Source: an uncultured Clostridia bacterium (GTDB lineage: Bacteria; Bacillota; Clostridia; TANB77; CAG-508). Taken from it: a stretch of DNA of 64,000 bases. Both the position numbers and the translations under genes were made by a program. Positions within the stretch are counted from its first letter, which is position 1. Each line of letters starts with the position of its first letter. The notes beneath the pieces are model-generated. The model saw only the letters and a program-made list of their open reading frames with translations, had not been told where the DNA came from and searched no databases. The stretch is taken from positions 110,514 through 174,513 of the forward strand of contig CALXVM010000001.1 in assembly GCA_944392105.1 (NCBI GenBank), in the 5' to 3' direction. Below, piece by piece: positions 1 through 64,000 of this stretch.

Positions 1-935
1 ATAATAAAATCTCAAGGAATGAATTTTGCAGTCCCAGATAAAGAAATAATAAGAAAAGCAATGCAAGACGTTGATATAGTACACTTTTATATGCCTTTTT
101 GGTTATCAAGAACAGCAAAAAAATTGCAGATGAATTAAAAATTCCAAATACAGCTGCATTTCATGTACAGCCAGAGAATATAACTTATACTATAAAAATG
201 GGAAAAGTTAAATTAATAAACGATAAAATATATGAAGAATTTAGAGATGACTTTTTTAATAAATTTAATAGAATTCACTGTCCAAGCGAATTTATAGCAA
301 ATCAATTAAGGGAGCATAACTATACAGCTAAATTATATGTAATTTCAAATGGTATACAGGAAAAATTTAAACCAATGCCAAAAGAAAAGAATGAAAAAAT
401 AATTATAACAATGGTAGGGCGTTTATCTGGCGAAAAAAGGCAAGACTTACTTTTTGAGGCTATAAAAAAATCTAAATATGAGAAAGATATTCAACTTGTT
501 TTAGCAGGTAAAGGACCTAAATATAAGCAATATGTAAAAATGGGGGAAGAGCTAACAAATAAGCCTATTATACAGTTTTGTAATGAGGAACAACTTTTAG
601 AATTATTACATAAAACAGATTTATATGTACATACATCAGATGCAGAGATAGAGGCTATATCTTGTATAGAAGCAATTGCGTGTGGAAATGTTCCTATTAT
701 ATCAAATAGTGATAAATCTGCTACTCCTCAATTTGCATTAGATGATAGAAGCCTATTTGAAGCGGGCAATAGTGATGATTTAGCTAAAAAAATAGATAAT
801 TGGCTAAGTAATAAGCAAGAACTTGAAAAAATGAGAAAAATATATGCTGAAAGTGCGAATAAATATAGAATAGAGAATAGTATGAAAAAAATAGAGGAGA
901 TGTTTGAAGATGAAATTGCTGAAAGGAATAACTAA
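1..935 (+). CDS. Family 4 glycosyltransferase, C-terminal part (N-terminus lies upstream of the window). The reading frame is interrupted by an apparent -1 frameshift in an A7 tract at 117-123.
   Basis: Frame 1 reads ...DIVHFYMPFWLSRTAKK and stops at 136. Frame 3 continues IADELKIP... through EAIACGNVPIISNS (a GT4 C-terminal motif). The join falls exactly in the A7 run; eight As would restore one ORF. Confidence 0.6.
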
Positions 936-1602
936 TTTCTTGCAAGATACATTCTATTACTTAATTGCTGTTCCAATTTTATTTGTAGTAAATAAAGTAG
1001 TATTAGGATATAAATTAATAGGAAAGGAAAATATAAAAAAAGTACCTGGAGCTAAAATAACAATTTCTAATCATGTACATACTATAGACTGCTCAATGAA
1101 TGGAATAGTAAATTTTCCACAATATTGTTATTTTATTACACTTCAAAGTAATGTGGATTTGCCTTTTATAGGAAAGCTTGTAAGACTATTAAGAGGAATA
1201 CCAATACCTTTAAAAATATCTGAAAAAGAAAAATTTTATGAAGAAATATCAAACTTATTAAAAAATGGTGAAACAGTGCATATATATCCAGAAGGAATGC
1301 TTAGACCATATGCTACAGATTTATTACAGTTTAAAAAAGGTGCTTTTGCAATGGCGGTGGAAAACAATGTGCCAATAGTACCAAGCGTTATTTTAACAAG
1401 AGAGCCAGATGGAATATACAAATGGTTTAAAAGAAAACCTCTATTTACTCAAGTTGTATTAGAGCCAATATATCCAGATATAACAATAGAAAATAAAGGT
1501 GAAAGAATAAAGAAAATGCTAGATGAGGCATATACAAAAATGAAAGAACAACTTGATAATAACAACGAAATTACTTATGAACAAGAAGAAGTAAAAGCGT
1601 AA
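904..1602 (+). CDS. Lysophospholipid acyltransferase of the PlsC/LPLAT family
   Basis: Has the NHVHTIDC (HxxxxD) motif and a YPEGMLRP (PEG) motif. It overlaps the end of the upstream glycosyltransferase, consistent with a glycolipid-synthesis pair. Confidence 0.6.
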   Translation: MKMKLLKGITNFLQDTFYYLIAVPILFVVNKVVLGYKLIGKENIKKVPGAKITISNHVHTIDCSMNGIVNFPQYCYFITLQSNVDLPFIGKLVRLLRGIPIPLKISEKEKFYEEISNLLKNGETVHIYPEGMLRPYATDLLQFKKGAFAMAVENNVPIVPSVILTREPDGIYKWFKRKPLFTQVVLEPIYPDITIENKGERIKKMLDEAYTKMKEQLDNNNEITYEQEEVKA

Positions 1603-1726
1603 TACAAAATAAAAACTATTTAGAATTAATATACAAAATAAAAAATTTTAAAACAAAAAACAACTTTAAATATATTAAGTTATGTATAAAATTAAATATT
1701 AAAACGTAGTTATACGTACAATAAAA

Positions 1727-1769
1727 AGAACCTTCTTAAATATGTAATACTTAAGGAGGTTCTTTTTTT
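1727..1769. terminator. Bidirectional rho-independent terminator
   Basis: The stem agaaccttcttaa / ttaaggaggttct is followed by a T7 run. It sits between convergent genes. Confidence 0.6.
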
Positions 1770-1787
1770 ACGCTATGAACGCAAAAA

Positions 1788-1988
1788 CTATTTCATTTGG
1801 TTTTCAGCTTGTTGGATTAATTTCTTAACCATTTGTCCACCTATTCTACCAGCGTCTCTTGAAGATAAATCTCCATTATAACCTTGTTTTAAATTAACAC
1901 CAACTTCGTTAGCTACTTCATATTTGAATCTGTTAAGAGCTTCTTTAGCTTCTGGAACTACAGAATAATTGCTGTTGTTATTTGCCAT
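1788..1988 (-). CDS. Small acid-soluble spore protein, alpha/beta type
   Basis: Translates to MANNNSNYSVVPEAKEALNRFKYEVANEVGVNLKQGYNGDLSSRDAGRIGGQMVKK, the SASP signature. An AGGAGGTG site lies 6 nt upstream of the ATG at 1988; the longer GTG-initiated ORF in the track was rejected. Confidence 0.85.
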   Translation of the reverse strand: MANNNSNYSVVPEAKEALNRFKYEVANEVGVNLKQGYNGDLSSRDAGRIGGQMVKKLIQQAENQMK

Positions 1989-2374
1989 GTGTTTCACCTC
2001 CTAAATTGTGATAAATAAAGCTTTGAAAAAACGATTTGTCTTTTCAATATATAGATTGTGCAATAACGAAAAAAATAAACTGGAAATTTATGAGAATACA
2101 AATATTGTAACTAACACAATAAAAAATATTAAAAATGTAATTTAAAATAATAATTTGATAGTTGCTTAAAATTTTGTAAAATAAATAGATAGACAATAAT
2201 TAGGGCTATAAAAATTTATTTTAAATAATTAAAATTCTAAAAAAATGTATTTAAAAATATTTTTTTGTATTATAATAATTATAAATGTAAAAAATAAGTC
2301 TAAACTTGTAATAAATTTAATCAAAAATTTAAAAAGGAAGGAGAGTATGGTTATATAAACTATACGAAAAATAT

Positions 2375-3250
2375 ATGTACAAATTAATAGCAATAGATCT
2401 TGATGGAACATTATTAAATTCATATGGAGTAATATCTGAAATAGATAAAGAGGCAATAAAAAAAGCAATAAAAAAAGGTGTAAAAGTAATTCTTACATCT
2501 GGAAGAGGTACAATGTCTGTTAAAAATTTTGCAAATGAACTTGAAATAGATGGTGATATTATTTGTGGAAATGGAGCTATAATATATAATTTACAAGAAG
2601 ATAGAATAATATACAACCAATATATAGATAAGAAAAAAGTTTTACAAATTATTAAAATTTGCGAAGAAAATAGTATATATTATAATGTATTTACAGAAGA
2701 TACAATATTAACAAGTTCGCTTGCCTATAATGTTTTGTTTTATAATCAAGAAAATGTAAAAAAGCCAGATAGCAAAAAAACAAATATAAATATTATACCA
2801 AACATATATAAATATGTTGAAGAAAGAGAAAAAGAAGATTATTTAAAAATTTGTATATGTGATAAGAACGACATTATATTTGGCGGTATTATGAAAAAGT
2901 TAAAAGAAGTAAAAAATGTTAATGTTATGGAAGTAGCACATATGGCAAGAAAACTTATTGCAAACGGTACAGACTATGTTCCTGTAGAATATTACATAAC
3001 AGAAATAATGAATCAAGATGCTGATAAATGGAACGCAGTTAAGTTTTTAGCTGATAAGTATAAAATAAAGACAGATGAAGTAATTACAATAGGTGATAAT
3101 GTAAATGATGAACAAATGCTTAAAAATGCTGGAATAGGCGTTGCAATGGGAAATAGTGCACCTTATATACAAGAAATGGCTAAGGAAGTAACTCTAGATA
3201 ATAATTCTGGAGGAGTAGCAAATGTAATAGAAAAATATATATTAAAATGA
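2375..3250 (+). CDS. Cof-type HAD-IIB hydrolase (sugar phosphatase)
   Basis: Begins MYKLIAIDLDGTLLNS and ends with GDNVNDEQMLKNAGIGVAMGNS. Confidence 0.7.
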   Translation: MYKLIAIDLDGTLLNSYGVISEIDKEAIKKAIKKGVKVILTSGRGTMSVKNFANELEIDGDIICGNGAIIYNLQEDRIIYNQYIDKKKVLQIIKICEENSIYYNVFTEDTILTSSLAYNVLFYNQENVKKPDSKKTNINIIPNIYKYVEEREKEDYLKICICDKNDIIFGGIMKKLKEVKNVNVMEVAHMARKLIANGTDYVPVEYYITEIMNQDADKWNAVKFLADKYKIKTDEVITIGDNVNDEQMLKNAGIGVAMGNSAPYIQEMAKEVTLDNNSGGVANVIEKYILK

Positions 3251-3384
3251 GACTAAATAATAATAAATGGAATATAAAAGTTGAAATTGGCTAATAAAAA
3301 TATAGCCGTAATTTAAATAATTAAAAATTGTATAAAAAATATAAAAAAAGCACATAACTATCTTTGATAGGAGTGTGTTTTTTT

Positions 3385-3657
3385 ATGGATAACGAAGAAA
3401 AAAATCAGATAGATATAAGTAAAGATTTTGATAGTTATAAAAATAAGTTACAAGAGAAAGAAAGCCAAAGTGAAATAAAAGAAGAAATAGAAAGAAGAGA
3501 AAAAATAGATGAGACAAAAGAAGAGATAGGAGAAATAGAAGATACTACAAAATATGGAGAATTTGTATCTTCTTATTTTGCATGGCTTACACTTGACAGG
3601 CAGAAGAAAACAGCAAAAAAATTAGAGAATATAACCAAAAAAGGTAAAGAATTTTAA
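3385..3657 (+). CDS. Hypothetical small protein rich in Glu and Lys
   Basis: ORF preceded by a weak GGAG site. Low-complexity composition and no recognisable motif. Confidence 0.3.
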   Translation: MDNEEKNQIDISKDFDSYKNKLQEKESQSEIKEEIERREKIDETKEEIGEIEDTTKYGEFVSSYFAWLTLDRQKKTAKKLENITKKGKEF

Positions 3658-3665
3658 AAAAAGTA

Positions 3666-3726
3666 TTGCAAAATAAAAAAAACGTAGTATAATAATAATG
3701 TAGGTCAAAGAAAGTCAAAGTCAAAA
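3666..3726 (+). promoter_or_regulatory. SigA-type promoter (TTGCAA, 16 nt, TATAAT) with a CtsR operator (tandem GTCAAA heptad repeats) directly downstream of the -10
   Basis: TTGCAA lies at 3666-3671 and TATAAT at 3688-3693. The sequence aGGTCAAAgaaAGTCAAAGTCAAAa at 3702-3726 matches the CtsR box consensus (A/G)GTCAAAnAn(A/G)GTCAAA. Confidence 0.75.
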
Positions 3727-3748
3727 ATAAAGAAAAGAGGCGAATAAA

Positions 3749-4198
3749 ATGAGAATATCAGATATAATAGAAGATTTTATAAAAGAAATGTTTGACGATA
3801 CAGATTTTATAGAAATACAAAGAAATGACTTAGCACAACATTTTAATTGTGTTCCATCCCAAATAAATTATGTCATTTCCACAAGATTTAAACCGTCACA
3901 AGGTTATTATGTAGAAAGCAAAAGAGGTGGAGGCGGACATATAACTATAAAAAGGATAAACACAACTAAAAGTAATGCACTAATGCATATTATATCTAGT
4001 ATAGGAGATAAAATAACCGCTCAAGAAGTAGATATTTTTATTAGAAACTTGCTTTCTAAAGACTATATAAATAGAAATGAAGCTAAATTATTAAAAGTAG
4101 CAACAAGTGATAATGTACTTACAATATCAAATGATATAAAGGATATTATAAGAGCAAAAATATTTAAGAATATGCTTATAAATTTAGTGGAAGATTAA
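3749..4198 (+). CDS. ctsR: CtsR, repressor of class III stress genes
   Basis: Contains MRISDIIEDFIKEMF...QRNDLAQHFNCVPSQINYVISTRF. It is the first gene of the ctsR-mcsA-mcsB-clpC operon. Confidence 0.9.
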   Translation: MRISDIIEDFIKEMFDDTDFIEIQRNDLAQHFNCVPSQINYVISTRFKPSQGYYVESKRGGGGHITIKRINTTKSNALMHIISSIGDKITAQEVDIFIRNLLSKDYINRNEAKLLKVATSDNVLTISNDIKDIIRAKIFKNMLINLVED

Positions 4199-4370
4199 GT
4201 AAAAGTTAGAATAGGAATTAAGAAGAAAAAACAAATGACGATAAATATTAAAATAATAAAAAGGTTAATTAAATAAAAGTTAAATGAATATTACAATAAG
4301 ATTTTAGAAAAAAATTAAGTTAAACAGATAAAAAATAAACAAACATAAAAAATAAAGGAGGTAGATTTTT

Positions 4371-4955
4371 ATGTTATGTCAAAATTGTGGAAAAAAAGAG
4401 GTTAATTTTAGATATACTCAAATTGTAAATGGCGTAAAAAAAGAAATGGCTTTATGTGAGGATTGTGCAAGAAAATTAGGACTATATAATGATATGGATT
4501 TTAGTATGCCAATTAGTATGTCAAGCTTTTTAGGAGATATGCTTGGCAACTACGAAGAAGCTTTTTTACCAAGCTTTAGTAGCATAGCAACTTCTAAATG
4601 TAATACTTGTGGAACAGACTATGATGAATTTATAGAAAGAGGGCTACTAGGTTGTGAAAATTGTTATGATGTATTTTCAAATAAAATAGACTCATTATTA
4701 AAAAATATTCATGGCTCAAACAGACACGTAGGAAGAATAAGCAAATTTATAGAAAGTAATAATAATTTAAATGAGTTTAACAAAGCAGAAAAAGAACTAA
4801 AAAATAATAAAAAAGAAAAAGTTTCAAAAATTGAAGAGCTAAAAGAAAAACTTAATAAAGCTATAAAAGAAGAACGTTATGAAGATGCAGCTAAAATAAG
4901 AGATGAAATAAAAAAAGAGGACAAGAAGTTGAACAAAGACAATAATAAAAAATAA
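4371..4955 (+). CDS. mcsA: McsA, activator of the protein-arginine kinase (zinc fingers plus UVR domain)
   Basis: CxxC pairs (CQNCG, CEDC, CNTCG, CENC) and a C-terminal UVR motif (ERYEDAAKIRDEIKK). Operon position fits. Confidence 0.85.
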   Translation: MLCQNCGKKEVNFRYTQIVNGVKKEMALCEDCARKLGLYNDMDFSMPISMSSFLGDMLGNYEEAFLPSFSSIATSKCNTCGTDYDEFIERGLLGCENCYDVFSNKIDSLLKNIHGSNRHVGRISKFIESNNNLNEFNKAEKELKNNKKEKVSKIEELKEKLNKAIKEERYEDAAKIRDEIKKEDKKLNKDNNKK

Positions 4956-4997
4956 TTATAAGAGAAAAATAATACAAAATTAGGAGGAAGAAAAGTA

Positions 4998-6032
4998 ATG
5001 TCTAATTGGTATGTTCAAACAGGTAAAGATTCAGATGTTGTTATAAGCTCAAGAGTGAGGTTAGCAAGAAATATAAAAGGAATTCCTTTTATAACAAAAT
5101 GTAATCAAGAAAACTTAGAAAAAGTAATTGATATAATGAATAATGTTGTAAATAGCTTAGGTTATGGTTTAAAACTTTTCAAAATGGATAAAATAGACAA
5201 TATAACTAAATTAAGTTTAGTAGAAAAGCATTTAATAAGTCCTGAGTTTATTTCAAAAAATGATAACACAATAACACAAAATCTAAAAGCAATATTGTTA
5301 AATGATGATGAAAATATTTGTATTATGATAAATGAAGAAGATCATTTAAGAATACAAGTTTTTGGTGCAGGTTTAGATTTGGAAAATTTAAAAAATTTAA
5401 TAGTAGAAATAGATGAAAAAATAGATGAGGCTTGCCATTATGCATGTAACGAAAAATATGGATATTTAACAGCTTGCCCAACAAATGTTGGTACAGGAAT
5501 GCGAGCTTCTGTTATGGTTCATCTTCCTGCTTTAACAATGACAGGAAATATTAACAAAGTATTACAAATTGTTAATAATTTTGGGATGAATATAAGAGGC
5601 TTATATGGTGAAGGTTCTCAAAGTGTGGGCAATATATATCAAATTTCAAATAATCAATCTTTAGGTTTAACAGAAGATGAGATTATTAAAAATTTGAATA
5701 TAATAACGTCAAAAATAATAGAGCAAGAAAGATTAGCTAGAAAAAACTTAACAAAAGAACCTTTAGAGTTAGAAGATAGAATATGCCGTTCATACGGTAT
5801 ATTAACTAATGCAAGAAAACTTACATCAGAAGAGTGCTTAAAACTTTGGTCAGATGTAAAGCTAGGGATGGACTTAGGAATAATAGATGGATTAACAGAC
5901 TTAAAAGTAAACAAAATTAAAATATATAGTCAATCTGGAAACTTGCAAAAATATTTAGGTAATCAGTTAAATGCCTATGAAAGAGATATAGAAAGACCTA
6001 AATTAATTAATAAAATAATAAATGAAAATTAA
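4998..6032 (+). CDS. mcsB: McsB protein-arginine kinase (ATP:guanido phosphotransferase family)
   Basis: Phosphagen-kinase-like core (CPTNVGTGMRASVMVHLP). Operon position fits. Confidence 0.85.
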   Translation: MSNWYVQTGKDSDVVISSRVRLARNIKGIPFITKCNQENLEKVIDIMNNVVNSLGYGLKLFKMDKIDNITKLSLVEKHLISPEFISKNDNTITQNLKAILLNDDENICIMINEEDHLRIQVFGAGLDLENLKNLIVEIDEKIDEACHYACNEKYGYLTACPTNVGTGMRASVMVHLPALTMTGNINKVLQIVNNFGMNIRGLYGEGSQSVGNIYQISNNQSLGLTEDEIIKNLNIITSKIIEQERLARKNLTKEPLELEDRICRSYGILTNARKLTSEECLKLWSDVKLGMDLGIIDGLTDLKVNKIKIYSQSGNLQKYLGNQLNAYERDIERPKLINKIINEN

Positions 6033-6051
6033 GTGAAAGGAAGTGTTACAT

Positions 6052-8499
6052 ATGGTTTATAAATTTACAAATAGAGCTGAAAAAGCTTTAGAAATAGCAA
6101 ATGACTTAGCAACAGAGTTAGGACATAATTATATAGGAACAGAACATATTTTATATGGTTTGGCAAAAGAAGGCACTGGTGTTGCAAGTAAAGTTTTGGA
6201 AATGCAAAATGTTACACCAGAACAGATAAAAGAAGAAATAGAAGCATTAATTGGTGTTGGTGCAGAATTAGAAAATGGAACAGTAGGATTTACTCCAAGA
6301 ACTAAAAGAGTTATAGAAAATGCATTTAGAGAAGCAAGAAAATTAGGTTCTGAGTATATAGGAACAGAGCATCTATTAATAGGAATTATGCGTGAAGGAG
6401 ATAGTATTGCAGTTCGTATAATGATGAACTTAAATATAAATCCTCAAAGATTATATACAGAAATTTTAAAAGTAATAAACGAAGACGAAAATGCTTTTAA
6501 TAATGAAAAGTCAAATAATAATAGTACTTATGGAAGTTATAATCAAACAACTACTTTAAATCAATATGGTGCAGATTTAACAAAACAAGCAAAAGAAGGA
6601 AAGTTAGACCCTGTTATTGGTAGAAAAAAGGAAATAGATAGAGTAATTGAGATTTTATCAAGAAGAACTAAAAACAATCCATGTTTAATTGGTGAACCAG
6701 GTGTTGGTAAAACAGCAGTAGTAGAGGGATTAGCTGAAAAAATTACTTCAGATGATGTACCAGAAATGCTAAAAAATAAAAGAGTAGTTAGTATAGATAT
6801 ATCAAGTATGGTTGCAGGTGCGAAATACAGAGGAGACTTCGAGGAGAGAATAAAAAAATGCTTAGAAGAAGTTAAAAAAGTAAAAGATGTTATACTATTT
6901 ATAGATGAAATTCATACTATTGTAGGTGCAGGCTCTGCAGAAGGCGCAGTAGATGCGGCAAATATTTTAAAACCACTTTTAGCAAGAGGAGAAGTTCAAG
7001 TAGTTGGTGCTACAACTTTAAATGAATATAGAAAATATATTGAAAAAGATGCAGCTTTGGAAAGAAGATTTAGCCCTGTTATGGTTGGAGAGCCTACTGC
7101 AGAGGAGACTATTCAAATTTTAAATGGTATTAGAGACAAATATGAAGCACATCATAATGTAAAAATTAGTGAAGAAGCTATAAAAGCAGCAGTTAACTTA
7201 TCTGTTAGATATATAAATGATAGATTTTTGCCAGATAAAGCAATAGACTTAGTAGATGAGGCAGCATCAAGGGTAAGGATGAAAACTTACACAGTGCCAG
7301 ATTCTTTAAAGAAATTGGAAGATAAAATTTCAGAACTTGACAAAGAAAAAGAAGAGGCAATAAGGGTACAAGATTTTGAAAAAGCTGCCACATTAAGAGA
7401 TGAGGAAAATAAGGCAAAAGAGGAACTTTCTAAAGGAAAAGAAAAATGGCATAATAAAAATAGTAAAAATGTTGTTACTTTAACCGAAGAAGATATTGCA
7501 GATGTTGTAGCAAATTGGACAGGAATACCTGTAAAAAAGATTAGCCAAGATGAAAATGAGAGATTAAAAAACTTAGAGGCAGAGCTTCACAAGAGAGTTA
7601 TTGGACAAAACGAAGCAGTAGAAGCTGTAAGTAAAGCTATAAGAAGAGGCAGATTAGGATTAAAAGATCCAAATAGACCAATTGGTTCGTTCTTGTTCTT
7701 AGGTCCAACTGGTGTAGGTAAAACAGAACTTTCAAAAGCATTAGCAGAAAGTCTATTTGGCTCAGAAGATGCAATGATAAGAATTGATATGTCTGAATAT
7801 ATGGAGCCACATTCTGTTTCTAAATTAATTGGTTCGCCTCCAGGATATGTAGGTTTTGATGATGGTGGACAATTAACAGAGAAAATAAGAAGAAAACCAT
7901 ATTCTGTAATATTATTTGATGAGATTGAAAAGGCACATCCAGATGTAATGAATATGTTGCTTCAAATTTTAGATGATGGACGTTTAACAGACGCACAAGG
8001 AAGAACTGTAAACTTTAAAAATACAGTGATTATAATGACATCAAATGTAGGAGCAAGAATAATTACAGACAAAACATCTTTAGGATTTTCAAATGATAGC
8101 AAAAAAGATGATAGCGTAGATAAAGACTATGAAAGCATTAAAAAAGATGTAATGGCAGAATTAAAGAAACAATTTAGACCAGAGTTTTTAAATAGAATTG
8201 ATGAAATTATTGTGTTCCATAAATTAAATGACGAAGATGTAAAGAAAATTATAGACATAATGATAAATCAATTAGAAAAGAGACTTAATGCTCAAAATAT
8301 TACATTAGATGTAGACGACAAAGTAAAAGACCTTATTGCTAAAAAAGGTGTAGACAGAAACTATGGTGCAAGACCATTAAAAAGAGCAATACAGAATATG
8401 TTAGAGGACAAAATTGCAGAAGAAATGCTAGACGGAAAGGTAAAACAAGGAAAGAAAAACATAGCAACTGTTGAAGATGACAAAATTGTGATAAAATAA
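6052..8499 (+). CDS. clpC: ClpC, ATP-dependent Clp protease ATP-binding subunit
   Basis: Two Clp N repeats, two AAA+ modules (GEPGVGKT and GPTGVGKT) and a UVR-like linker. The ATG at 6052 is preceded by AAAGGAAG. Confidence 0.9.
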   Translation: MVYKFTNRAEKALEIANDLATELGHNYIGTEHILYGLAKEGTGVASKVLEMQNVTPEQIKEEIEALIGVGAELENGTVGFTPRTKRVIENAFREARKLGSEYIGTEHLLIGIMREGDSIAVRIMMNLNINPQRLYTEILKVINEDENAFNNEKSNNNSTYGSYNQTTTLNQYGADLTKQAKEGKLDPVIGRKKEIDRVIEILSRRTKNNPCLIGEPGVGKTAVVEGLAEKITSDDVPEMLKNKRVVSIDISSMVAGAKYRGDFEERIKKCLEEVKKVKDVILFIDEIHTIVGAGSAEGAVDAANILKPLLARGEVQVVGATTLNEYRKYIEKDAALERRFSPVMVGEPTAEETIQILNGIRDKYEAHHNVKISEEAIKAAVNLSVRYINDRFLPDKAIDLVDEAASRVRMKTYTVPDSLKKLEDKISELDKEKEEAIRVQDFEKAATLRDEENKAKEELSKGKEKWHNKNSKNVVTLTEEDIADVVANWTGIPVKKISQDENERLKNLEAELHKRVIGQNEAVEAVSKAIRRGRLGLKDPNRPIGSFLFLGPTGVGKTELSKALAESLFGSEDAMIRIDMSEYMEPHSVSKLIGSPPGYVGFDDGGQLTEKIRRKPYSVILFDEIEKAHPDVMNMLLQILDDGRLTDAQGRTVNFKNTVIIMTSNVGARIITDKTSLGFSNDSKKDDSVDKDYESIKKDVMAELKKQFRPEFLNRIDEIIVFHKLNDEDVKKIIDIMINQLEKRLNAQNITLDVDDKVKDLIAKKGVDRNYGARPLKRAIQNMLEDKIAEEMLDGKVKQGKKNIATVEDDKIVIK

Positions 8500-8695
8500 T
8501 ATTTATTGTAACAAAAATGCATTTTATTTAATATTGTTTAAATAAATAGAAAAAAATAACTTTTAGTATAGCAAATTCTAAAATTAATGTCTATTTTAAA
8601 ATTAATATTACTTGTGTTTTTTGAAATATAAAAGCATTGCTAAAAATAAAACCACATGCTATAATAAGTTCATACCAAAAGAGAAGGTGTATGAA

Positions 8696-9037
8696 ATGGA
8701 CTTTATAATAGCATGTGTTTTTGTTTTATTATTTATAGTTATAGCATTAGTGCTACTTGCTGTTTTTCAGATAAGGATGGCAGGTATTAAAATAAAAGAT
8801 TTTTATGGTTTTATACAAGCAAACCAAATGTTAGATAAATTAGCAAGATTCGCGAGAAGATATGAAAATATGTCTCCGCAAGAACAAGTAATATATTTAA
8901 AGGAAGCGGAAAAAATATTTGAGGCATATGACAAAATACCAAGTGTAATATGGGAAGATCAATATAGGGAATATCAAAAAGTACTTGATGCATATAAAAA
9001 TATTAGAGTACTAAGATGGGAAGATAGTAAAAAATAA
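8696..9037 (+). CDS. Hypothetical membrane-anchored protein
   Basis: N-terminal transmembrane helix (FIIACVFVLLFIVIALVLLAVF). No recognisable domain. Confidence 0.4.
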   Translation: MDFIIACVFVLLFIVIALVLLAVFQIRMAGIKIKDFYGFIQANQMLDKLARFARRYENMSPQEQVIYLKEAEKIFEAYDKIPSVIWEDQYREYQKVLDAYKNIRVLRWEDSKK

Positions 9038-9045
9038 AAGAGGAA

Positions 9046-9067
9046 GCCCCTGCATTTCTGCAGGGGC
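9046..9067. terminator. GC-rich hairpin acting as a bidirectional terminator at the edge of the GC-rich insert
   Basis: gcccctgca-tttc-tgcaggggc. A U-rich tract follows on the minus strand. Confidence 0.55.
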
Positions 9068-9136
9068 TTTGACTTGTGGCATGCACTATACAAGAAGTAA
9101 AGCCAGGTTCATAAGTTTAGTTTGCCTACAAGAGGC

Positions 9137-10147
9137 TTACTTATAAATATGAACTACACCGGGACCTCCAGCTGTGAGCATGGAGTTGTCGTACCAGATA
9201 TTCAGGCCAAACGCTTCTACGACGAAGCGGGCAGGAACCAAAGTACGATCACCAGTAACAATGGGTGCAACTGCCATTTGCAGCCACTTACCATCATATC
9301 TCATATACGGGTAACCGATATAGAGGTTGATAGTGTGGTTACGATTGCTGATATTGACCTGCTGAGCCTGACCGCCGACCCATTTTACATCATATCCGAG
9401 CATTTCGCCAAGTGCGTATACCGGAATCATTGTGTAACCGGGATCTACCACAATAGGCTGCTGGTCGGGGAAGTTTACGCGTTCCCCGTTCAGCATAACA
9501 ATAATGGGAGTTCGCCCATCGTTGTTAATAAAGACACTATCGTCATAACGGTAGTACTTGTAGCCAAGAGCAGTAGCCCATTGCTGCAGGGTCTGGTAAG
9601 AAGTACTTACGTTTGTGGGTGTGGTTCCGAAAATTGCCTTTAGACTGTCCGTCTGAGGATAATTCACATAGACACTACCCGTGTTGCTACCATACGTGTA
9701 AGCAGCATTGGAAACGTAAAAACCGTTTCTGTACACTTTAACAGTGCGGATATACGGTTCTTCGTCTTCACTGTCATCGTACCAAGGATAATCGTCATCA
9801 TCGATGACGGGGTTATCGTGGTATCTGTCAGAATACAAGTAAACCTTGTTATTCTTTACCGTAATGTCATAGCCGAATTCGTCAGCCCAATCATTAAGGC
9901 AGACATCGTCGTTAGGAGATGCTGAAAGCATATCCTCGGTTTCATCCGGGAAAATATCACGGATATCGTCCCAGGAATCAACATAAACGTCATCATGCCG
10001 GTCCTGATAGGCATCACTTACGCCAGTGTAGTCGTTGTCGACATACACCTTCATGCTTCCGGTAGCAGCAAATGCTACGGTAGACATGCTGAGCATCATG
10101 ACTACTGCAAGAACAGCAGCCATAAGCCGTTTACTAGTTTTCAACAT
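9137..10147 (-). CDS. Secreted protein carrying tandem C-terminal copper-amine-oxidase N-terminal-like stalk domains. The gene is compositionally foreign, at about 50% GC.
   Basis: Signal peptide ...STVAFA|AT. Stalk-domain signatures TLVPARFVVEAFGLNIWYD and MIPVYALGEMLGYDVKWV. An AGGAGG site precedes the start. Local GC is about 50% against a host average of about 28%. Confidence 0.7.
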   Translation of the reverse strand: MLKTSKRLMAAVLAVVMMLSMSTVAFAATGSMKVYVDNDYTGVSDAYQDRHDDVYVDSWDDIRDIFPDETEDMLSASPNDDVCLNDWADEFGYDITVKNNKVYLYSDRYHDNPVIDDDDYPWYDDSEDEEPYIRTVKVYRNGFYVSNAAYTYGSNTGSVYVNYPQTDSLKAIFGTTPTNVSTSYQTLQQWATALGYKYYRYDDSVFINNDGRTPIIVMLNGERVNFPDQQPIVVDPGYTMIPVYALGEMLGYDVKWVGGQAQQVNISNRNHTINLYIGYPYMRYDGKWLQMAVAPIVTGDRTLVPARFVVEAFGLNIWYDNSMLTAGGPGVVHIYK

Positions 10148-10464
10148 AAGAATTCCTCCTAAAAGTCCGAAAAGTTTAAAATTTTCAATGTACAGTGAAT
10201 GCTAGAAAGCCAATCCCTCCTATATATAAAAACTTTATATATAAACATATTGTAAGGAGCAAAAAAGCTCAACTTCCAATATGGAAATGCATTGTGGTCA
10301 TTAGACCAAAACGCTAAGCGATGCTTAAAATAAAAGCAATACTAGTATAATTATAGCACAAATATTGGAAATAAGCAATTAACATAACTACACAAATATT
10401 TTATGTGAATAAATTAATAAATTGTGGAAATACTAAAGAAAAAATTAGGTTTACAGTGATTATT

Positions 10465-10812
10465 ATGTGGAAAAAATTAATAATTGGTTTAATTGCAGGA
10501 ATTATAAGTGGATTTTTTTCAGCAGGTGGAGGACTTATTTTAGTTCCTTCATTTGTGTACTTTTTAAATATGGACGAAAAAAAAGCAAGGGCTACTTCGC
10601 TTTTTTGTATACTTCCAATGGTATTAGTAACAGCATTTTTTTATGGAAAAAATAACTTTATACATTGGAATATAGGAATAAAATGTGCAATAGGAGGAGT
10701 AATAGGCGGAATTATAGGAGCAAAATTACTTACAAAAATACCAAATAAATATTTAAAAATTATATTTGCATTATTTTTAGTATATGCGGGAATTAACATG
10801 ATTATAAAGTAA
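10465..10812 (+). CDS. Half-size TauE/SafE (DUF81) family anion exporter, first half
   Basis: Gly-rich TM segments LIIGLIAGIISGFFSAGGGLILVP and GGVIGGIIGAKLL, typical of TauE repeats. Confidence 0.55.
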   Translation: MWKKLIIGLIAGIISGFFSAGGGLILVPSFVYFLNMDEKKARATSLFCILPMVLVTAFFYGKNNFIHWNIGIKCAIGGVIGGIIGAKLLTKIPNKYLKIIFALFLVYAGINMIIK

Positions 10813-11099
10813 AACTTTTAATAAGAAAGATATTAAATATATTTATTGATTTAAGGAAAATTAAAAGACATATAGAATTTATTTTATCTATTTCTTCCTG
10901 CTAATTTTTTAATTTTAAGTAATCTGTACCGTATTCTTCTTGTTTATTTTAAGTAATTCTAAAATAATAGTTACGGTTAAATATTATAACCTATAAATAA
11001 TATCAATCACTAAAAAATAAAATTGATAAATATTAGAAGCTTAATTAATAAATTACAAGGTTAAATATTAAAAGAATAAAAAGGATATAATTAATAAAT

Positions 11100-11492
11100 A
11101 TGATAGAAGTTTTAATAGGATTAATTTCAGGGATTATAAGTGGAACGGGAATGGGAGGAGGAACTATTTTAATATTACTCCTTTCTATATTTATGGGACT
11201 AGACCAACATGTGGCACAAGCTACTAATTTAGTATTCTTTGTGCCTACTGCAATTGCTGCAATTTTTATTAGTTTAAAAAAGAAAATTATAGATTTAAGA
11301 GCAGGAGTAGTAGTAATAATAGTAGGAGTTGTGGGAGCTACAATAGGAGCTATAATTTCTAGTAAAATGAACGTTAATTTATTAAAAAAATTTTTTGGAA
11401 TTTTTTTACTCATTATAGCAATTTATGAAATTTATTCTTGGTATAAGATGTATATAAAGAAAAAAATAAGACATACTAAAGTTAAGAAATAA
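11100..11492 (+). CDS. Half-size TauE/SafE (DUF81) family anion exporter, second half
   Basis: GLISGIISGTGMGGGTILILLL... It pairs with the preceding half-size gene. Confidence 0.55.
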   Translation: MIEVLIGLISGIISGTGMGGGTILILLLSIFMGLDQHVAQATNLVFFVPTAIAAIFISLKKKIIDLRAGVVVIIVGVVGATIGAIISSKMNVNLLKKFFGIFLLIIAIYEIYSWYKMYIKKKIRHTKVKK

Positions 11493-11537
11493 AAATTTTC
11501 AAAATTACAAAAATATATAAAATAAGGAGGAATTTAA

Positions 11538-11678
11538 ATGAAATTTGTTAAAGGTATGTTAGTAGGAGGATTATTATCTGCAGGAGTTGCTATGATTTAT
11601 GCAGGAACTATGGAACAGAATAAAAAGAAAGTTATGAAAAAGGGAAAACAATTTGCTAGAAAATTAGGTATAATGTAA
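11538..11678 (+). CDS. Small 46-aa protein with one transmembrane segment (MKFVKGMLVGGLLSAGVAMIYAG...)
   Basis: Perfect AAGGAGG site 7 nt upstream of the ATG. It was missed by the ORF track, which skips short ORFs. Confidence 0.5.
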   Translation: MKFVKGMLVGGLLSAGVAMIYAGTMEQNKKKVMKKGKQFARKLGIM

Positions 11679-12047
11679 CAATAAAAGCTATATAAAAAAT
11701 TGCAGACACAAAATAAACATAAAAATTAGTTTCTATGTAAAGAAAAGAGGTTCCAGAGCAAGCTAAGTAAAGAGTTGAATGTTTTTAGAAGTATTTTTAG
11801 TATATAGAATAATTTGTGTAAAGTTCAAGGTTAACATAAATTTTCTAACATCCTAACTTTTAGCTTAAGTTTGCTAGGAAACTCTTTTTTTATTTATATT
11901 AAAAAAATCATAAAAAAGTAAAATTTTGAACAGGCTGTTGGCAAAGTAAAAAACTTAGTCAATAACCTGGAAAAATTTAGAGTTTTTGTATTTTTATTAA
12001 TTATTTAATAAATTCATGTTAAAGCCTGAATTTAAAAGCTTAAATAA

Positions 12048-12521
12048 TTAGCAATCTTTTTCTGTTTTACATGGACATTCAGGTTTGCAATGTTCAGGCT
12101 TACATGGAAGCTCTGGCTTGCAAGGTTTATCTGGTTTACATGGTGGACAATCTAATTTTATTCCTTTTAAACATTTTCCTTCATGTTTTCCTTCTACGCA
12201 AACTTTACAATGTTTTACTTCATCAACCCAAATGTTTATCTCATAATATCTATTTGCACATAGTGGTCCAAATACAAATTCACCGTTCTTGTCTGTAAAA
12301 GTATGAGAAACAGGTCTTCTTTCTTCTTTTCCACAATCGCAAACAACTTCTACTAGTTTAACAACTGCATTATCTACAGGGTCACCATAACAATCCTTAA
12401 CAATTCCATATATAACACTGCGGTCATCACATGGTAAAGTAATGTCTAAGTCAAATTGCTTTCCTGTTGCTAAAACACCATCTACATTAACAACTGGGCA
12501 AATTCCCTTATCATATTCCAT
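12048..12521 (-). CDS. Cysteine-rich protein with C-terminal CKP(D/E) repeats; possibly a spore coat or exosporium protein
   Basis: AAAGGAGG site 8 nt upstream of the ATG at 12521. C-terminus reads CPPCKPDKPCKPELPCKPEHCKPECPCKTEKDC. The long N-terminal extension in the ORF track lacks a ribosome-binding site and is low complexity. Confidence 0.55.
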   Translation of the reverse strand: MEYDKGICPVVNVDGVLATGKQFDLDITLPCDDRSVIYGIVKDCYGDPVDNAVVKLVEVVCDCGKEERRPVSHTFTDKNGEFVFGPLCANRYYEINIWVDEVKHCKVCVEGKHEGKCLKGIKLDCPPCKPDKPCKPELPCKPEHCKPECPCKTEKDC

Positions 12522-12672
12522 TATAAATTCCTCCTTTTTAGTATTTATAATATATACTATTCGAATATAAATAAAATGTGACTTATTTCGACATAGAAGA
12601 AATTTAATTAATAAGGAATAAAAAGTGTAATTTATACATAATAATAAAATAGATTTTTTATATGGAGGAAAT

Positions 12673-12888
12673 ATGTTTTTGGTAATTAATAAAAATAAAA
12701 TATATACATATATTGTAACTATTTGCACAGTCGTTGTGCTATTTGTATTATCTTTTGCAATGCTAACTACAGATAATAACACAGTTGTTACATCTGGTAA
12801 TGTTATAAATGAGATGGAAAACGCAGACAGTATTACAAATATAATGAATAAAACAGATAATAATTTAGGGAACAATATGAATATGTAA
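12673..12888 (+). CDS. Small signal-anchored hypothetical protein
   Basis: GGAGG site 4-5 nt upstream of the start. Hydrophobic N-terminus. Divergent from the cysteine-rich gene. Confidence 0.35.
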   Translation: MFLVINKNKIYTYIVTICTVVVLFVLSFAMLTTDNNTVVTSGNVINEMENADSITNIMNKTDNNLGNNMNM

Positions 12889-13219
12889 CTATAATTTAGT
12901 AGATAAATATATAAACAATAATGTAGTAAAGTAAATAAGATGAACTATGCTGGCAAATAGAAAGGTATGTATAAAATGGATTTTAATGGATACAATTATA
13001 ATAGTTTTAGCACATAAGGGGTAATTTGAAATGTAAAACTTAAAGAGTTTTGGCAGTAAAAGGTAAATTATAAAAGTGAAATATTTTGTGGAAAAATAGA
13101 AAAATATAACATTTTATGTAGACAAAGTGAATATAAAGTGGTATAATATAAAATATGGCTGGGTTACAGCTTAAGAGATATTATAAATTTTAAGAAACAA
13201 ATAAGAGGAGGAAATTAAA

Positions 13220-13924
13220 TTGAATACTATTTATGAGGAGAATAACCATATTACATTAATGGGTAAAGTAACAAGCGAAAAAAGATTTAGTCACGAAATA
13301 TATGGAGAAAAATTCTATATATTTGACATTAGTGTACCACGTTTAAGTGGAAGTTCAGATATTATACCAGTTACAATATCTGAGAGATTATTAATAGGAG
13401 AGGACATAAAATTAGACAGTAAAGTAATTATTGATGGACAATTTAGATCATATAATAGCTACGAAAACGAAAAGAGCAGATTAGTACTTACAGTATTTGC
13501 AAAAGACATTAAACTTACAGAAAATCAAGACGAAGAAATAAAGGCTGGAAAAGACATAATTTCAAATGAAGTAACTTTAACAGGTTATATTTGTAAAAAA
13601 CCTATTTATCGTAAAACTCCATTTGGAAGAGAAATTGCAGATGTATTATTAGCAGTAAACAGAGCATATAACAAGTCAGACTATATTCCATGTATTGCAT
13701 GGGGAAGAAATGCTAGATTTTGCGAAAATATGCCAGTTGGAACAGAACTTAAAATAGTAGGAAGAGTTCAATCAAGAGCTTATGAGAAAAAACACGAGGA
13801 CGGAACAATTGAAAATAGAATGGCATATGAGGTTTCAGTAGGAAGCTTAGAAGTTGCAGGAGAAGGAACTACAACAAATAAGACAGAAGAAGATGCAGAA
13901 AACGAAAATAAAGAGGCTATGTAA
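13220..13924 (+). CDS. Tandem OB-fold protein resembling single-strand DNA-binding protein (SSB)
   Basis: Two repeats, each with an SSB-like pattern (ITLMGKV...; DYIPCIAWGRNARF...GRVQSRAYEKK...RMAYEVSV). An upstream promoter TAGACA, 17 nt, TG-TATAAT lies at about 13113-13147. Confidence 0.5.
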   Translation: MNTIYEENNHITLMGKVTSEKRFSHEIYGEKFYIFDISVPRLSGSSDIIPVTISERLLIGEDIKLDSKVIIDGQFRSYNSYENEKSRLVLTVFAKDIKLTENQDEEIKAGKDIISNEVTLTGYICKKPIYRKTPFGREIADVLLAVNRAYNKSDYIPCIAWGRNARFCENMPVGTELKIVGRVQSRAYEKKHEDGTIENRMAYEVSVGSLEVAGEGTTTNKTEEDAENENKEAM

Positions 13925-13952
13925 TAGATTATTAAAATAAGATTATCAAAAA

Positions 13953-13990
13953 TAAAAAATTCAGCTAGTTCAGCTGAATTTTTTATTTTT
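13953..13990. terminator. Bidirectional rho-independent terminator
   Basis: A-run, then aattcagct-agttc-agctgaatt, then a T-run. Sits between convergent genes. Confidence 0.7.
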
Positions 13991-14165
13991 TCTCTTCTGG
14001 AATAATTATTTTATCTTTTTTTGGTTTCTCATGTGGTTTTTCAATATCTATGTGTTCACGTACTGGAGAAATGTTTAAACCATCTCCATCTCCTGAAATA
14101 ATTTGAATTTCCTTTTTTTCAGGAGTTTCATTTATATTTTCTAAATCTTCATTTGAACTGTTCAT
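13983..14165 (-). CDS. Small acidic hypothetical protein
   Basis: AGGTGG site 8 nt upstream of the ATG (MNSSNEDLEN...). Confidence 0.4.
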   Translation of the reverse strand: MNSSNEDLENINETPEKKEIQIISGDGDGLNISPVREHIDIEKPHEKPKKDKIIIPEEKK

Positions 14166-14226
14166 AAAACGCACCACCTATCTAATAATTTTTTATAATA
14201 TAACATAAAAGAAATAAATATTCAAG

Positions 14227-14351
14227 ACGAAGATGTCACTGGGGACGAAGTTGTCACTGGGGACGGAGATTTTTGACAACCTTTTTGCTTTTTGATTTTT
14301 GATTTCTCGTAAAAGTGGTCAAAAATCTCCGTCCCCAGTGACAACTTCGTC
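14227..14351. repeat. Large palindromic element: a perfect 34-bp inverted repeat (14244-14277 and 14318-14351) around a 40-nt spacer, plus a 21-nt direct repeat. Assigned to repeat family B, whose core is GTTGTCActGGGGACGGAGatTTTTGACAAC.
   Basis: gacgaagttgtcactggggacggagatttttgac has its exact reverse complement at gtcaaaaatctccgtccccagtgacaacttcgtc. Related copies occur at 46860-46962. Confidence 0.8.
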
Positions 14352-14433
14352 TCCACGCTCCAAAAGTTTACTCTTGAAAGGGATTAAAAAATATGGTATT
14401 ATATAAAATAGTTTTAAGAAAAGAGAAATTGTT

Positions 14434-15051
14434 ATGGAAGAGTTAGATAAATATTGGGATAATATTCATAAAAACTATACATCTTGCTATGATGGGTGGT
14501 TAGATAAATATATAGACTTGTTAAAAAATGATGACGTAATAGTAGAGCTTGGATGTGGAAGAGCGTATGCTAGTAATTATTTAATGGAGCAAGGTTTTAG
14601 AGATATTACTGCCTGCGATTTTTCAGAGGAAGCTTTAAAAGTGGTAAGAGAAGAAAATAAAAATTTAAAAACTATGAATTTCGACATGAGTAAAGGATTG
14701 CCTTTTAATGATAATTCTATAGATATTATAATAGCAGATTTGAGTTTACATTATTTTAATAATAAGACAACTCAATATATAATTAATGAAATATATAGAG
14801 TTTTAAAAAATGATGGATATGTTATAGGAAGAGTAAACGAATTAAAGGAAATAGAAAAACTAAATAAAGGTAGTGTAAAAATTGAAGAAAATTTTTACTA
14901 TGAAGAACCGATTTATAAAAGATTTTTTGACAAAGAATGTTTAGAAAAATATTTTAATAAATTTGAAATATATAGAATTTCAGAAGAAAGAATGGATAGA
15001 TATGAAAAGCCGAAAGTTTTACTTGAGTTTTGTATGATGAAGAGCAAATAA
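14434..15051 (+). CDS. Class I SAM-dependent methyltransferase
   Basis: VIVELGCGRAYASNYL, a glycine-rich SAM motif. Confidence 0.65.
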   Translation: MEELDKYWDNIHKNYTSCYDGWLDKYIDLLKNDDVIVELGCGRAYASNYLMEQGFRDITACDFSEEALKVVREENKNLKTMNFDMSKGLPFNDNSIDIIIADLSLHYFNNKTTQYIINEIYRVLKNDGYVIGRVNELKEIEKLNKGSVKIEENFYYEEPIYKRFFDKECLEKYFNKFEIYRISEERMDRYEKPKVLLEFCMMKSK

Positions 15052-15073
15052 ATATAACTAGGAAGTGTGATAA

Positions 15074-15694
15074 ATGGAAAAAGAAAGAATAATGGGGATT
15101 ATAGAGTCAATCTTATTTGCAGCAGGAAGGGAAGTAACTATAAAAGAGCTTATGACAGTATTAGAAGCTGAATCTAGCGATATAATAAACTTTGTAAATG
15201 AGATGAAAGAAAAGTACGAAAACGAAGATAGAGGAATACAAATAATAAATGTAGATGGTGCATATCAATTATGTACTAAAAAACAAAATTACGATTATAT
15301 ATGTCAAATATTTGATAAAAGAGCTAAATTGCAATTATCACAATCAGCAATGGAGACTTTATCTATTATTGCATATAATCCAAGAATTACAAGAGCTGAA
15401 ATAGAGGCAATAAGAGGAGTAAGCTCAGATGGCGTAATTTATAAACTATTGGACTATAACTTAATTGCAGAAACAGGTAAACTAGATGCTCCAGGTAGAC
15501 CGACAACTTTTTCTACAACAAACGAATTTTTAAAAATGTTTGGACTTTCAAGTTTAAAAGATTTACCAGAACTTCCGAGATATAAGTTAGATAGTAATAA
15601 ACAGATTGTAATAGATGACTTAGTAAATGGAGAGGCAGGAGAGACTACTGGAGAGCTAGAAGTCCCGGGAAAGAGCGAGGATACTGAAAATTAA
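15074..15694 (+). CDS. scpB: Segregation and condensation protein B
   Basis: N-terminus MEKERIMGIIESILFAAGREVTIKEL, typical of ScpB. Confidence 0.8.
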   Translation: MEKERIMGIIESILFAAGREVTIKELMTVLEAESSDIINFVNEMKEKYENEDRGIQIINVDGAYQLCTKKQNYDYICQIFDKRAKLQLSQSAMETLSIIAYNPRITRAEIEAIRGVSSDGVIYKLLDYNLIAETGKLDAPGRPTTFSTTNEFLKMFGLSSLKDLPELPRYKLDSNKQIVIDDLVNGEAGETTGELEVPGKSEDTEN

Positions 15695-15765
15695 ATATTA
15701 ACAAAAATTTAAAGAAAGGAGAGTATGGTTTATTTAAATTATTAAATATATCATACAAAAATATT

Positions 15766-17199
15766 ATGGATAAAGAATATGTTAAAGAGCTTACAAATAT
15801 AGAAGAAGATTTTGCTCAGTGGTATACAGATATAGTTTTAAAAGCTGAGCTTGCAGACTATACAGATACAAAAGGATGTATAGCTATAAAACCATATGGA
15901 TATGCTATATGGGAAAATATACAAAAATATACAGATGACTTATTTAAAAAAGCAGGAGTTAAAAATGTATATTTCCCAATATTAATTCCAGAAAGTTTAC
16001 TACAAAAGGAGAAGGACCATGTAGAAGGGTTTGCACCAGAAGTAGCAATGGTAACAGAGGCTGGAGGAGAGCCACTAGAAGAAAAACTTGTAGTAAGACC
16101 AACTTCTGAAACAATGTTTTCAACACTTTACTCTAAGTGGATTAGCTCTTGGAGAGATTTACCAGTAGTTTATAATCAATGGTGTAATGTATTAAGATGG
16201 GAAAAAGAAACAAGACCATTTTTACGTTCACGTGAATTCTTGTGGCAAGAAGGTCATACAATTCATGCTACAGAAAAAGAAGCAAGAGAACGCACAATAC
16301 AAATGCTTGAAATTTATGCACAGGTTGTAGAAGATTTGTTAGCAATACCAGTATTAAAAGGAGAAAAAACACCAAGTGAAAAGTTTGCAGGGGCAGAAAA
16401 CACATATACAATAGAAACTTTGATGCATGACGGAAGAGCTCTTCAATCAGGAACTTCACATTATTTTGGTCAAAACTTCACAAAACCATTTAATATAAAA
16501 TTCCAAAACAAAGAAGGAAAAGAAGAATATGGCTATCAAACTTCATGGGGAATTAGTACAAGATTACTTGGTGGAGTTATTATGGCACATGGAGATGATA
16601 GAGGATTAAAACTACCTCCAAAAGTTGCACCAATACAGATTGTTATAGTTCCAGTTGCAGCACATAAAGAGGGCGTTGTAGAAAAAGCAACAGAACTAAA
16701 AAATGAGCTAGAAGAAAAGTTCCGTGTAGAATTAGATTTAAGAGACAATTACTCAACAGGATATAAATTTAATTATTGGGAATTAAGAGGAGTACCAGTA
16801 AGAATAGAAATAGGTCCTAGAGATATAGAAAATGAGCAATGCGTTGTAGTTAGAAGAGACACCTTAGAAAAACAAGTTGTAAAATTAGATGAACTATCTA
16901 AAAAAATAGAAGAATTATTAAAAGAAATTCAAAAGCATATGTATGACGAATGTGTAGAAAGAGTAAAAAGAAAAACAACAACTGCAACAAACATGGAAGA
17001 ATTTGAAAAAAATCTTAAAGAAAATCAAGGATATGTTAAAGCAATGTGGTGTGGAGACGAAGCTTGCGAAGACAAGATAAAAGAACTTACAGGAGCTAAA
17101 TCTAGATGCATTCCATTTGAGCAAGAGCATATATCAGATAAATGTGTATGTTGTGGAAAACCAGCAACTACAATGGTTTACTGGGGTAGACAATATTAG
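15766..17199 (+). CDS. proS: Proline--tRNA ligase (archaeal/eukaryote-like type)
   Basis: MDKEYVKELTNIEEDFAQWYTDIVLKAELADY...; class II motifs; C-terminal zinc-binding CxxC...CxxC. Confidence 0.85.
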   Translation: MDKEYVKELTNIEEDFAQWYTDIVLKAELADYTDTKGCIAIKPYGYAIWENIQKYTDDLFKKAGVKNVYFPILIPESLLQKEKDHVEGFAPEVAMVTEAGGEPLEEKLVVRPTSETMFSTLYSKWISSWRDLPVVYNQWCNVLRWEKETRPFLRSREFLWQEGHTIHATEKEARERTIQMLEIYAQVVEDLLAIPVLKGEKTPSEKFAGAENTYTIETLMHDGRALQSGTSHYFGQNFTKPFNIKFQNKEGKEEYGYQTSWGISTRLLGGVIMAHGDDRGLKLPPKVAPIQIVIVPVAAHKEGVVEKATELKNELEEKFRVELDLRDNYSTGYKFNYWELRGVPVRIEIGPRDIENEQCVVVRRDTLEKQVVKLDELSKKIEELLKEIQKHMYDECVERVKRKTTTATNMEEFEKNLKENQGYVKAMWCGDEACEDKIKELTGAKSRCIPFEQEHISDKCVCCGKPATTMVYWGRQY

Positions 17200-17200
17200 T

Positions 17201-17227
17201 GGAAATTGGGACCAGGTCCCAATTTCC
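17201..17227. repeat. 27-bp perfect palindrome ggaaattgggacc-a-ggtcccaatttcc (repeat family A). It sits exactly between the convergent stop codons of proS and the next gene.
   Basis: Seen directly in the sequence; related to copies at 31671 and 44300. Confidence 0.8.
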
Positions 17228-17790
17228 TAAAACTTTTTATTAACTGTATTTAAAATTTCTGGATAAATTTTGTAGGCATTTGTTTTCCAATTGTCTACAA
17301 TTTTTTTTGCTTCATCACGTGAACCACAGAATATTTTTAGCTCAAATATACATTTACTGTTTTCGTTTATTTTGCAAGTCACAGTATATTCAGTTTCACT
17401 CTTGGGAGTAAACTCAGCAATTACAGATTCTTGTTCTTTGGTTGCTGAAATTTCATTTTTTAAGTTAATATCAACTTTAAGTTTTATTATTCCAGGTAAC
17501 ATGTCTATAGTTAAATGTAAAGCTTCTCTACCTGAGTCTGTTATTTCATAGACATCTTTAGTATCTTTTTTATATCCTTTAATGTAATTTAATTGTATTA
17601 AGTCTAGCAAAAATTGTTGAAAGTAAAAATAGTTCATATCTTGTGTTGAAAGAATTATTCTGTATAAGTTTGCATTATCTATTGGTGCATATAGTTTGTC
17701 TAAAATGTATAGTATTAGTATTTTATTTTCTGCTAATGTTTCATTGTCTGATGAAAGTTTCACTTCGCTCACTCCTAAATATTTTTTCAT
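17227..17790 (-). CDS. Hypothetical protein
   Basis: ORF with MKKYLGVSEVKL...; no confident domain assignment. Confidence 0.4.
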   Translation of the reverse strand: MKKYLGVSEVKLSSDNETLAENKILILYILDKLYAPIDNANLYRIILSTQDMNYFYFQQFLLDLIQLNYIKGYKKDTKDVYEITDSGREALHLTIDMLPGIIKLKVDINLKNEISATKEQESVIAEFTPKSETEYTVTCKINENSKCIFELKIFCGSRDEAKKIVDNWKTNAYKIYPEILNTVNKKF

Positions 17791-17877
17791 CATTATAACA
17801 CAAATTATTAATAAATACTATCATTTTTTTATTAAAAATGTTATACTTTACTAAGATTGTTTTATTATGGGGGAAAG

Positions 17878-18591
17878 ATGAAAAAAACACTATATGATAT
17901 ATTAGAAGTTAGTGAAAAGGCTTCTAAGGAGGTAATAGATAAAGCATATAAGGTTCTTGCTAAAAAGTATCATCCAGATTTGCAGGCAGAAGAAAATAAA
18001 AGTAAAGCGGAAGCAAAAATGAAGGAAATAAATGAGGCATATAATGTTTTAAGTGATGACGCGGCAAGGGAAAAGTATGATGAGGAACTTGCAAGTGAAA
18101 GAGAAGTAGAAAAGCAAGAAAACTTAAGAAAACAGCAAAGTATGTATTCAGACATGGCTCACAGTGACCAAAATAACTATAATATGTACAATTCGCAGGC
18201 AACACAAGGAAATATAAAGAGTGACAAAGACTTACAAAAAAATATGCAGGAGGCATTAAAAAGACAACAAGAAGATTTAAGAAGGCAACAAGAAGCATAT
18301 ATTAAACAACAGGAAGAGATGGAAAAACAATATAATAATGCATATTATAAGTATTTAAAGAGCTTAGGGTATAAAGTAAAATTTAAGTGGACTTGGAAAC
18401 AATATTTAACATTACTTATAGTAATAGTGGTGCTAATTGTTATAGGGCTTATTTTATGGATTATCCCGCCAACACATGATTGGATGTTAGGTTTATATAA
18501 TAACAATATATTTATAAAAACAGTAGTAAATATATTTATAGGTATCTTTAATGGAATAGGAAAAATGATTTCTGGACTATTTAGCAATTAG
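17878..18591 (+). CDS. J-domain (DnaJ-like) protein with a C-terminal transmembrane anchor
   Basis: [29 protein letters not shown] (HPD motif). C-terminal hydrophobic helix [20 protein letters not shown]. Confidence 0.7.
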
Positions 18592-18836
18592 TATAATAAA
18601 TATTAACAAAAGCAAAATTATTAATATATAGATTGAATAAAAAAGAGAAGGTGAAAAAATAACACAAATATTAAATAGAGAAAATTTAAAAAAGTAAGAT
18701 AAAAATAGAAATATAAAAAATATATTAAATTTATAAAATTACATATTGAATAAATATTTTAATTTAGTATATAATTATTTATAAGTACAAGCTTGAATAA
18801 TAAAATATTCAAGCTTAATTTTTTAGGAGGGATATT

Positions 18837-19913
18837 ATGGATAGAAAAATTAGAGTTATGCAATATGGAACTGGCAAAATGTCTGCTTATACAATGCGTT
18901 ATGTATTTGAAAAAGGAGCAGAAGTAGTAGGAGCTGTTGATGTGAATCCAGCAGTTATTGGTAAAGACATTGGAGAAATAATGAAAACAGACAACAAAAA
19001 TGTTACAGTAAAAAATGTTAGCGAGGCTGAAAACATTATAAACGAAACTAAACCAGATATTGTTATTGTTACTACCATGAGCCTAATAAAGGATGTAGAA
19101 GATGCATTAATGTTATGTGCTAAAATGGGAGTAAATGCTATTACAACATGTGAAGAAGCTTTTTATCCAGCAAATTCTAATCCAGAAATAACAAAAAAAT
19201 TAGATGAATTGGCAAAGAAAAATAATTGTACTATTACAGGAAGCGGTTATCAAGATATTTATTGGGGACAACTTATAAGTTCTATAGCAGGATCAACACA
19301 TAAAATAACAAAAATAAAAGGAAGCTCTAGCTATAACGTAGAAGATTATGGAATAGCTTTGGCAAAAGCTCATGGGGCAGGACTTACACTAGATGAATTT
19401 GAAGACCAAGTTGCTTCTGTAGATAAAATATCAGATGAAGAAAGAAATAAAGTAATAGAAGCAGGAGATTATTTACCTTCATATATGTGGAACGTAAATG
19501 GTTGGCTATGTGAAAAATTAGGATTAACTGTTGAAAGACAAACTCAAAAAACAGTTCCACAAACATATAAAGAAGATATTTACTCAACTACATTAGGTAT
19601 GAACGTTCCAGCAGGAAATGCTACAGGAATGAGTGCAGTTGTTACTACAACTACAAAAGAAGGTATTACTTTAGAGACAGAATGTATAGGAAAAGTATAT
19701 TCTAAAGAAGATTATGATAAAAATGAGTGGACAATAGAAGGAGAACCAAATACTACTATAGTTGTAGCAAGACCAAGTACAGTAGAATTAACTTGTGCAT
19801 CTATAGTAAACAGAATTCCAGATGTAATAAATAGTGAAGCAGGATATGTTCCAACAGATAGAATGGGAGAATTAGAGTATAGAGTAAAACCACTAAATGA
19901 ATATGTAAAATAA
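18837..19913 (+). CDS. NAD(P)-dependent amine dehydrogenase of the DapB-like / 2,4-diaminopentanoate dehydrogenase family
   Basis: MDRKIRVMQYGTGKMSAYTMRYVFEKGAEVVGAVD (Rossmann motif). An AGGAGGG ribosome-binding site precedes the start. Confidence 0.55.
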   Translation: MDRKIRVMQYGTGKMSAYTMRYVFEKGAEVVGAVDVNPAVIGKDIGEIMKTDNKNVTVKNVSEAENIINETKPDIVIVTTMSLIKDVEDALMLCAKMGVNAITTCEEAFYPANSNPEITKKLDELAKKNNCTITGSGYQDIYWGQLISSIAGSTHKITKIKGSSSYNVEDYGIALAKAHGAGLTLDEFEDQVASVDKISDEERNKVIEAGDYLPSYMWNVNGWLCEKLGLTVERQTQKTVPQTYKEDIYSTTLGMNVPAGNATGMSAVVTTTTKEGITLETECIGKVYSKEDYDKNEWTIEGEPNTTIVVARPSTVELTCASIVNRIPDVINSEAGYVPTDRMGELEYRVKPLNEYVK

Positions 19914-19925
19914 AAGGAATAAATT

Positions 19926-20591
19926 ATGAGAATTAGATATAAACCATGGGCAAGACCAGAATTAGAAGCAAGTAAATTTTATATAGACAATCCAGAAGAA
20001 TATAAAGGTAGATGGAAAGAGGCTTTTAAAAACCAAGATAACGAATTACACTTAGAACTTGGTTGTGGAAAAGGAAGTTTTATATCACAACTTGCAGTTA
20101 AAAATCATAATATAAATTATTTAGCAATAGACCTAGTAGATGCAATGCTAGGTCTAGCTAAAAGAAATATAGAACAAAAATATAATGAGGCGAAAAAAGA
20201 AATTGACAACATTATAATAACAAGATATGATATAGAAAGAATTTTAAATATTTTAGATAAAGCAGATAATGTAACAAGAATATATATAAATTTTTGTAAT
20301 CCATGGCCACGAGGAAAGCATCATAAAAAGAGGCTTACACATACAAGACAATTAGAAAAATATAAACAGTTTTTAAGTAAAAATGGAGAAATATATTTTA
20401 AAACAGATGATGATGCCTTATTTTTAGATAGTTTGTCTTACCTAAAGCAAGAAGGTTTTAAAATAGAAAAATGTACATATAATTTAGAAAATGAAGAGAA
20501 TTTTTGGTATAATATTCTTACAGAACATGAGCAAATGTTTATGAACGAAGGAATAAAAATAAAAGCAGTTATAGCTAGATTGGAGGAATAA
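19926..20591 (+). CDS. trmB: tRNA (guanine-N7)-methyltransferase
   Basis: LELGCGKGSFISQLAVKNHNINYLAIDL, plus typical TrmB length and start. Confidence 0.8.
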   Translation: MRIRYKPWARPELEASKFYIDNPEEYKGRWKEAFKNQDNELHLELGCGKGSFISQLAVKNHNINYLAIDLVDAMLGLAKRNIEQKYNEAKKEIDNIIITRYDIERILNILDKADNVTRIYINFCNPWPRGKHHKKRLTHTRQLEKYKQFLSKNGEIYFKTDDDALFLDSLSYLKQEGFKIEKCTYNLENEENFWYNILTEHEQMFMNEGIKIKAVIARLEE

Positions 20592-21952
20592 TGGAAGTAG
20601 TTAATTCAATAATGAATTATTTTAAAAACATTACAACAGAGCAAATTTTAACAATGGTTATAGCACTTGCTATAATAATATTATTCTGTTTATTAAGTTC
20701 TTTAATTGCATATGGAATAATAAAAATTTTTAAATGGAAAAGCAAAGGAAAAGAAATAAAGGAAAACTCATTATACAAGCCATTAAAAACAGTTGTTATT
20801 TGGGTTGGATTACATATTGCAATTTTAACATTAGGTCTTCCAAGCAATGTAAATGCTATTTGCAATAAAATATTTAGAATAGGTGCAATAATAATTATAG
20901 CAGTTGGTATAGCTAATATGTTCTCACCAGATTCTAAAATATTTAAGAAAATTGCTAATCATAAAAGAATAAAAGGAAATCAAACTTTAATAAATTTTAT
21001 TAGTAAAGTAACGAAAGGCATAATTTATGTTATTGCAATATTCCTAGTAATGGCTGAGCTAAACTTTAACCTAAGTGGTTTAATTGCAGGGCTTGGTTTA
21101 GGAGGAGTAATAGTAGCTCTAGCTGCACAAGATATTGCCAAAAATTTATTTGGAGGGATGGCAATTATAGTAGATAAGCCATTTTCTGTTGGGGATTGGA
21201 TACAAACAACTAATTATTCTGGAACTGTAGAGGACATATCATTTAGGAGTACACGTCTTAGAATGACAGACAATACAGTGGTTACTATACAAAATTCTAC
21301 ATTATCAAATGAGCCTGTTATAAACTATGCAAAACTTCCAATGAGAAGATTTTCTACAACATTAAATTTAGCATTAGAAACAAATTCTAATGTAGTAGAA
21401 AATATAATAGGAAAAGTAAAATTTGCTCTCTCAAATACAGACGGAGTGCTTCCAAATGACCTTAATGTGTATTTGCAGAAAATTGCAGATGATGGAATAG
21501 AAATAGGAATATTTTTTAATACCAATATTGTTTCATATTATGATTATTTAAGTTTTTGCGAGCAAGTTAACTTATTGTTACTAAAGGTATTAGAATCTGA
21601 AAATGTAAAACTTGCATATCCTACACAAAAAGTATATGTAGCAGATAAAAATGATTTTAACGAAAGCAGTAAAAAAGTTACTAGTAAGAGTGCTTTAAAC
21701 AATGAAAAAATAGAAAAAATGCTTAATGAATGTATAAATAAAAATATAGACGAAATAGTAAATGGTAAGCAAAATAAAACTTTAGATAGTAAAAATAATG
21801 GCAATAAAAAAGAAAATGAAGAAGAAATTAGTACAATTAATAGGATAAGTACTAAAATAACAAAATCAGCAAAAAGAGTTACAGATGCAATTGTTAAAGT
21901 AGAAAAAAAGCCTAAAAAGTCGAAAAAGAAAGATGAAAAAATTACAAAATAA
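20591..21952 (+). CDS. Mechanosensitive ion channel, MscS family
   Basis: TM helices followed by the MscS beta-domain motif DKPFSVGDWIQT...GTVEDISFRSTRLR. Confidence 0.75.
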   Translation: MEVVNSIMNYFKNITTEQILTMVIALAIIILFCLLSSLIAYGIIKIFKWKSKGKEIKENSLYKPLKTVVIWVGLHIAILTLGLPSNVNAICNKIFRIGAIIIIAVGIANMFSPDSKIFKKIANHKRIKGNQTLINFISKVTKGIIYVIAIFLVMAELNFNLSGLIAGLGLGGVIVALAAQDIAKNLFGGMAIIVDKPFSVGDWIQTTNYSGTVEDISFRSTRLRMTDNTVVTIQNSTLSNEPVINYAKLPMRRFSTTLNLALETNSNVVENIIGKVKFALSNTDGVLPNDLNVYLQKIADDGIEIGIFFNTNIVSYYDYLSFCEQVNLLLLKVLESENVKLAYPTQKVYVADKNDFNESSKKVTSKSALNNEKIEKMLNECINKNIDEIVNGKQNKTLDSKNNGNKKENEEEISTINRISTKITKSAKRVTDAIVKVEKKPKKSKKKDEKITK

Positions 21953-21962
21953 GTAAACAAAT

Positions 21963-21991
21963 TTGCAAATATATGGAAAAGGGTGTATAAT
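21963..21991 (+). promoter_or_regulatory. Consensus SigA promoter: TTGCAA, 17 nt, TG-n-TATAAT
   Basis: TTGCAA at 21963-21968; extended -10 tgTATAAT at 21984-21991. Confidence 0.6.
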
Positions 21992-22049
21992 ATTTATATG
22001 AGTTCCTTATAAGTGTGTGGCATTATTATAGAGAGGACTAGATAGAAAT

Positions 22050-22442
22050 ATGATGAACAACGAGACTGTGAAGCAGGCAAAAACCATGAAGGCTCTGTAC
22101 GAAATGCGGAGCACAGGACGTTTTCCTACTCTTGAAGTAGAAGAAGAGTCTTTATGGATGGAGGTAACAGAGCTGTTGCGTACAAGCGTACTCTTCAGCG
22201 AATCGCCTCTTATGAAGGCTCGAATCCTCATCTTTCAGGATTGGGAGAAGCTTTCGCTTAGCTACCGTTTAGGTAGCGACGACAAGACTCTTAAGCGCCA
22301 GTTTGCTTTGGAGTACAACTGCAACCGCATTAACGCTCTCAAGAACAGAGCTGAGCGAAATGGCTATAAAACTAAATATAGCCCGCCGGATGAACAGTAT
22401 AAAGCTGGTCTTTTGGAAATCGAACTGGATTTGACCAAGTAA
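22050..22442 (+). CDS. Hypothetical 130-aa protein in a compositionally foreign GC-rich (about 47%) segment
   Basis: Long ORF with GC-rich codon usage (aag, ctg, cgc, agc) unlike the host. Followed by a GC-rich terminator. No recognisable motif. Confidence 0.5.
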   Translation: MMNNETVKQAKTMKALYEMRSTGRFPTLEVEEESLWMEVTELLRTSVLFSESPLMKARILIFQDWEKLSLSYRLGSDDKTLKRQFALEYNCNRINALKNRAERNGYKTKYSPPDEQYKAGLLEIELDLTK

Positions 22443-22492
22443 CGACGATTTTTCGGAACTCTAAAAAGAGAAAATAATGCTAACACACTAAT

Positions 22493-22521
22493 CCCCGCGC
22501 CTTTGTGCGGGGTATTTTTTT
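22493..22521 (+). terminator. GC-rich rho-independent terminator (ccccgc...gcgggg followed by T7)
   Basis: aatccccgcgcctttgtgcggggtattttttt. Confidence 0.75.
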
Positions 22522-22690
22522 GCGTAATTAAAAATGTAAAACATAAAACAATTAGAAAACAAATTAAGTTTTAACAAAGGGTCAATTGAAAAAGTAAAAC
22601 AGTTTTAACAAATATATATTTTTTTGTTCACAATATAGACATAATAAATAGTTATAATATATAATAACTATGTGTATTAGGAGGTTATAT

Positions 22691-23368
22691 ATGAGTGATA
22701 TAACAGTATTAGTAGTAGATGATGAATCAAGGATGAGAAAACTAATTAGAGATTTTTTAAGCCAAAAACAATATAAAATATTGGAGGCTGGAGATGGAGA
22801 AGAGGCTTTAAAAGTATTTGAAGAAAATCAAAATAGTATAAACTTAATTTTATTAGATGTAATGATGCCTAAATTAGATGGATGGTCTGTTTTAAGACAG
22901 ATAAGACAAACTTCTAAAGTGCCAATAGTTATGCTAACAGCAAGAGGAGAGGAACAAGACGAGTTATTTGGGTTTGAGTTAGGTGTAGATGAATATATAT
23001 CTAAACCTTTTAGTCCAAAAATATTGGTAGCAAGAGTTGAAGCTATATTAAAAAGAACTCAAGCAGAAGAAAATAAAGTAATAGATTGTGGCGGAATTAC
23101 TATAGACACAGAAGGAAGAACTGTAAAAGTAGACGGCAAAGAAATAGAAATGAGCTTAAGAGAGTATGAGCTTTTAAAATACTTAATGGACAATGCTAAT
23201 ATTGCTCTATCTAGAGATAAAATACTAAATAATGTGTGGAACTATGATTATTATGGAGATTCTAGAACTATAGATAGCCATATAAAGAAAATAAGACATA
23301 AACTTGGTAAAAAGGGAAAATACATAGAAACTATTAGAGGCGTTGGTTATAAGTTTGAAGTAAAATAA
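22691..23368 (+). CDS. OmpR-family response regulator
   Basis: Receiver domain (VLVVDDE...LLDVMMPKLDG) plus winged-helix C-terminus (...IETIRGVGYKF). GGAGG site precedes the start. Confidence 0.85.
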   Translation: MSDITVLVVDDESRMRKLIRDFLSQKQYKILEAGDGEEALKVFEENQNSINLILLDVMMPKLDGWSVLRQIRQTSKVPIVMLTARGEEQDELFGFELGVDEYISKPFSPKILVARVEAILKRTQAEENKVIDCGGITIDTEGRTVKVDGKEIEMSLREYELLKYLMDNANIALSRDKILNNVWNYDYYGDSRTIDSHIKKIRHKLGKKGKYIETIRGVGYKFEVK

Positions 23369-23383
23369 TAAGAGGATTATATA

Positions 23384-24889
23384 ATGGAAAAGTTAAGAGA
23401 AAGATTAAAATCTGTAAGATTTAAACTGTTTTTAGTAATGTGTGTAGTTATAGCATTTATAATACTATGTCTAATACTAGTAAATAGTATTGTTTTAGAA
23501 ACATTTTATATGTATTCAAAAACAAACACTGTAAGAGCAGTTTATAGTAGAATTAATGACTACTATTCATCAAATAATATAAATATAGATTTAGATGAAG
23601 AATTAAAAAACATTGCATTTAAAAATAACTTTGATATTGTAATTCAAGCTGACAATAACATTATAGTATTTTCTACTAACAGAGATTTTATAAGTTCTAT
23701 AGACCAAGTAATGGACACAGAGGCAGCAAATAGCCAAGATAATACTAATATTATATATAAAGATAAGGACATGACAATAAGAAAAGTAGTAAGTAGTAAT
23801 AGTTCTATGAATTATATATTACTAAGCGGAAACTTAGTAAATGATTATAAATTATACATAAGAATTCCAATAGCTCCAATAGAGGAAAGTGTTAGAATTT
23901 CTAATAATGTTTTAATATTTATAGGATGTATAACAATAATTATTGCAGGAATTATAGCATCTGTAATTTCTAAAAAATTTACAGACCCAATTTTAGAGTT
24001 AAACAGTATAACAAATAAAATGGCAAGATTAGACTTTAGTCAAAAATATGTAACAAAAGATGTAGATGATGAGATTAATGAGCTAGGAAAAAACATTAAC
24101 ACTATGTCTAATAAGCTAGAAACTATAATAAATCAACTTAGAGACAACAACATAGAACTTGAAAAAGACATTGAAGAAAAGTCTAAAATAGATGAGATGA
24201 GAAAGCAATTTATTTCAGACGTATCACATGAGTTGAAAACACCTATAGCTTTAATTCAAGGATATGCAGAAGGGCTAGTAGAAAATGTAACAACAGATGA
24301 CGAATCTAGAAAGTTTTATGCGGAAGTTATTTTAGACGAGTCAAATAAAATGGACAAATTAGTAAAACAATTACTAGAACTTATGAAATTAGAGTATGGA
24401 AAAAGAGAATTTACTAACGAAAAATTTGACTTAAGAGAACTAGTTAATGAAGTTATTAGAAAATGTGATGTAATGCTTAAAGAAAATGACATTGCAATAA
24501 ACTTTAAACAAGATGAGCCTGTTTATATTTATGCAGATGAGTTTTATATAGAACAAGCAGTAACAAATTATTTTACTAATGCTATAAAACATGCAGAAGA
24601 AAAAGATGGAAAAAAAGAAATAGAAATAAGATTAGAAAAATTAAAAGATAAGGACAAAGTTAGATTATATGTTTACAATACTGGAGAAAATATAGCACAA
24701 GAAGATTTAGATAGAATTTGGAAAAGATTTTATAAAGTAGATACTTCTAGAAATAGAGAAAATGGAGGTACAGGAATAGGCTTAGCTTTAGTTAAAGCAA
24801 TAATGAATAATTATAAAAATGAGTATGGTGTTATAAATAAAGAAAATGGTGTGGAATTTTATTTTGATTTAGACTTGAGCAAAGAATAA
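23384..24889 (+). CDS. Sensor histidine kinase (two TM segments, HAMP, HisKA, HATPase)
   Basis: H-box ISDVSHELKTP; N/G boxes (YFTNAIKHA, GGTGIGLALV). Confidence 0.85.
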   Translation: MEKLRERLKSVRFKLFLVMCVVIAFIILCLILVNSIVLETFYMYSKTNTVRAVYSRINDYYSSNNINIDLDEELKNIAFKNNFDIVIQADNNIIVFSTNRDFISSIDQVMDTEAANSQDNTNIIYKDKDMTIRKVVSSNSSMNYILLSGNLVNDYKLYIRIPIAPIEESVRISNNVLIFIGCITIIIAGIIASVISKKFTDPILELNSITNKMARLDFSQKYVTKDVDDEINELGKNINTMSNKLETIINQLRDNNIELEKDIEEKSKIDEMRKQFISDVSHELKTPIALIQGYAEGLVENVTTDDESRKFYAEVILDESNKMDKLVKQLLELMKLEYGKREFTNEKFDLRELVNEVIRKCDVMLKENDIAINFKQDEPVYIYADEFYIEQAVTNYFTNAIKHAEEKDGKKEIEIRLEKLKDKDKVRLYVYNTGENIAQEDLDRIWKRFYKVDTSRNRENGGTGIGLALVKAIMNNYKNEYGVINKENGVEFYFDLDLSKE

Positions 24890-24895
24890 AGAAGA

Positions 24896-24929
24896 ATAGT
24901 GAGGTAATAATATTACTTCACTATTTTTA
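24896..24929 (+). terminator. Rho-independent terminator
   Basis: atagtgaggtaat / attacttcactat (13-bp stem) followed by TTTTT. Confidence 0.65.
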
Positions 24930-25340
24930 ATTGCTTATTACAAAAAAATCTTACTTTGCATTAAGAAGTTTTTAATTAAATCTTTACTAAGACTTCAAAA
25001 TTCATTCATAAAATGGTCATAAATAAAATGTAAAATAAAAGCATATTAAGAGAGGAGGCGGTAGAAAAAAATGAATAAAGAAAATAGCATTGGAATTTTG
25101 TAAAGGAGGAATGCTATGGTAGATTAGTTTTGAAAATATTTGACATAAAGAAATAAAAAAATATTTTAAATAAATAATAAATTAGTAATATATAAAAAAG
25201 GAGAGTGGTGCCTATAAGTAATTTAAGTAGATGTGATGCACAATAATATATAAGATATAAGTGTAAAATTATAGATATTATAATAACCCCATAAAATGTT
25301 ATATAAATAATTACCCTTAAATGAGATATAGATAAGAAGG

Positions 25341-25379
25341 AATGGCTTGGAATCTTAAGTACAGCCATTTCTTTTTTTG
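25341..25379 (+). terminator. Rho-independent terminator in the leader upstream of the ABC transporter
   Basis: aatggct...agccatt followed by tcttttttt. Confidence 0.5.
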
Positions 25380-25569
25380 CGCAAAAACTCTCCTTAATAA
25401 AAACTTAATTATTTAGCTAATTTTTTCTTAATAAATTATATGGTATTATAAAAATATCAATTAAAGCTTTAAACAATTTTACAAAATTCAAATTAAAGCA
25501 ATTTTATAAAATTGTGAAAAATGCTATAAAAGTTTCGAAACTAAAAATATAAATTAAGGAGGAGATAAA

Positions 25570-26475
25570 GTGGGAGATGTAGTACTTAAGTGTGAGCATT
25601 TACACAAAAACTTTGGAAGAAAAGAAATATTAAAAGATGTTTCTTTAGAATTAGAAAAAGGAGATATTTTAGGGTTTATAGGACCAAATGGTGCAGGAAA
25701 GACTACAACAATAAAATTAATTTTAGGACTTCAAAGTATTACAAGTGGAACTGTTAATATTAATGGATATGATATAACTAATAATTTTACAAAAGCAATA
25801 GAAAAAGTGGGAGCAATAGTTGAAAATCCAGATTTGTATATGTATTTAACAGGATATGAAAACTTAAAGTTAATAGCTAATTTATATAAAGGTGTTGGAA
25901 AAGATAGAATAGACGAAGTTGTAAAATTAGTAAAGTTGGAAAATAGAATAAATGATAAAGTGTCTAAATATTCATTGGGAATGAGACAAAGACTGGGTAT
26001 TGCCCAAGCTATTTTGCATAAACCAAATTTGTTAATTTTAGATGAGCCAACAAATGGGTTAGACCCAGAAGGTATAAAGGAAATAAGAGAGCTTTTAAAA
26101 GAACTAGCAGAAAAAGAAAAAATGGCAGTTTTAATTTCTAGTCATAATCTTTTAGAATTAGAAACTTTTTGTAACAAAATTTGTATTATAAAAAATGGAA
26201 AAGTAATGGAAACAAATAAGATAGAAGATGTAAAAAATGTTGCAAAGAGCGGATATATATTTGAAATTGATAATACAGAAATGGTAGACAAAATGCTTAA
26301 AGGCGTTACTGTTATAGATAATACAAAATTTAAAATTGATATAGAAAGAGAAGAAGTACCAAGTATAGTAAAGAGACTTGTAGAAAATGACATAAAAATT
26401 TATTCTATAAATGAAGAAAAAATTTCATTAGAGGATGCGTTCTTAAAAAAGACAGGGGGTAATGTAATTGATTAG
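25570..26475 (+). CDS. ABC transporter ATP-binding protein (GTG start)
   Basis: Walker A GPNGAGKTT; signature YSLGMRQRLGIA; Walker B LLILDEPTNGLD. AGGAGGA site precedes the GTG. Confidence 0.85.
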   Translation: MGDVVLKCEHLHKNFGRKEILKDVSLELEKGDILGFIGPNGAGKTTTIKLILGLQSITSGTVNINGYDITNNFTKAIEKVGAIVENPDLYMYLTGYENLKLIANLYKGVGKDRIDEVVKLVKLENRINDKVSKYSLGMRQRLGIAQAILHKPNLLILDEPTNGLDPEGIKEIRELLKELAEKEKMAVLISSHNLLELETFCNKICIIKNGKVMETNKIEDVKNVAKSGYIFEIDNTEMVDKMLKGVTVIDNTKFKIDIEREEVPSIVKRLVENDIKIYSINEEKISLEDAFLKKTGGNVID

Positions 26476-27937
26476 ATTAATAAAAAATGAATTAGCTAAA
26501 ATCTTTAAGAAAAAGAGTTTTTACATTGTTATGTTAGTAACTTTAGCTTTTATAATAGGTTATAACGTAATAATGAAAAACATAAGTAATTCAGAAAATA
26601 TTAACTATTATGGGAACTTAGATGAGCAAATAGTTTATATGGAAGCAGAATTAAAGGAATTAAATCCATTAGATGAAAATGATAAATCACAGTATATAGA
26701 TTATAAATCAAGCTTAGAAACATATAAATTAATGAAAAAATACGGTGTAAATTCATGGCAGTTTTTAATAGTTCAAACTAAGATAAATCCATATTTAAGA
26801 GACTTAGCTACATACGACACAATGATAAATAAAGATGAAGTTGCTTATAAAGAAACTTTAAATGAGTATAACGAATTAATTTCAAGACTAGACAAAGAAG
26901 ACTGGCAATCTTTTGCACGAGATGATTTAGAAGAAGCAAATAAACAAATAGAAGAGCAAAAGAAAATAAAAGAAAGTGCAGAAACAGAAAAACAAATGGC
27001 AGAAGCAGACAAAATGATAAGATATTTAGAAGTACAAAAACAGACATTAGAATGGAGACTAGATAAAAACATTAGTTATGAGTCTAGCTATTATAATGGA
27101 TTAATAGATCAATATTATAATTCAAGCATTAGTGTTATAGATTATGAAATGAGTAAAAGTGAATCAGATACAACTTTAATGAAGCAAGATTATTACGATA
27201 GTTTAGAAAGAGCTAATAAGGCTAAATATGATATAGAAAATGGAACAAGAACACAAGACGAGAGCAATGCAAGAGGAATGTTAGTAAACTTCTTCTCAGA
27301 ATACGAAATATTTATTGTTATTGTTATAGTAATGATAGCAGGAACAATTGTTAGTGAGGAATTTAACAAGGGTACGGTAAAATTATTACTTATAAGACCA
27401 TATAAAAGAACGACAATACTAACATCTAAATTTATTACATGCTTAATTATGCTAGCAATTATAATAATTTCTATTATGCTAATGCAGTTTGTTGTAGGAG
27501 GAGTAGTATTTGGATTTGATAGTTTGCAAACCCAAGCTATAGAATATGACTTTAATGCACACTCTATTCAAGAAATGAGCATAGCAAGTTACATGCTAAT
27601 ACAAACTATAGGAAAACTTCCTATATATGTGCTATTAATGACCTTAGCATTTGCTTTAAGCACATTATTTAATAATAGTGCTGTTGCAATTACATTAACT
27701 CTATTAGGTTATATGGGTTCATCTATGATAAATATGATTGGTATACAGTTAGACTTAGATTGGGTAAAATATTTTGTAACTCCTAACTGGGATTTAACAC
27801 AACATTTCTTTGGTGCAATTCCAATGTATGAAGGCACTTCATTAGAGTTTGCAATGGTTATAAATGCAATATACTTTATAATTATGCTTATACCAACATA
27901 CATAGTATTTAAAAAGAGAAATATAAAGAATATTTAA
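26468..27937 (+). CDS. ABC-2 type transporter permease with a large coiled-coil soluble domain
   Basis: N-terminal TM helix, about 250 aa of charged coiled-coil, then 5 TM helices. Overlaps the ATPase gene by 8 nt. Confidence 0.6.
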   Translation: MIRLIKNELAKIFKKKSFYIVMLVTLAFIIGYNVIMKNISNSENINYYGNLDEQIVYMEAELKELNPLDENDKSQYIDYKSSLETYKLMKKYGVNSWQFLIVQTKINPYLRDLATYDTMINKDEVAYKETLNEYNELISRLDKEDWQSFARDDLEEANKQIEEQKKIKESAETEKQMAEADKMIRYLEVQKQTLEWRLDKNISYESSYYNGLIDQYYNSSISVIDYEMSKSESDTTLMKQDYYDSLERANKAKYDIENGTRTQDESNARGMLVNFFSEYEIFIVIVIVMIAGTIVSEEFNKGTVKLLLIRPYKRTTILTSKFITCLIMLAIIIISIMLMQFVVGGVVFGFDSLQTQAIEYDFNAHSIQEMSIASYMLIQTIGKLPIYVLLMTLAFALSTLFNNSAVAITLTLLGYMGSSMINMIGIQLDLDWVKYFVTPNWDLTQHFFGAIPMYEGTSLEFAMVINAIYFIIMLIPTYIVFKKRNIKNI

Positions 27938-28055
27938 AGAAAAATTGTTTAACATATAATATAAAAATTTTACTTATACTAGTTTGAGAATTGTCTAATC
28001 AAAAATTTTATTTATATTATTATAAATATGGTTTAATTAAAATTATTAGCAATAA

Positions 28056-28106
28056 AAAATCCTCTTAAATGTTAAAAATTTAAGTTAGCATTTTAAGAGG
28101 ATTTTT
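28056..28106. terminator. Bidirectional terminator (14-bp stem with a long loop)
   Basis: aaaatcctcttaaa ... tttaagaggatttt. Confidence 0.5.
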
Positions 28107-28164
28107 ATTATCATAAGAAGTTTAAATATAAGTTTTACAATATTTTTTATTATTAATAATATAA

Positions 28165-28759
28165 CTAAATAATATTATTATGTTTTTTTCCTTTAGAACC
28201 AATACCACTAATTCCTCTTTGCCCATCACGCAGTTCATTTTCAAAATCACGAATAGTAACAAATTTAGAATTATCTGTAGTTGCAATAGTTTCTGCAACT
28301 ACCAAAGGGTCAACAAAATCAATTAAAATTCTTGCAGGTGAAGAGGCAAAATTGGCACCTGCTAATATTAAACCTTCATAATAACTTTGACAAGCTCCTG
28401 CAAAAATTGCTAAATGATTATCTGGATTATCAAACTTTCTAGCGTTTTCAACACATTTTATAAAGTATTTGGAATTTCTATAATTATATAAATCATTATA
28501 GTTAGTACCGTTTTTTTATCATTCCATCATGACCGGTTATAACTAAAATATCTGGGTTATACTTTTTTAGTAAATTTCTTACGACCGCAGGTTGCCTATA
28601 TTCTGGTATATACTTAACAACTGCTTGAAGACCAGCTTTTTTATAATACAAACTAGATTTGTCAGTATAACGTTTGTCTCCATCTAAGTGCAATATTTTA
28701 CCGGTATGAATTTTGGTACAGTAATTTGTCCATGTAATCACCTCATATAAGCTGATTAC
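28165..28759 (-). pseudogene. yabG: Sporulation-specific protease YabG, interrupted by a frameshift in an A7/T7 homopolymer at 28502-28508 and possibly a second near the N-terminus
   Basis: Reads ...KIHTGKILHLDGDKRY...PDILVITGHDGMIKK, then shifts frame to NGTNYNDLYNYRNSKYF...AIFAGACQSYYEGLILAGANFASSPARI, matching YabG on both sides. A GAGGTG site precedes an ATG (MDKLLYQ) that is out of frame by one A in an A4 run. Confidence 0.7.
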
Positions 28760-29046
28760 TATATAATATGTCGAAAACTGTAAAATGTTCGCGTAAATAT
28801 GAGAAATAAAAATTGTTAAATAGTTCAATTACTACATAACTAAACTATATGAATTAAGTTTATGAAAGCTAAAATTTTATTATTAAAAAAATGTATCAGT
28901 TATGAAATATAATTGTAATATAAATGTAACATAAAGCTAAAACCTTTAACAATAGAGCAATACAGCCATTTTGAGCTTGCTTATAGCTTTGACAATTTAT
29001 GTCGCAAATGGTATAATCTAGCTATATTTTAGAAGTAGGTGATAGA

Positions 29047-29343
29047 ATGATTTGCCCAAATGATATTGCAACACTAAAGACAGATATCAATGAAAAAATA
29101 GGACAAAAGATAATAGTAAAAGGTTCCTTAGGAAGAAGTAAATCGTTTGAGAAAGAAGCCACTATACAAAAAGCATATCCTAGCCTTTTTGTTATAAAAT
29201 ATACAGAAGAAAATAGAAATGTAAGTTATAGTTATACAGATATTTTAACAAGAACTGTTGAAGTAGATGTTTTTAATGGAGAAGGTTATAGTCCATTATT
29301 TGTACCTTCAGAAGATATCAAAAAGAAAAAAGCAATAGTATAA
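29047..29343 (+). CDS. veg: Veg protein (biofilm and sporulation related)
   Basis: ...LGRSKSFEKEATIQKAYPSLFVIKYTEENRNVSYSYTDILTRTVEV, the Veg signature. Conserved yabG-veg synteny. Confidence 0.8.
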   Translation: MICPNDIATLKTDINEKIGQKIIVKGSLGRSKSFEKEATIQKAYPSLFVIKYTEENRNVSYSYTDILTRTVEVDVFNGEGYSPLFVPSEDIKKKKAIV

Positions 29344-29363
29344 TAAAATATTTTAAATTACAA

Positions 29364-29390
29364 AATTCCTAGAAATAGGAATTTTTTTTA
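29364..29390 (+). terminator. Rho-independent terminator after veg
   Basis: aattccta-gaaa-taggaatt followed by T7. Confidence 0.8.
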
Positions 29391-29437
29391 ATGTCCATAA
29401 ATATATATTAACTATCAGAATTTAAGGAGGGATAAAG

Positions 29438-30970
29438 ATGGCTATTGAAACAGCAAAAGATAGCTTATGTGTAAATCAAGTAATATCACAGAAGACTAAT
29501 AACTTTATAATAGAGGATGATGTAATAGTACCAGATATAAAGCCAGATATTATAAATGCAGTAAGTACAAGTGGCACAGTGTGTATTTATAAAAAAGAAA
29601 TTTTAAATGGAAGAGTTAAAGTTGATGGAAAAATAGATACATATATAATGTATTTGGCAGATACAGAAGATGGATATATAAGAAGTTTAAATACAAATTT
29701 AGAATTTTCGCAAACTTTTAATATACCAGAAGCACAGGAGGGAATGAATTTAAACTTAGACTTAAATGTTAGAAGTATAGATTGTAGAGTTTTAAATGGA
29801 AGAAAAATTAATTTAAGAGCTATTGTTGATGCTAATATTTCAATATCTGCAAATGAGAATATTGACTTTATAAAACAAGTAGACAATGTAAAAGATATTC
29901 AAGTGCTAAACAAAACATTTAATGTAAACTCACTTGTGGGAAGCGGAGAAACAAAAACATATGCAAAAGATACTATTAAATTAAGCGAAACAGATAATTT
30001 AGCAGAGATAATGAAATGCAATTTTAGAATATTAAATAAAGATGTAAAAATTAGCTATAACAAGGTGTTAGTTAAGTCAGACTTAGAGGCAAAAATACTT
30101 TATTTAACAGATGACAATAGAATAAACTCAGTTGAAACTATTATACCTATAATGGGATTTATAGATATTCAAGATATAAACGAAGAAAATGTTTGTGATG
30201 TAAAATATGAGATTTGTAATGTTGTAATAGAACCAAAAAGTGTAGAAGAACATGCAATATATATAGAAGTTGAAATAAAAATTCATGGGGAAGCATATCA
30301 AAATAAGGAGTTAAATGTAATACAAGACTTATATAGTCCAAGCGCTGAACTAAACTTTACACAAAAGCAAATTCAAGCTATGCATACTAAGAAAACAATT
30401 CAAGATACATGTAGTATAAGAGATAAGCAAATAATTCCAGAAATGCATGGAGGAAAAATTTATGATGTAGATGTAGTTCCATATATAATAAAGCAAAGTG
30501 TAGCAAATAATAAAGTTTTATATGAGGGAGAGGTAAAGCTAAATTTTGTATATTCTGTAAATAATTTTTCTGGAGTAGATACAAAAGAAATTGTGTTACC
30601 ATTTAACTTTTCTATGCAAAGTGATGACATAGATGCAAACACTAATATAGATACAGGTATCGAAATTGGGCTTCAAAATTTTGTTGTAACCTCAGATGAA
30701 AGTATAGATATAAAAATAGACCTTATATTTAAAGTTTCTATGTCTAATAATTCTAAAATAAACGTAATAGATGGAGTAGAAATAGACGAGAATAAAAATA
30801 TTAACAAATATAGTATGGTTATATATTTTGTAAAACCAGGCGATAGTTTGTGGAAAATAGCTAAAAAATTTGCAAGTACTGTCTCAGCAATTGCAGAAGT
30901 AAATAATATAGAACAGATAGACAATATTTTAGTAGGTCAGCAACTATTTATTCCAAGATATAATGGATAA
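29438..30970 (+). CDS. SipL-like spore morphogenetic protein (SpoVID functional analogue): DUF3794-type repeats with a C-terminal LysM domain
   Basis: C-terminal LysM (YSMVIYFVKPGDSLWKIAKKFASTVSAIAEVNNIE...LVGQQLFIP). Located downstream of yabG-veg as in clostridial sporulation clusters. Confidence 0.6.
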   Translation: MAIETAKDSLCVNQVISQKTNNFIIEDDVIVPDIKPDIINAVSTSGTVCIYKKEILNGRVKVDGKIDTYIMYLADTEDGYIRSLNTNLEFSQTFNIPEAQEGMNLNLDLNVRSIDCRVLNGRKINLRAIVDANISISANENIDFIKQVDNVKDIQVLNKTFNVNSLVGSGETKTYAKDTIKLSETDNLAEIMKCNFRILNKDVKISYNKVLVKSDLEAKILYLTDDNRINSVETIIPIMGFIDIQDINEENVCDVKYEICNVVIEPKSVEEHAIYIEVEIKIHGEAYQNKELNVIQDLYSPSAELNFTQKQIQAMHTKKTIQDTCSIRDKQIIPEMHGGKIYDVDVVPYIIKQSVANNKVLYEGEVKLNFVYSVNNFSGVDTKEIVLPFNFSMQSDDIDANTNIDTGIEIGLQNFVVTSDESIDIKIDLIFKVSMSNNSKINVIDGVEIDENKNINKYSMVIYFVKPGDSLWKIAKKFASTVSAIAEVNNIEQIDNILVGQQLFIPRYNG

Positions 30971-31670
30971 AAATGATACAAAAATTTATACTAGACATAG
31001 AATTAAGTTGCCAAAGATAAAAGATAGCAAAAACAAAAGAAAAATTGTAAAAATTTTAATAATACTAGTAATTGCTATAATTGTAGCAAGAACGGTACTT
31101 CTTAGTGTAACTCCAATAATTGAGGAGAGATGTAAAACAACTGCAAAATCTATTGCTACAAAAATATCTAATGAACAAGCGACAATAGTAATGTCAAATT
31201 ATACATATGAGGATTTAATAAATATAATAAAAGATGAAAATGGAAATATAAAAATGATAGGAACAAATATAATTTCTGTAAATGAAATAATATCCGACAT
31301 ACCAATAAAAATACAAGAAGAATTAGAAAAGAGTGAAAACAACAATTTTAATATAAGACTTGGGAGCTTTTTTGGAAGTAAGCTCTTTTCTGGAATGGGA
31401 CCTAACATAAATATAAAAATACAATTAGATGGTTCAGTAGAGACTGATTTAAAATCTGAATTTACTTCACAGGGAATAAACCAGACACTACATAGAATAT
31501 ATTTAGACGTTGTTTGTAAAGTAAGTATTCTTACACCTTTTCAAGTAATAAGTGAAGAAATAAAAAATCAAGTATTGCTAGTTGAAGGAATAATCGCAGG
31601 AGAAATTCCAGATAGTTATTATAATTTAGAGGGGTTAGAAAGCAGAGATGCTATAGAGATAATAAATTAA
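30963..31670 (+). CDS. yunB: Sporulation protein YunB
   Basis: TM anchor and YunB-like core (...RLGSFFGSKLFSGMGPNINIKIQLDGSVETDL...). Overlaps sipL by 8 nt. Confidence 0.65.
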   Translation: MDKNDTKIYTRHRIKLPKIKDSKNKRKIVKILIILVIAIIVARTVLLSVTPIIEERCKTTAKSIATKISNEQATIVMSNYTYEDLINIIKDENGNIKMIGTNIISVNEIISDIPIKIQEELEKSENNNFNIRLGSFFGSKLFSGMGPNINIKIQLDGSVETDLKSEFTSQGINQTLHRIYLDVVCKVSILTPFQVISEEIKNQVLLVEGIIAGEIPDSYYNLEGLESRDAIEIIN

Positions 31671-31729
31671 GAAATTGGGACCAGATCTAAATTTCCTTAT
31701 TGAGGAAATTTAGATCTGGTCCCAATTTC
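31671..31729. repeat. 59-bp palindromic element: 26-bp arms gaaattgggaccagatctaaatttcc around a 7-nt centre (repeat family A). It begins 1 nt after the yunB stop.
   Basis: A perfect inverted repeat seen directly in the sequence. Confidence 0.85.
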
Positions 31730-31794
31730 TCATTTACACAAATCTAACTTTATGGTAATATATTATAAGAAGAAATAAGAAAGGAATAATTTAA

Positions 31795-33648
31795 ATGACA
31801 AAGTGGAGAAAGCTCGATAACTCTGCAAAGATATTTCCTATAGATTCAGACAAAAATTTTAGTGCTGTTTATAGGATGTCAGTTTTGTTAACAGAAGATA
31901 TAAATCCTAAGATTGTAAAAGATGCAGTGAATAAAACTTTAGAAAGTTTTACTTCTTTTAAAGTATGCTTAAAAAGGGGATTTTTCTGGTATTATTTAGA
32001 GGAAAATACAAAAGAGATAATTATAGATGAGGAAAAAAATTATCCTTGTAAATATATAGATAAAAATACTAATAATGGGTATTTATTTAAGGTTACATAT
32101 TATAAAAATAAAATTAATGTTGATACATTTCACTCACTAACAGATGGAAGTAGCAGTATAGAGTTTATAAAAGCAATTGCTTACAATTACATAGATTTAG
32201 CACATCCAGATGAGACTAAAAATATTCCAGAAATGGAAGTAAAGCAAAATATTGAGGTTAATGATAAAAACACAGAAGATAGTTATATGAAAAACTATCA
32301 AAAAAGTTTAAAATCTCCAAAAGGAGGTAAAAGAGCTTACATTTTACATGGAAGAAGAATACCACTTTATGGTGTGAATGTCACACATGGTTTTATAAAT
32401 TTAAAACAAATAATAAAGAGATGTAGAAAATTAAAAGTAACTGTAACACAGTATTTTACAGCTGTTTTAATTTATGCAATATACCAAGAGTATCTTGAGA
32501 AATATAAAAATAGGAAATTAAAAAAGCCTATAAAAATATGTATACCAGTTAATTTAAAAAAGTATTTTGAGTCTACAACAATAACTAATTTCTTTTCTTA
32601 TATAAGCATTAATGCAAGTGCTAAAGAATTAGATTTGCTAGACTTTAACAAAGTGCTAGAGTTTGTGCATGATGACTTTAAGAAAAAGTTGGACAAAACA
32701 GAAATTGCAAGAACTATGATGAAAAATATAAAGCTGGGTAATAACATAGGTGTAAAACTTATACCATTATTTTTAAAAAGACCAATAGTAAAAATAAGTT
32801 ACATAGAAATAAGAAAATATAGTACAACAACGCTTTCTAATATAGGAAAGGTAAATGTACTTCCAGAATATCAAAAATATATTGATAACTTCTTATTTTT
32901 AATTGCTCCAGATAGAGGAGAAAAAATAAAATGTTCGACAATGTCATATAAAGATAATATTATTTTTACTATTACATCAATATTAAAAAATGATGGCGTA
33001 GAGAAGAAGTTTTTTGAATATTTAGAAAAAGAAAATACGACTGTACAGATAGAAACAAATGGTGTACGTGAGAATAATGAAAGCAAGTTATATCCTAAAA
33101 TAAGAAATATAAATAGAATAGATAAAGTTATGCTAATAATGACAATAATTTCATTTGTTATTGGAATAACGTCTTTAATAGTAAATCACTTTGTTACTCA
33201 GCATTTTAAATGGTCGTTATTGGTAATTGCAGGTGTTATTTATACTTGGATAACGGTAATGAACTCAATAAAAAAGAACGTAAATATTGCATCACGTGTA
33301 ATGCTTCAAGTTATATTAATAGATATATTGTGTGTTGCGTTAGATTGGATAATAGGGTATAAAGGCTGGTCATTTACTATAGCAATTCCTATAAGCATTA
33401 TAACAGCAAATGTAACAATGCTAATTTTACTAATGTGTGCTTTTAAAATATATGCTAGGTATATTATATATCAATTAATTATATTTGTGTGGAGTATGAT
33501 ACCAGCTGTATTATGTCTAATAGGATGGGTTCCGACAAATATTTTAACAATAATTGCTACACCAATAGCAGTATTTTCACTATTGCTAACGATTGTTTTG
33601 TTCGCAAAAGAAGTAAACGAAGAAATGAAAAAGAGATTTCATTTATAA
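31795..33648 (+). CDS. Putative acyltransferase (condensation / CAT / WS-DGAT-like HxxxDG motif) fused to a C-terminal polytopic membrane domain
   Basis: FHSLTDGSSS (HxxxDG) about 110 aa from the N-terminus. About six TM helices in the last 180 aa. Followed by two alpha/beta-hydrolase genes. Confidence 0.4.
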   Translation: MTKWRKLDNSAKIFPIDSDKNFSAVYRMSVLLTEDINPKIVKDAVNKTLESFTSFKVCLKRGFFWYYLEENTKEIIIDEEKNYPCKYIDKNTNNGYLFKVTYYKNKINVDTFHSLTDGSSSIEFIKAIAYNYIDLAHPDETKNIPEMEVKQNIEVNDKNTEDSYMKNYQKSLKSPKGGKRAYILHGRRIPLYGVNVTHGFINLKQIIKRCRKLKVTVTQYFTAVLIYAIYQEYLEKYKNRKLKKPIKICIPVNLKKYFESTTITNFFSYISINASAKELDLLDFNKVLEFVHDDFKKKLDKTEIARTMMKNIKLGNNIGVKLIPLFLKRPIVKISYIEIRKYSTTTLSNIGKVNVLPEYQKYIDNFLFLIAPDRGEKIKCSTMSYKDNIIFTITSILKNDGVEKKFFEYLEKENTTVQIETNGVRENNESKLYPKIRNINRIDKVMLIMTIISFVIGITSLIVNHFVTQHFKWSLLVIAGVIYTWITVMNSIKKNVNIASRVMLQVILIDILCVALDWIIGYKGWSFTIAIPISIITANVTMLILLMCAFKIYARYIIYQLIIFVWSMIPAVLCLIGWVPTNILTIIATPIAVFSLLLTIVLFAKEVNEEMKKRFHL

Positions 33649-33663
33649 TAAAAGGAGGAGAAC

Positions 33664-34554
33664 ATGGGATTTGTAAACTTAATGTTAATTGTTCTTATTT
33701 TATTAATTGTGCTTACAATGTTAGCATTAGTATATTTGTTTACAGGAAATATACAGTCAAGACCTCCTAAATCTGTGTCTAAGAGCTATAATTTAAAAGA
33801 ATATGATTACCTACATAGACAAGTATTTACTATAAAGCCAGATGTAGAAGAAAGCTCTGGAAAGGTTATTATGTATTTACATGGAGGCTCATATGTAGGT
33901 GAGCTATATAAAGAACATTGGAACTTTTTTAGAGATTTAATAAAAGATACAGGAGCAACTATTGTTGTGCCAGATTATCCATTAACACCGCAATATAGAT
34001 ATACAGATGTATTTGGAATGGTATTACCTTTATATAGAGAAATAGTTAAAAGAGTAGAAAAGGAAAACTTTATTTTAATGGGGGACTCAGCAGGAGGAGG
34101 TATAGCACTAGCTTTGGCGGAAGAAGCGGGAAAAGAAGGGCTAAATCAACCTAGTAAATTAATACTTATATCACCTTGGCTAGATGTGACAATGAAAAAT
34201 CCAAAAATAGATACAGTACAAAAACACGATAAAATGCTAAACAAAAAAGTTCTTACAGTTGCAGGAGTAGCATATGCTGGAGGAAAAGATATGGACAAGT
34301 ACTTAGTAAGTCCAATAAATGGACCATTGGACAAGCTAGAAAATGTAATAATTTATACTGGTACATATGATATTTTAAACCCAGATGTACATACATTTGA
34401 AAAATTAGCTAAAGAGAAAAATTTGAAATTAGATATAAGAGAAACAAAAGGTGCAGCACATATATGGTTAATAAAGAGATATACAGATAAAAAATATGAT
34501 GATGATAAAGCAAAAGATGCATATAATAATTTAGTAAAACTGATAAATGATTAA
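33664..34554 (+). CDS. Alpha/beta hydrolase, esterase/lipase (HSL-like family IV)
   Basis: HGGSYVG (HGG oxyanion motif) and GDSAGGG (GxSxG). Confidence 0.75.
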   Translation: MGFVNLMLIVLILLIVLTMLALVYLFTGNIQSRPPKSVSKSYNLKEYDYLHRQVFTIKPDVEESSGKVIMYLHGGSYVGELYKEHWNFFRDLIKDTGATIVVPDYPLTPQYRYTDVFGMVLPLYREIVKRVEKENFILMGDSAGGGIALALAEEAGKEGLNQPSKLILISPWLDVTMKNPKIDTVQKHDKMLNKKVLTVAGVAYAGGKDMDKYLVSPINGPLDKLENVIIYTGTYDILNPDVHTFEKLAKEKNLKLDIRETKGAAHIWLIKRYTDKKYDDDKAKDAYNNLVKLIND

Positions 34555-34760
34555 GAGAAATATACAATTTTGAGCAAATCAATAAATGTGTGATAAGAAT
34601 ATACAATAATGAGGAAACTAAGCAAAGAATATAAAAATGAAAAACAATAAATGTAAATAAAAATTAGTGAAAACGAAGATAAACATAAATAAAAGAAAAT
34701 TATAAAATGAAAGAAAGGAGTACGTATAGTGTTTATATATTCATTATACGAGAAAAATAA

Positions 34761-35741
34761 ATGAAGAAAGGTATAAAAATTTTTATGATAGTATTTTTAG
34801 TACTAATAATATTAGCAGGAATTGCATTTGTGGTAGTTGGAAATTACTTTTTTGATTTCGCTTTAAGTGCAGACTCATCAAAGGCAATGGTGTTGGATAA
34901 TAATCAAGGAAGCGACGAAGAAGATAACGCAGAAAAAACAGAAGAACAAATTAAAGAAGAAAATACAGAAAAAAGCGAATTAAATAAGTGGTTTGAAGAG
35001 ACTAAACAAGATGTTTATATTACATCTGACGATAATTTAAAGCTACATGCATATGAGTTTGTAAATTCAAATGCAACTAATATATGGACAATTGTTATAC
35101 ATGGATATGCTAGTGAAGGAAAACTAATGGCAAATTATACTAAAAAGTTTTATGATATGGGATATAATGTGCTAACTGTAGATTTAAGAGGAGCAGGAGA
35201 AAGTGAGGGAGACTACATTGGCATGGGATGGCCTGACAGACTAGATATTAAAAAATGGATAGATGAAATTGTAAATAAAAATGAAAATAGTAAGATTATA
35301 TTATTTGGCTTATCAATGGGAGCTGCGACAACAATGATGACAACAGGAGAAGAATTGCCAAACAATGTTAAAGTAGCAATAGAAGACTGTGGTTATTCAT
35401 CTGTATGGGATGAATTTGCAGGTCAATTAAAAAAATTATTTAACTTACCAACATTTCCTGCATTAAATGCTGCAGATTTTGTAACAGGAATTAGAGCAGG
35501 TTATAATTTTAAAGAGGCTTCATCTGTAGAACAAGTAAAAAAATCAAATACGCCAACATTATTTATTCATGGAGACAAAGACACATTTGTACCATTTTGG
35601 ATGTTAGATGAAGTTTATAATGCAGCAGCTTGTAAAAAAGAAAAACTTGTGGTAGAAGGGGCAGAACATGCGGAATCTTCAGAAGTAGCACCAGAGTTAT
35701 ATTGGAGTACAGTAGAAAGATTTATAAAGGAAAATTTGTAG
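34761..35741 (+). CDS. Membrane-anchored alpha/beta hydrolase (S9/S15-like esterase)
   Basis: N-terminal TM helix; nucleophile elbow GLSMGAATT; ...HGDKDTFVP. Confidence 0.7.
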   Translation: MKKGIKIFMIVFLVLIILAGIAFVVVGNYFFDFALSADSSKAMVLDNNQGSDEEDNAEKTEEQIKEENTEKSELNKWFEETKQDVYITSDDNLKLHAYEFVNSNATNIWTIVIHGYASEGKLMANYTKKFYDMGYNVLTVDLRGAGESEGDYIGMGWPDRLDIKKWIDEIVNKNENSKIILFGLSMGAATTMMTTGEELPNNVKVAIEDCGYSSVWDEFAGQLKKLFNLPTFPALNAADFVTGIRAGYNFKEASSVEQVKKSNTPTLFIHGDKDTFVPFWMLDEVYNAAACKKEKLVVEGAEHAESSEVAPELYWSTVERFIKENL

Positions 35742-35912
35742 AGAAAGTGAGTTATATTATTGATATGATGCTTTTATTAGACAGATATATAGATTATATT
35801 GAGTGTTTTCCATAAAAAATATTGATAAAAACAAACAAAATTATATGTAATAGGGTATGGTTGGAATTACAGTGCATAATAAATATTAAAAGCCAAATTA
35901 AAATTTTATACA

Positions 35913-35947
35913 AAAAAACTCGTAAGCATTTAAACTTACGAGTTTTA
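35913..35947. terminator. Bidirectional rho-independent terminator
   Basis: A-run, then actcgtaag...cttacgagt, then TTTT. Confidence 0.7.
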
Positions 35948-35970
35948 ATAATTTTTTGTAAAATTCTTGA

Positions 35971-36378
35971 TTATCTCTTGCTAAATTGTGGAGCTTTACG
36001 AGCTTTTTTAAGACCATATTTCTTTCTTTCCTTCATACGAGGATCTCTTGTTAAGAATCCTGCAACTTTTAATGTTGGTCTGTATTCTCCGTTTGCTTGT
36101 AATAAAGCTCTAGATATTCCGTGACGGATTGCACCAGCTTGACCACTAATTCCTCCACCAATAACTTTTGCAACAACATCATATTTGTCTAAAGTATTTG
36201 TAGCAACTAATGGTTGTTTTACAATTACTTTTAATGTTTCTGGTCCAAAATATTCGTTTAATTCTCTTCCATTAACTGTTATAACTCCAGTACCAGGCAT
36301 TAATCTAACTCTAGCGATAGATTTTTTTCTTCTTCCTGTACCTAAAAATACTATTTTTTCTGTTTTAGCTTTAGCCAT
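35971..36378 (-). CDS. rpsI: 30S ribosomal protein S9
   Basis: ...[14 protein letters not shown]...[19 protein letters not shown]...[17 protein letters not shown]. Confidence 0.95.
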
Positions 36379-36379
36379 T

Positions 36380-36817
36380 TTATTTTACCTCCCATACTTC
36401 AGGTTTTTGTGCTATTTGCTCATGCTCACTACCAGCATAAACTCTTAATTTTTTAGCCATTTGTCTTCCTAAACTATTATGTGGAAGCATTCCTACAACT
36501 GCATGTGTCATAACTTTTTCTGGGCTCTTATTCATCATTTCTCTAGCTGTAAGCTCTTTCATTCCACCAATGTATCCTGAAAAGTGTCTGTATACTTTTT
36601 GATCCATTTTCTTTCCAGTTAAAATAGCTTCTTTACAATTAATAATAATAACATTGTCACCAACATCCATATGAGTTGTATAAGTTGGTTTGTGTTTTCC
36701 TCTTAATAATTTTGCAGCTTCTGTAGCAACTCTACCAATTGGCTTATTTGCTGCATCAATTATATACCATTTTCTTTCAATTTCACTTTTTTTAACACTA
36801 TATGTAGTATTGTTCAT
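36380..36817 (-). CDS. rplM: 50S ribosomal protein L13
   Basis: ...[45 protein letters not shown]...; GGAGG site. Confidence 0.95.
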
Positions 36818-36983
36818 GGTAATCTATATCCTCCATTCAATTTTAAACTTAATTATATGAAATAAAAATAAAAACCACCGGGGAGAAGCTTTTACTTTTC
36901 TCATATTCAAATATGCTATATTATTCTATTACAAAAACAAAAAAAAGTCAAGCAAACAGCCAAAAATTATGAAAAATGTTTTA

Positions 36984-37012
36984 GTATATATTGACTTATA
37001 AATAAACAATTT
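36984..37012 (+). promoter_or_regulatory. Consensus SigA promoter (TTGACT, 17 nt, TATAAT) driving the small hydrophobic peptide gene
   Basis: TTGACT at 36984-36989; TATAAT at 37007-37012. Confidence 0.6.
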
Positions 37013-37078
37013 ATATAATTTTATATAGAAATAGGAAAAAGCAGAAGTGTGTCGCCACCAACGTAAGGAGGTGGTTGT

Positions 37079-37189
37079 ATGATAGATTTATTATTACAGT
37101 TAATCATATTACTTTTTGCTGGTTTAGTATCAGTAACTATCATTACTATTACCTTAATTATTGTGATAATACATATATTAAGTAAATAG
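37079..37189 (+). CDS. 36-aa hydrophobic peptide, candidate type I toxin of the Fst/Ldr type (MIDLLLQLIILLFAGLVSVTIITITLIIVIIHILSK)
   Basis: Perfect AAGGAGG site 7 nt upstream; its own consensus promoter; a single TM helix with a polar C-terminal tail (SK). The N-terminus resembles Fst (MKDLMSLVIAPIFVGLV). Confidence 0.5.
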   Translation: MIDLLLQLIILLFAGLVSVTIITITLIIVIIHILSK

Positions 37190-37276
37190 AAAAGAAATAC
37201 ACACTCTGCTTGGCGGTTAGAGTGTGTATTAAATACCAATTTAATCGGCGACCACTTTTGTGGCTTCCTGTTTCTA
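37185..37276 (-). ncRNA. Candidate antitoxin small RNA (about 90 nt) convergent with the small-peptide gene, driven by a minus-strand TTGACA, 16 nt, TGaTATAAT promoter and ending at a hairpin with a U-run
   Basis: On the minus strand, -35 TTGACA (plus 37305-37310) and extended -10 (plus 37283-37291). Terminator hairpin acacactct/agagtgtgt (37199-37227) is followed on the minus strand by auuucuuuucuauuu. Confidence 0.4.
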
Positions 37277-37389
37277 TATAAAATTATATCACATATTTTA
37301 CTTTTGTCAATAATCTATAACAAGAGTCATACAAACTTAATTTCCAAAAAACAGTTGACTTTTTACAAAAAATATAGTATTATAATAAA

Positions 37390-37492
37390 GTAATTTTAAG
37401 AAGAAGCAATCCACTTCTCACCTTATCTTAATGGAAAAAGGTTAGTAAATACATCAAATAAGATTTATTTTTATGTGTGGATTGGCTTTTTA
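37390..37492 (+). promoter_or_regulatory. L20 (rplT) autoregulatory leader / attenuator of the infC-rpmI-rplT operon
   Basis: Long-range pairing gcaatccac (37406-37414) with gtggattggc (37477-37486) followed by TTTTT. A TTGACT promoter lies at 37355-37360. Matches the known Firmicute L20-leader architecture. Confidence 0.5.
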
Positions 37493-37557
37493 CAAGTCAA
37501 TTTTTTTATTGCACATAAATGAAGTTGCACTTGTAACATTTTAGGAGGTGTTTTATT

Positions 37558-38073
37558 ATTAAACAAGAATTGCCAATTAATGAACAAATAAGAGCAAGCA
37601 AGGTTCAAGTAATTGATGAGCAAGGCGAAAAAAGAGGAGTAATGAGCATACATGACGCGTTAGACTTAGCTTATGACAAAAAATTAGACCTAGTTTTAGT
37701 TGCACCAAATGCAGAAATTCCAGTATGTAAAATAATGAACTATGGGAAATACAAATTTGAGCAATCTAAAAAGGAAAAAGAGGCTAAGAAAAAGCAAAAG
37801 ACTTTTGAAATAAAAGAAATTCGTATTACTCCAAACATAGAACAACACGATTTCGAATTTAAACTAAAAAATGCACAAAAATTTATAGAAGACGGCAATA
37901 AGGTTAAAATAACAGTTAGATTTAGAGGTAGAGAAATGAACTATGTAAAATTAGGAGAGCAAGTTTTAAATAAGTTCATTGAAAGACTAGCAGATATTAC
38001 AACTGTTGAGAAAAAACCTTTATTAGAAGGTAAAAATATGTTTATTATATTAGCTAAAAAAGCTGATAAGTAA
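37558..38073 (+). CDS. infC: Translation initiation factor IF-3, initiating at an AUU codon
   Basis: AGGAGGTG (37543-37550) lies 7 nt before ATT at 37558 (IKQELPINEQIRASKVQVIDEQGEK...). The ORF track placed the start at an in-frame TTG at 37570. Confidence 0.9.
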   Translation: MKQELPINEQIRASKVQVIDEQGEKRGVMSIHDALDLAYDKKLDLVLVAPNAEIPVCKIMNYGKYKFEQSKKEKEAKKKQKTFEIKEIRITPNIEQHDFEFKLKNAQKFIEDGNKVKITVRFRGREMNYVKLGEQVLNKFIERLADITTVEKKPLLEGKNMFIILAKKADK

Positions 38074-38122
38074 TATAAATTAAGTAAATTATTTACTTAC
38101 AAAATTAGAAGGAGGAATTTAT

Positions 38123-38326
38123 ATGCCAAAATTAAAGACAAATAAAGCAGCTAAGAAAAGATATTCTTATACAGCTACTGGAAAAGTTAAAAGAACTAAA
38201 TCAAATAGAAGACATCTTTTATCTAACAAATCAACAAGAGCTAGATCAAGAGGAAAAGTTCAAGATGCTTATGCAGACAAGACTTGCAAAGCAGGAATTA
38301 AAAGATTATTGCCATATGGCAACTAA
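38123..38326 (+). CDS. rpmI: 50S ribosomal protein L35
   Basis: MPKLKTNKAAKKRYSYTATGKVKRTKSNRRHL... Confidence 0.9.
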   Translation: MPKLKTNKAAKKRYSYTATGKVKRTKSNRRHLLSNKSTRARSRGKVQDAYADKTCKAGIKRLLPYGN

Positions 38327-38361
38327 TATGAAAATATGAAATGAAAGAAAGGTGAAATAGA

Positions 38362-38706
38362 ATGGCAAGAGTAAAAACAGCATTAATTACACGTAAAAAA
38401 CATAAAAAAATATTAAAAAGAGCAAAAGGTTACTATGGAGCAAAACATTACAGATTTAGAATGGCTAAACAAGCTGTTATGAAATCTGGACAATATGCTT
38501 ATGTAGGAAGAAAAGATAGAAAGAGCAATTTTAGAAAATTATGGATTGCTAGAATAAATGCTGCTGCAAGACAAAATGGATTAACATACAGCAAATTAAT
38601 TAGTGGATTAAAGAAAGCAAATATTGTTATAAATAGAAAAATGTTAGCTGAAATAGCTGTTACAGATCCAAAAGCATTTGCAGAAATAGCTAAAAAAGCA
38701 AAATAA
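38362..38706 (+). CDS. rplT: 50S ribosomal protein L20
   Basis: [30 protein letters not shown]... Confidence 0.95.
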
Positions 38707-39126
38707 TAAGTGCTATTAGTAATTTTAGATATTAATAGTATATGTATATAAGCTTAACAATTAATTTTATAAGAAATTAAAATTTAAGCTATAAAATATT
38801 TAAAATTTTATTAAATATATAGAAAAAAGAAAGTCAATTGTTATATAATACAATTGATTTTTTTATATTATAGGAAAGTTCTATTTTTAAGTAATAGAGA
38901 ACAAAAAATAAAAAGCATAATAAAAATTGCCTCAAAAATAATTTATATGCCAAAATAATTTATATAATAAAATATTCTAAAACGTAAAATTTCTTTAAAT
39001 AATATTAGTTTGGCATTATTGCTGTAGAGTATAAAAATATAAGTTGTTACAAAATAGATTATTAAAAATAATTTAAATATTAGAGTATATTATGAAAAAT
39101 AAATAAAAAAATAAGGAGGAATACTA

Positions 39127-39717
39127 ATGAAAATAGGAATTGATATTGATGGAGTTTTAACAGATATAGAAAAATATATATGTGACTATGGTACAAAATT
39201 TTGTTATGAAAATAATATACCAATAAATATAGAGCATATATACTATGATGAAAGAAAATTATTCGGTTGGGATAAAGAACAAGATACAAAATTTTGGAAT
39301 GACTATTTAGAAAACTATGTAAAAAATTCTAAGCCTAGAGATTGTGCAGTAGAAGTTATAAATAAGTTAAAGGAACATAACGAAATATATTTAATAACTG
39401 CTAGAAATGATTATGGCTTGCCTTTAGATGATAGAGAAAAAATGCCAGAATTTACAAAAAAATGGTTAGAAGATAACCAAATATACTATGATAAATTAGT
39501 GTTTAAACCAGACAGCGAAAAACTAGATTATTGCTTAGAAAATGGAATAGATGTAATGATAGAAGATAGCCCCAATAATGTAAAAAATATATCTAGTAAA
39601 ATGAAAGTTATGTGCTATAACTGTATGTACAATGCGGACATAGAAGGAGAAAACATAATAAGAGTTTATGGTTGGTATGATATTTTGGAAAAAATGTCAA
39701 TGAAATTACCAAAGTAA
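39127..39717 (+). CDS. HAD-superfamily 5'(3')-deoxyribonucleotidase-like phosphatase
   Basis: MKIGIDIDGVLTD (DxDxV/T motif). AAGGAGG site. Confidence 0.55.
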   Translation: MKIGIDIDGVLTDIEKYICDYGTKFCYENNIPINIEHIYYDERKLFGWDKEQDTKFWNDYLENYVKNSKPRDCAVEVINKLKEHNEIYLITARNDYGLPLDDREKMPEFTKKWLEDNQIYYDKLVFKPDSEKLDYCLENGIDVMIEDSPNNVKNISSKMKVMCYNCMYNADIEGENIIRVYGWYDILEKMSMKLPK

Positions 39718-39775
39718 TGATTAAGCTAATATTATATACATGACAATCTGCCTGGTAAAGTCTAGCTAACAACCA

Positions 39776-39809
39776 GCACGTAAGCATAAATAATGTTTAC
39801 GTGCTTTTT
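39776..39809. terminator. Bidirectional rho-independent terminator
   Basis: gcacgtaa...ttacgtgc followed by TTTTT. Confidence 0.7.
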
Positions 39810-39813
39810 AAAC

Positions 39814-40200
39814 TTACTGCTTTTTTATTTTAGGTTTAGCTAAAAGAGAGGCAATATAGCCAAAGAATATTGCAGCTGCAATTCCGCCAGCGGCTGCTTT
39901 AACTCCACCTATAAATGCACCAAGCAGTCCAATATTTTGTACTTCTTGAATAGCTCCTTTGGCTAAGTTTGCACCAAAACCTAAAAGTGGAACTGTTGCT
40001 CCTGCACCTGCAAATTCTATTAAGTATTTGTATATTCCAAGTCCACCTAAAATTGCTCCAATTGTAACAAATAGTACTAATATTCTAGCTGAGGTTAATT
40101 TTGTTTTATCAATTAATATTTGTCCAACTACACAAATTAATCCGCCAACAATAAAGCATCTTAATAGTAACATCCAATCAATACTTTGTAAAAATTCCAT
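39814..40200 (-). CDS. spoVAE: Stage V sporulation protein AE
   Basis: SpoVAC/SpoVAEB-type Gly-rich membrane protein (...GATVPLLGFGANLAKGAIQEVQNIGLLGAF...). Confidence 0.8.
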   Translation of the reverse strand: MEFLQSIDWMLLLRCFIVGGLICVVGQILIDKTKLTSARILVLFVTIGAILGGLGIYKYLIEFAGAGATVPLLGFGANLAKGAIQEVQNIGLLGAFIGGVKAAAGGIAAAIFFGYIASLLAKPKIKKQ

Positions 40201-40325
40201 AATTATTGTAATTCCTTTCTTTTACTTTAATGCGAATAACCTATATAAATAAAAATGCAAAAATCAATTAGTTGCTGTTTTATAGGTACAATTGCATTAA
40301 TTTAAAATTTATAATAATATTTCTC

Positions 40326-41330
40326 TTAATTTTCTATGGCAATTGCATGGGCAATTCCAGGGATTGATTCTCCTTGCTGTGAACTTGTTGCATTCATTAA
40401 AGCGCCTGTTGCCATAAGTAATATTTTGTTTATTTTTCTATTTTTTAATTCTTTAAATAAATATCCTGAAAAAGTAGTAGCAATACATGCACAGCCACTT
40501 CCACCAGAATGTGTGTCTTGCTCATCTTTATTAAAAATAAGAACACCACAATCGTTGTAGTTACTTTTTATATTATATCCTTTTGTTTTTGCGAGGTCTG
40601 TTAAAATGTCTTTTCCAATATAACCTAAATCGCCAGTAATTATTAGGTCATAGTAGCTTGGCTTTCTACCTGTATCTTGAAAATGTGCAATTAATGTGTC
40701 AAGGGCAGCAGGTGCCATAGCAGCTCCCATATTGTTTGCGTCTTTTATTCCCATATCTACAATTCTACCAGGAGTAATATGTGTAATGTATGGACCAGTG
40801 CCGTTTTTTGTTAAAAGTGCTGCACCAGAGCCAGTAACAGTCCACTGAGCTGTTGGCGTACGTTGATTTCCAAGTTCAAGAGGAAATCTAAATTGTTTTT
40901 CTGCACTACAAAAATGGCTAGAGGTAGCGCAAAGTACATTTGTTGCACCTCCACCTTCTATAAAAACACTACCTATGCACAATCCTTCAACAAATGTGGA
41001 ACAAGCGCCAAATATTCCGAAAAAAGGGATGTTTAAATCTCGTAAACCAAAATTTGTAGATATACATTGGTTTAAAAGGTCTCCTGCAAAGCAATAATCA
41101 ATTTTGTCGGCAGGAATACCAGATTTAAAAATTAATGTATTTACATTTTCTCGTATTATTTTACTTTCAGCCTTTTCCCAAGTTTTTTCTCCCCAAAACT
41201 CATCTTCTAAGCATTGGTCAAAATACTTAGCAAGTGGTCCTTGACCTTCTTTAGGACCAACAATTGAAGATGTTTCCAAAATAGTTGGGGGAGTATTAAA
41301 TTTTATAGTTTGCTTTCCAATTCTCTCCAT
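40326..41330 (-). CDS. spoVAD: Stage V sporulation protein AD (thiolase / FabH-like fold)
   Basis: MERIGKQTIKFNTPPTILETSSIVGPKEGQGPL...; AAGGAG site. Confidence 0.85.
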   Translation of the reverse strand: MERIGKQTIKFNTPPTILETSSIVGPKEGQGPLAKYFDQCLEDEFWGEKTWEKAESKIIRENVNTLIFKSGIPADKIDYCFAGDLLNQCISTNFGLRDLNIPFFGIFGACSTFVEGLCIGSVFIEGGGATNVLCATSSHFCSAEKQFRFPLELGNQRTPTAQWTVTGSGAALLTKNGTGPYITHITPGRIVDMGIKDANNMGAAMAPAALDTLIAHFQDTGRKPSYYDLIITGDLGYIGKDILTDLAKTKGYNIKSNYNDCGVLIFNKDEQDTHSGGSGCACIATTFSGYLFKELKNRKINKILLMATGALMNATSSQQGESIPGIAHAIAIEN

Positions 41331-41544
41331 AAACGCAATAAACTCCTTTTTAATTTTAAACTTTTGGTTTTAAATAAAAATAAGTTATTTATAAAAGTAA
41401 ATTTACTAAAATAAGTTTATAAATATTTATTAAAACTATTTTTAATGAAATAAGTGTATAAATATTGAGTAAAAATAGTTTGCTAAAATAAACCTATAAA
41501 TTATTAAATAAAATTCTTATATTAAAATGCCTTTAAAATACTGT

Positions 41545-41991
41545 TTAGAAAAATGCTGCAATTATACCTATTATTACAGAAGTAGATATACCAAAAACAA
41601 GTACAGGACCTGCTACTGTAAACATTTTTCCGCCAACACCCATAACATATCCTTCTGATTTATATTCTATAGCAGGAGAAACAATAGAGTTTGCGAATCC
41701 TGTAATAGGAATTAGTGAGCCTGCACCTGCAAATTTTCCAATTTTATTGAATATATTTAAACTTGTTAAAAGTGCAGAAATTCCAATTAAAATAATAGAC
41801 ACAATTGTAGCAGAAGATGTTTCGTCCAAGCCTTTGTATTTGCAGTAAAACAAGATAATTTGTCCAATAGAGCAAATTAATCCTCCTACCCAAAACGCAT
41901 TAAAGCAATTCTTTAAAATAGGGGAGTTTGGCGACTTTTTATCTACATATTTACTATATTCTTGTTTAGTTTCTAAAGGGTTATTCTCCAT
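41545..41991 (-). CDS. spoVAC: Stage V sporulation protein AC
   Basis: ...NAFWVGGLICSIGQIILFY...GAGSLIPITGFANSIVSPAIEYKSEGYVMGVGGKMFTVAGPV... Confidence 0.85.
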   Translation of the reverse strand: MENNPLETKQEYSKYVDKKSPNSPILKNCFNAFWVGGLICSIGQIILFYCKYKGLDETSSATIVSIILIGISALLTSLNIFNKIGKFAGAGSLIPITGFANSIVSPAIEYKSEGYVMGVGGKMFTVAGPVLVFGISTSVIIGIIAAFF

Positions 41992-42215
41992 AAAATTTTC
42001 TAATGTTATATTTGATAATTAAATACAACATATACTCCTTGTATAATATATTTAGGTTTTTAAAAGGTTCCCTATAAACCTTTATATAACAATTATTTCA
42101 TAATATAATTATTATGCTGACACTGTGGAATCTTATTGCTCCTTGTTAATATATTTTAATAATTCATAACTGTATTTTAATGTGTTTAACTTATTTTGCG
42201 ATTATAAATTAAATA

Positions 42216-42428
42216 CTAATCTCTGTCTCGGTCTATAATAAATGAAATATCTAAATCAACAAAATATTGAGTTAGTTTTTTTCCGTCTATTTGAGCTCGT
42301 TGGTCAATAACACGTACAGAAGATAAGTAATCTATTGTTTTAGATGCCTCACTTACAGCTTGTACTACTGCATCTTTCCAAGAAACAGTAGAAGAACCTG
42401 TTATACTTAAATGTTTTTCAATTCCCAT
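42216..42428 (-). CDS. Dodecin-family (flavin-binding) small protein
   Basis: MGIEKHLSITGSSTVSWKDAVVQAVSEASKTIDYLSSVRVIDQRAQIDGKKLTQYFVDLDISF matches the dodecin pattern. GGAGG site 8 nt upstream. Confidence 0.65.
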   Translation of the reverse strand: MGIEKHLSITGSSTVSWKDAVVQAVSEASKTIDYLSSVRVIDQRAQIDGKKLTQYFVDLDISFIIDRDRD

Positions 42429-42949
42429 TAAAATCAACCTCCAATTAAATTTATAATTATATATTTTCCGAAATTTCTAAAATTATACAAAGATTTATAT
42501 AAACTATTAAATATGATAAAAAATACATTATTTAACTACCATAGAAATATATGTGAATTTGAATAATATAGTTGGCAAATATAATTTTGTCGAAAAATGG
42601 AGAAAAAATAAATATAAAAATGTTGCATTTATGAAAAAAAAGTGGTAGTATATAACAGTAACTGTGAATAGTACAGAACAAACATATACATTTATCCACA
42701 GTACAGATATGAAAAAACTAAAATTAAATATTTAAAGCCGTTTGGAGAAAGCAAAGTAGGTATAAGAAGAGATATTATAGAGAGATGGGATTGTAGCTGG
42801 AAGCCTGTTATATCCTTATATTGAAATTTCACTTTTGAGGTTCTTTTTTGAACAAATAGCAAATACATGAGATACTTATAAATATATAAGTATCCTAAAA
42901 ACTTTTAATATTTAGTATAACTTTATATTAAATATTAAAAAAGATATGT

Positions 42950-43166
42950 TTTATTATTTAAGTAGAGAAAGACGTTAGCTACGATATAGCTATAATGAGG
43001 TTAATACAAATTTATTTATGCGACAAAAATTAAACGACTACATATAAACGACTGTATACAAGTGTATAATTATTTTAATAAGGCATAATAAATTTATTAA
43101 TAAAGATAGGTGGTACCACGATATCCATTTCGTCCTATTGCAAGGATGAAATGGATTTTTTGATAT
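42950..43166 (+). promoter_or_regulatory. T-box riboswitch leader of pheS-pheT (5' boundary approximate)
   Basis: Conserved T-box sequence aGGTGGTACCACG at 43108-43120, overlapping the 5' arm of the terminator atccatttcgtcct...aggatgaaatggat (43121-43160) plus a T-run. An AGAGA box lies near 42966. Confidence 0.75.
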
Positions 43167-43273
43167 ATAAAATTCAGTTGAGAATTTATAAAACATATCA
43201 AATTATTATAAAATATATCAAATTAGATTATAAATAAGTTTATCTAATTTTGAAAAGAAGAAAGGAGTTTTAT

Positions 43274-44299
43274 ATGAAAGAGCAAATTGAAAAGATTAGA
43301 CAGTCAGCACTAGAAGAAATTAAAAATGCAAATGATGAAAAAGTCCTAAATGATGCTAGAGTTAAATACTTAGGAAAAAAGGGAGAGCTAACTTTAATTT
43401 TAAGAGGTATGGGTGGACCTTCACCAGAAGAAAGACCTGTAATAGGAAGCTTAGTAAATGAAGTTAGAGACGAAATTGAAAATTTAATAGAAGAAAGAGA
43501 AAAAGAATTTAAAACAGCAGAAATAAAAAGAAAGCTAGAGCATGAAAAGATAGATGTAACAATGCCAGGTAAAAAGATAAACTTAGGCAGTGTTCATCCT
43601 ATAACACAAATAATAAAAGATATGGAAGAAATATTTATAGGAATGGGGTATGAAATAGCAGATGGACCAGAGGTAGAACTTGCAGAGTATAATTTTGATA
43701 AATTAAACACACCACCAGACCATCCAGCAAGAGATATACAAGATACTTTTTACGTAACAGATGACATAGTTCTAAGGTCACAAACATCACCTGTTCAAGC
43801 TAGAGTAATGGAAACACAAAAACCACCAATTAAAATAGTATGTCCTGGTGTGGTTTATCGTTCAGACAGTGTAGATGCAACACACTCACCAGTATTCCAC
43901 CAAATAGAAGGATTAGTAGTTGATAAAAATATATCAATGGGAGATTTAAAAGGAACATTAGAAATGTTTGCTAAAAAGTGCTTAGGAGAAAAAACACAAA
44001 TAAGATTTAGACCACATCATTTCCCATTTACAGAACCTAGTGCAGAAGCAGACGTATCATGCTTCGTATGTGGAGGAAAAGGATGTAGAGTGTGTAAAGG
44101 CGAAGGCTGGATAGAACTTTTAGGATGCGGTATGGTACACCCTAATGTACTTAGAAACTGCGGAATAGACCCAGAAGAATATTCAGGATTTGCATTTGGC
44201 TGTGGAATAGAAAGAATAGCTATGGCAAAATTCGGAATAGACGACATGCGTTTATTATACGAAAATGATGTACGTTTTTTAAAACAATTTGGAAATTAG
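43274..44299 (+). CDS. pheS: Phenylalanine--tRNA ligase alpha subunit
   Basis: [17 protein letters not shown]...; class II motifs; GAAGGAG site. Confidence 0.95.
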
Positions 44300-44384
44300 G
44301 AAATTGGGACCAGATCCAAATTTCCGAAAATGAGAAATTGGGACCAGATCTAAATTTCCGAAATTAAGAAATTAGTGACAGGTC
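44300..44384 (+). repeat. Tandem direct repeats (two full copies and one partial) of gaaattgggaccagatc(c/t)aaatttccgaaa (repeat family A), inserted between pheS and pheT
   Basis: Copies at 44300-44330 and 44335-44366, with a partial copy at 44368-44384. Confidence 0.85.
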
Positions 44385-44438
44385 AAAATATTATATGTAT
44401 AAGAAAAAAGCAGAAAAATTAGAAAGGATGTAAAGTAA

Positions 44439-46859
44439 ATGAAAGCAAGTATAGAATGGTTAAATGAATATGCAGACATAGGTGTTTCTGCAAAAGAATT
44501 AGGAGATATTCTTACTATGACTGGGTCTAAGGTTGAGACTATAGATGACAAAGGTGACGAAATTAAGAATGTTGTTGTAGGAAAAATATTAGAAGTAAAA
44601 AAGCATATTAATGCAGATAAATTGGTTGTTACTAAAGTAGATGTTGGAAATGGGGAGACTTTGCAAATTGTTACTGGAGCACCTAATATTATAGTTGGTA
44701 CATCCGGACAAATTGTGCCAGTAGCGAAGCCAAATTCAATGCTTCCAGGAGGAAGAGAAATTAAAGCTGGAAAGCTTCGTGGAATTGAGTCATGTGGAAT
44801 GCTTTGTTCTATTGGCGAGCTTGGAATTGATCCTGCAGCTTATCCAGATGCAATAGAGGATGGAATATTTATTTTAGACAATAAATATGAGAAAAATATA
44901 GGAGAAAATATTGTAGATATATTAGGTTTAGGTGAATCTATAATAGATTTTGAAATAACACCTAACAGACCAGATTGTTTATCTATAGAGGGCTTAGGAA
45001 GAGAGACAGCTGTTTCACTTAATAAACCATTTAAAAATCCTAGAAAAAATTTAGATGAGATGAAAGTAGAAAACAAAAAAGAACTAGAAGGTTTAACTGT
45101 AGAAATTTCTGCACCAGATTTATGTTATAGATATATAGCAAGAGTTGCAAAAAATGTTAAAATAGGTCCTTCTCCAGATTGGATGGTAAGAAGACTTAAT
45201 GCATGTGGAGTAAGGTCTATAAATAATATTGTTGATATAACAAACTATGTTATGCTAGAGCTTGGTCAACCAATGCATGCATTTGATATTAATTCAATTG
45301 AAGGAAGACATATTAATGTAAGAAGAGCAAAAGCTGATGAGGAAATAGTAACATTAGATAGTCAAAAAAGAAAGCTAGATGAGAATATGCTTGTTATTGC
45401 AGATAGCAAAAAGCCTGTTGCAATTGCAGGAGTAATGGGTGGCGAAAACTCAGAAATAGAAAATGATACTGAAACAATAGTATTTGAGTCAGCTGTATTT
45501 TATGGCGGAAGTGTTAGAAAAACTGCAAAAGCAGTAGGCTTAAGAACAGAAGCTTCGAGTAGATATGAAAAAGGATTATCTCCTGAAAATGCTTTAAGAG
45601 CTGTAAACAGAGCAGTAGAGTTAGTAGAGCTATTAGGAGCAGGAGAGCCTGTAGAAGGTATGGTTGATGTTTATCCAACAAAACAAAAAACTGTAGAAAT
45701 TCCACTAGAAGTAGACAGAATAAACAGACTATTAGGCACAAATATATCTAAAGAAGAAATGATAAATATTCTTAATAAATTAGATATAAAAGTTGAAAAT
45801 GATGTCGTAAAACCTCCATTTTTCAGACAAGATATTGAACAAACAGCAGATGTAGCAGAGGAAATACTACGTTTCTATGGCTATGATAAATTGGAAACAA
45901 CATTAGTTAGTGCAGATACAACTTTAGGCGGAAGAAATAAAAAACAGACTATAGAAGATAAAATATCAGATTTACTTGTACATAGTGGCTTATCTGAAAT
46001 TTGCACATATGGATTTGTTAGTGAAAACGATTTAAGAAAATGTAATATTTCTAAAGATAGCGTTTATGCTAAACAATCAATTAAAATAAAAAATCCATTA
46101 AGTGAAGATTATACAATGATGAAAACAACTTCTGTTCCATCTATGATGCAAATGCTAGAAAACAACAATAACTATAAAAACAAAAATGTTAAATTATTTG
46201 ATATCTCTAGGATTTATAAAAATGTTAATGAAAACATTGAAAAGGGAGAACTTCCAGAAGAAGATACAATTCTTACTATAGGTATGTATGGGGATGATGT
46301 AGACTTTTATGTATTAAAAGGTTTAGTAGAAAATGTTTTAAGCATTGCAGGAGTTGCTAAATATGATGTAGTAAAAGAAACAGAAAACGAAATGTATCAT
46401 CCAGGAAGATGTGCAAACTTAAAAGTTGGCAAAGACGTAATAGGAACAATGGGTGAAGTAAATCCACTTCTTGCAACAAATTACGACATTTCTCAAAGAA
46501 TATTATTTGCAGAAATAAATATAGACAAAATAATAAAATATTCTAGAAATGTAAAGAAATATGTACCAATTCCAAAATATCCTGCTGTTGAAAGAGATAT
46601 TGCGATGGTAGTAGATGAAGATGTTGAAGTTGGTCAAATAGAAAAAATAATAGAGAAAAAAGCAAGAAAAGTATTAGAAGAAGCCAAACTATTTGACGTA
46701 TATAGAAGCGAAAAAATAGGAGAAGGAAAGAAAAGCGTTGCATATGCACTTAAATTTAGAGTACCAGACAGAACATTAACAGACGAAGAAGTAAATGTTG
46801 TTATGAAAGAAGTTTTAGATGGACTAGAAAAAGAATTACATGCTGAGCTTAGAAAATAA
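44439..46859 (+). CDS. pheT: Phenylalanine--tRNA ligase beta subunit
   Basis: 806 aa with tRNA-binding, B3/B4, B5 and anticodon-binding regions. Confidence 0.95.
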   Translation: MKASIEWLNEYADIGVSAKELGDILTMTGSKVETIDDKGDEIKNVVVGKILEVKKHINADKLVVTKVDVGNGETLQIVTGAPNIIVGTSGQIVPVAKPNSMLPGGREIKAGKLRGIESCGMLCSIGELGIDPAAYPDAIEDGIFILDNKYEKNIGENIVDILGLGESIIDFEITPNRPDCLSIEGLGRETAVSLNKPFKNPRKNLDEMKVENKKELEGLTVEISAPDLCYRYIARVAKNVKIGPSPDWMVRRLNACGVRSINNIVDITNYVMLELGQPMHAFDINSIEGRHINVRRAKADEEIVTLDSQKRKLDENMLVIADSKKPVAIAGVMGGENSEIENDTETIVFESAVFYGGSVRKTAKAVGLRTEASSRYEKGLSPENALRAVNRAVELVELLGAGEPVEGMVDVYPTKQKTVEIPLEVDRINRLLGTNISKEEMINILNKLDIKVENDVVKPPFFRQDIEQTADVAEEILRFYGYDKLETTLVSADTTLGGRNKKQTIEDKISDLLVHSGLSEICTYGFVSENDLRKCNISKDSVYAKQSIKIKNPLSEDYTMMKTTSVPSMMQMLENNNNYKNKNVKLFDISRIYKNVNENIEKGELPEEDTILTIGMYGDDVDFYVLKGLVENVLSIAGVAKYDVVKETENEMYHPGRCANLKVGKDVIGTMGEVNPLLATNYDISQRILFAEINIDKIIKYSRNVKKYVPIPKYPAVERDIAMVVDEDVEVGQIEKIIEKKARKVLEEAKLFDVYRSEKIGEGKKSVAYALKFRVPDRTLTDEEVNVVMKEVLDGLEKELHAELRK

Positions 46860-46962
46860 TTGTCAGTTGTCAAAGAAGAGGTTGTCAGCGGGGACGGAGA
46901 AATTTGACAACCTTGTCAATGAAAACGGAGAAGCTGTCAGTGAGGACAGAGATTTTGATACA
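46860..46962 (+). repeat. Cluster of family B repeat units (gttgtcagcggggacggagaaatttgacaacc plus degenerate copies), directly after the pheT stop
   Basis: Unit at 46881-46912; degenerate unit at 46934-46962; partial units flank them. Homologous to the palindromic element at 14227-14351. Confidence 0.75.
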
Positions 46963-47010
46963 AAAAAGAAATAGCTCTTTAAATTATAAAAAGAAGCTAT
47001 TTCTTTTTTG
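46962..47010. terminator. Bidirectional rho-independent terminator
   Basis: A-run, then agaaatagct...agctatttct, then T6. Confidence 0.8.
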
Positions 47011-47029
47011 TGCTAATGTATAGTAGAAT

Positions 47030-47917
47030 TTATATTTTACTAAAAATTCTTTCCAAAATTTCAACAGCGATTTTTTCAGTTACTTTATCCTTATCTAAAA
47101 GTGGGTTAAGCTCTACTAGGTCTAATGATTTTACAGTTTTATCACTAATTTTTTCGCTTATTAAATCAGCAATTTTATAAGCTTCATCTAAATTAATTCC
47201 ATGGGTAGCGGGAATAGATACACCAGGTGCAATCTTAGGGTCTATTACATCTAAATCATAGCTTATATGAACTCCATCAGTTCCGTTTGAGGCTATTTCT
47301 ATTGCTTTCTTAAACATTGCTTCCGCACCATATTTGTGTATATCTTCTGTTGAAATTAAAGTAACACCTGCATCTGTAATATTTGGCAATTCTAATTCGT
47401 CAATATCTCTTCCTCCTAGTATTACAGCATTATGTGGATTATAAAAATTGCCATTATGAAAATCTGCCAAAAGTTGTTTCTCATATCCTGTAATAACTGC
47501 ATAAGGTAAGCCATGTAGATTACCAGATTGTGTAGTTGCAAATGTATTGTAGTCTCCATGTGCATCTACCCAAATAATTCCCATGTTTTTATATTTATTT
47601 ATAGAAGCAAGTGCAGAAGCAATTGCTATAACATGGTCTCCACCTAAAGTTACAGGAAATTCCTCTTTTTTAATTACTTCGTTTACTAAATTGTACAATT
47701 CAGTATTAAACTTGTTTACAGGAAGCAAGTTTTTCTTTTTATTGTTTTTATCTAATTCTTTTTCAGCTTCTTCTGCATGTAAAGTGTAGAAATTTGTTAT
47801 TTTTCCTCCAAGCTCAGTTTCTTGAACATCTTTAGAAATTGCTTCTGGACCAAATTTTGCACCATTTACATGAACTCCAAAGTCTGAACAAGCACTTATT
47901 ATTGAAAAATTTTTCAT
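47030..47917 (-). CDS. Arginase-family ureohydrolase (arginase / agmatinase / formiminoglutamase)
   Basis: Metal-binding motifs GGDHVI, DAHGD and SYDLDVIDP. Confidence 0.75.
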   Translation of the reverse strand: MKNFSIISACSDFGVHVNGAKFGPEAISKDVQETELGGKITNFYTLHAEEAEKELDKNNKKKNLLPVNKFNTELYNLVNEVIKKEEFPVTLGGDHVIAIASALASINKYKNMGIIWVDAHGDYNTFATTQSGNLHGLPYAVITGYEKQLLADFHNGNFYNPHNAVILGGRDIDELELPNITDAGVTLISTEDIHKYGAEAMFKKAIEIASNGTDGVHISYDLDVIDPKIAPGVSIPATHGINLDEAYKIADLISEKISDKTVKSLDLVELNPLLDKDKVTEKIAVEILERIFSKI

Positions 47918-48121
47918 TTTATAAACACAACCTTTCGAAATTTAATAAATTTTATATTATTTGCATAAATTAATTCTTCACGCAAGTCATAATTATAACA
48001 TAACTAAAAAAAATAACAACCGTAAATTGAAAAATATTTTTGCCAAACATTCTATATTGACAAATGCATTCCATATTGATAAGATTATAATACAAAATTA
48101 GGTTATAATGTGGAGGCAAAA

Positions 48122-48625
48122 ATGGACTTTTATACTAAGATGTATCCCAAAGCATATTTTAATAATATTAAAGACGTATCTATAGAATTTTTGCAATCAC
48201 ATAATATAAAAGGGCTTCTTATAGATGTAGATAATACATTAATAGATTATAACAAAAATGTATTATTTGGAGTGAAAGAGTGGGTTGACAATATGAACAA
48301 CGAAGGCATAAAGTTATGTATTTTGTCAAACACTAATAATAAAAGAAAAGTTGAAAATGTTTCTAGGTACTTAGAAATTCCTTTTATTTATTTTGCGATG
48401 AAACCTTTAAAATTCGGATTTAAAAAAGGGATGAATAAATTAAAACTACCAAATAAAAACATAGCTGTAATAGGTGATCAACTTTTAACTGATGTGTTAG
48501 GGGCTAATAGGGCTGGTATGTATTCTATTTTAGTTAAGCCTATAAATGAAAAAGATATTTTAATTACAAAAATAAAAAGACCACTTGAAAAAAAGATTAT
48601 GAATAAGTATTTAAATAAGAAATAG
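48122..48625 (+). CDS. YqeG-family HAD-IIIA phosphatase
   Basis: ...IKGLLIDVDNTL...LSNTNNKRK...GDQLLTDVLGANRAG...; GGAGG site. Confidence 0.7.
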   Translation: MDFYTKMYPKAYFNNIKDVSIEFLQSHNIKGLLIDVDNTLIDYNKNVLFGVKEWVDNMNNEGIKLCILSNTNNKRKVENVSRYLEIPFIYFAMKPLKFGFKKGMNKLKLPNKNIAVIGDQLLTDVLGANRAGMYSILVKPINEKDILITKIKRPLEKKIMNKYLNKK

Positions 48626-48792
48626 TTAGTATTAAATTATTTTACAATACAAAATTTTATAAAAATGCAAATAAAGTAAATAGCATAGATTTGATTATAT
48701 TAGAAAATTAAATATAAAAATGAAAAAATTAATAAAACAAAAAATCGTAATAAATAAATCGAAAGAATAAATTAAGAAATGGAGAACAATAG

Positions 48793-49539
48793 ATGTATAT
48801 AAATGATATTAACATATTATATTATTTGGGAATAGGAATAATTGGACTCTTGGTTGGGCAGTTTATAGATTGGTGCAACAAGAGACTTCCAGAATATAAA
48901 AAAGTTTTTTCAAAAGAATTTTTTACAGTATATTTTAAAGAAGCAAAGCCAAAATATTTGTTAATGGTAATAACAGCTGCAATGTATGTAGGACTTTTAT
49001 ATTTCTTTGGTTTTAGTATAGATACACTTAAATATATGTTTTTAGTACCAATGCTTATAAGTGCATTTGTTATAGACTACAGGCTTCAAATAATACCCAA
49101 TAGATTAACACTTACAATTTTTGAGACAGGCTTAATTTTTACATTTGCTAGTGTTTTAATAAACACAAATGCTGGAATAAGTATATTTATGAACAATATG
49201 CTTGGAATGATAGTTGGTGGAGGAATTTTCTTAATTATTACACTTATAGGTGGATTAATTGCTGGAAAAGATGCCATGGGCTTTGGAGATGTTAAGCTAA
49301 TGGGAGCCTTAGGATTATTTTTTGGCTGGATGAACATAATAATGGTTGCAGTAATGGCATTTTTATTAGCAGCTGTAATAAGTATAATTATACTAGTTTC
49401 AAGAAGGAAAAAAGCAGATGAGTATATTCCTTTTGGACCTTTTATTGTAATAAGTGCAATAATTGCAATGTTTGTACCAAGCACATTATTGTTAACAGCA
49501 TTATTTAAAATATTTACATTGGGATTATATAAAGGATAA
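48793..49539 (+). CDS. Prepilin peptidase (A24 type IV leader peptidase)
   Basis: Polytopic membrane protein with GFGDVKLMGALGLFFG. Confidence 0.75.
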   Translation: MYINDINILYYLGIGIIGLLVGQFIDWCNKRLPEYKKVFSKEFFTVYFKEAKPKYLLMVITAAMYVGLLYFFGFSIDTLKYMFLVPMLISAFVIDYRLQIIPNRLTLTIFETGLIFTFASVLINTNAGISIFMNNMLGMIVGGGIFLIITLIGGLIAGKDAMGFGDVKLMGALGLFFGWMNIIMVAVMAFLLAAVISIIILVSRRKKADEYIPFGPFIVISAIIAMFVPSTLLLTALFKIFTLGLYKG

Positions 49540-49572
49540 TGTTTAATAATAGTTAATTATTATAATAAAGGG

Positions 49573-50670
49573 ATGATGTGTATGAACCCAAAGATAAAAT
49601 GGCTAAGAGATAAAATAAGATTATCAAACATGGATGGCATTATTATATCAAATCCTGTTAATATTAAATATTTAACAGGAATAGATGCTGAGGGCACATT
49701 ACTTATAACTAGAAAAGAAAATTATTATATTACAGATTCAAGATACATAGAATATGTTAAGTCTGTAATTACTATTAATGACGAAATTATAGTTTATAAC
49801 ATGACTGATATAAGCAAGGATGACTACGAAAATTTCTTTATGTTTTGTGACAATGTAGGTTTTGAGGAAAGCTATGTTACATATCTTATGTATAAACTTT
49901 ATATGCAAAGATACAAAATAAATAATTTAGAAGAAACAGAAAATATTATAGAAAAGCAAAGAATGATAAAAGATGAAGAAGAAATTGGCTATATAGAAAA
50001 AGCCTGTAAAATAACAGATGCATGCTTTAGCCATTTAATAGATTTTATAAAAATAGGAATGACAGAAAAAGAAATTGCTTTTGAAATTGAAAAATTTTTT
50101 ATCCAAAATGGTGCAGATGGAGTAGCTTTTGAAACAATTGTCGCATCTGGCAAAAATTCATCTAAGCCACATGCAGTCCCAACAGACAAAAAAATAGAGG
50201 CAGGAGATGCAATTACAATAGATATGGGATGCAAATATAAAGGTTATTGCTCAGATATGACAAGAACAATTTTTGCAGGATATATTCCTGTAAAGATAAG
50301 AGAAATATATGACTTGGTTTTGAAAAATCAAATTCAAGCATTAAAGGAAATGTATGATGGTGCTAATGCAAAAATAGCAGCAAGAAACGTTAAAAATGAC
50401 TTTAAATTGCATAATTATGATTTAATACATAGTTTAGGACATGGAGTAGGATTAGATATTCACGAAAGACCATTTATAAGTGATAGAATTGATATGACAT
50501 TAAAAGAAAACATGGTTGTTACAGATGAACCTGGAATTTACTTGCCAGGAACGTATGGAGTTAGAATAGAAGATACAGTATTAATTACAAAATCTGGTTG
50601 TATAACTTTAACTAAATCTGACAAAAATTATATTATAGTAGATGAACAAGATATTGGGGTTGATTTTTAG
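49573..50670 (+). CDS. Xaa-Pro aminopeptidase / dipeptidase (M24B)
   Basis: HGVGLDIHERP plus metal ligands D..D..H..E..E. The true start may be the ATG at 49582. Confidence 0.8.
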   Translation: MMCMNPKIKWLRDKIRLSNMDGIIISNPVNIKYLTGIDAEGTLLITRKENYYITDSRYIEYVKSVITINDEIIVYNMTDISKDDYENFFMFCDNVGFEESYVTYLMYKLYMQRYKINNLEETENIIEKQRMIKDEEEIGYIEKACKITDACFSHLIDFIKIGMTEKEIAFEIEKFFIQNGADGVAFETIVASGKNSSKPHAVPTDKKIEAGDAITIDMGCKYKGYCSDMTRTIFAGYIPVKIREIYDLVLKNQIQALKEMYDGANAKIAARNVKNDFKLHNYDLIHSLGHGVGLDIHERPFISDRIDMTLKENMVVTDEPGIYLPGTYGVRIEDTVLITKSGCITLTKSDKNYIIVDEQDIGVDF

Positions 50671-50744
50671 CCAAATTTGTAGTAAAATAGATAAGTCAAT
50701 TAAAAATAACGAAAAGAATAATAAAATTTGAAAGGGGTAATAAT

Positions 50745-51311
50745 ATGGCAACAGTATATTCAGCAGGAGATTTTAGAAATGGTACTACATTTGAAATGGA
50801 TGGAAACGTATTTAAAGTTGTAGAGTTTCAACATGTAAAACCAGGAAAGGGTTCAGCTTTTGTAAGAACTAAATTAAAAAACGTAATATCAGGAGCTGTT
50901 ATAGAAAAAACATTTAACCCATCTGAAAAATATCCAGCAGCAGAAATAGAGAAAAAAGAAATGCAATATCTATACAATGATGGAGGAATCTATTATTTTA
51001 TGGATAACGAAACATATGAGCAATTGCCTTTAAACGAAGAACAAATTGGTGATGGTTTAAAATTCTTAAAAGAAAATATGAACGTAAAAATATTATCTTA
51101 TAAAGGTAATGTATTTTCAGTAGAACCACCAATGTTTGTTGAGTTAGAAGTTACATATACAGAACCAGGATTTGCTGGAAATACAGCAACTACATCTGGA
51201 AAACCTGCAACATTAGAAAATGGATATACATTAACTGTACCTATGTTTGTTAATGTTGGTGATGTTGTAAGAATAGACACAAGAACTGGCGAATATATGG
51301 AAAGAGTTTAA
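50745..51311 (+). CDS. efp: Elongation factor P
   Basis: [46 protein letters not shown]... Confidence 0.95.
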
Positions 51312-51329
51312 TTTGGAGGTAATTAATAC

Positions 51330-51875
51330 ATGTCAGAGATTGGTATCGAATATAAGAGAATAATGGAAGAAATTGAAAAGACAATTTCAAATGAGGAAGA
51401 AAGAAAATTTGTTAAATCAAAATTAGCTGAGTTATCTATTTCTTTTATAGACATAATAGATAGAATAACAAAAGCAACAGACATGAAAATTAAAGAAATA
51501 GAAAGAAATCAGGATAATATAGAAAAGAAAATGTCTAGTATAGAAGCAATTGTAGACAATATAGAAAATGACATTTACGAAGATGGAGATTCAGACGAAG
51601 ACTATGAATTCGAAGTGGTTTGCCCATATTGTAATTATGAATTTTCTGTAGATATGGATAATATTGAAAAAGATGAAGTAGAATGTCCAGAGTGTCATAA
51701 TGTAATAGAATTAGACTGGAACGAGGAACATTGTTCTGGAAGTTGTTCACATTGTATGGAAAATTGCTTACAAGAAGATGAAGAAAGTTACAATTCAAAC
51801 GAAATAGATACCAACAAAAAAGAAACTAATAGTAAAGATACTTCTAAAAATGAAGATGATGACGAAGACATGTAA
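51330..51875 (+). CDS. Acidic hypothetical protein with a CxxC...CxxC zinc ribbon
   Basis: VVCPYCNYEFS...VECPECHNV; Asp/Glu-rich tails. Confidence 0.45.
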   Translation: MSEIGIEYKRIMEEIEKTISNEEERKFVKSKLAELSISFIDIIDRITKATDMKIKEIERNQDNIEKKMSSIEAIVDNIENDIYEDGDSDEDYEFEVVCPYCNYEFSVDMDNIEKDEVECPECHNVIELDWNEEHCSGSCSHCMENCLQEDEESYNSNEIDTNKKETNSKDTSKNEDDDEDM

Positions 51876-52002
51876 TGTTTATACAAATAGAAGATACAAT
51901 AATAAAAATATAATTATATTAAGTGCCAAAAAGTAATTTGTATAATTAAATGTACTTTAAACGCAATATTTTTATAGGAAAATATATTATAGTAAAAAAT
52001 AA

Positions 52003-52030
52003 AAGAATACTTGCAAAGTATTCTTTTTTG
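52003..52030 (+). terminator. Rho-independent terminator
   Basis: aagaatactt-gca-aagtattctt followed by TTTT. Confidence 0.75.
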
Positions 52031-52080
52031 ATATAAAATACAAAAGAGTTAAATTTATTTAAAAAGGTGAGATTAAATAT

Positions 52081-53295
52081 ATGGAAAAAAGAAATTCACA
52101 ACAAGTTTATAAAACAATAATGCTTATTATTATAACAGTATTAATTACTGCTTTAGTTACTACAATTGTAATATATAATTTTGTAATAAAATCTGGTAAA
52201 ATTGCTATTAAAAGTGAAGACAATAGTAGTTTAAGTGGATTAGAAGCAACACTAGCAAGCTTTAGAAGTGTATTAGAAGAAAAATACATGGGAGAGATAG
52301 ATGATGAAGCATTAATAGAAGGTGCAATAAAAGGCTATGTTAGTGCTTTAGGAGACCCATATACTACATATTATACAAAAGAAGAAATGGATGAACTTAT
52401 GGAAGAAACAACTGGAAATTATGTTGGAATTGGTATATATATGACATTAGATTTAGAAAATAATGCAATATATGTAGTAAAACCAATGGAAGGTTCACCA
52501 GCAGAGGAAGCTGGAATACAAGCAGGAGATTTAATTACTAAAGTAGATGGTAAAGAATATTCTGGAGAAGAACTAGACCAAGCTTCTAATGCAATTAAGG
52601 GAGAAGAAGGAACAACTGTTAAGCTAGAAATACTAAGAGATGGAGAAACACAAGAATTAGAAGTAGAAAGAAGAAAAATTGTTGTTTCACACATTGTAGA
52701 AAAGAAATTTGATAATGTTGGTTATTTATTAATAGAGGACTTTGATGGCGGTTGTGCAAAAGAATTTGAAGAAAAATATAAAGAGTTAGAAAGTCAAGGA
52801 ATAGATAGGCTAATAATAGACCTTAGAAATAATGGTGGCGGAGTAGTTGATGAAGCTGTTTCTATAGCAGATATGTTATTAGACAAAGACGATACAATAC
52901 TAATTACAAAAGATAAAAAAGGTAATGAAGAAATAACTAAATCTGAGCATAATCCAACTATAACAATGCCTGTAGTAGTACTTACAAATGGATATTCAGC
53001 AAGTGCATCTGAAATATTAGTAGGAGCTTTACAAGACAATGAAAGAGCTACAATAGTAGGAACCAAAACTTATGGAAAAGGTGTAATTCAAGAGGTAGAT
53101 AGACTAAATGATGGAAGTGGCTTAAAAATAACTATAGAAGAATATTACACACCAAATAAAAATGAAATAAATAAGGTAGGAATAGAGCCAGATGAAGAAA
53201 TAGATTTATCTGACGAAGTAAAAGAACAAGGAACTTATACAGATGAGGAAGACAATCAATTGCAAAAGGCAATTGAGATTATAAAAGAAAAATAG
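52081..53295 (+). CDS. ctpA: Carboxy-terminal processing protease (S41, PDZ-containing)
   Basis: N-terminal TM helix, PDZ domain (GSPAEEAGIQAGDLITKVDG) and S41 core (...TNGYSASASEILVGAL...KTYGKG). Confidence 0.8.
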   Translation: MEKRNSQQVYKTIMLIIITVLITALVTTIVIYNFVIKSGKIAIKSEDNSSLSGLEATLASFRSVLEEKYMGEIDDEALIEGAIKGYVSALGDPYTTYYTKEEMDELMEETTGNYVGIGIYMTLDLENNAIYVVKPMEGSPAEEAGIQAGDLITKVDGKEYSGEELDQASNAIKGEEGTTVKLEILRDGETQELEVERRKIVVSHIVEKKFDNVGYLLIEDFDGGCAKEFEEKYKELESQGIDRLIIDLRNNGGGVVDEAVSIADMLLDKDDTILITKDKKGNEEITKSEHNPTITMPVVVLTNGYSASASEILVGALQDNERATIVGTKTYGKGVIQEVDRLNDGSGLKITIEEYYTPNKNEINKVGIEPDEEIDLSDEVKEQGTYTDEEDNQLQKAIEIIKEK

Positions 53296-53307
53296 GAGGA
53301 AAAAGTT

Positions 53308-55011
53308 ATGTCTGAGCCACAAGATAATCCTAATAGACTAGGAGGATTAAAAGAATATACTGAAAATTTAAAATTAATAACTGGATACATGAGAATATTA
53401 AATTCAAATTATAATAAGAAAAAAGATGAAACTATTAGGGTATTAAAAAAAGCTGGATATACAATTGAAGATATTAAAAGAATTCAAGAACAATATAATA
53501 GACATTACAATGGTGATTCTATTAAAGCAGATTTACTAACAGAAAGTCTTGATGAAATGAGAGCTTTAGTAGAGGACCTAAAACATATTAATGAAGAAAT
53601 TACATGGCATATGGAAAAAGATTCTTCAGAGCAAGAAAAAAGTACATTGGGAGATAATGACAAGCAAACTGTTACAATTGGAATAAGAGAAACTACCCAA
53701 GGAGATACAAACAACAGAGAAAGTCAAGATGTAGAATATGTAGAAGCAGAAATTGTAAGTCCAGAAGAACTAGAAGAAATGAGAAAAAGACAAGAAGAAA
53801 CAAAATATCAACAAGAACTAGATAGAACATTAAGAATGGTCAATGAACATTCTGCTTGGGCAAGAGCAGAGAAAAATGCACAAGCAAAAGTTAACACAGA
53901 AAGGACAGCTGTACATTCAAGAGCAGGAAGTAGTGATATTCCTAGAGGAGGTGCTAGAGTGAAAGAAGCAGAATTTAGAAGAAAAGTTGCAGATATGGCA
54001 AGAGAAACAGCAGATGGTAGAGAATTTAATTATAGCGAAAGTTTTGGAAGAAGACAATCTACTAGAGGAGATTCGTATAGAGGGGAGCGTTACGGAAGAA
54101 CTACAGGAAGCTCAAGAACAACGAGATATGGCGAAAGAGAAAGCACTACAAGAACAAGACAAGGAAGTTCTACACGAAAAAGAAATGTTAGAAATAAGCC
54201 TAAAACATTAAGCACTAAGGGGTTAGTAAGAAGAATTGCTGCAGGAGCATTAGCAATATCAATGTTGGCAGGTGCGTATGCTATTCATAGAAGCAATGAA
54301 TATAAAGAAGACGTAGAGAATAGAATTGAGTATGTAGATAATATAATAGACAGAAATGGTACAATACAAGACTATACGGTGTACTGTGGAATTGGGTTTA
54401 CACAAGAAGAGTTAGAGAAGTTCTTAGAAGTAGAGGGAAAAATAGATGGCTATCAAGGTAAAGAATCTACCGAATTAAGTGTAGTTGATATTATTACAAC
54501 AGCACAAGATTTTGGTAACATTTACAGATACATAGTAAAAGAGCGTTTAGAAGAAGGTTTTGGATATAGTATAGATGAAAATGAGATAAAAGTTGTAAGA
54601 GAAAGAGACGATTTAGATGGACATCCAGGAGATTATAATGAAAATGGACGCATAAGTCAAATAGGCTATATGGAACATATAAATGACGGGAAAATTCCTA
54701 AAGAACTAAGAAGTTCAGTAATTGCAGCATATGGAGGTCAAGGCATAGAAGAGCCAGCCATGTCAGTTGATGAACTAATATATAAGTTGGATAATCAAGA
54801 AATAACAAAAGCAGAAGCTAGTCAATATTTGGGAGAAATGCTAGACGATGCTAAAGAAATGATGACAAGACAATATAATGAAAAAGAATATGGCGAATTA
54901 GAAGAAGTAGACTCAACATATACAACTGTAAAAGAAAAAGAAGAAGAGCAAGCTAAAAATAACAAACAAGCAGAGCAATATGTTGCAGAGAAAGATGATG
55001 AAGAAAGATAA
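53308..55011 (+). CDS. Hypothetical single-pass membrane protein with a central Arg/Ser/Thr/Gly-rich low-complexity region
   Basis: TM helix LVRRIAAGALAISMLAGAYAI. The RS/RG-rich segment is locally GC-enriched. Confidence 0.4.
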   Translation: MSEPQDNPNRLGGLKEYTENLKLITGYMRILNSNYNKKKDETIRVLKKAGYTIEDIKRIQEQYNRHYNGDSIKADLLTESLDEMRALVEDLKHINEEITWHMEKDSSEQEKSTLGDNDKQTVTIGIRETTQGDTNNRESQDVEYVEAEIVSPEELEEMRKRQEETKYQQELDRTLRMVNEHSAWARAEKNAQAKVNTERTAVHSRAGSSDIPRGGARVKEAEFRRKVADMARETADGREFNYSESFGRRQSTRGDSYRGERYGRTTGSSRTTRYGERESTTRTRQGSSTRKRNVRNKPKTLSTKGLVRRIAAGALAISMLAGAYAIHRSNEYKEDVENRIEYVDNIIDRNGTIQDYTVYCGIGFTQEELEKFLEVEGKIDGYQGKESTELSVVDIITTAQDFGNIYRYIVKERLEEGFGYSIDENEIKVVRERDDLDGHPGDYNENGRISQIGYMEHINDGKIPKELRSSVIAAYGGQGIEEPAMSVDELIYKLDNQEITKAEASQYLGEMLDDAKEMMTRQYNEKEYGELEEVDSTYTTVKEKEEEQAKNNKQAEQYVAEKDDEER

Positions 55012-55078
55012 TAGCATATGAAAAAGTTTAATGTTATAAAAATTTTTTCAAAAAAATAAAAAAAATTGTAAAATTGTA

Positions 55079-55107
55079 TTGACAAGTGACTAAAAATTTA
55101 GTATACT
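55079..55107 (+). promoter_or_regulatory. tRNA operon promoter TTGACA, 17 nt, TATACT, bracketed by the 9-bp inverted repeat caagtgact / agtcacttg
   Basis: -35 at 55079-55084; -10 at 55102-55107. Inverted repeat at 55083-55091 and 55113-55121. Confidence 0.6.
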
Positions 55108-55125
55108 GAACTAGTCACTTGAGAC

Positions 55126-55201
55126 GGGCGCATAGCTCAGCTGGGAGAGCATCTGCCTTACAAGCAGGAGGTCATAGGTTCGAGCCCTATTGCGCCCACC
55201 A
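55126..55201 (+). tRNA. tRNA-Val (anticodon TAC)
   Basis: Cloverleaf with anticodon loop cTTACaa and 3' CCA. Confidence 0.9.
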
Positions 55202-55212
55202 TTTTTATAAAT

Positions 55213-55289
55213 GGCCTGGTAGTTCAGTTGGTTAGAATGCTAGCCTGTCACGCTAGAGGTCGACGGTTCGAGCCCGTTCCAGGTCGCCA
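55213..55289 (+). tRNA. tRNA-Asp (anticodon GTC)
   Basis: Cloverleaf with anticodon loop cTGTCAc and 3' CCA. Confidence 0.9.
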
Positions 55290-55397
55290 TTTTTTTAGCC
55301 AAATAGTTTAAAATAAACATTTGGCAATTTTTAAATAAAAGCACATATATTAATAAGGAAATATGTATGTGCAATACAAATTAATATAGTTATGAAT

Positions 55398-55445
55398 GCC
55401 TTGATAGCTCAGTTGGTAGAGCAAGGGACTGAAAATCTTTGGTGC
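55398..55445 (+). pseudogene. Degenerate 5' half of tRNA-Phe (acceptor, D and anticodon arms only), a duplicated fragment
   Basis: gccttgatagctcagttggtagagcaagggactgaaaatctttgg. It matches the intact tRNA-Phe up to the anticodon arm and lacks the T arm. Confidence 0.7.
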
Positions 55446-55453
55446 AATTTAAT

Positions 55454-55529
55454 GCCTTGATAGCTCAGTTGGTAGAGCAAAGGACTGAAAATCCTTGTGT
55501 CACTGGTTCGATTCCAGTTCAAGGCACCA
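55454..55529 (+). tRNA. tRNA-Phe (anticodon GAA)
   Basis: 76-nt cloverleaf with anticodon loop cTGAAaa and 3' CCA. Confidence 0.9.
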
Positions 55530-55605
55530 AACAATCATTTGTACCAAAAAAATTAAATTTTTTACTAACATCTAAAAAAATATCTAAAAAATTTAATTTT
55601 ATGAT

Positions 55606-55645
55606 TTTCAGTTCAAAGACACGAGTTCGATTCTCGTTCAAGCCA
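55606..55645 (+). repeat. tRNA 3'-end-like fragment (T arm plus acceptor 3' strand), a probable att-site remnant next to the integrase
   Basis: cacgagttcgattctcgttcaagcca resembles tRNA-Phe cactggttcgattccagttcaaggca but cannot pair with its 5' strand. Confidence 0.5.
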
Positions 55646-55666
55646 CATAATATTTTAGAAGTAGAA

Positions 55667-56842
55667 TTAGGCAATGGCTACTTCTTTTTTTGTACCAAAT
55701 ACATTTGCCATAACTTTTCCTGTATTATTTACACTACTTGAATCTAAATGTGCATATAAGTTAGCAGTAGTATTATAATTTGAATGACCAAGCCACGCTT
55801 GAATTTCTTTCATATTCGCACCATTTTTTAATAATATACTTGCACAAGTATGCCTTAAATCGTGAAAACGAATAATTTTTAAATTCTTTCTTTTTAGTAA
55901 TTTTAAAAATGTTTCTGTTACATAGTCTGGTCTAATTATATTTCCACAATTATCTACACAAATATATTCTAAATAATCTTTATTGTAACTATCTCCACAT
56001 AGTTCTCTGTTTTTTTCTTGTTTTTCTTTTAGTTCAATTAAAAAAGATTTTACAATAGGTTCTAAAGGTAAAGTCCTTTTACTTGATTTTGTCTTTGTTT
56101 TATCTCTTATAATTAGTTTTCCGCTTGACTGTGTAATGGTGTGATCTATTGTAATTGTATCATTTTCAAAATCAACTGCACTCCATTTCAACCCAATAAC
56201 TTCACTTCTTCTAAAACCATAAAAACAATCTATCATTACAGGAATTTCTAATTTAGTTCCAATAACTTCATTTAGTAATATTTTAACCTCATTACTTGTG
56301 TAGAATTTTGGCTTATATTCTTCAATTTTAGGTAAATCAACCTTGTCAGCAGGGTTAGATAAAATAATATCTGTTTTCATAGCATATTGTAAGGCTTTCC
56401 TTATATTTGCGTGATAATGTTTAACTGTATTTCCAGAAAGACCATCATCTAATAAATATTGGTAAAATTCTTGTATGTGCTTTGGCTTTATATTTTGTAG
56501 TGTTATTTTTGTATTTTTGAAATAATCTGTCATTCTGCCATTTATAACACCTTGATAGCCATTTAAGGTTGTTGGCTCAACACTTGCTGAAATCATTTTT
56601 AGCCATTTTTTCATATAGTCTATAAAGAGTATATCTTCATTATCAATATTATCGCTATTTATTTCTTCTTGAAACTTTTTCCTAATCTCTTCTTTTTTAG
56701 TTTCTGCCTTTTTCTTATTTCCTTTTATAGCTTTTATACCTGTTGACTTCCATTTTGTTTCCCATTTTTCATTTTTCTTATAACTTAAAACGGCTTGATA
56801 AATACCGTTTCTTATCTGTAAGCTAGCTGTTACATTTATCAT
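55667..56842 (-). CDS. int: Tyrosine-type site-specific integrase
   Basis: C-terminal catalytic motifs RFHDLRHTCASILL and LGHSNYNTTANLYAHL. GGAAGGAG site. Confidence 0.9.
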   Translation of the reverse strand: MINVTASLQIRNGIYQAVLSYKKNEKWETKWKSTGIKAIKGNKKKAETKKEEIRKKFQEEINSDNIDNEDILFIDYMKKWLKMISASVEPTTLNGYQGVINGRMTDYFKNTKITLQNIKPKHIQEFYQYLLDDGLSGNTVKHYHANIRKALQYAMKTDIILSNPADKVDLPKIEEYKPKFYTSNEVKILLNEVIGTKLEIPVMIDCFYGFRRSEVIGLKWSAVDFENDTITIDHTITQSSGKLIIRDKTKTKSSKRTLPLEPIVKSFLIELKEKQEKNRELCGDSYNKDYLEYICVDNCGNIIRPDYVTETFLKLLKRKNLKIIRFHDLRHTCASILLKNGANMKEIQAWLGHSNYNTTANLYAHLDSSSVNNTGKVMANVFGTKKEVAIA

Positions 56843-56934
56843 AAATAACTCCTTCCTATTTCTATAACAGTCTAAATTTAACTTACTATTGATATTTATG
56901 ATAATAACATAAAAGTAAATTAAAATCTAGTTTA

Positions 56935-57141
56935 TTAATTCTGTCTAGTTAAATAACTTATAATATTTCTTTTTGGTATTTTATATTCTCTACCAATTTT
57001 AAAAGCAGGAATAGTATTGTTTTTAACTAACCTATAAGCTAGTGTAACACCAATTCCTAACATTTCTTTTAATTGAACAATGTTTACTAAATCAGGGTAT
57101 GAAGTAAACATCATATCATAATTTTCTTTCAAAGTACCCAT
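56935..57141 (-). CDS. Excisionase-like HTH DNA-binding protein
   Basis: ...VQLKEMLGIGVTLAYRLVKNNTIPAFKIGREYKIPKRNI (MerR/Xis-type HTH). AAGGAGG site. Confidence 0.65.
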   Translation of the reverse strand: MGTLKENYDMMFTSYPDLVNIVQLKEMLGIGVTLAYRLVKNNTIPAFKIGREYKIPKRNIISYLTRQN

Positions 57142-57190
57142 AATTAAAACCTCCTTAAAAATAAAATAAAAAGACCTTATTTAAAATCTT

Positions 57191-57640
57191 TTAAACAAGG
57201 CATTTTTGCGATTTAAGTTTCATATTCATATTAATTTTTTTAGGAACATCATTTGTTACATTTAATTTTCTATCTATAATTAAATTTCCTTTTTTATTTC
57301 TATGATAAGCACTTAAATTCCATTTTGCAAAATCATAATCAGAAATAGTATTGTTATGAAATGATAATTCAGCATTGTCTTTGTTTAATAATGCTTTTAA
57401 TTGTTCATAAGAATTATCATCTTTTTTAGGTCTTTCATAGTTTTTATAATATTCTCTATTATATTCAGCTTTTTTCTGCATTGATTTTTTATGCCTTATT
57501 TCTTTCTCCTTAGTATATCTTGTGTCTTTTTTCACTACTTGAGATATATAGCTTTGTGAAACTCCAATAGTTTTGGCAATAATCTCTTGTTTTTGGTGTT
57601 CTTCAAAATACATTTGTAAAATTTCTTCTTTTTTACTCAT
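57191..57640 (-). CDS. HTH transcriptional regulator (sigma-70 region-4-like)
   Basis: ...QKQEIIAKTIGVSQSYISQVVKK; GGAGG site. Confidence 0.5.
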   Translation of the reverse strand: MSKKEEILQMYFEEHQKQEIIAKTIGVSQSYISQVVKKDTRYTKEKEIRHKKSMQKKAEYNREYYKNYERPKKDDNSYEQLKALLNKDNAELSFHNNTISDYDFAKWNLSAYHRNKKGNLIIDRKLNVTNDVPKKINMNMKLKSQKCLV

Positions 57641-57914
57641 TTTGACCTCCTTTCTTTACTTATATTTTTTACTTGCACTATTTTAGATATAAAAACCCTA
57701 TATAAAGTACAAGATGTAATTTATACTATAATTTGACAAATATAATTATTTATTGTAATATATTCTTATAAGAAAAGTATTAAAATTAACATAAAGTAGC
57801 CGTTAATACTTCATAATATAAGATAGATTACATTTCTATTATAGAGTAATACTTTTTGTGTGTCAATAGATTACATTAAACTTTTTGAAAAATTTTTATG
57901 AATAGGAGAATATT

Positions 57915-58883
57915 ATGAGAATGAATTTAGAATATGGCTTTAATAATGAGTCATTACCAAAATTTAAAGAATATAAAATAAAGGAAATAAACAATATTAA
58001 ATATGTTGTTCCTAAAATTCTAAAAGAAAATATGTCAAACTATTCTTTAATCGATTTTGATGACTACAAAGAAGATGATAAGCCTCTAATTGATTTTATT
58101 AATTTAGGGAAATTATCTTTAGAAGAAAAAGAAAATACTGATAGTCTAGTAATTGAATATGTAAATAAATATGGACTTTTAGGACTTATACATGATTTCC
58201 CAGTAAATAGATATTATACATTAGAAAAGGAAGTTTTACTAAAAGAATTTAATTATATAAATAATAAAGATTATTTTACAACAATAGAGCTAATTGAATA
58301 TTTTAAAATATTCTTTCCTACTACTACTGAAGAAGAAATAAAAAAACTAATAGAGAAAATAAATAAATTTATTTATGAGCATAGTATGGAAAAATTTATT
58401 TCTCCAGAAATCAATAATTTAATTTATAAAAATGAAAAATATTGTGAGCGAGTAAATATGATTATAAAATATGCACAATTTATGTATAATACTTTAAAAG
58501 AATTGAAAAAAGATAATGGAGAATATATTGATACACGAGAAATAAATAAATTAGAATCAAACCATATAAGAGTAAATTTAGAATATGATGGCTTAACAAT
58601 ACATATTAGAAGTTTAAAAGAATACATAGATGAAGATTTTAAATTATATGCAATACAAGAAAAGAAATACTTAAAACTATGTAAGCATTGTGGAAAAGCA
58701 TTTATTGCAAGTAACCCAAAAGCAATATATGATACATTTAGCTGTAAAAATCAAGAAAATGTTTACAATAGTAGAGCAAGGTTAAGTTCGAATGTTACAA
58801 AGACCAAAAACGGACTAACAGTTAAAGTAACACCAAGTGAAGAATTGTCAAATGAACTATTAAAAAATCCAGAAAAAAATTAA
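57915..58883 (+). CDS. Hypothetical protein with a C-terminal zinc ribbon
   Basis: CKHCGKAFIASNPKAIYDTFSCKNQ; no other recognisable domain. Confidence 0.4.
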   Translation: MRMNLEYGFNNESLPKFKEYKIKEINNIKYVVPKILKENMSNYSLIDFDDYKEDDKPLIDFINLGKLSLEEKENTDSLVIEYVNKYGLLGLIHDFPVNRYYTLEKEVLLKEFNYINNKDYFTTIELIEYFKIFFPTTTEEEIKKLIEKINKFIYEHSMEKFISPEINNLIYKNEKYCERVNMIIKYAQFMYNTLKELKKDNGEYIDTREINKLESNHIRVNLEYDGLTIHIRSLKEYIDEDFKLYAIQEKKYLKLCKHCGKAFIASNPKAIYDTFSCKNQENVYNSRARLSSNVTKTKNGLTVKVTPSEELSNELLKNPEKN

Positions 58884-59051
58884 ATATAATATGATAAAAA
58901 GGGTATTTGCTGTACTCTTTTTGTTTTATGCAAAAGCACTTTATATACAACCTGTTTACACTCATATGTGAGCAATAAGAATAAGTATCATTAAAAAACA
59001 AAATTTAATATAATTCAAATGGTTGTAGAACGAGCAGTAGGAGGTGTGTAT

Positions 59052-59396
59052 ATGAGTGCAATAGATAGATTATATTCTAGTACCAATAAAACTATAAAGA
59101 AATCAATTAATATTGATGATAGTTTATATAAAAGGTTAATGAGATTTACAAAAAAGAATTATGACGCAACATTTAGTGAGGTTATAAATGTGTGCATAGA
59201 AGAATATATTTATAAAAATCAACCATACTTTTATGAAAAGCCTGAAAATGAAACAGTTACATATAGGAGTATTATGATCAGAAAGGAAAATTTAAGCAAC
59301 TTGCAAAAATTTCACAAAAAAACTGGTATTTCTGTAACAAGATTATTAAATTGTGCTGTTAAAGAATTTTTAGATAACTATGATAATAAAAGATAA
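59052..59396 (+). CDS. Hypothetical 114-aa protein, paralog A (MSAIDRLY...)
   Basis: AGGAGGTG site. About 55% identical to the protein at 60276-60614. Confidence 0.5.
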   Translation: MSAIDRLYSSTNKTIKKSINIDDSLYKRLMRFTKKNYDATFSEVINVCIEEYIYKNQPYFYEKPENETVTYRSIMIRKENLSNLQKFHKKTGISVTRLLNCAVKEFLDNYDNKR

Positions 59397-59472
59397 GTTA
59401 ATATAAAATATCAACTTACCTTATATTATAAAACACAATGTAGTTTATTATATAATGAGTTTATATAATAAG

Positions 59473-60112
59473 CTATTTTTTATTTAAGGCAATATAATAT
59501 GCTAAACTGCTTTGATAAGATGAAAGTTCAAAATCTATTTTTTGATATTCATAAAATTTTTTCCTTTCTTCTGCTGAAAAATTAGATGTAAGTTCTAGTG
59601 TTAATTTATTAAACTTGCGATTAAGTTCAACATAATCTTTTATATCAAACAAATCATTTATATGTACTTCTATACTATCATCTACCTTATCCATATTGCT
59701 TTTGTTAAACCAATTCAAGTCAATTTTAATATTTTTTATAGATTCTAGTTCATAAACTCCGTTTAGTTTTAAAGAAAATTGCAAGACCATCTAATTTATT
59801 ATCAAAAAATAACGGAAAAATCATTTGTGAAAAATATTCTACTTCATCATTTTCTACAATTTTTTTGAAGTTATCATTTAAAAGTAAATATAAATCTTCT
59901 GAAAACTCTTTATTTTTCCACTCTTTTATTAAATTGAGCATATCTGTACTTAAAGGCTTATGCCAGTAATTATCATAGTCCAAAGTAATATCATTTTTTT
60001 CATCTACTATTCCATATTGAATTGTTTTTAAATCAGCAATTAGAATATTAGATTTTACATTAGAGCCGTTAAAAGATTTTAATAAATCTACACACTTTTC
60101 TGAAATTTGCAT
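59473..60112 (-). pseudogene. Hypothetical protein of about 212 aa, split by a frameshift in the T/A tract near 59770-59785
   Basis: Two overlapping ORFs (59750-60112 and 59473-59790) read continuously after a 1-nt shift. AAAGGAGG site precedes the start at 60112. Confidence 0.45.
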
Positions 60113-60275
60113 AGGTAAACCTCCTTTCTAATATTTTCACATATTATATCTTAAAAGTGATTTTAATTCAACCTACTATCGTGTATGCATACACGATAAA
60201 ACTAAGTTACATACTACAAACGATTTAAGTATAATATTCGTAAAAAGGTTAGATATTAATTACTGGAGGTGTAAT

Positions 60276-60614
60276 ATGAGTGCAATAGATAGGTTATATA
60301 AAAAATCAAACTATACAATTCAAAAAAGTATAAATTTAGAAGATGGATTATATACGAGATTAAAAGAAATAGTAGATAAAGACTATGACGCAACAATTAG
60401 CGATATGATAAATGTTTGTATTGAAGATTTACTATCTGCTGGAAATGTAAAATATTATGCTAAGCCAGAAGATGAAATAACAATTTATAGGAGTGTAATG
60501 ATTAGAAAAGAAAATGTAGAAGCATTGAACAAAATAACACAAGAAACGGGAATTTCCCTAACAAGATTAGTAAATATAGCAATGAAAGAATTTTTAGATA
60601 AATATAAAAAATAA
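60276..60614 (+). CDS. Hypothetical 112-aa protein, paralog B (MSAIDRLY...)
   Basis: GGAGGTG site. Paralog of the protein at 59052-59396. Confidence 0.5.
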   Translation: MSAIDRLYKKSNYTIQKSINLEDGLYTRLKEIVDKDYDATISDMINVCIEDLLSAGNVKYYAKPEDEITIYRSVMIRKENVEALNKITQETGISLTRLVNIAMKEFLDKYKK

Positions 60615-60791
60615 AATGTAGAAGATTATCATAAGAATTGATAATCTTTTATTTTTATGATATTATTCTTTTAGAATAATAATAAGTTGTTGCTGAGATT
60701 GTGTTTCTAAATATTGTAAAAATGCAAATAGAAAATACATAAACTGAAAGATTATAGACATTTAAATTTATTGTGTGTATTACAAAAAATG

Positions 60792-60820
60792 TTGATTTTA
60801 ATGAAAGAACATGGTAAAAT
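60792..60820 (+). promoter_or_regulatory. SigA promoter TTGATT, 17 nt, TG-n-TAAAAT driving the HAD/rSAM/SDR/rSAM operon
   Basis: -35 at 60792-60797; extended -10 at 60812-60820. Confidence 0.55.
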
Positions 60821-60857
60821 ACTATTTGTAAATTAATGTATACGAGGAGGTTGTCTA

Positions 60858-61607
60858 ATGAAAGATTTTTTAAAGAAAAAATTAGCTGATTTAGATTTGG
60901 TTATTTTTGATTTAGACGGTACTTTAATTGATTCAAATGGTACACATAATTATTTGGATATCGAATTAGCTCGCTCACTTGGAGAAAATAAAAGTTCAGA
61001 AGAAATCTTACAAGAAAGAGATGAGTTTATAAAAAATAATAGTACAGGCGATATATACTTAAATTATTGTGAGTATTTAAAAACAAAATATAATTCTGTT
61101 TTATCGGGAAAAGAAATTTTACAATTTCGAAGAAATTTATCAAAAAAAATTTCAAAAGATATTAAATATAAACCAGATGCAGACAAGATTATAAAATATT
61201 TAAAAAATCAAAATATAAAACTTGCTTTGGGCACAGTTTCAAGAAAAGAAACCATAGATATTTATATCAATGAAAATGAAAATATCAAAAATAAATGTAA
61301 TATTAAAGATTATTTTGACCTAATAGTAACTAAAGACGATGTAAAATTTAAAAAACCTAATCCAGAAGTTTATAATAAAATAATTGAAATTTTTCAAATA
61401 AATGACTTATCAAGATGTATTGTTATAGAAGATTCATTAACAGGTGTTCTTGCGGCAAAAAATGCTAATCTTGATGTTATAGTTATTTATGATGAATATT
61501 CTGATAAAGATAGAGAAAAAATAAATGAACTTGCAGATTATAGAATTTCAAATTTTAAAGAATTAATAAATTTGTTTGAAGAAAGTAAAAAGAGAGGAGA
61601 AAATTAA
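60858..61607 (+). CDS. HAD-superfamily hydrolase (beta-phosphoglucomutase-like, subfamily IA)
   Basis: LVIFDLDGTLIDS...; GAGG site. Confidence 0.7.
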   Translation: MKDFLKKKLADLDLVIFDLDGTLIDSNGTHNYLDIELARSLGENKSSEEILQERDEFIKNNSTGDIYLNYCEYLKTKYNSVLSGKEILQFRRNLSKKISKDIKYKPDADKIIKYLKNQNIKLALGTVSRKETIDIYINENENIKNKCNIKDYFDLIVTKDDVKFKKPNPEVYNKIIEIFQINDLSRCIVIEDSLTGVLAAKNANLDVIVIYDEYSDKDREKINELADYRISNFKELINLFEESKKRGEN

Positions 61608-62598
61608 AATGAGTTCACCATGTGTATTTAGAAAAAGAGAAACCAGCAATTATTTAGCATTTATTGAAATAACAAATAATTGCAACATGAAATGTAAACA
61701 TTGTATGAATTGGTCTGTTGAAAATTCAAACGAGGGTTTTGAAAAAGAAAATATACTAAAGTTAATAAAAGATCTATATGATAATAACACAGAGGAAATA
61801 TATATATCTGGAGGAGAACCTTTATTATATCCATATATTGATGAAGCAATTTTATATGCTAATTCATTAGGAATAAAAGTAACTCTTGCAACTAATGCTC
61901 TTGAAATTGCTAATCATTTAGAAACAATAAAAAAGGGTGTTCAATTAGTATCAATTAGTTTAGATGGTATAGGAGAAACACATGATAATTTTAGAGGTGT
62001 TCCAGGAGCATTTGACAATTGTATAAAAATGTTTAAATTATTGAAGCAAAATAACATAAAAACAAGAATAAGTGCTATGATTTGGAAAGAAAATGTTGAG
62101 CAATTAGATGAAATGATTTCTCTTGCGAAATCTTGTGGAGTTTCTAAAGTTAATTTGGCATTTTTAATACCTGAAGGAAGAGCAAAGACAGATGATACTA
62201 TCAAACTACCTATTGAAATGTATAAAGAAATAGTTGATAAGGTAGCTGAGTTAAGACAAAAATATAAATCAGAAAATTTTGACGTAGAAATTAGAAGAAA
62301 TAATTTATTAGATGAAAATAGTATAGATTGTCCAGGAGGAAGAAACCTAATACATATAAATGTAAATGGAAAAGTATCACCTTGTTCATGGATTGCAAAA
62401 CTGGATAAAGATGATGAATTTTCTGCATATTGGCCAGAAAGTAGTATTAAACAATGTATAGATAAGTTTAGTGGTTTTGAAAAATTATTAAAATTAAGAA
62501 AAGAAAAATATGGATATTGTGGATGTATTGCTTTATCTAAAATTTATAATGGGAATTTTACTGATATAGATCCATTAAATAGTTTTTTGGAGATGTAG
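61608..62598 (+). CDS. Radical SAM enzyme with a Cys-rich C-terminus (SPASM/twitch-like)
   Basis: CNMKCKHC (CxxxCxxC) near the N-terminus; C-terminal CPGG...C..W...YGYCGC. AGAGGAG site; the ATG abuts the HAD stop codon. Confidence 0.75.
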
Positions 62599-63343
62599 AT
62601 GAATATGAATAAACATGCAATAATAACTGGTGTATCGTCAGGAATAGGTGAATGTATAGCTAATTACTTTATAGAAGAAGGCATATATGTTTTTGGAATT
62701 GATGAGAAGATTTCTAATAATAATAAAATAGAATTTTTTAATTGTGATATTAGAAATGAAGAAAAAATAATTGAAATAATCAATAATATAAAAGAAAAAA
62801 CAGATAGTATTGATTATTTGATAAATTCCGCTGGTATATTTTGCTATCAACGGAAGAGATTTAATTGAAAATCTTTCAAAGGAAGAATGGCAAAATGTTA
62901 TTGATGTTAATTTAACAGGTACTTTTTTGATAACAAAATATTCTATACCATTATTAAAAAATTCTAGCAATGGAAATATAATAAATTTTAGTTCGGAACA
63001 AGTGGTTTTACCACAAACTAAAAGTGCACCATATGCAATAACTAAAGCAGGAATTGAGATGTTTTCTAAGATACTTGCGTTTGAATTAATGGATAATAAA
63101 ATAAGAGTTAATACGATATCATTAGCTTCTGTAAAAACTAATTTCTTGAAAAGATATAAAAAAGATGATGATATAATAAATGAAATGATGAAAAAAACTG
63201 ACAAAAACATGCCTTTTGGAATTATAAAACCATATGATGTATATGAATTAGTTAAGTATTTGATTAAAGAAGATAACAAAATAACAGGTCAAACTATTCT
63301 TATGGATAGTGGGGTTGTTTTAGATATTAATAAGAAAAAGTAA
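62599..63343 (+). pseudogene. Short-chain dehydrogenase/reductase (SDR), interrupted by a +1 frameshift in a T4 tract at 62839-62842
   Basis: N-terminal TGVSSGIG (Rossmann) ... NSAGIF, then the frame shifts to ...SAPYAITKAG (YxxxK). One fewer T restores a single ORF. Confidence 0.65.
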
Positions 63344-63355
63344 GAGGAGAAATTT

Positions 63356-64000
63356 ATGAAGAAAATAGAATTTGATATAAATGAAAATAATAAACTATAT
63401 TTCCTTCCTGAATATAATAGATTTGCTTTAAATAAGATTGAGTCTGAAATAGAACCAGATTATTATGATACTTCATTAGTAAAATTAAGATTAGAAATTT
63501 CACATATGTGCAATGGAAGATGTAAATATTGTTTAGTGTTTGGAAATAATGTGGAAAATTTTGATACAATAGATATAAAAGAATTTTGGAAAGAATTTAG
63601 TAATAAAGACTGGTTTAAAAATTTAAAAAGTATATTTATTATTGGAGGAGAGCCATTACTTTTTTTTGATGAAATAAGTTTTATTTTAGATAATTTTAAT
63701 GGAAGGGTAAGTTTTTCAACAAATGGAACTTTATTAACAGAAGATATGGTTAAAAAGTTTTCAAAATCAAATGTTTCCGTATATATTTCATTAGATGGTC
63801 CAGCATTTGAAGATAATATTAATAGAGTTTATACAAATGGTGAATATATGTATCCAGATATTATAAAAGGAATTAATTTACTACAACAATATAATGTAAA
63901 ATTTGGAATATTTATGGTAGCAAGTAAAGAAACAATACATAAAGCTAAAGATATGATTTTAGAATTAGATGAAAAATATTCTCCATCTAGAATTGGATAT
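63356..64000 (+). CDS. Second radical SAM enzyme (partial; continues beyond the window)
   Basis: CNGRCKYC (CxxxCxxC); AGAGGAG site. Confidence 0.7.
   Translation, partial: MKKIEFDINENNKLYFLPEYNRFALNKIESEIEPDYYDTSLVKLRLEISHMCNGRCKYCLVFGNNVENFDTIDIKEFWKEFSNKDWFKNLKSIFIIGGEPLLFFDEISFILDNFNGRVSFSTNGTLLTEDMVKKFSKSNVSVYISLDGPAFEDNINRVYTNGEYMYPDIIKGINLLQQYNVKFGIFMVASKETIHKAKDMILELDEKYSPSRIGY

Follow-up and report, generated by a model that had tools for sequence, protein, structure and literature searches.

An eight-gene operon with three radical-SAM enzymes on an integrative element of a gut Clostridia bacterium is best read as an undescribed biosynthetic cassette

Results

The window carries the 5' half of an eight-gene operon

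The window (the whole 64,000-nucleotide stretch of DNA analyzed here) ends within a series of closely packed, co-directional genes for a HAD-IA phosphatase, a radical-SAM enzyme (rSAM1), an SDR, and a second radical-SAM enzyme (rSAM2) (Table 1). A preliminary description of this DNA had proposed an operon of four packed genes. These open reading frames are real and share one direction, but the operon comprises eight genes, three of them for radical-SAM enzymes. The sequence beyond position 64,000, which that description had sought, was read from identical metagenome contigs. It completes rSAM2 and adds genes for an MTAN-fold purine nucleosidase/phosphorylase, a third radical-SAM enzyme (rSAM3), a PfkB kinase, and a histidine phosphatase, in that order. 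An identical HAD gene was found in 17 contigs, and all eight genes plus a Mob_Pre gene are present in contigs L001 and L002. The nucleosidase, third radical-SAM enzyme, kinase, and histidine phosphatase had gone unmentioned in the preliminary description, as had the SDR frameshift and the aminoacyl-tRNA synthetase (aaRS)-bearing sister clusters described below.

Table 1. Features of the element and operon, in window coordinates
Feature	Position	Strand	Details and basis
tRNA-Phe 5' fragment	~55397-55441		sequence read
tRNA-Phe(GAA)	55454..55529	+	ARAGORN, Rfam
tRNA 3' fragment	~55610-55646		sequence read
Candidate left att core, 14 nt, GAAGTAGAATTAGG	55657..55670	not assigned	blastn-short
Tyrosine integrase	55667..56842	-	391 aa; Phage_int_SAM_5/SAM_3/Phage_integrase on identical L002 gene
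Excisionase-like HTH_17 protein	56935..57141	-	68 aa; PF12728 on identical L001/L002 gene
Element backbone genes	57191..60614	mixed	ORFs; Pfam RHH_3, Sigma70_r4; paralogy
HTH/sigma70_r4-like protein	57191-57640	-	Pfam Sigma70_r4
orf322	57915-58883		ORF
Two ribbon-helix-helix paralogues	59052-59396, 60276-60614		57% identical to each other; RHH_3
orf105/orf120	59473-60112	-	ORFs
Candidate sigma-70 promoter	60792..60820	+	TTGATT-17-TAAAAT, extended -10 TG; 9/12 match
HAD-IA phosphatase	60858..61607	+	249 aa, DLDGT motif; Pfam, NCBIfam
rSAM1	61609..62598	+	329 aa; Pfam; 1-nt gap after HAD
SDR N-terminal part	62599..62841	+	81 codons, frame 0; TGxxxGIG cofactor motif, NSAG; start abuts rSAM1 stop
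SDR candidate slip site	62839..62842	+	TTTT run; alignments
SDR C-terminal part	62843..63343	+	166 codons, +1 frame; catalytic Ser, YxxxK; translation
rSAM2	63356..64000	+	first 215 of 395 aa, leaves window; CX3CX2C at C52/C56/C59
MTAN-fold protein, rSAM3, PfkB kinase, histidine phosphatase	outside window, in L001, downstream of rSAM2		217, 298, 314, and 195 aa
Mob_Pre relaxase	outside window, in L001, after histidine phosphatase	-	

Domain assignments are clear for the window genes: HAD_2 (1.5e-26) and the HAD-IA model TIGR01509 (51.8 bits against a cut-off of 29.4) for the phosphatase, Pfam Radical_SAM for rSAM1 and rSAM2 (E 1.4e-25 and 1.3e-18), and adh_short for the joined SDR product (E 8.5e-42). 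No operon protein reaches an NCBIfam equivalog cut-off, and literature searches returned no match to a characterized pathway, in agreement with the earlier proposal of an undescribed system.

An AGGAGG ribosome-binding site lies 8 nt ahead of the HAD ATG. The promoter upstream had been called consensus; a scan found 85 sites of this quality against 73 ± 9 in shuffled sequence, and the match by itself is thus no better than chance. The site is conserved in two related loci (L011 and L013), and a sigma-70 promoter at this position is plausible. The only open reading frame of the 243-nt leader is a 21-codon TTG frame that overlaps the promoter. No riboswitch, uptake transporter, or regulator was found with the window's operon.

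The operon is the cargo of an integrative mobilizable element

The preliminary description placed these genes on an island at tRNA-Phe, about 5 kb from an integrase. The operon is indeed mobile cargo with a tyrosine integrase 4 kb upstream, but the element does not start within the tRNA gene: a tRNA 3' fragment precedes its start, which lies ~128 nt downstream of tRNA-Phe. Blastn also detected a 47-nt duplicate in the tRNA region. An identical copy of GAAGTAGAATTAGG lies outside the window, 347 nt past the Mob_Pre gene (L001 12556-12569, window ~69412-69425; 14/14 at E 3.6e-4 in a blastn-short comparison of the tRNA region with the L001 tail), which gives an element of ~13.8 kb. The backbone genes include no transporter and no aaRS. 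The operon is the only obvious cargo of an integrative mobilizable element with a tyrosine integrase, Xis, and Mob_Pre relaxase.

The SDR gene is probably recoded

Taken as one open reading frame in the preliminary description, the SDR is in fact split between an ORF at 62599-62868 and a +1-frame part. The conserved frame switches at the TTTT run, where UUU_U is a candidate slip site with Cys UGC as the next frame-0 codon; alignments place a base that is extra relative to in-frame orthologues near 62848. The first canonical start in the +1 frame (TTG 62927) lies 28 codons (84 nt) past 62843, within a conserved stretch. The joined product would be 247 aa long. No contig of the window's lineage has an uninterrupted frame, and the shift is common to several diverged lineages (dS ~0.4), which have added no stops or indels. 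Purifying selection acts on both halves (dN/dS 0.16-0.24 for the N-terminal and 0.08-0.21 for the C-terminal half) and on all operon genes (0.06-0.37 at dS 0.2-0.45). Because the shift is common to diverged lineages and both halves are under selection, these comparisons point to recoding rather than decay.

The enzymes resemble characterized families at the superfamily level

None of the three radical-SAM enzymes has an N-terminal extension, and their CX3CX2C motifs begin at residues 16, 25, and 52. In rSAM1 (C25/C29/C32) the Cys-rich, SPASM/twitch-like tail noted earlier holds up: C241, C259, and C306 are invariant, as is C5, a set that is consistent with one auxiliary cluster, and there is no N-terminal RRE domain. 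Its top NCBIfam matches are of AhbD/NirJ types, far under cut-off, and its best PDB matches are SkfB and then BlsE. Full-length rSAM2 has seven more invariant cysteines, a full SPASM set. Its best NCBIfam matches are peptide maturases (PapB, CteB-like, anSME, FibroRumin, YhhB, and DynA), all 4- to 10-fold under the family cut-offs. The rSAM3 model (pLDDT 91) matches BtrN best (E 1.4e-11, TM 0.75 on target), then the peptide-modifying SuiB, and then DesII, BlsE, and viperin; these last three act on sugars or nucleotides.

A viperin-type function had been suggested for these enzymes. They score 66.7, 46.2, and 37.9 bits on viperin_w_prok, against a cut-off of 180. PADLOC pVip models match all three (1e-12 to 7e-23), but these hits are generic and cover only the radical-SAM core, and no other operon protein matches. 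We rejected a viperin identity on these grounds; an anSME identity and a known defense system were rejected as well.

The MTAN-fold model (pLDDT 94) aligns with MTAN and futalosine hydrolase at TM 0.65-0.74, and its ribose-binding M-E and purine-protonating S-D motifs are invariant. Like MTAN, MqnB, and HpnG, it thus has the same fold, ribose-binding Glu, and purine-protonating Asp, and HpnG is its best NCBIfam match. Identity is however only ~15%, the family score is far under cut-off (26.6 against 187), and an invariant T-P-L-x-S replaces the water-activating Glu12 region. MqnB and HpnG adjoin MqnE and HpnH; the cassette's gene lies between radical-SAM genes, none of whose products resembles MqnE or HpnH. 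The kinase (GAGD motif) weakly matches ribose-1-phosphate kinase and domain I of the heptose-7-P kinase RfaE. The phosphatases carry DxDGT (HAD) and RHGE (histidine phosphatase) motifs, and the HAD is naturally fused to rSAM1 in one protein (P0270). Overall, none of the enzymes is orthologous to a characterized one, the likeness in fold and HMM score being at the superfamily level only.

A mobile core with exchangeable accessory genes

The core (rSAM1, SDR, rSAM2, nucleosidase, and rSAM3) is present in seven GTDB species genomes and ~20 more metagenome loci, in gut Clostridia, Lachnospiraceae, and a Paenibacillus, with accessory genes swapped around it. The nucleosidase is absent in one sub-variant (L038-L040) and thus dispensable. 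rSAM2 and rSAM3 each form a discrete family, with identity running down to 43-44% (E ~1e-76 to 1e-107) and then dropping to 31-32%; past that break rSAM2 matches at E 1e-9, and rSAM3 has one intermediate match (E 1e-41). For rSAM1, 62 representatives were found at E<=1e-30 among 1.84 billion proteins. The cassette is frequent in gut metagenomes (90%-identity clusters with 93-118 member sequences).

Relatives of one arrangement (variant A) are flanked by housekeeping genes, not defense islands, and the flanks of the window's variant in other genomes contain no recurrent partner. The preliminary description had named a characterized pathway in non-island contexts as evidence that would speak against it. 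In other genomes the cassette is indeed found next to housekeeping genes, each time at another site and with no characterized function, and the description's reading is therefore not refuted.

Sister clusters embed CysRS, IleRS, or LeuRS genes. CysRS (TIGR00435, 516 bits against a cut-off of 340) has two arrangements, and its divergence goes in step with that of the cluster (65% identity); another CysRS-like gene (507 aa), assigned from tRNA-synt_1e and not from a TIGR00435 score, is present in a more distant variant. IleRS (862 bits, cut-off 621) closes the cluster in both Paenibacillus and gut MAGs despite rearranged gene order, with tRNA-Ile(GAT) directly ahead of it. All three cluster IleRS read a non-canonical HHGT, whereas PmIleRS2, TtIleRS, and human IleRS read HVGH or HYGH. 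LeuRS (803 and 986 bits, cut-off 548) lies within the cluster in L050. Other accessories include ABC-2 and NhaC-like transporters, an AMP-binding/PP-binding (NRPS-type A-T) protein, NUDIX and Metallophos proteins, SurE nucleotidase, nucleotide pyrophosphatase, and a Zeta-like kinase. In variant C, ABC-2 transporters occur with NTP_transf_5 and an MBL hydrolase; distant variants have DegT aminotransferase, GT2, and GH5 enzymes; and some relatives adjoin WYL, AAA, and antitoxin genes. The window version has no aaRS, exporter, or recognizable immunity gene.

Discussion

We consider the window's operon to be a self-contained biosynthetic cassette that makes a small metabolite, probably an antimetabolite, from a phosphorylated sugar or nucleoside, and put the probability of this reading at about 0.5. 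The enzyme set and the relatives' accessories point to sugar or nucleotide chemistry, in line with the earlier suggestion of a small molecule instead of an obvious RiPP. In such a pathway the three SPASM/twitch enzymes, none with a peptide-recognition domain, would abstract hydrogen from a ribose-, hexose-, or cyclitol-like scaffold, leading to alcohol oxidation, diol dehydration, or the making or breaking of a C-C bond. The SDR might then reduce the resulting carbonyl, for a net deoxygenation or epimerization. The MTAN-like enzyme could cleave or exchange a purine base or remove 5'-deoxyadenosine, and the kinase and phosphatases may set the phosphorylation state, for activation or to hold the product as a harmless phospho-form. 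Since the window version has neither aaRS nor exporter, its product may be an un-acylated core compound or phospho-prodrug. The missing aaRS, exporter, and immunity gene count against a toxic secreted product for this version, and the peptide-maturase matches of rSAM2 and an SDR whose production would need a frameshift also weigh against our reading.

Partial parallels come from twitch/SPASM enzymes that work on carbohydrates and nucleosides, namely BtrN, DesII, BlsE, and the AprD4/AprD3 dehydratase-reductase pair. Compact rSAM3 is the size of BtrN (2-deoxy-scyllo-inosamine dehydrogenase), its best PDB fold match; BlsE is among the top sequence matches for rSAM1 (61.7 bits on the BlsE family model, cut-off 400); and one distant variant, like aminoglycoside and blasticidin pathways, has a DegT aminotransferase and a glycosyltransferase. 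A radical-SAM enzyme beside an NAD(P) reductase recalls the AprD4/AprD3 pair, and AprD4/AprD3-like deoxygenation could be proposed by analogy. At 12-17% identity, however, the likeness is at fold level only, and neither a 2-DOI synthase nor a CGA synthase nor genes for an aminoglycoside scaffold accompany the cassette.

Intracellular defense against phages or plasmids, in which the radical-SAM enzymes make a chain-terminating or otherwise toxic nucleotide analogue, viperin/Ophion style, and the kinase, phosphatases, and nucleosidase make or clear it, strikes us as unlikely. Like the cassette, pVips and Ophion combine a radical-SAM enzyme with nucleotide kinase or phosphatase partners on mobile DNA; they act on nucleotides, as the cassette may, and Ophion sets a precedent with its radical-SAM enzyme, phosphatase, and PRTase (10.1101/2025.09.30.679545). 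The pVip matches, the neighboring WYL, AAA, and antitoxin genes, the nucleotide-handling accessories, and a window variant that carries neither exporter nor immunity gene would fit such an intracellular product. Against this stand the widely missed viperin cut-off, partner proteins that PADLOC does not recognize, three SPASM/twitch enzymes in place of one viperin-type enzyme, the housekeeping flanks of variant A, and sister clusters whose exporters, aaRS, GT2, and NRPS-like A-T protein are biosynthetic features.

A primary-type pathway (5'-deoxyadenosine salvage, anaerobic nucleoside or sugar catabolism, or an unusual surface-glycan sugar) is rather improbable. The MTAN-like enzyme, PfkB kinase, phosphatases, and SDR would serve it, as would the GT2, DegT, and GH5 enzymes of distant variants and the housekeeping surroundings in several genomes. 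Yet three SPASM/twitch enzymes are superfluous for any known salvage route; the family is tiny, sporadic, and borne on mobile elements; uptake transporter, regulator, and riboswitch are missing; and embedded aaRS and exporters do not suit catabolism.

We give little credence to a RiPP-like product, in which the SPASM enzymes modify a ribosomal or scaffold peptide encoded elsewhere, as for mycofactocin or PQQ. SPASM/twitch enzymes are typical RiPP maturases, PapB, FibroRumin, YhhB, and DynA are among the best matches of rSAM2, the accessories of variant C would fit, and a peptide could be extended with aminoacyl-tRNA supplied through the aaRS and tRNA genes. But those matches fall well under cut-off, a mobile cassette should carry its own substrate gene, and HAD, PfkB, MTAN-like, SurE, and NUDIX proteins are small-molecule enzymes. 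As the preliminary description had reported, no precursor peptide was found in the operon; nor was an RRE/PqqD domain or a conserved small ORF, and the genes abut, with no gap large enough for a precursor gene. That the pathway is a decaying remnant, already broken by the SDR frameshift in all contigs of the lineage, is highly improbable: the histidine phosphatase is split or absent in several relatives, but every gene is under purifying selection across the frameshift-sharing lineages, extra stops and indels have not accumulated, and the cassette is common in gut metagenomes.

The most informative clue to the biosynthetic reading is the aaRS genes embedded in sister clusters. Such genes are established immunity genes in antibiotic pathways, as with AbmK (albomycin) and AgnB2 (agrocin 84). 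Clusters for albomycin (AbmK SerRS, radical-SAM enzymes AbmJ/AbmM) and agrocin 84 (AgnB2 LeuRS, with MetRS in related actinobacterial clusters) resemble the cassette's relatives in combining radical-SAM/SAM enzymes, an SDR, and phosphatase tailoring with a full-length aaRS paralogue, whose type varies between related clusters. A LeuRS-to-MetRS swap from one related cluster to another has been read as retargeting (PMC8323819), and some albomycin-like clusters encode HAD hydrolases (PMC8323819, PMC12691670). In contrast to those clusters, the cassette shows no Abm or Agn orthology at the level tested, has no siderophore or opine Trojan-horse part, resides in anaerobic gut Firmicutes, and in the window variant has no aaRS. 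The synthetases could alternatively supply aminoacyl-tRNA as substrate, with no resistance role, and the tRNA gene beside IleRS could be an integration site. We infer from the cluster synthetases that the compounds are aminoacyl-conjugated and directed at an aaRS, of which the cluster encodes a resistant copy. This suggests that the products of the family are antibiotic-like and act against protein synthesis.

The operon and its mobile vehicle

The sequence past position 64000 was obtained from two metagenome contigs of ~12.5 kb each, L001 and L002, which are 99.95-100% identical to the window across the overlap. These contigs complete the second radical SAM (rSAM) enzyme and add four more operon genes. 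Within the window itself, four reading frames run in the same direction from 60858 to the window end with almost no spacing, and their domain scores are 1.5e-26 (HAD_2), 1.4e-25 and 1.3e-18 (Radical_SAM, for rSAM1 and rSAM2, respectively) and 8.5e-42 (adh_short, for the SDR). The preliminary description had reported four tightly packed genes behind a consensus promoter. The tight, co-directional packing stands, but the SDR frame is split, the operon continues past the window end, and "consensus" overstates the promoter. The candidate at 60792-60820 (TTGATT-17-TAAAAT with a TG extension) is a 9/12 match, and in this DNA of 24-28% G+C the scan returned 85 promoter-like sites, no clear excess over shuffled sequence (73 +/- 9). 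It is the best-placed candidate and is kept in two related loci. The identical HAD protein is present on 17 metagenome contigs, and the eight-gene operon is under purifying selection.

The operon is the only recognisable cargo of an element whose extent, ~13.8 kb, is given by direct repeats: the 14-nt sequence GAAGTAGAATTAGG at 55657-55670 recurs 347 nt past the relaxase gene, so that the right end lies beyond the window. The element starts 128 nt downstream of tRNA-Phe and has a G+C content of 23.9%, versus 28.3% for the remainder of the window. Further backbone genes upstream of the operon include several unknowns, and the Mob_Pre relaxase (1.7e-44) was found on the identical contig L001. 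An integrase, an excisionase-like gene, a relaxase, flanking direct repeats and a nearby tRNA are thus all present, and gene content and repeats predict that the vehicle is an integrative mobilisable element, a more exact name for the integrase island on which the cargo had been placed.

The two ribbon-helix-helix paralogues border a divergent pair of unknown genes at 59473-60112; they might act in regulation or form an antitoxin-like module. Just upstream of the intact tRNA-Phe, 55397-55441 duplicates 45 nt from the 5' part of that gene, and downstream of it, directly before the 14-nt repeat, 55610-55646 holds a 3' fragment (T-arm/acceptor) of a related tRNA. Together, these fragments suggest repeated integration at this spot and are probably scars of earlier insertions at tRNA-Phe.

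Features of the operon, its mobile element and related loci (L numbers are genome or metagenome loci; variant A is the cassette type of the window and variants B-F are sister clusters)
Feature	Position or loci	Description
Tyrosine integrase	55667-56842	Upstream in window
HTH_17 excisionase-like gene		In window, upstream of operon
Two paralogous ribbon-helix-helix proteins	59052-59396 and 60276-60614	57% identical; just upstream of operon
HAD	60858-61607	Co-directional frame; ORF and domain call
rSAM1	61609-62598	One base after HAD gene
SDR	62599-63343	Immediately 3' of rSAM1 stop; frame interrupted
rSAM2	From 63356	Truncated at window end; co-directional with HAD, rSAM1 and SDR; complete (395 aa) in L001/L002
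PNP_UDP_1-superfamily protein	L001/L002	217 aa; 3' of rSAM2
rSAM3		298 aa; third radical SAM enzyme; weak SPASM match
PfkB-family kinase		314 aa; GAGD motif
Histidine phosphatase		195 aa; RHGE motif
Mob_Pre relaxase		Opposite strand, after histidine phosphatase
SDR shift site	Window 62839-62850; L011 9250-9270; L012 5780-5800; L013 9489-9509; L033/L034 9489-9509	
Variant A	Window, L001-L020, L024-L025, L033-L036 and others	HAD, PfkB, often histidine phosphatase
Variant B	L021-L023, L026-L027	CysRS, 345-aa unknown, NhaC-like transporter, HAD
Variant C	L031, L032, L044, L046, L084	Two unknowns, ABC-2 exporter, NTP_transf_5, MBL hydrolase, IleRS
Variant D	L030	DegT aminotransferase, GT2, another rSAM, Zeta-toxin-like kinase
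Variant E	L045, L050	B12-rSAM, PLP-decarboxylase-like protein, an unknown, LeuRS
Variant F	L085	Serine-dehydratase-like protein, SDF transporter, nucleotide pyrophosphatase, SurE nucleotidase, CysRS-like gene, relaxase
Cluster IleRS (IleRS2-type)	L031 19644-; L032 11336-14455; L084 15205-18321	HHGT

Enzyme families

Profile runs on all eight proteins (NCBIfam, Pfam and PADLOC) gave superfamily-level matches only, and an equivalog cut-off was never reached. The HAD protein (motif FDLDGTL) is a HAD-IA phosphatase by TIGR01509 (51.8 versus a cut-off of 29.4) and TIGR01549 (31.9 versus 23.3), with no specific equivalog (HxpB, 84.7 versus 191). All three rSAM enzymes combine a CX3CX2C motif with a C-terminal cysteine set of the SPASM/twitch kind. 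In rSAM1 (C25/C29/C32 plus invariant C5, C241, C259 and C306) and rSAM3 (C16/C20/C23 plus C208, C226, C271 and C274) we read the extra cysteines as ligands of one auxiliary cluster each, and in rSAM2 (C52/C56/C59 plus seven further invariant cysteines) as a putative full SPASM. The Pfam SPASM model did not match rSAM1 and scored 20.0 bits on rSAM3, below its 21.5 cut-off; the invariant C241, C259 and C306 nevertheless bear out the cysteine-rich, twitch-like tail noted earlier for rSAM1.

The preliminary description had also raised viperin-type and other characterised classes as possible homes for the rSAM proteins. The SPASM/twitch cysteine pattern was recovered, but the prokaryotic viperin model NF038283 (cut-off 180) gave only 66.7 bits for rSAM1, 46.2-48.2 for rSAM2 and 37.9 for rSAM3, and the PADLOC pVip matches in all three proteins are limited to the rSAM core; a viperin assignment fails. 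The anSME model TIGR03942 scored 56-59 bits on rSAM2 versus a cut-off of 349, and a sulfatase occurs in no locus.

Hallmarks of peptide pathways are absent. We found no conserved precursor-peptide gene in the 243-nt leader, between the genes of relatives or in the long stretches that precede the L031 and L083 clusters, and the genes abut, in agreement with the initial impression that no precursor peptide is present. Pfam detected no RRE or PqqD domain, and there is no room for one in the rSAM proteins, since only 24, 51 and 15 residues precede the SAM-cluster motif, which begins at residue 25, 52 and 16 of rSAM1, rSAM2 and rSAM3. Rfam searches of the window and 10 related loci returned only tRNAs and an unrelated glmS ribozyme. 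This ribozyme lies at 4051-4275 of the Paenibacillus locus L031, in which 1.9 kb between glmS and the first cluster gene (6340-8210) holds no convincing ORF.

Structures were predicted for two proteins, rSAM3 and the nucleosidase. The nearest fold to the rSAM3 AlphaFold model (pLDDT 91) is that of BtrN, which acts as a twitch-domain dehydrogenase in 2-deoxystreptamine biosynthesis; SuiB, DesII, BlsE and viperin follow. A PDB sequence search returned nothing for rSAM3 and distant matches only for rSAM1 (best SkfB and BlsE) and rSAM2 (best CteB and anSME), and all of these structural and sequence likenesses are at superfamily level, with 12-17% identity. For the 217-aa protein, the PDB sequence search gave a marginal MTAN match (E 0.098) before profile use. 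PF01048 scored 39.1 versus 25.1, and the structural model (pLDDT 94) is of MTAN/PNP type, with MTA/SAH nucleosidase (MTAN; Foldseek E 5e-12) and futalosine hydrolase as the best fold matches (TM 0.65-0.74). The ribose-binding D-M-E (Met-Glu) and purine-protonating S-D (Ser-Asp) motifs are invariant in the family, but where MTAN has its water-activating Glu, the family instead has an invariant T-P-L-x-S. Given that the ribose-binding Glu and the purine-protonating Asp are invariant, the protein is probably an active purine nucleosidase or phosphorylase. Separately, a 568-aa metagenome protein (P0270) is a natural fusion of HAD (55% identical) and rSAM1 (70% identical), which in this one lineage ties the phosphatase to the radical chemistry.

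A conserved +1 shift in the SDR gene

Frame 0 of the SDR gene runs from 62599 to a stop codon at 62866-62868, and the remainder, carrying the catalytic Ser and YxxxK, lies in the +1 frame. The classical SDR motifs ITGVSSGIG, NSAG and S..YAITK come together in one polypeptide only when 62599-62841 and 62843-63343 are read through with a +1 shift. This shift is shared by all contigs of the window's lineage and by five loci of other assemblies (L011, L012, L013, L033 and L034), whose proteins are only 78-93% identical to the window's; the SDR is in frame in ~30 more distant loci. In total, 17 independent loci plus the window, from at least four diverged lineages, share the shift. Its occurrence in diverged assemblies rules out sequencing error and points to an inherited 1-nt insertion near 62848. 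Among the frameshifted lineages (dS ~0.4), dN/dS is 0.16-0.24 for the N-terminal and 0.08-0.21 for the C-terminal part of the SDR, and 0.06-0.37 for intact neighbour genes. By this measure, the shift appears to have brought no ensuing decay.

The conserved frame switches at a TTTT run at 62839-62842, which is followed by the Cys codon TGC. Before the run, a GGT/GGA difference leaves the frame-0 amino acid unchanged. Past it, the window has TGC-TAT-CAA and L011 has TGC-GAT-AAA, a non-synonymous difference in frame 0, whereas the same bases read in the +1 frame (GCT-ATC-AAC versus GCG-ATA-AAC) differ only synonymously; L033 has a conservative Ala-to-Val change just past the run. Judged by this handful of substitutions and the dN/dS values, the most economical explanation would be +1 ribosomal frameshifting on UUU_U with the UGC Cys codon in the A site. 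Such a shift would yield a 247-aa SDR, equal in length to the in-frame orthologues. Re-initiation fails to account for the 28 conserved codons (84 nt) that precede the first canonical +1-frame start, TTG at 62927, which itself sits inside the conserved stretch. Transcriptional slippage is unlikely because the T-run is just 4 nt long. The SDR is thus a candidate for programmed +1 ribosomal frameshifting in a metabolic gene of a Firmicute, of which, to our knowledge, few cases are known.

The histidine phosphatase gene is also split by frameshifts in several lineages (L018 10718-11297, L033 13729-14314 and L012 10020-10600) and is absent from L015-L017, L024 and L035-L036. Unlike the SDR, it looks dispensable.

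A conserved core in variable surroundings

Searches with the nucleosidase-like protein, rSAM3 and rSAM2 as queries, together with a species-genome scan and a metagenome scan, recovered ~30 distinct cassette loci. Mapping by tblastn with a protein panel and by gene context defined a core of rSAM1, SDR, rSAM2, the MTAN-fold protein and rSAM3. These five genes co-occur, usually in the same order, except in loci L038-L040, which have no MTAN-fold gene; in this sub-variant (rSAM2 67% identical), rSAM2 is followed directly by rSAM3 (L038 3663-3706). The rSAM-SDR adjacency, which by analogy could reflect AprD4/AprD3-type radical deoxygenation, is kept in every variant. The core families are small and sharply bounded: rSAM2 homologues reach down to 43% identity (E 1e-107) before the next match falls to 31% (E 1e-9), and in a set of 1.84 billion proteins the rSAM1 family numbers just 62 representatives at E<=1e-30. 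The records name as hosts uncultured gut MAGs of Clostridium and Clostridia, a MAG from Lachnospiraceae and one cultured strain, Paenibacillus sp. FSL H7-0350.

In every variant, enzymes of nucleoside, sugar and phosphate metabolism surround the core. The variant A locus L018 additionally carries NUDIX and Metallophos genes, and L083 has ABC exporters and an AMP-binding/PP-binding protein. Pairwise hhalign comparison of the uncharacterised accessory proteins from variants B, C, D and E gave probabilities that were all below 5%; it thus detected no family in common that could serve as an aminoacyl-transferase.

The flanks of variant A consist of ordinary housekeeping genes, with serine recombinases at some loci. 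Because these flanks differ from genome to genome, the cassette behaves as a self-contained insertable unit. Among 72 flank proteins with 105 Pfam families, no family occurs in more than two loci, and no exporter, regulator or aminoacyl-tRNA synthetase (aaRS) recurs. The reading that would have displaced an accessory system, a characterised pathway conserved at this locus, such as anSME with a sulfatase, finds housekeeping flanks but neither a sulfatase partner nor a conserved neighbourhood.

Aminoacyl-tRNA synthetases in sister clusters

Full-length synthetases embedded in the sister variants score above equivalog cut-offs: CysRS with TIGR00435 (516 bits versus 340), IleRS with TIGR00392 (862 versus 621; 727 bits with the MupA-type model) and LeuRS with TIGR00396 (803 and 986 versus 548). 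On these scores they are genuine synthetases. An MshC-like Cys ligase is ruled out for the CysRS, which scored 263.6 versus 485 with the MshC model and has a DALR anticodon domain. Neither the window nor the variant A flanks contain a CysRS or IleRS-like match.

The linkage survives gene rearrangement. All embedded synthetases are co-directional with the cluster and separated from its genes by 75-270 nt. LeuRS lies between cluster genes in L050, and IleRS ends the cluster both in Paenibacillus (after the MBL gene) and in gut MAGs (after rSAM2), with solely an IS21 copy intervening in L084. CysRS precedes the cluster in L026 and follows it in L021, where a decayed copy is present upstream as well. 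At 65% identity, the two enzymes have diverged about as far as the core proteins. No T-box was detected by Rfam before the cluster aaRS genes. In gut variant C loci, a tRNA-Ile(GAT), perhaps dedicated to the cluster or else a site of integration, follows rSAM2, before IleRS (L032 11222-11297, L044 11201-11276 and L046 11201-11276). L046 ends before any IleRS and has a second, cut-off tRNA directly after the first.

Embedded synthetases are established immunity genes in other pathways, as with AbmK of albomycin (which also serves seryl-tRNA supply) and AgnB2 of agrocin 84. An embedded synthetase is present in sister variants and absent from the window's variant. The three specificities found on one core are the strongest functional clue, and would fit either immunity or substrate supply. 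All three cluster IleRS have P-H-H-G-T, versus P-H-V/Y-G-H in P. megaterium IleRS2, T. thermophilus and human IleRS, so that the fourth position of the class I signature HXGH is changed from His to Thr. Two cluster CysRS have KMGKS in place of KMSKS. At most, both changes hint indirectly at a possible inhibitor-insensitive extra copy. A different change in the HXGH motif (G/AXHH) makes some IleRS2 hyper-resistant to mupirocin (PMC10485003), and where related clusters differ in synthetase type, a shift of target has been proposed (PMC8323819).

Discussion

Cassette mobility, a conserved five-gene core, the lack of peptide-pathway features and the linkage of sister clusters to exporters and three synthetases are direct observations; from them we infer that what the core makes is a modified scaffold of sugar or nucleoside type. 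The radical SAM enzymes would oxidise, dehydrate or rearrange this scaffold and the SDR would reduce it. The nucleosidase could take off or exchange a base, or clear 5'-deoxyadenosine. Kinases, phosphatases and nucleotidases might act on phosphorylated intermediates or on a phospho-protected product, and the variable genes would serve export and the attachment of a sugar or amino acid. We give this biosynthetic cassette reading as a whole a probability of about 0.5. The narrower proposal that the cassette family targets aminoacyl-tRNA synthetases seems to us roughly half as probable.

The main rival is defence through an intracellular nucleotide analogue. The window's variant has neither exporter nor immunity gene, which would suit such a role, and viperin and Ophion provide precedent. 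However, the viperin membership test failed, and the relatives show features of biosynthetic clusters. A salvage or glycan pathway and a peptide-derived product are less likely, the latter in view of the abutting genes and rSAM proteins with no room for an RRE. Simple decay, also less likely, sits poorly with purifying selection across the operon.

Returning to a biosynthetic cassette, its most far-reaching form is speculative, and we consider it improbable as a whole: a new, modular class of aaRS-directed antimetabolites in gut and soil Firmicutes, in which a three-rSAM warhead is directed at CysRS, IleRS or LeuRS through exchange of the genes that add the aminoacyl group, along with the matching immunity synthetase. 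The window would then hold the minimal, warhead-only form, on a 13.8-kb mobilisable element in human-gut Clostridia, with its SDR made only via a programmed +1 shift at UUU_UGC. Slow decoding of the Cys codon could in that case set the pathway output.

Systems of this general kind, radical-SAM biosynthetic clusters that may include target-copy resistance, are known. What appears not to have been described before is this enzyme core, along with its modular pairing with Cys-, Ile- and Leu-tRNA synthetases and its dispersal among gut Clostridia by small mobile elements. Literature searches on radical SAM enzymes combined with aaRS self-resistance, with PfkB and a nucleosidase, or with anti-phage SPASM proteins turned up no account of the cluster, and the nearest solved structures of its components are at superfamily level at best. 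The suggestion of an undescribed accessory system, made from the window alone, appears to hold. New radical chemistry is likely, given that none of the three rSAM families has a characterised relative.

The frameshifted yet conserved SDR is an additional finding, separate from the question of the product. If the biosynthetic reading is true, the cassette would represent an uncharacterised family of radical-SAM natural-product pathways in the human gut microbiome, horizontally mobile and, with 7-8 genes, small enough for expression. Its targets would be legible from the genes, namely CysRS, IleRS or LeuRS in the sister clusters; we know of no natural CysRS inhibitor. A scaffold retargeted by nature between synthetases would be of interest for antibiotic discovery and for understanding gut microbial competition.
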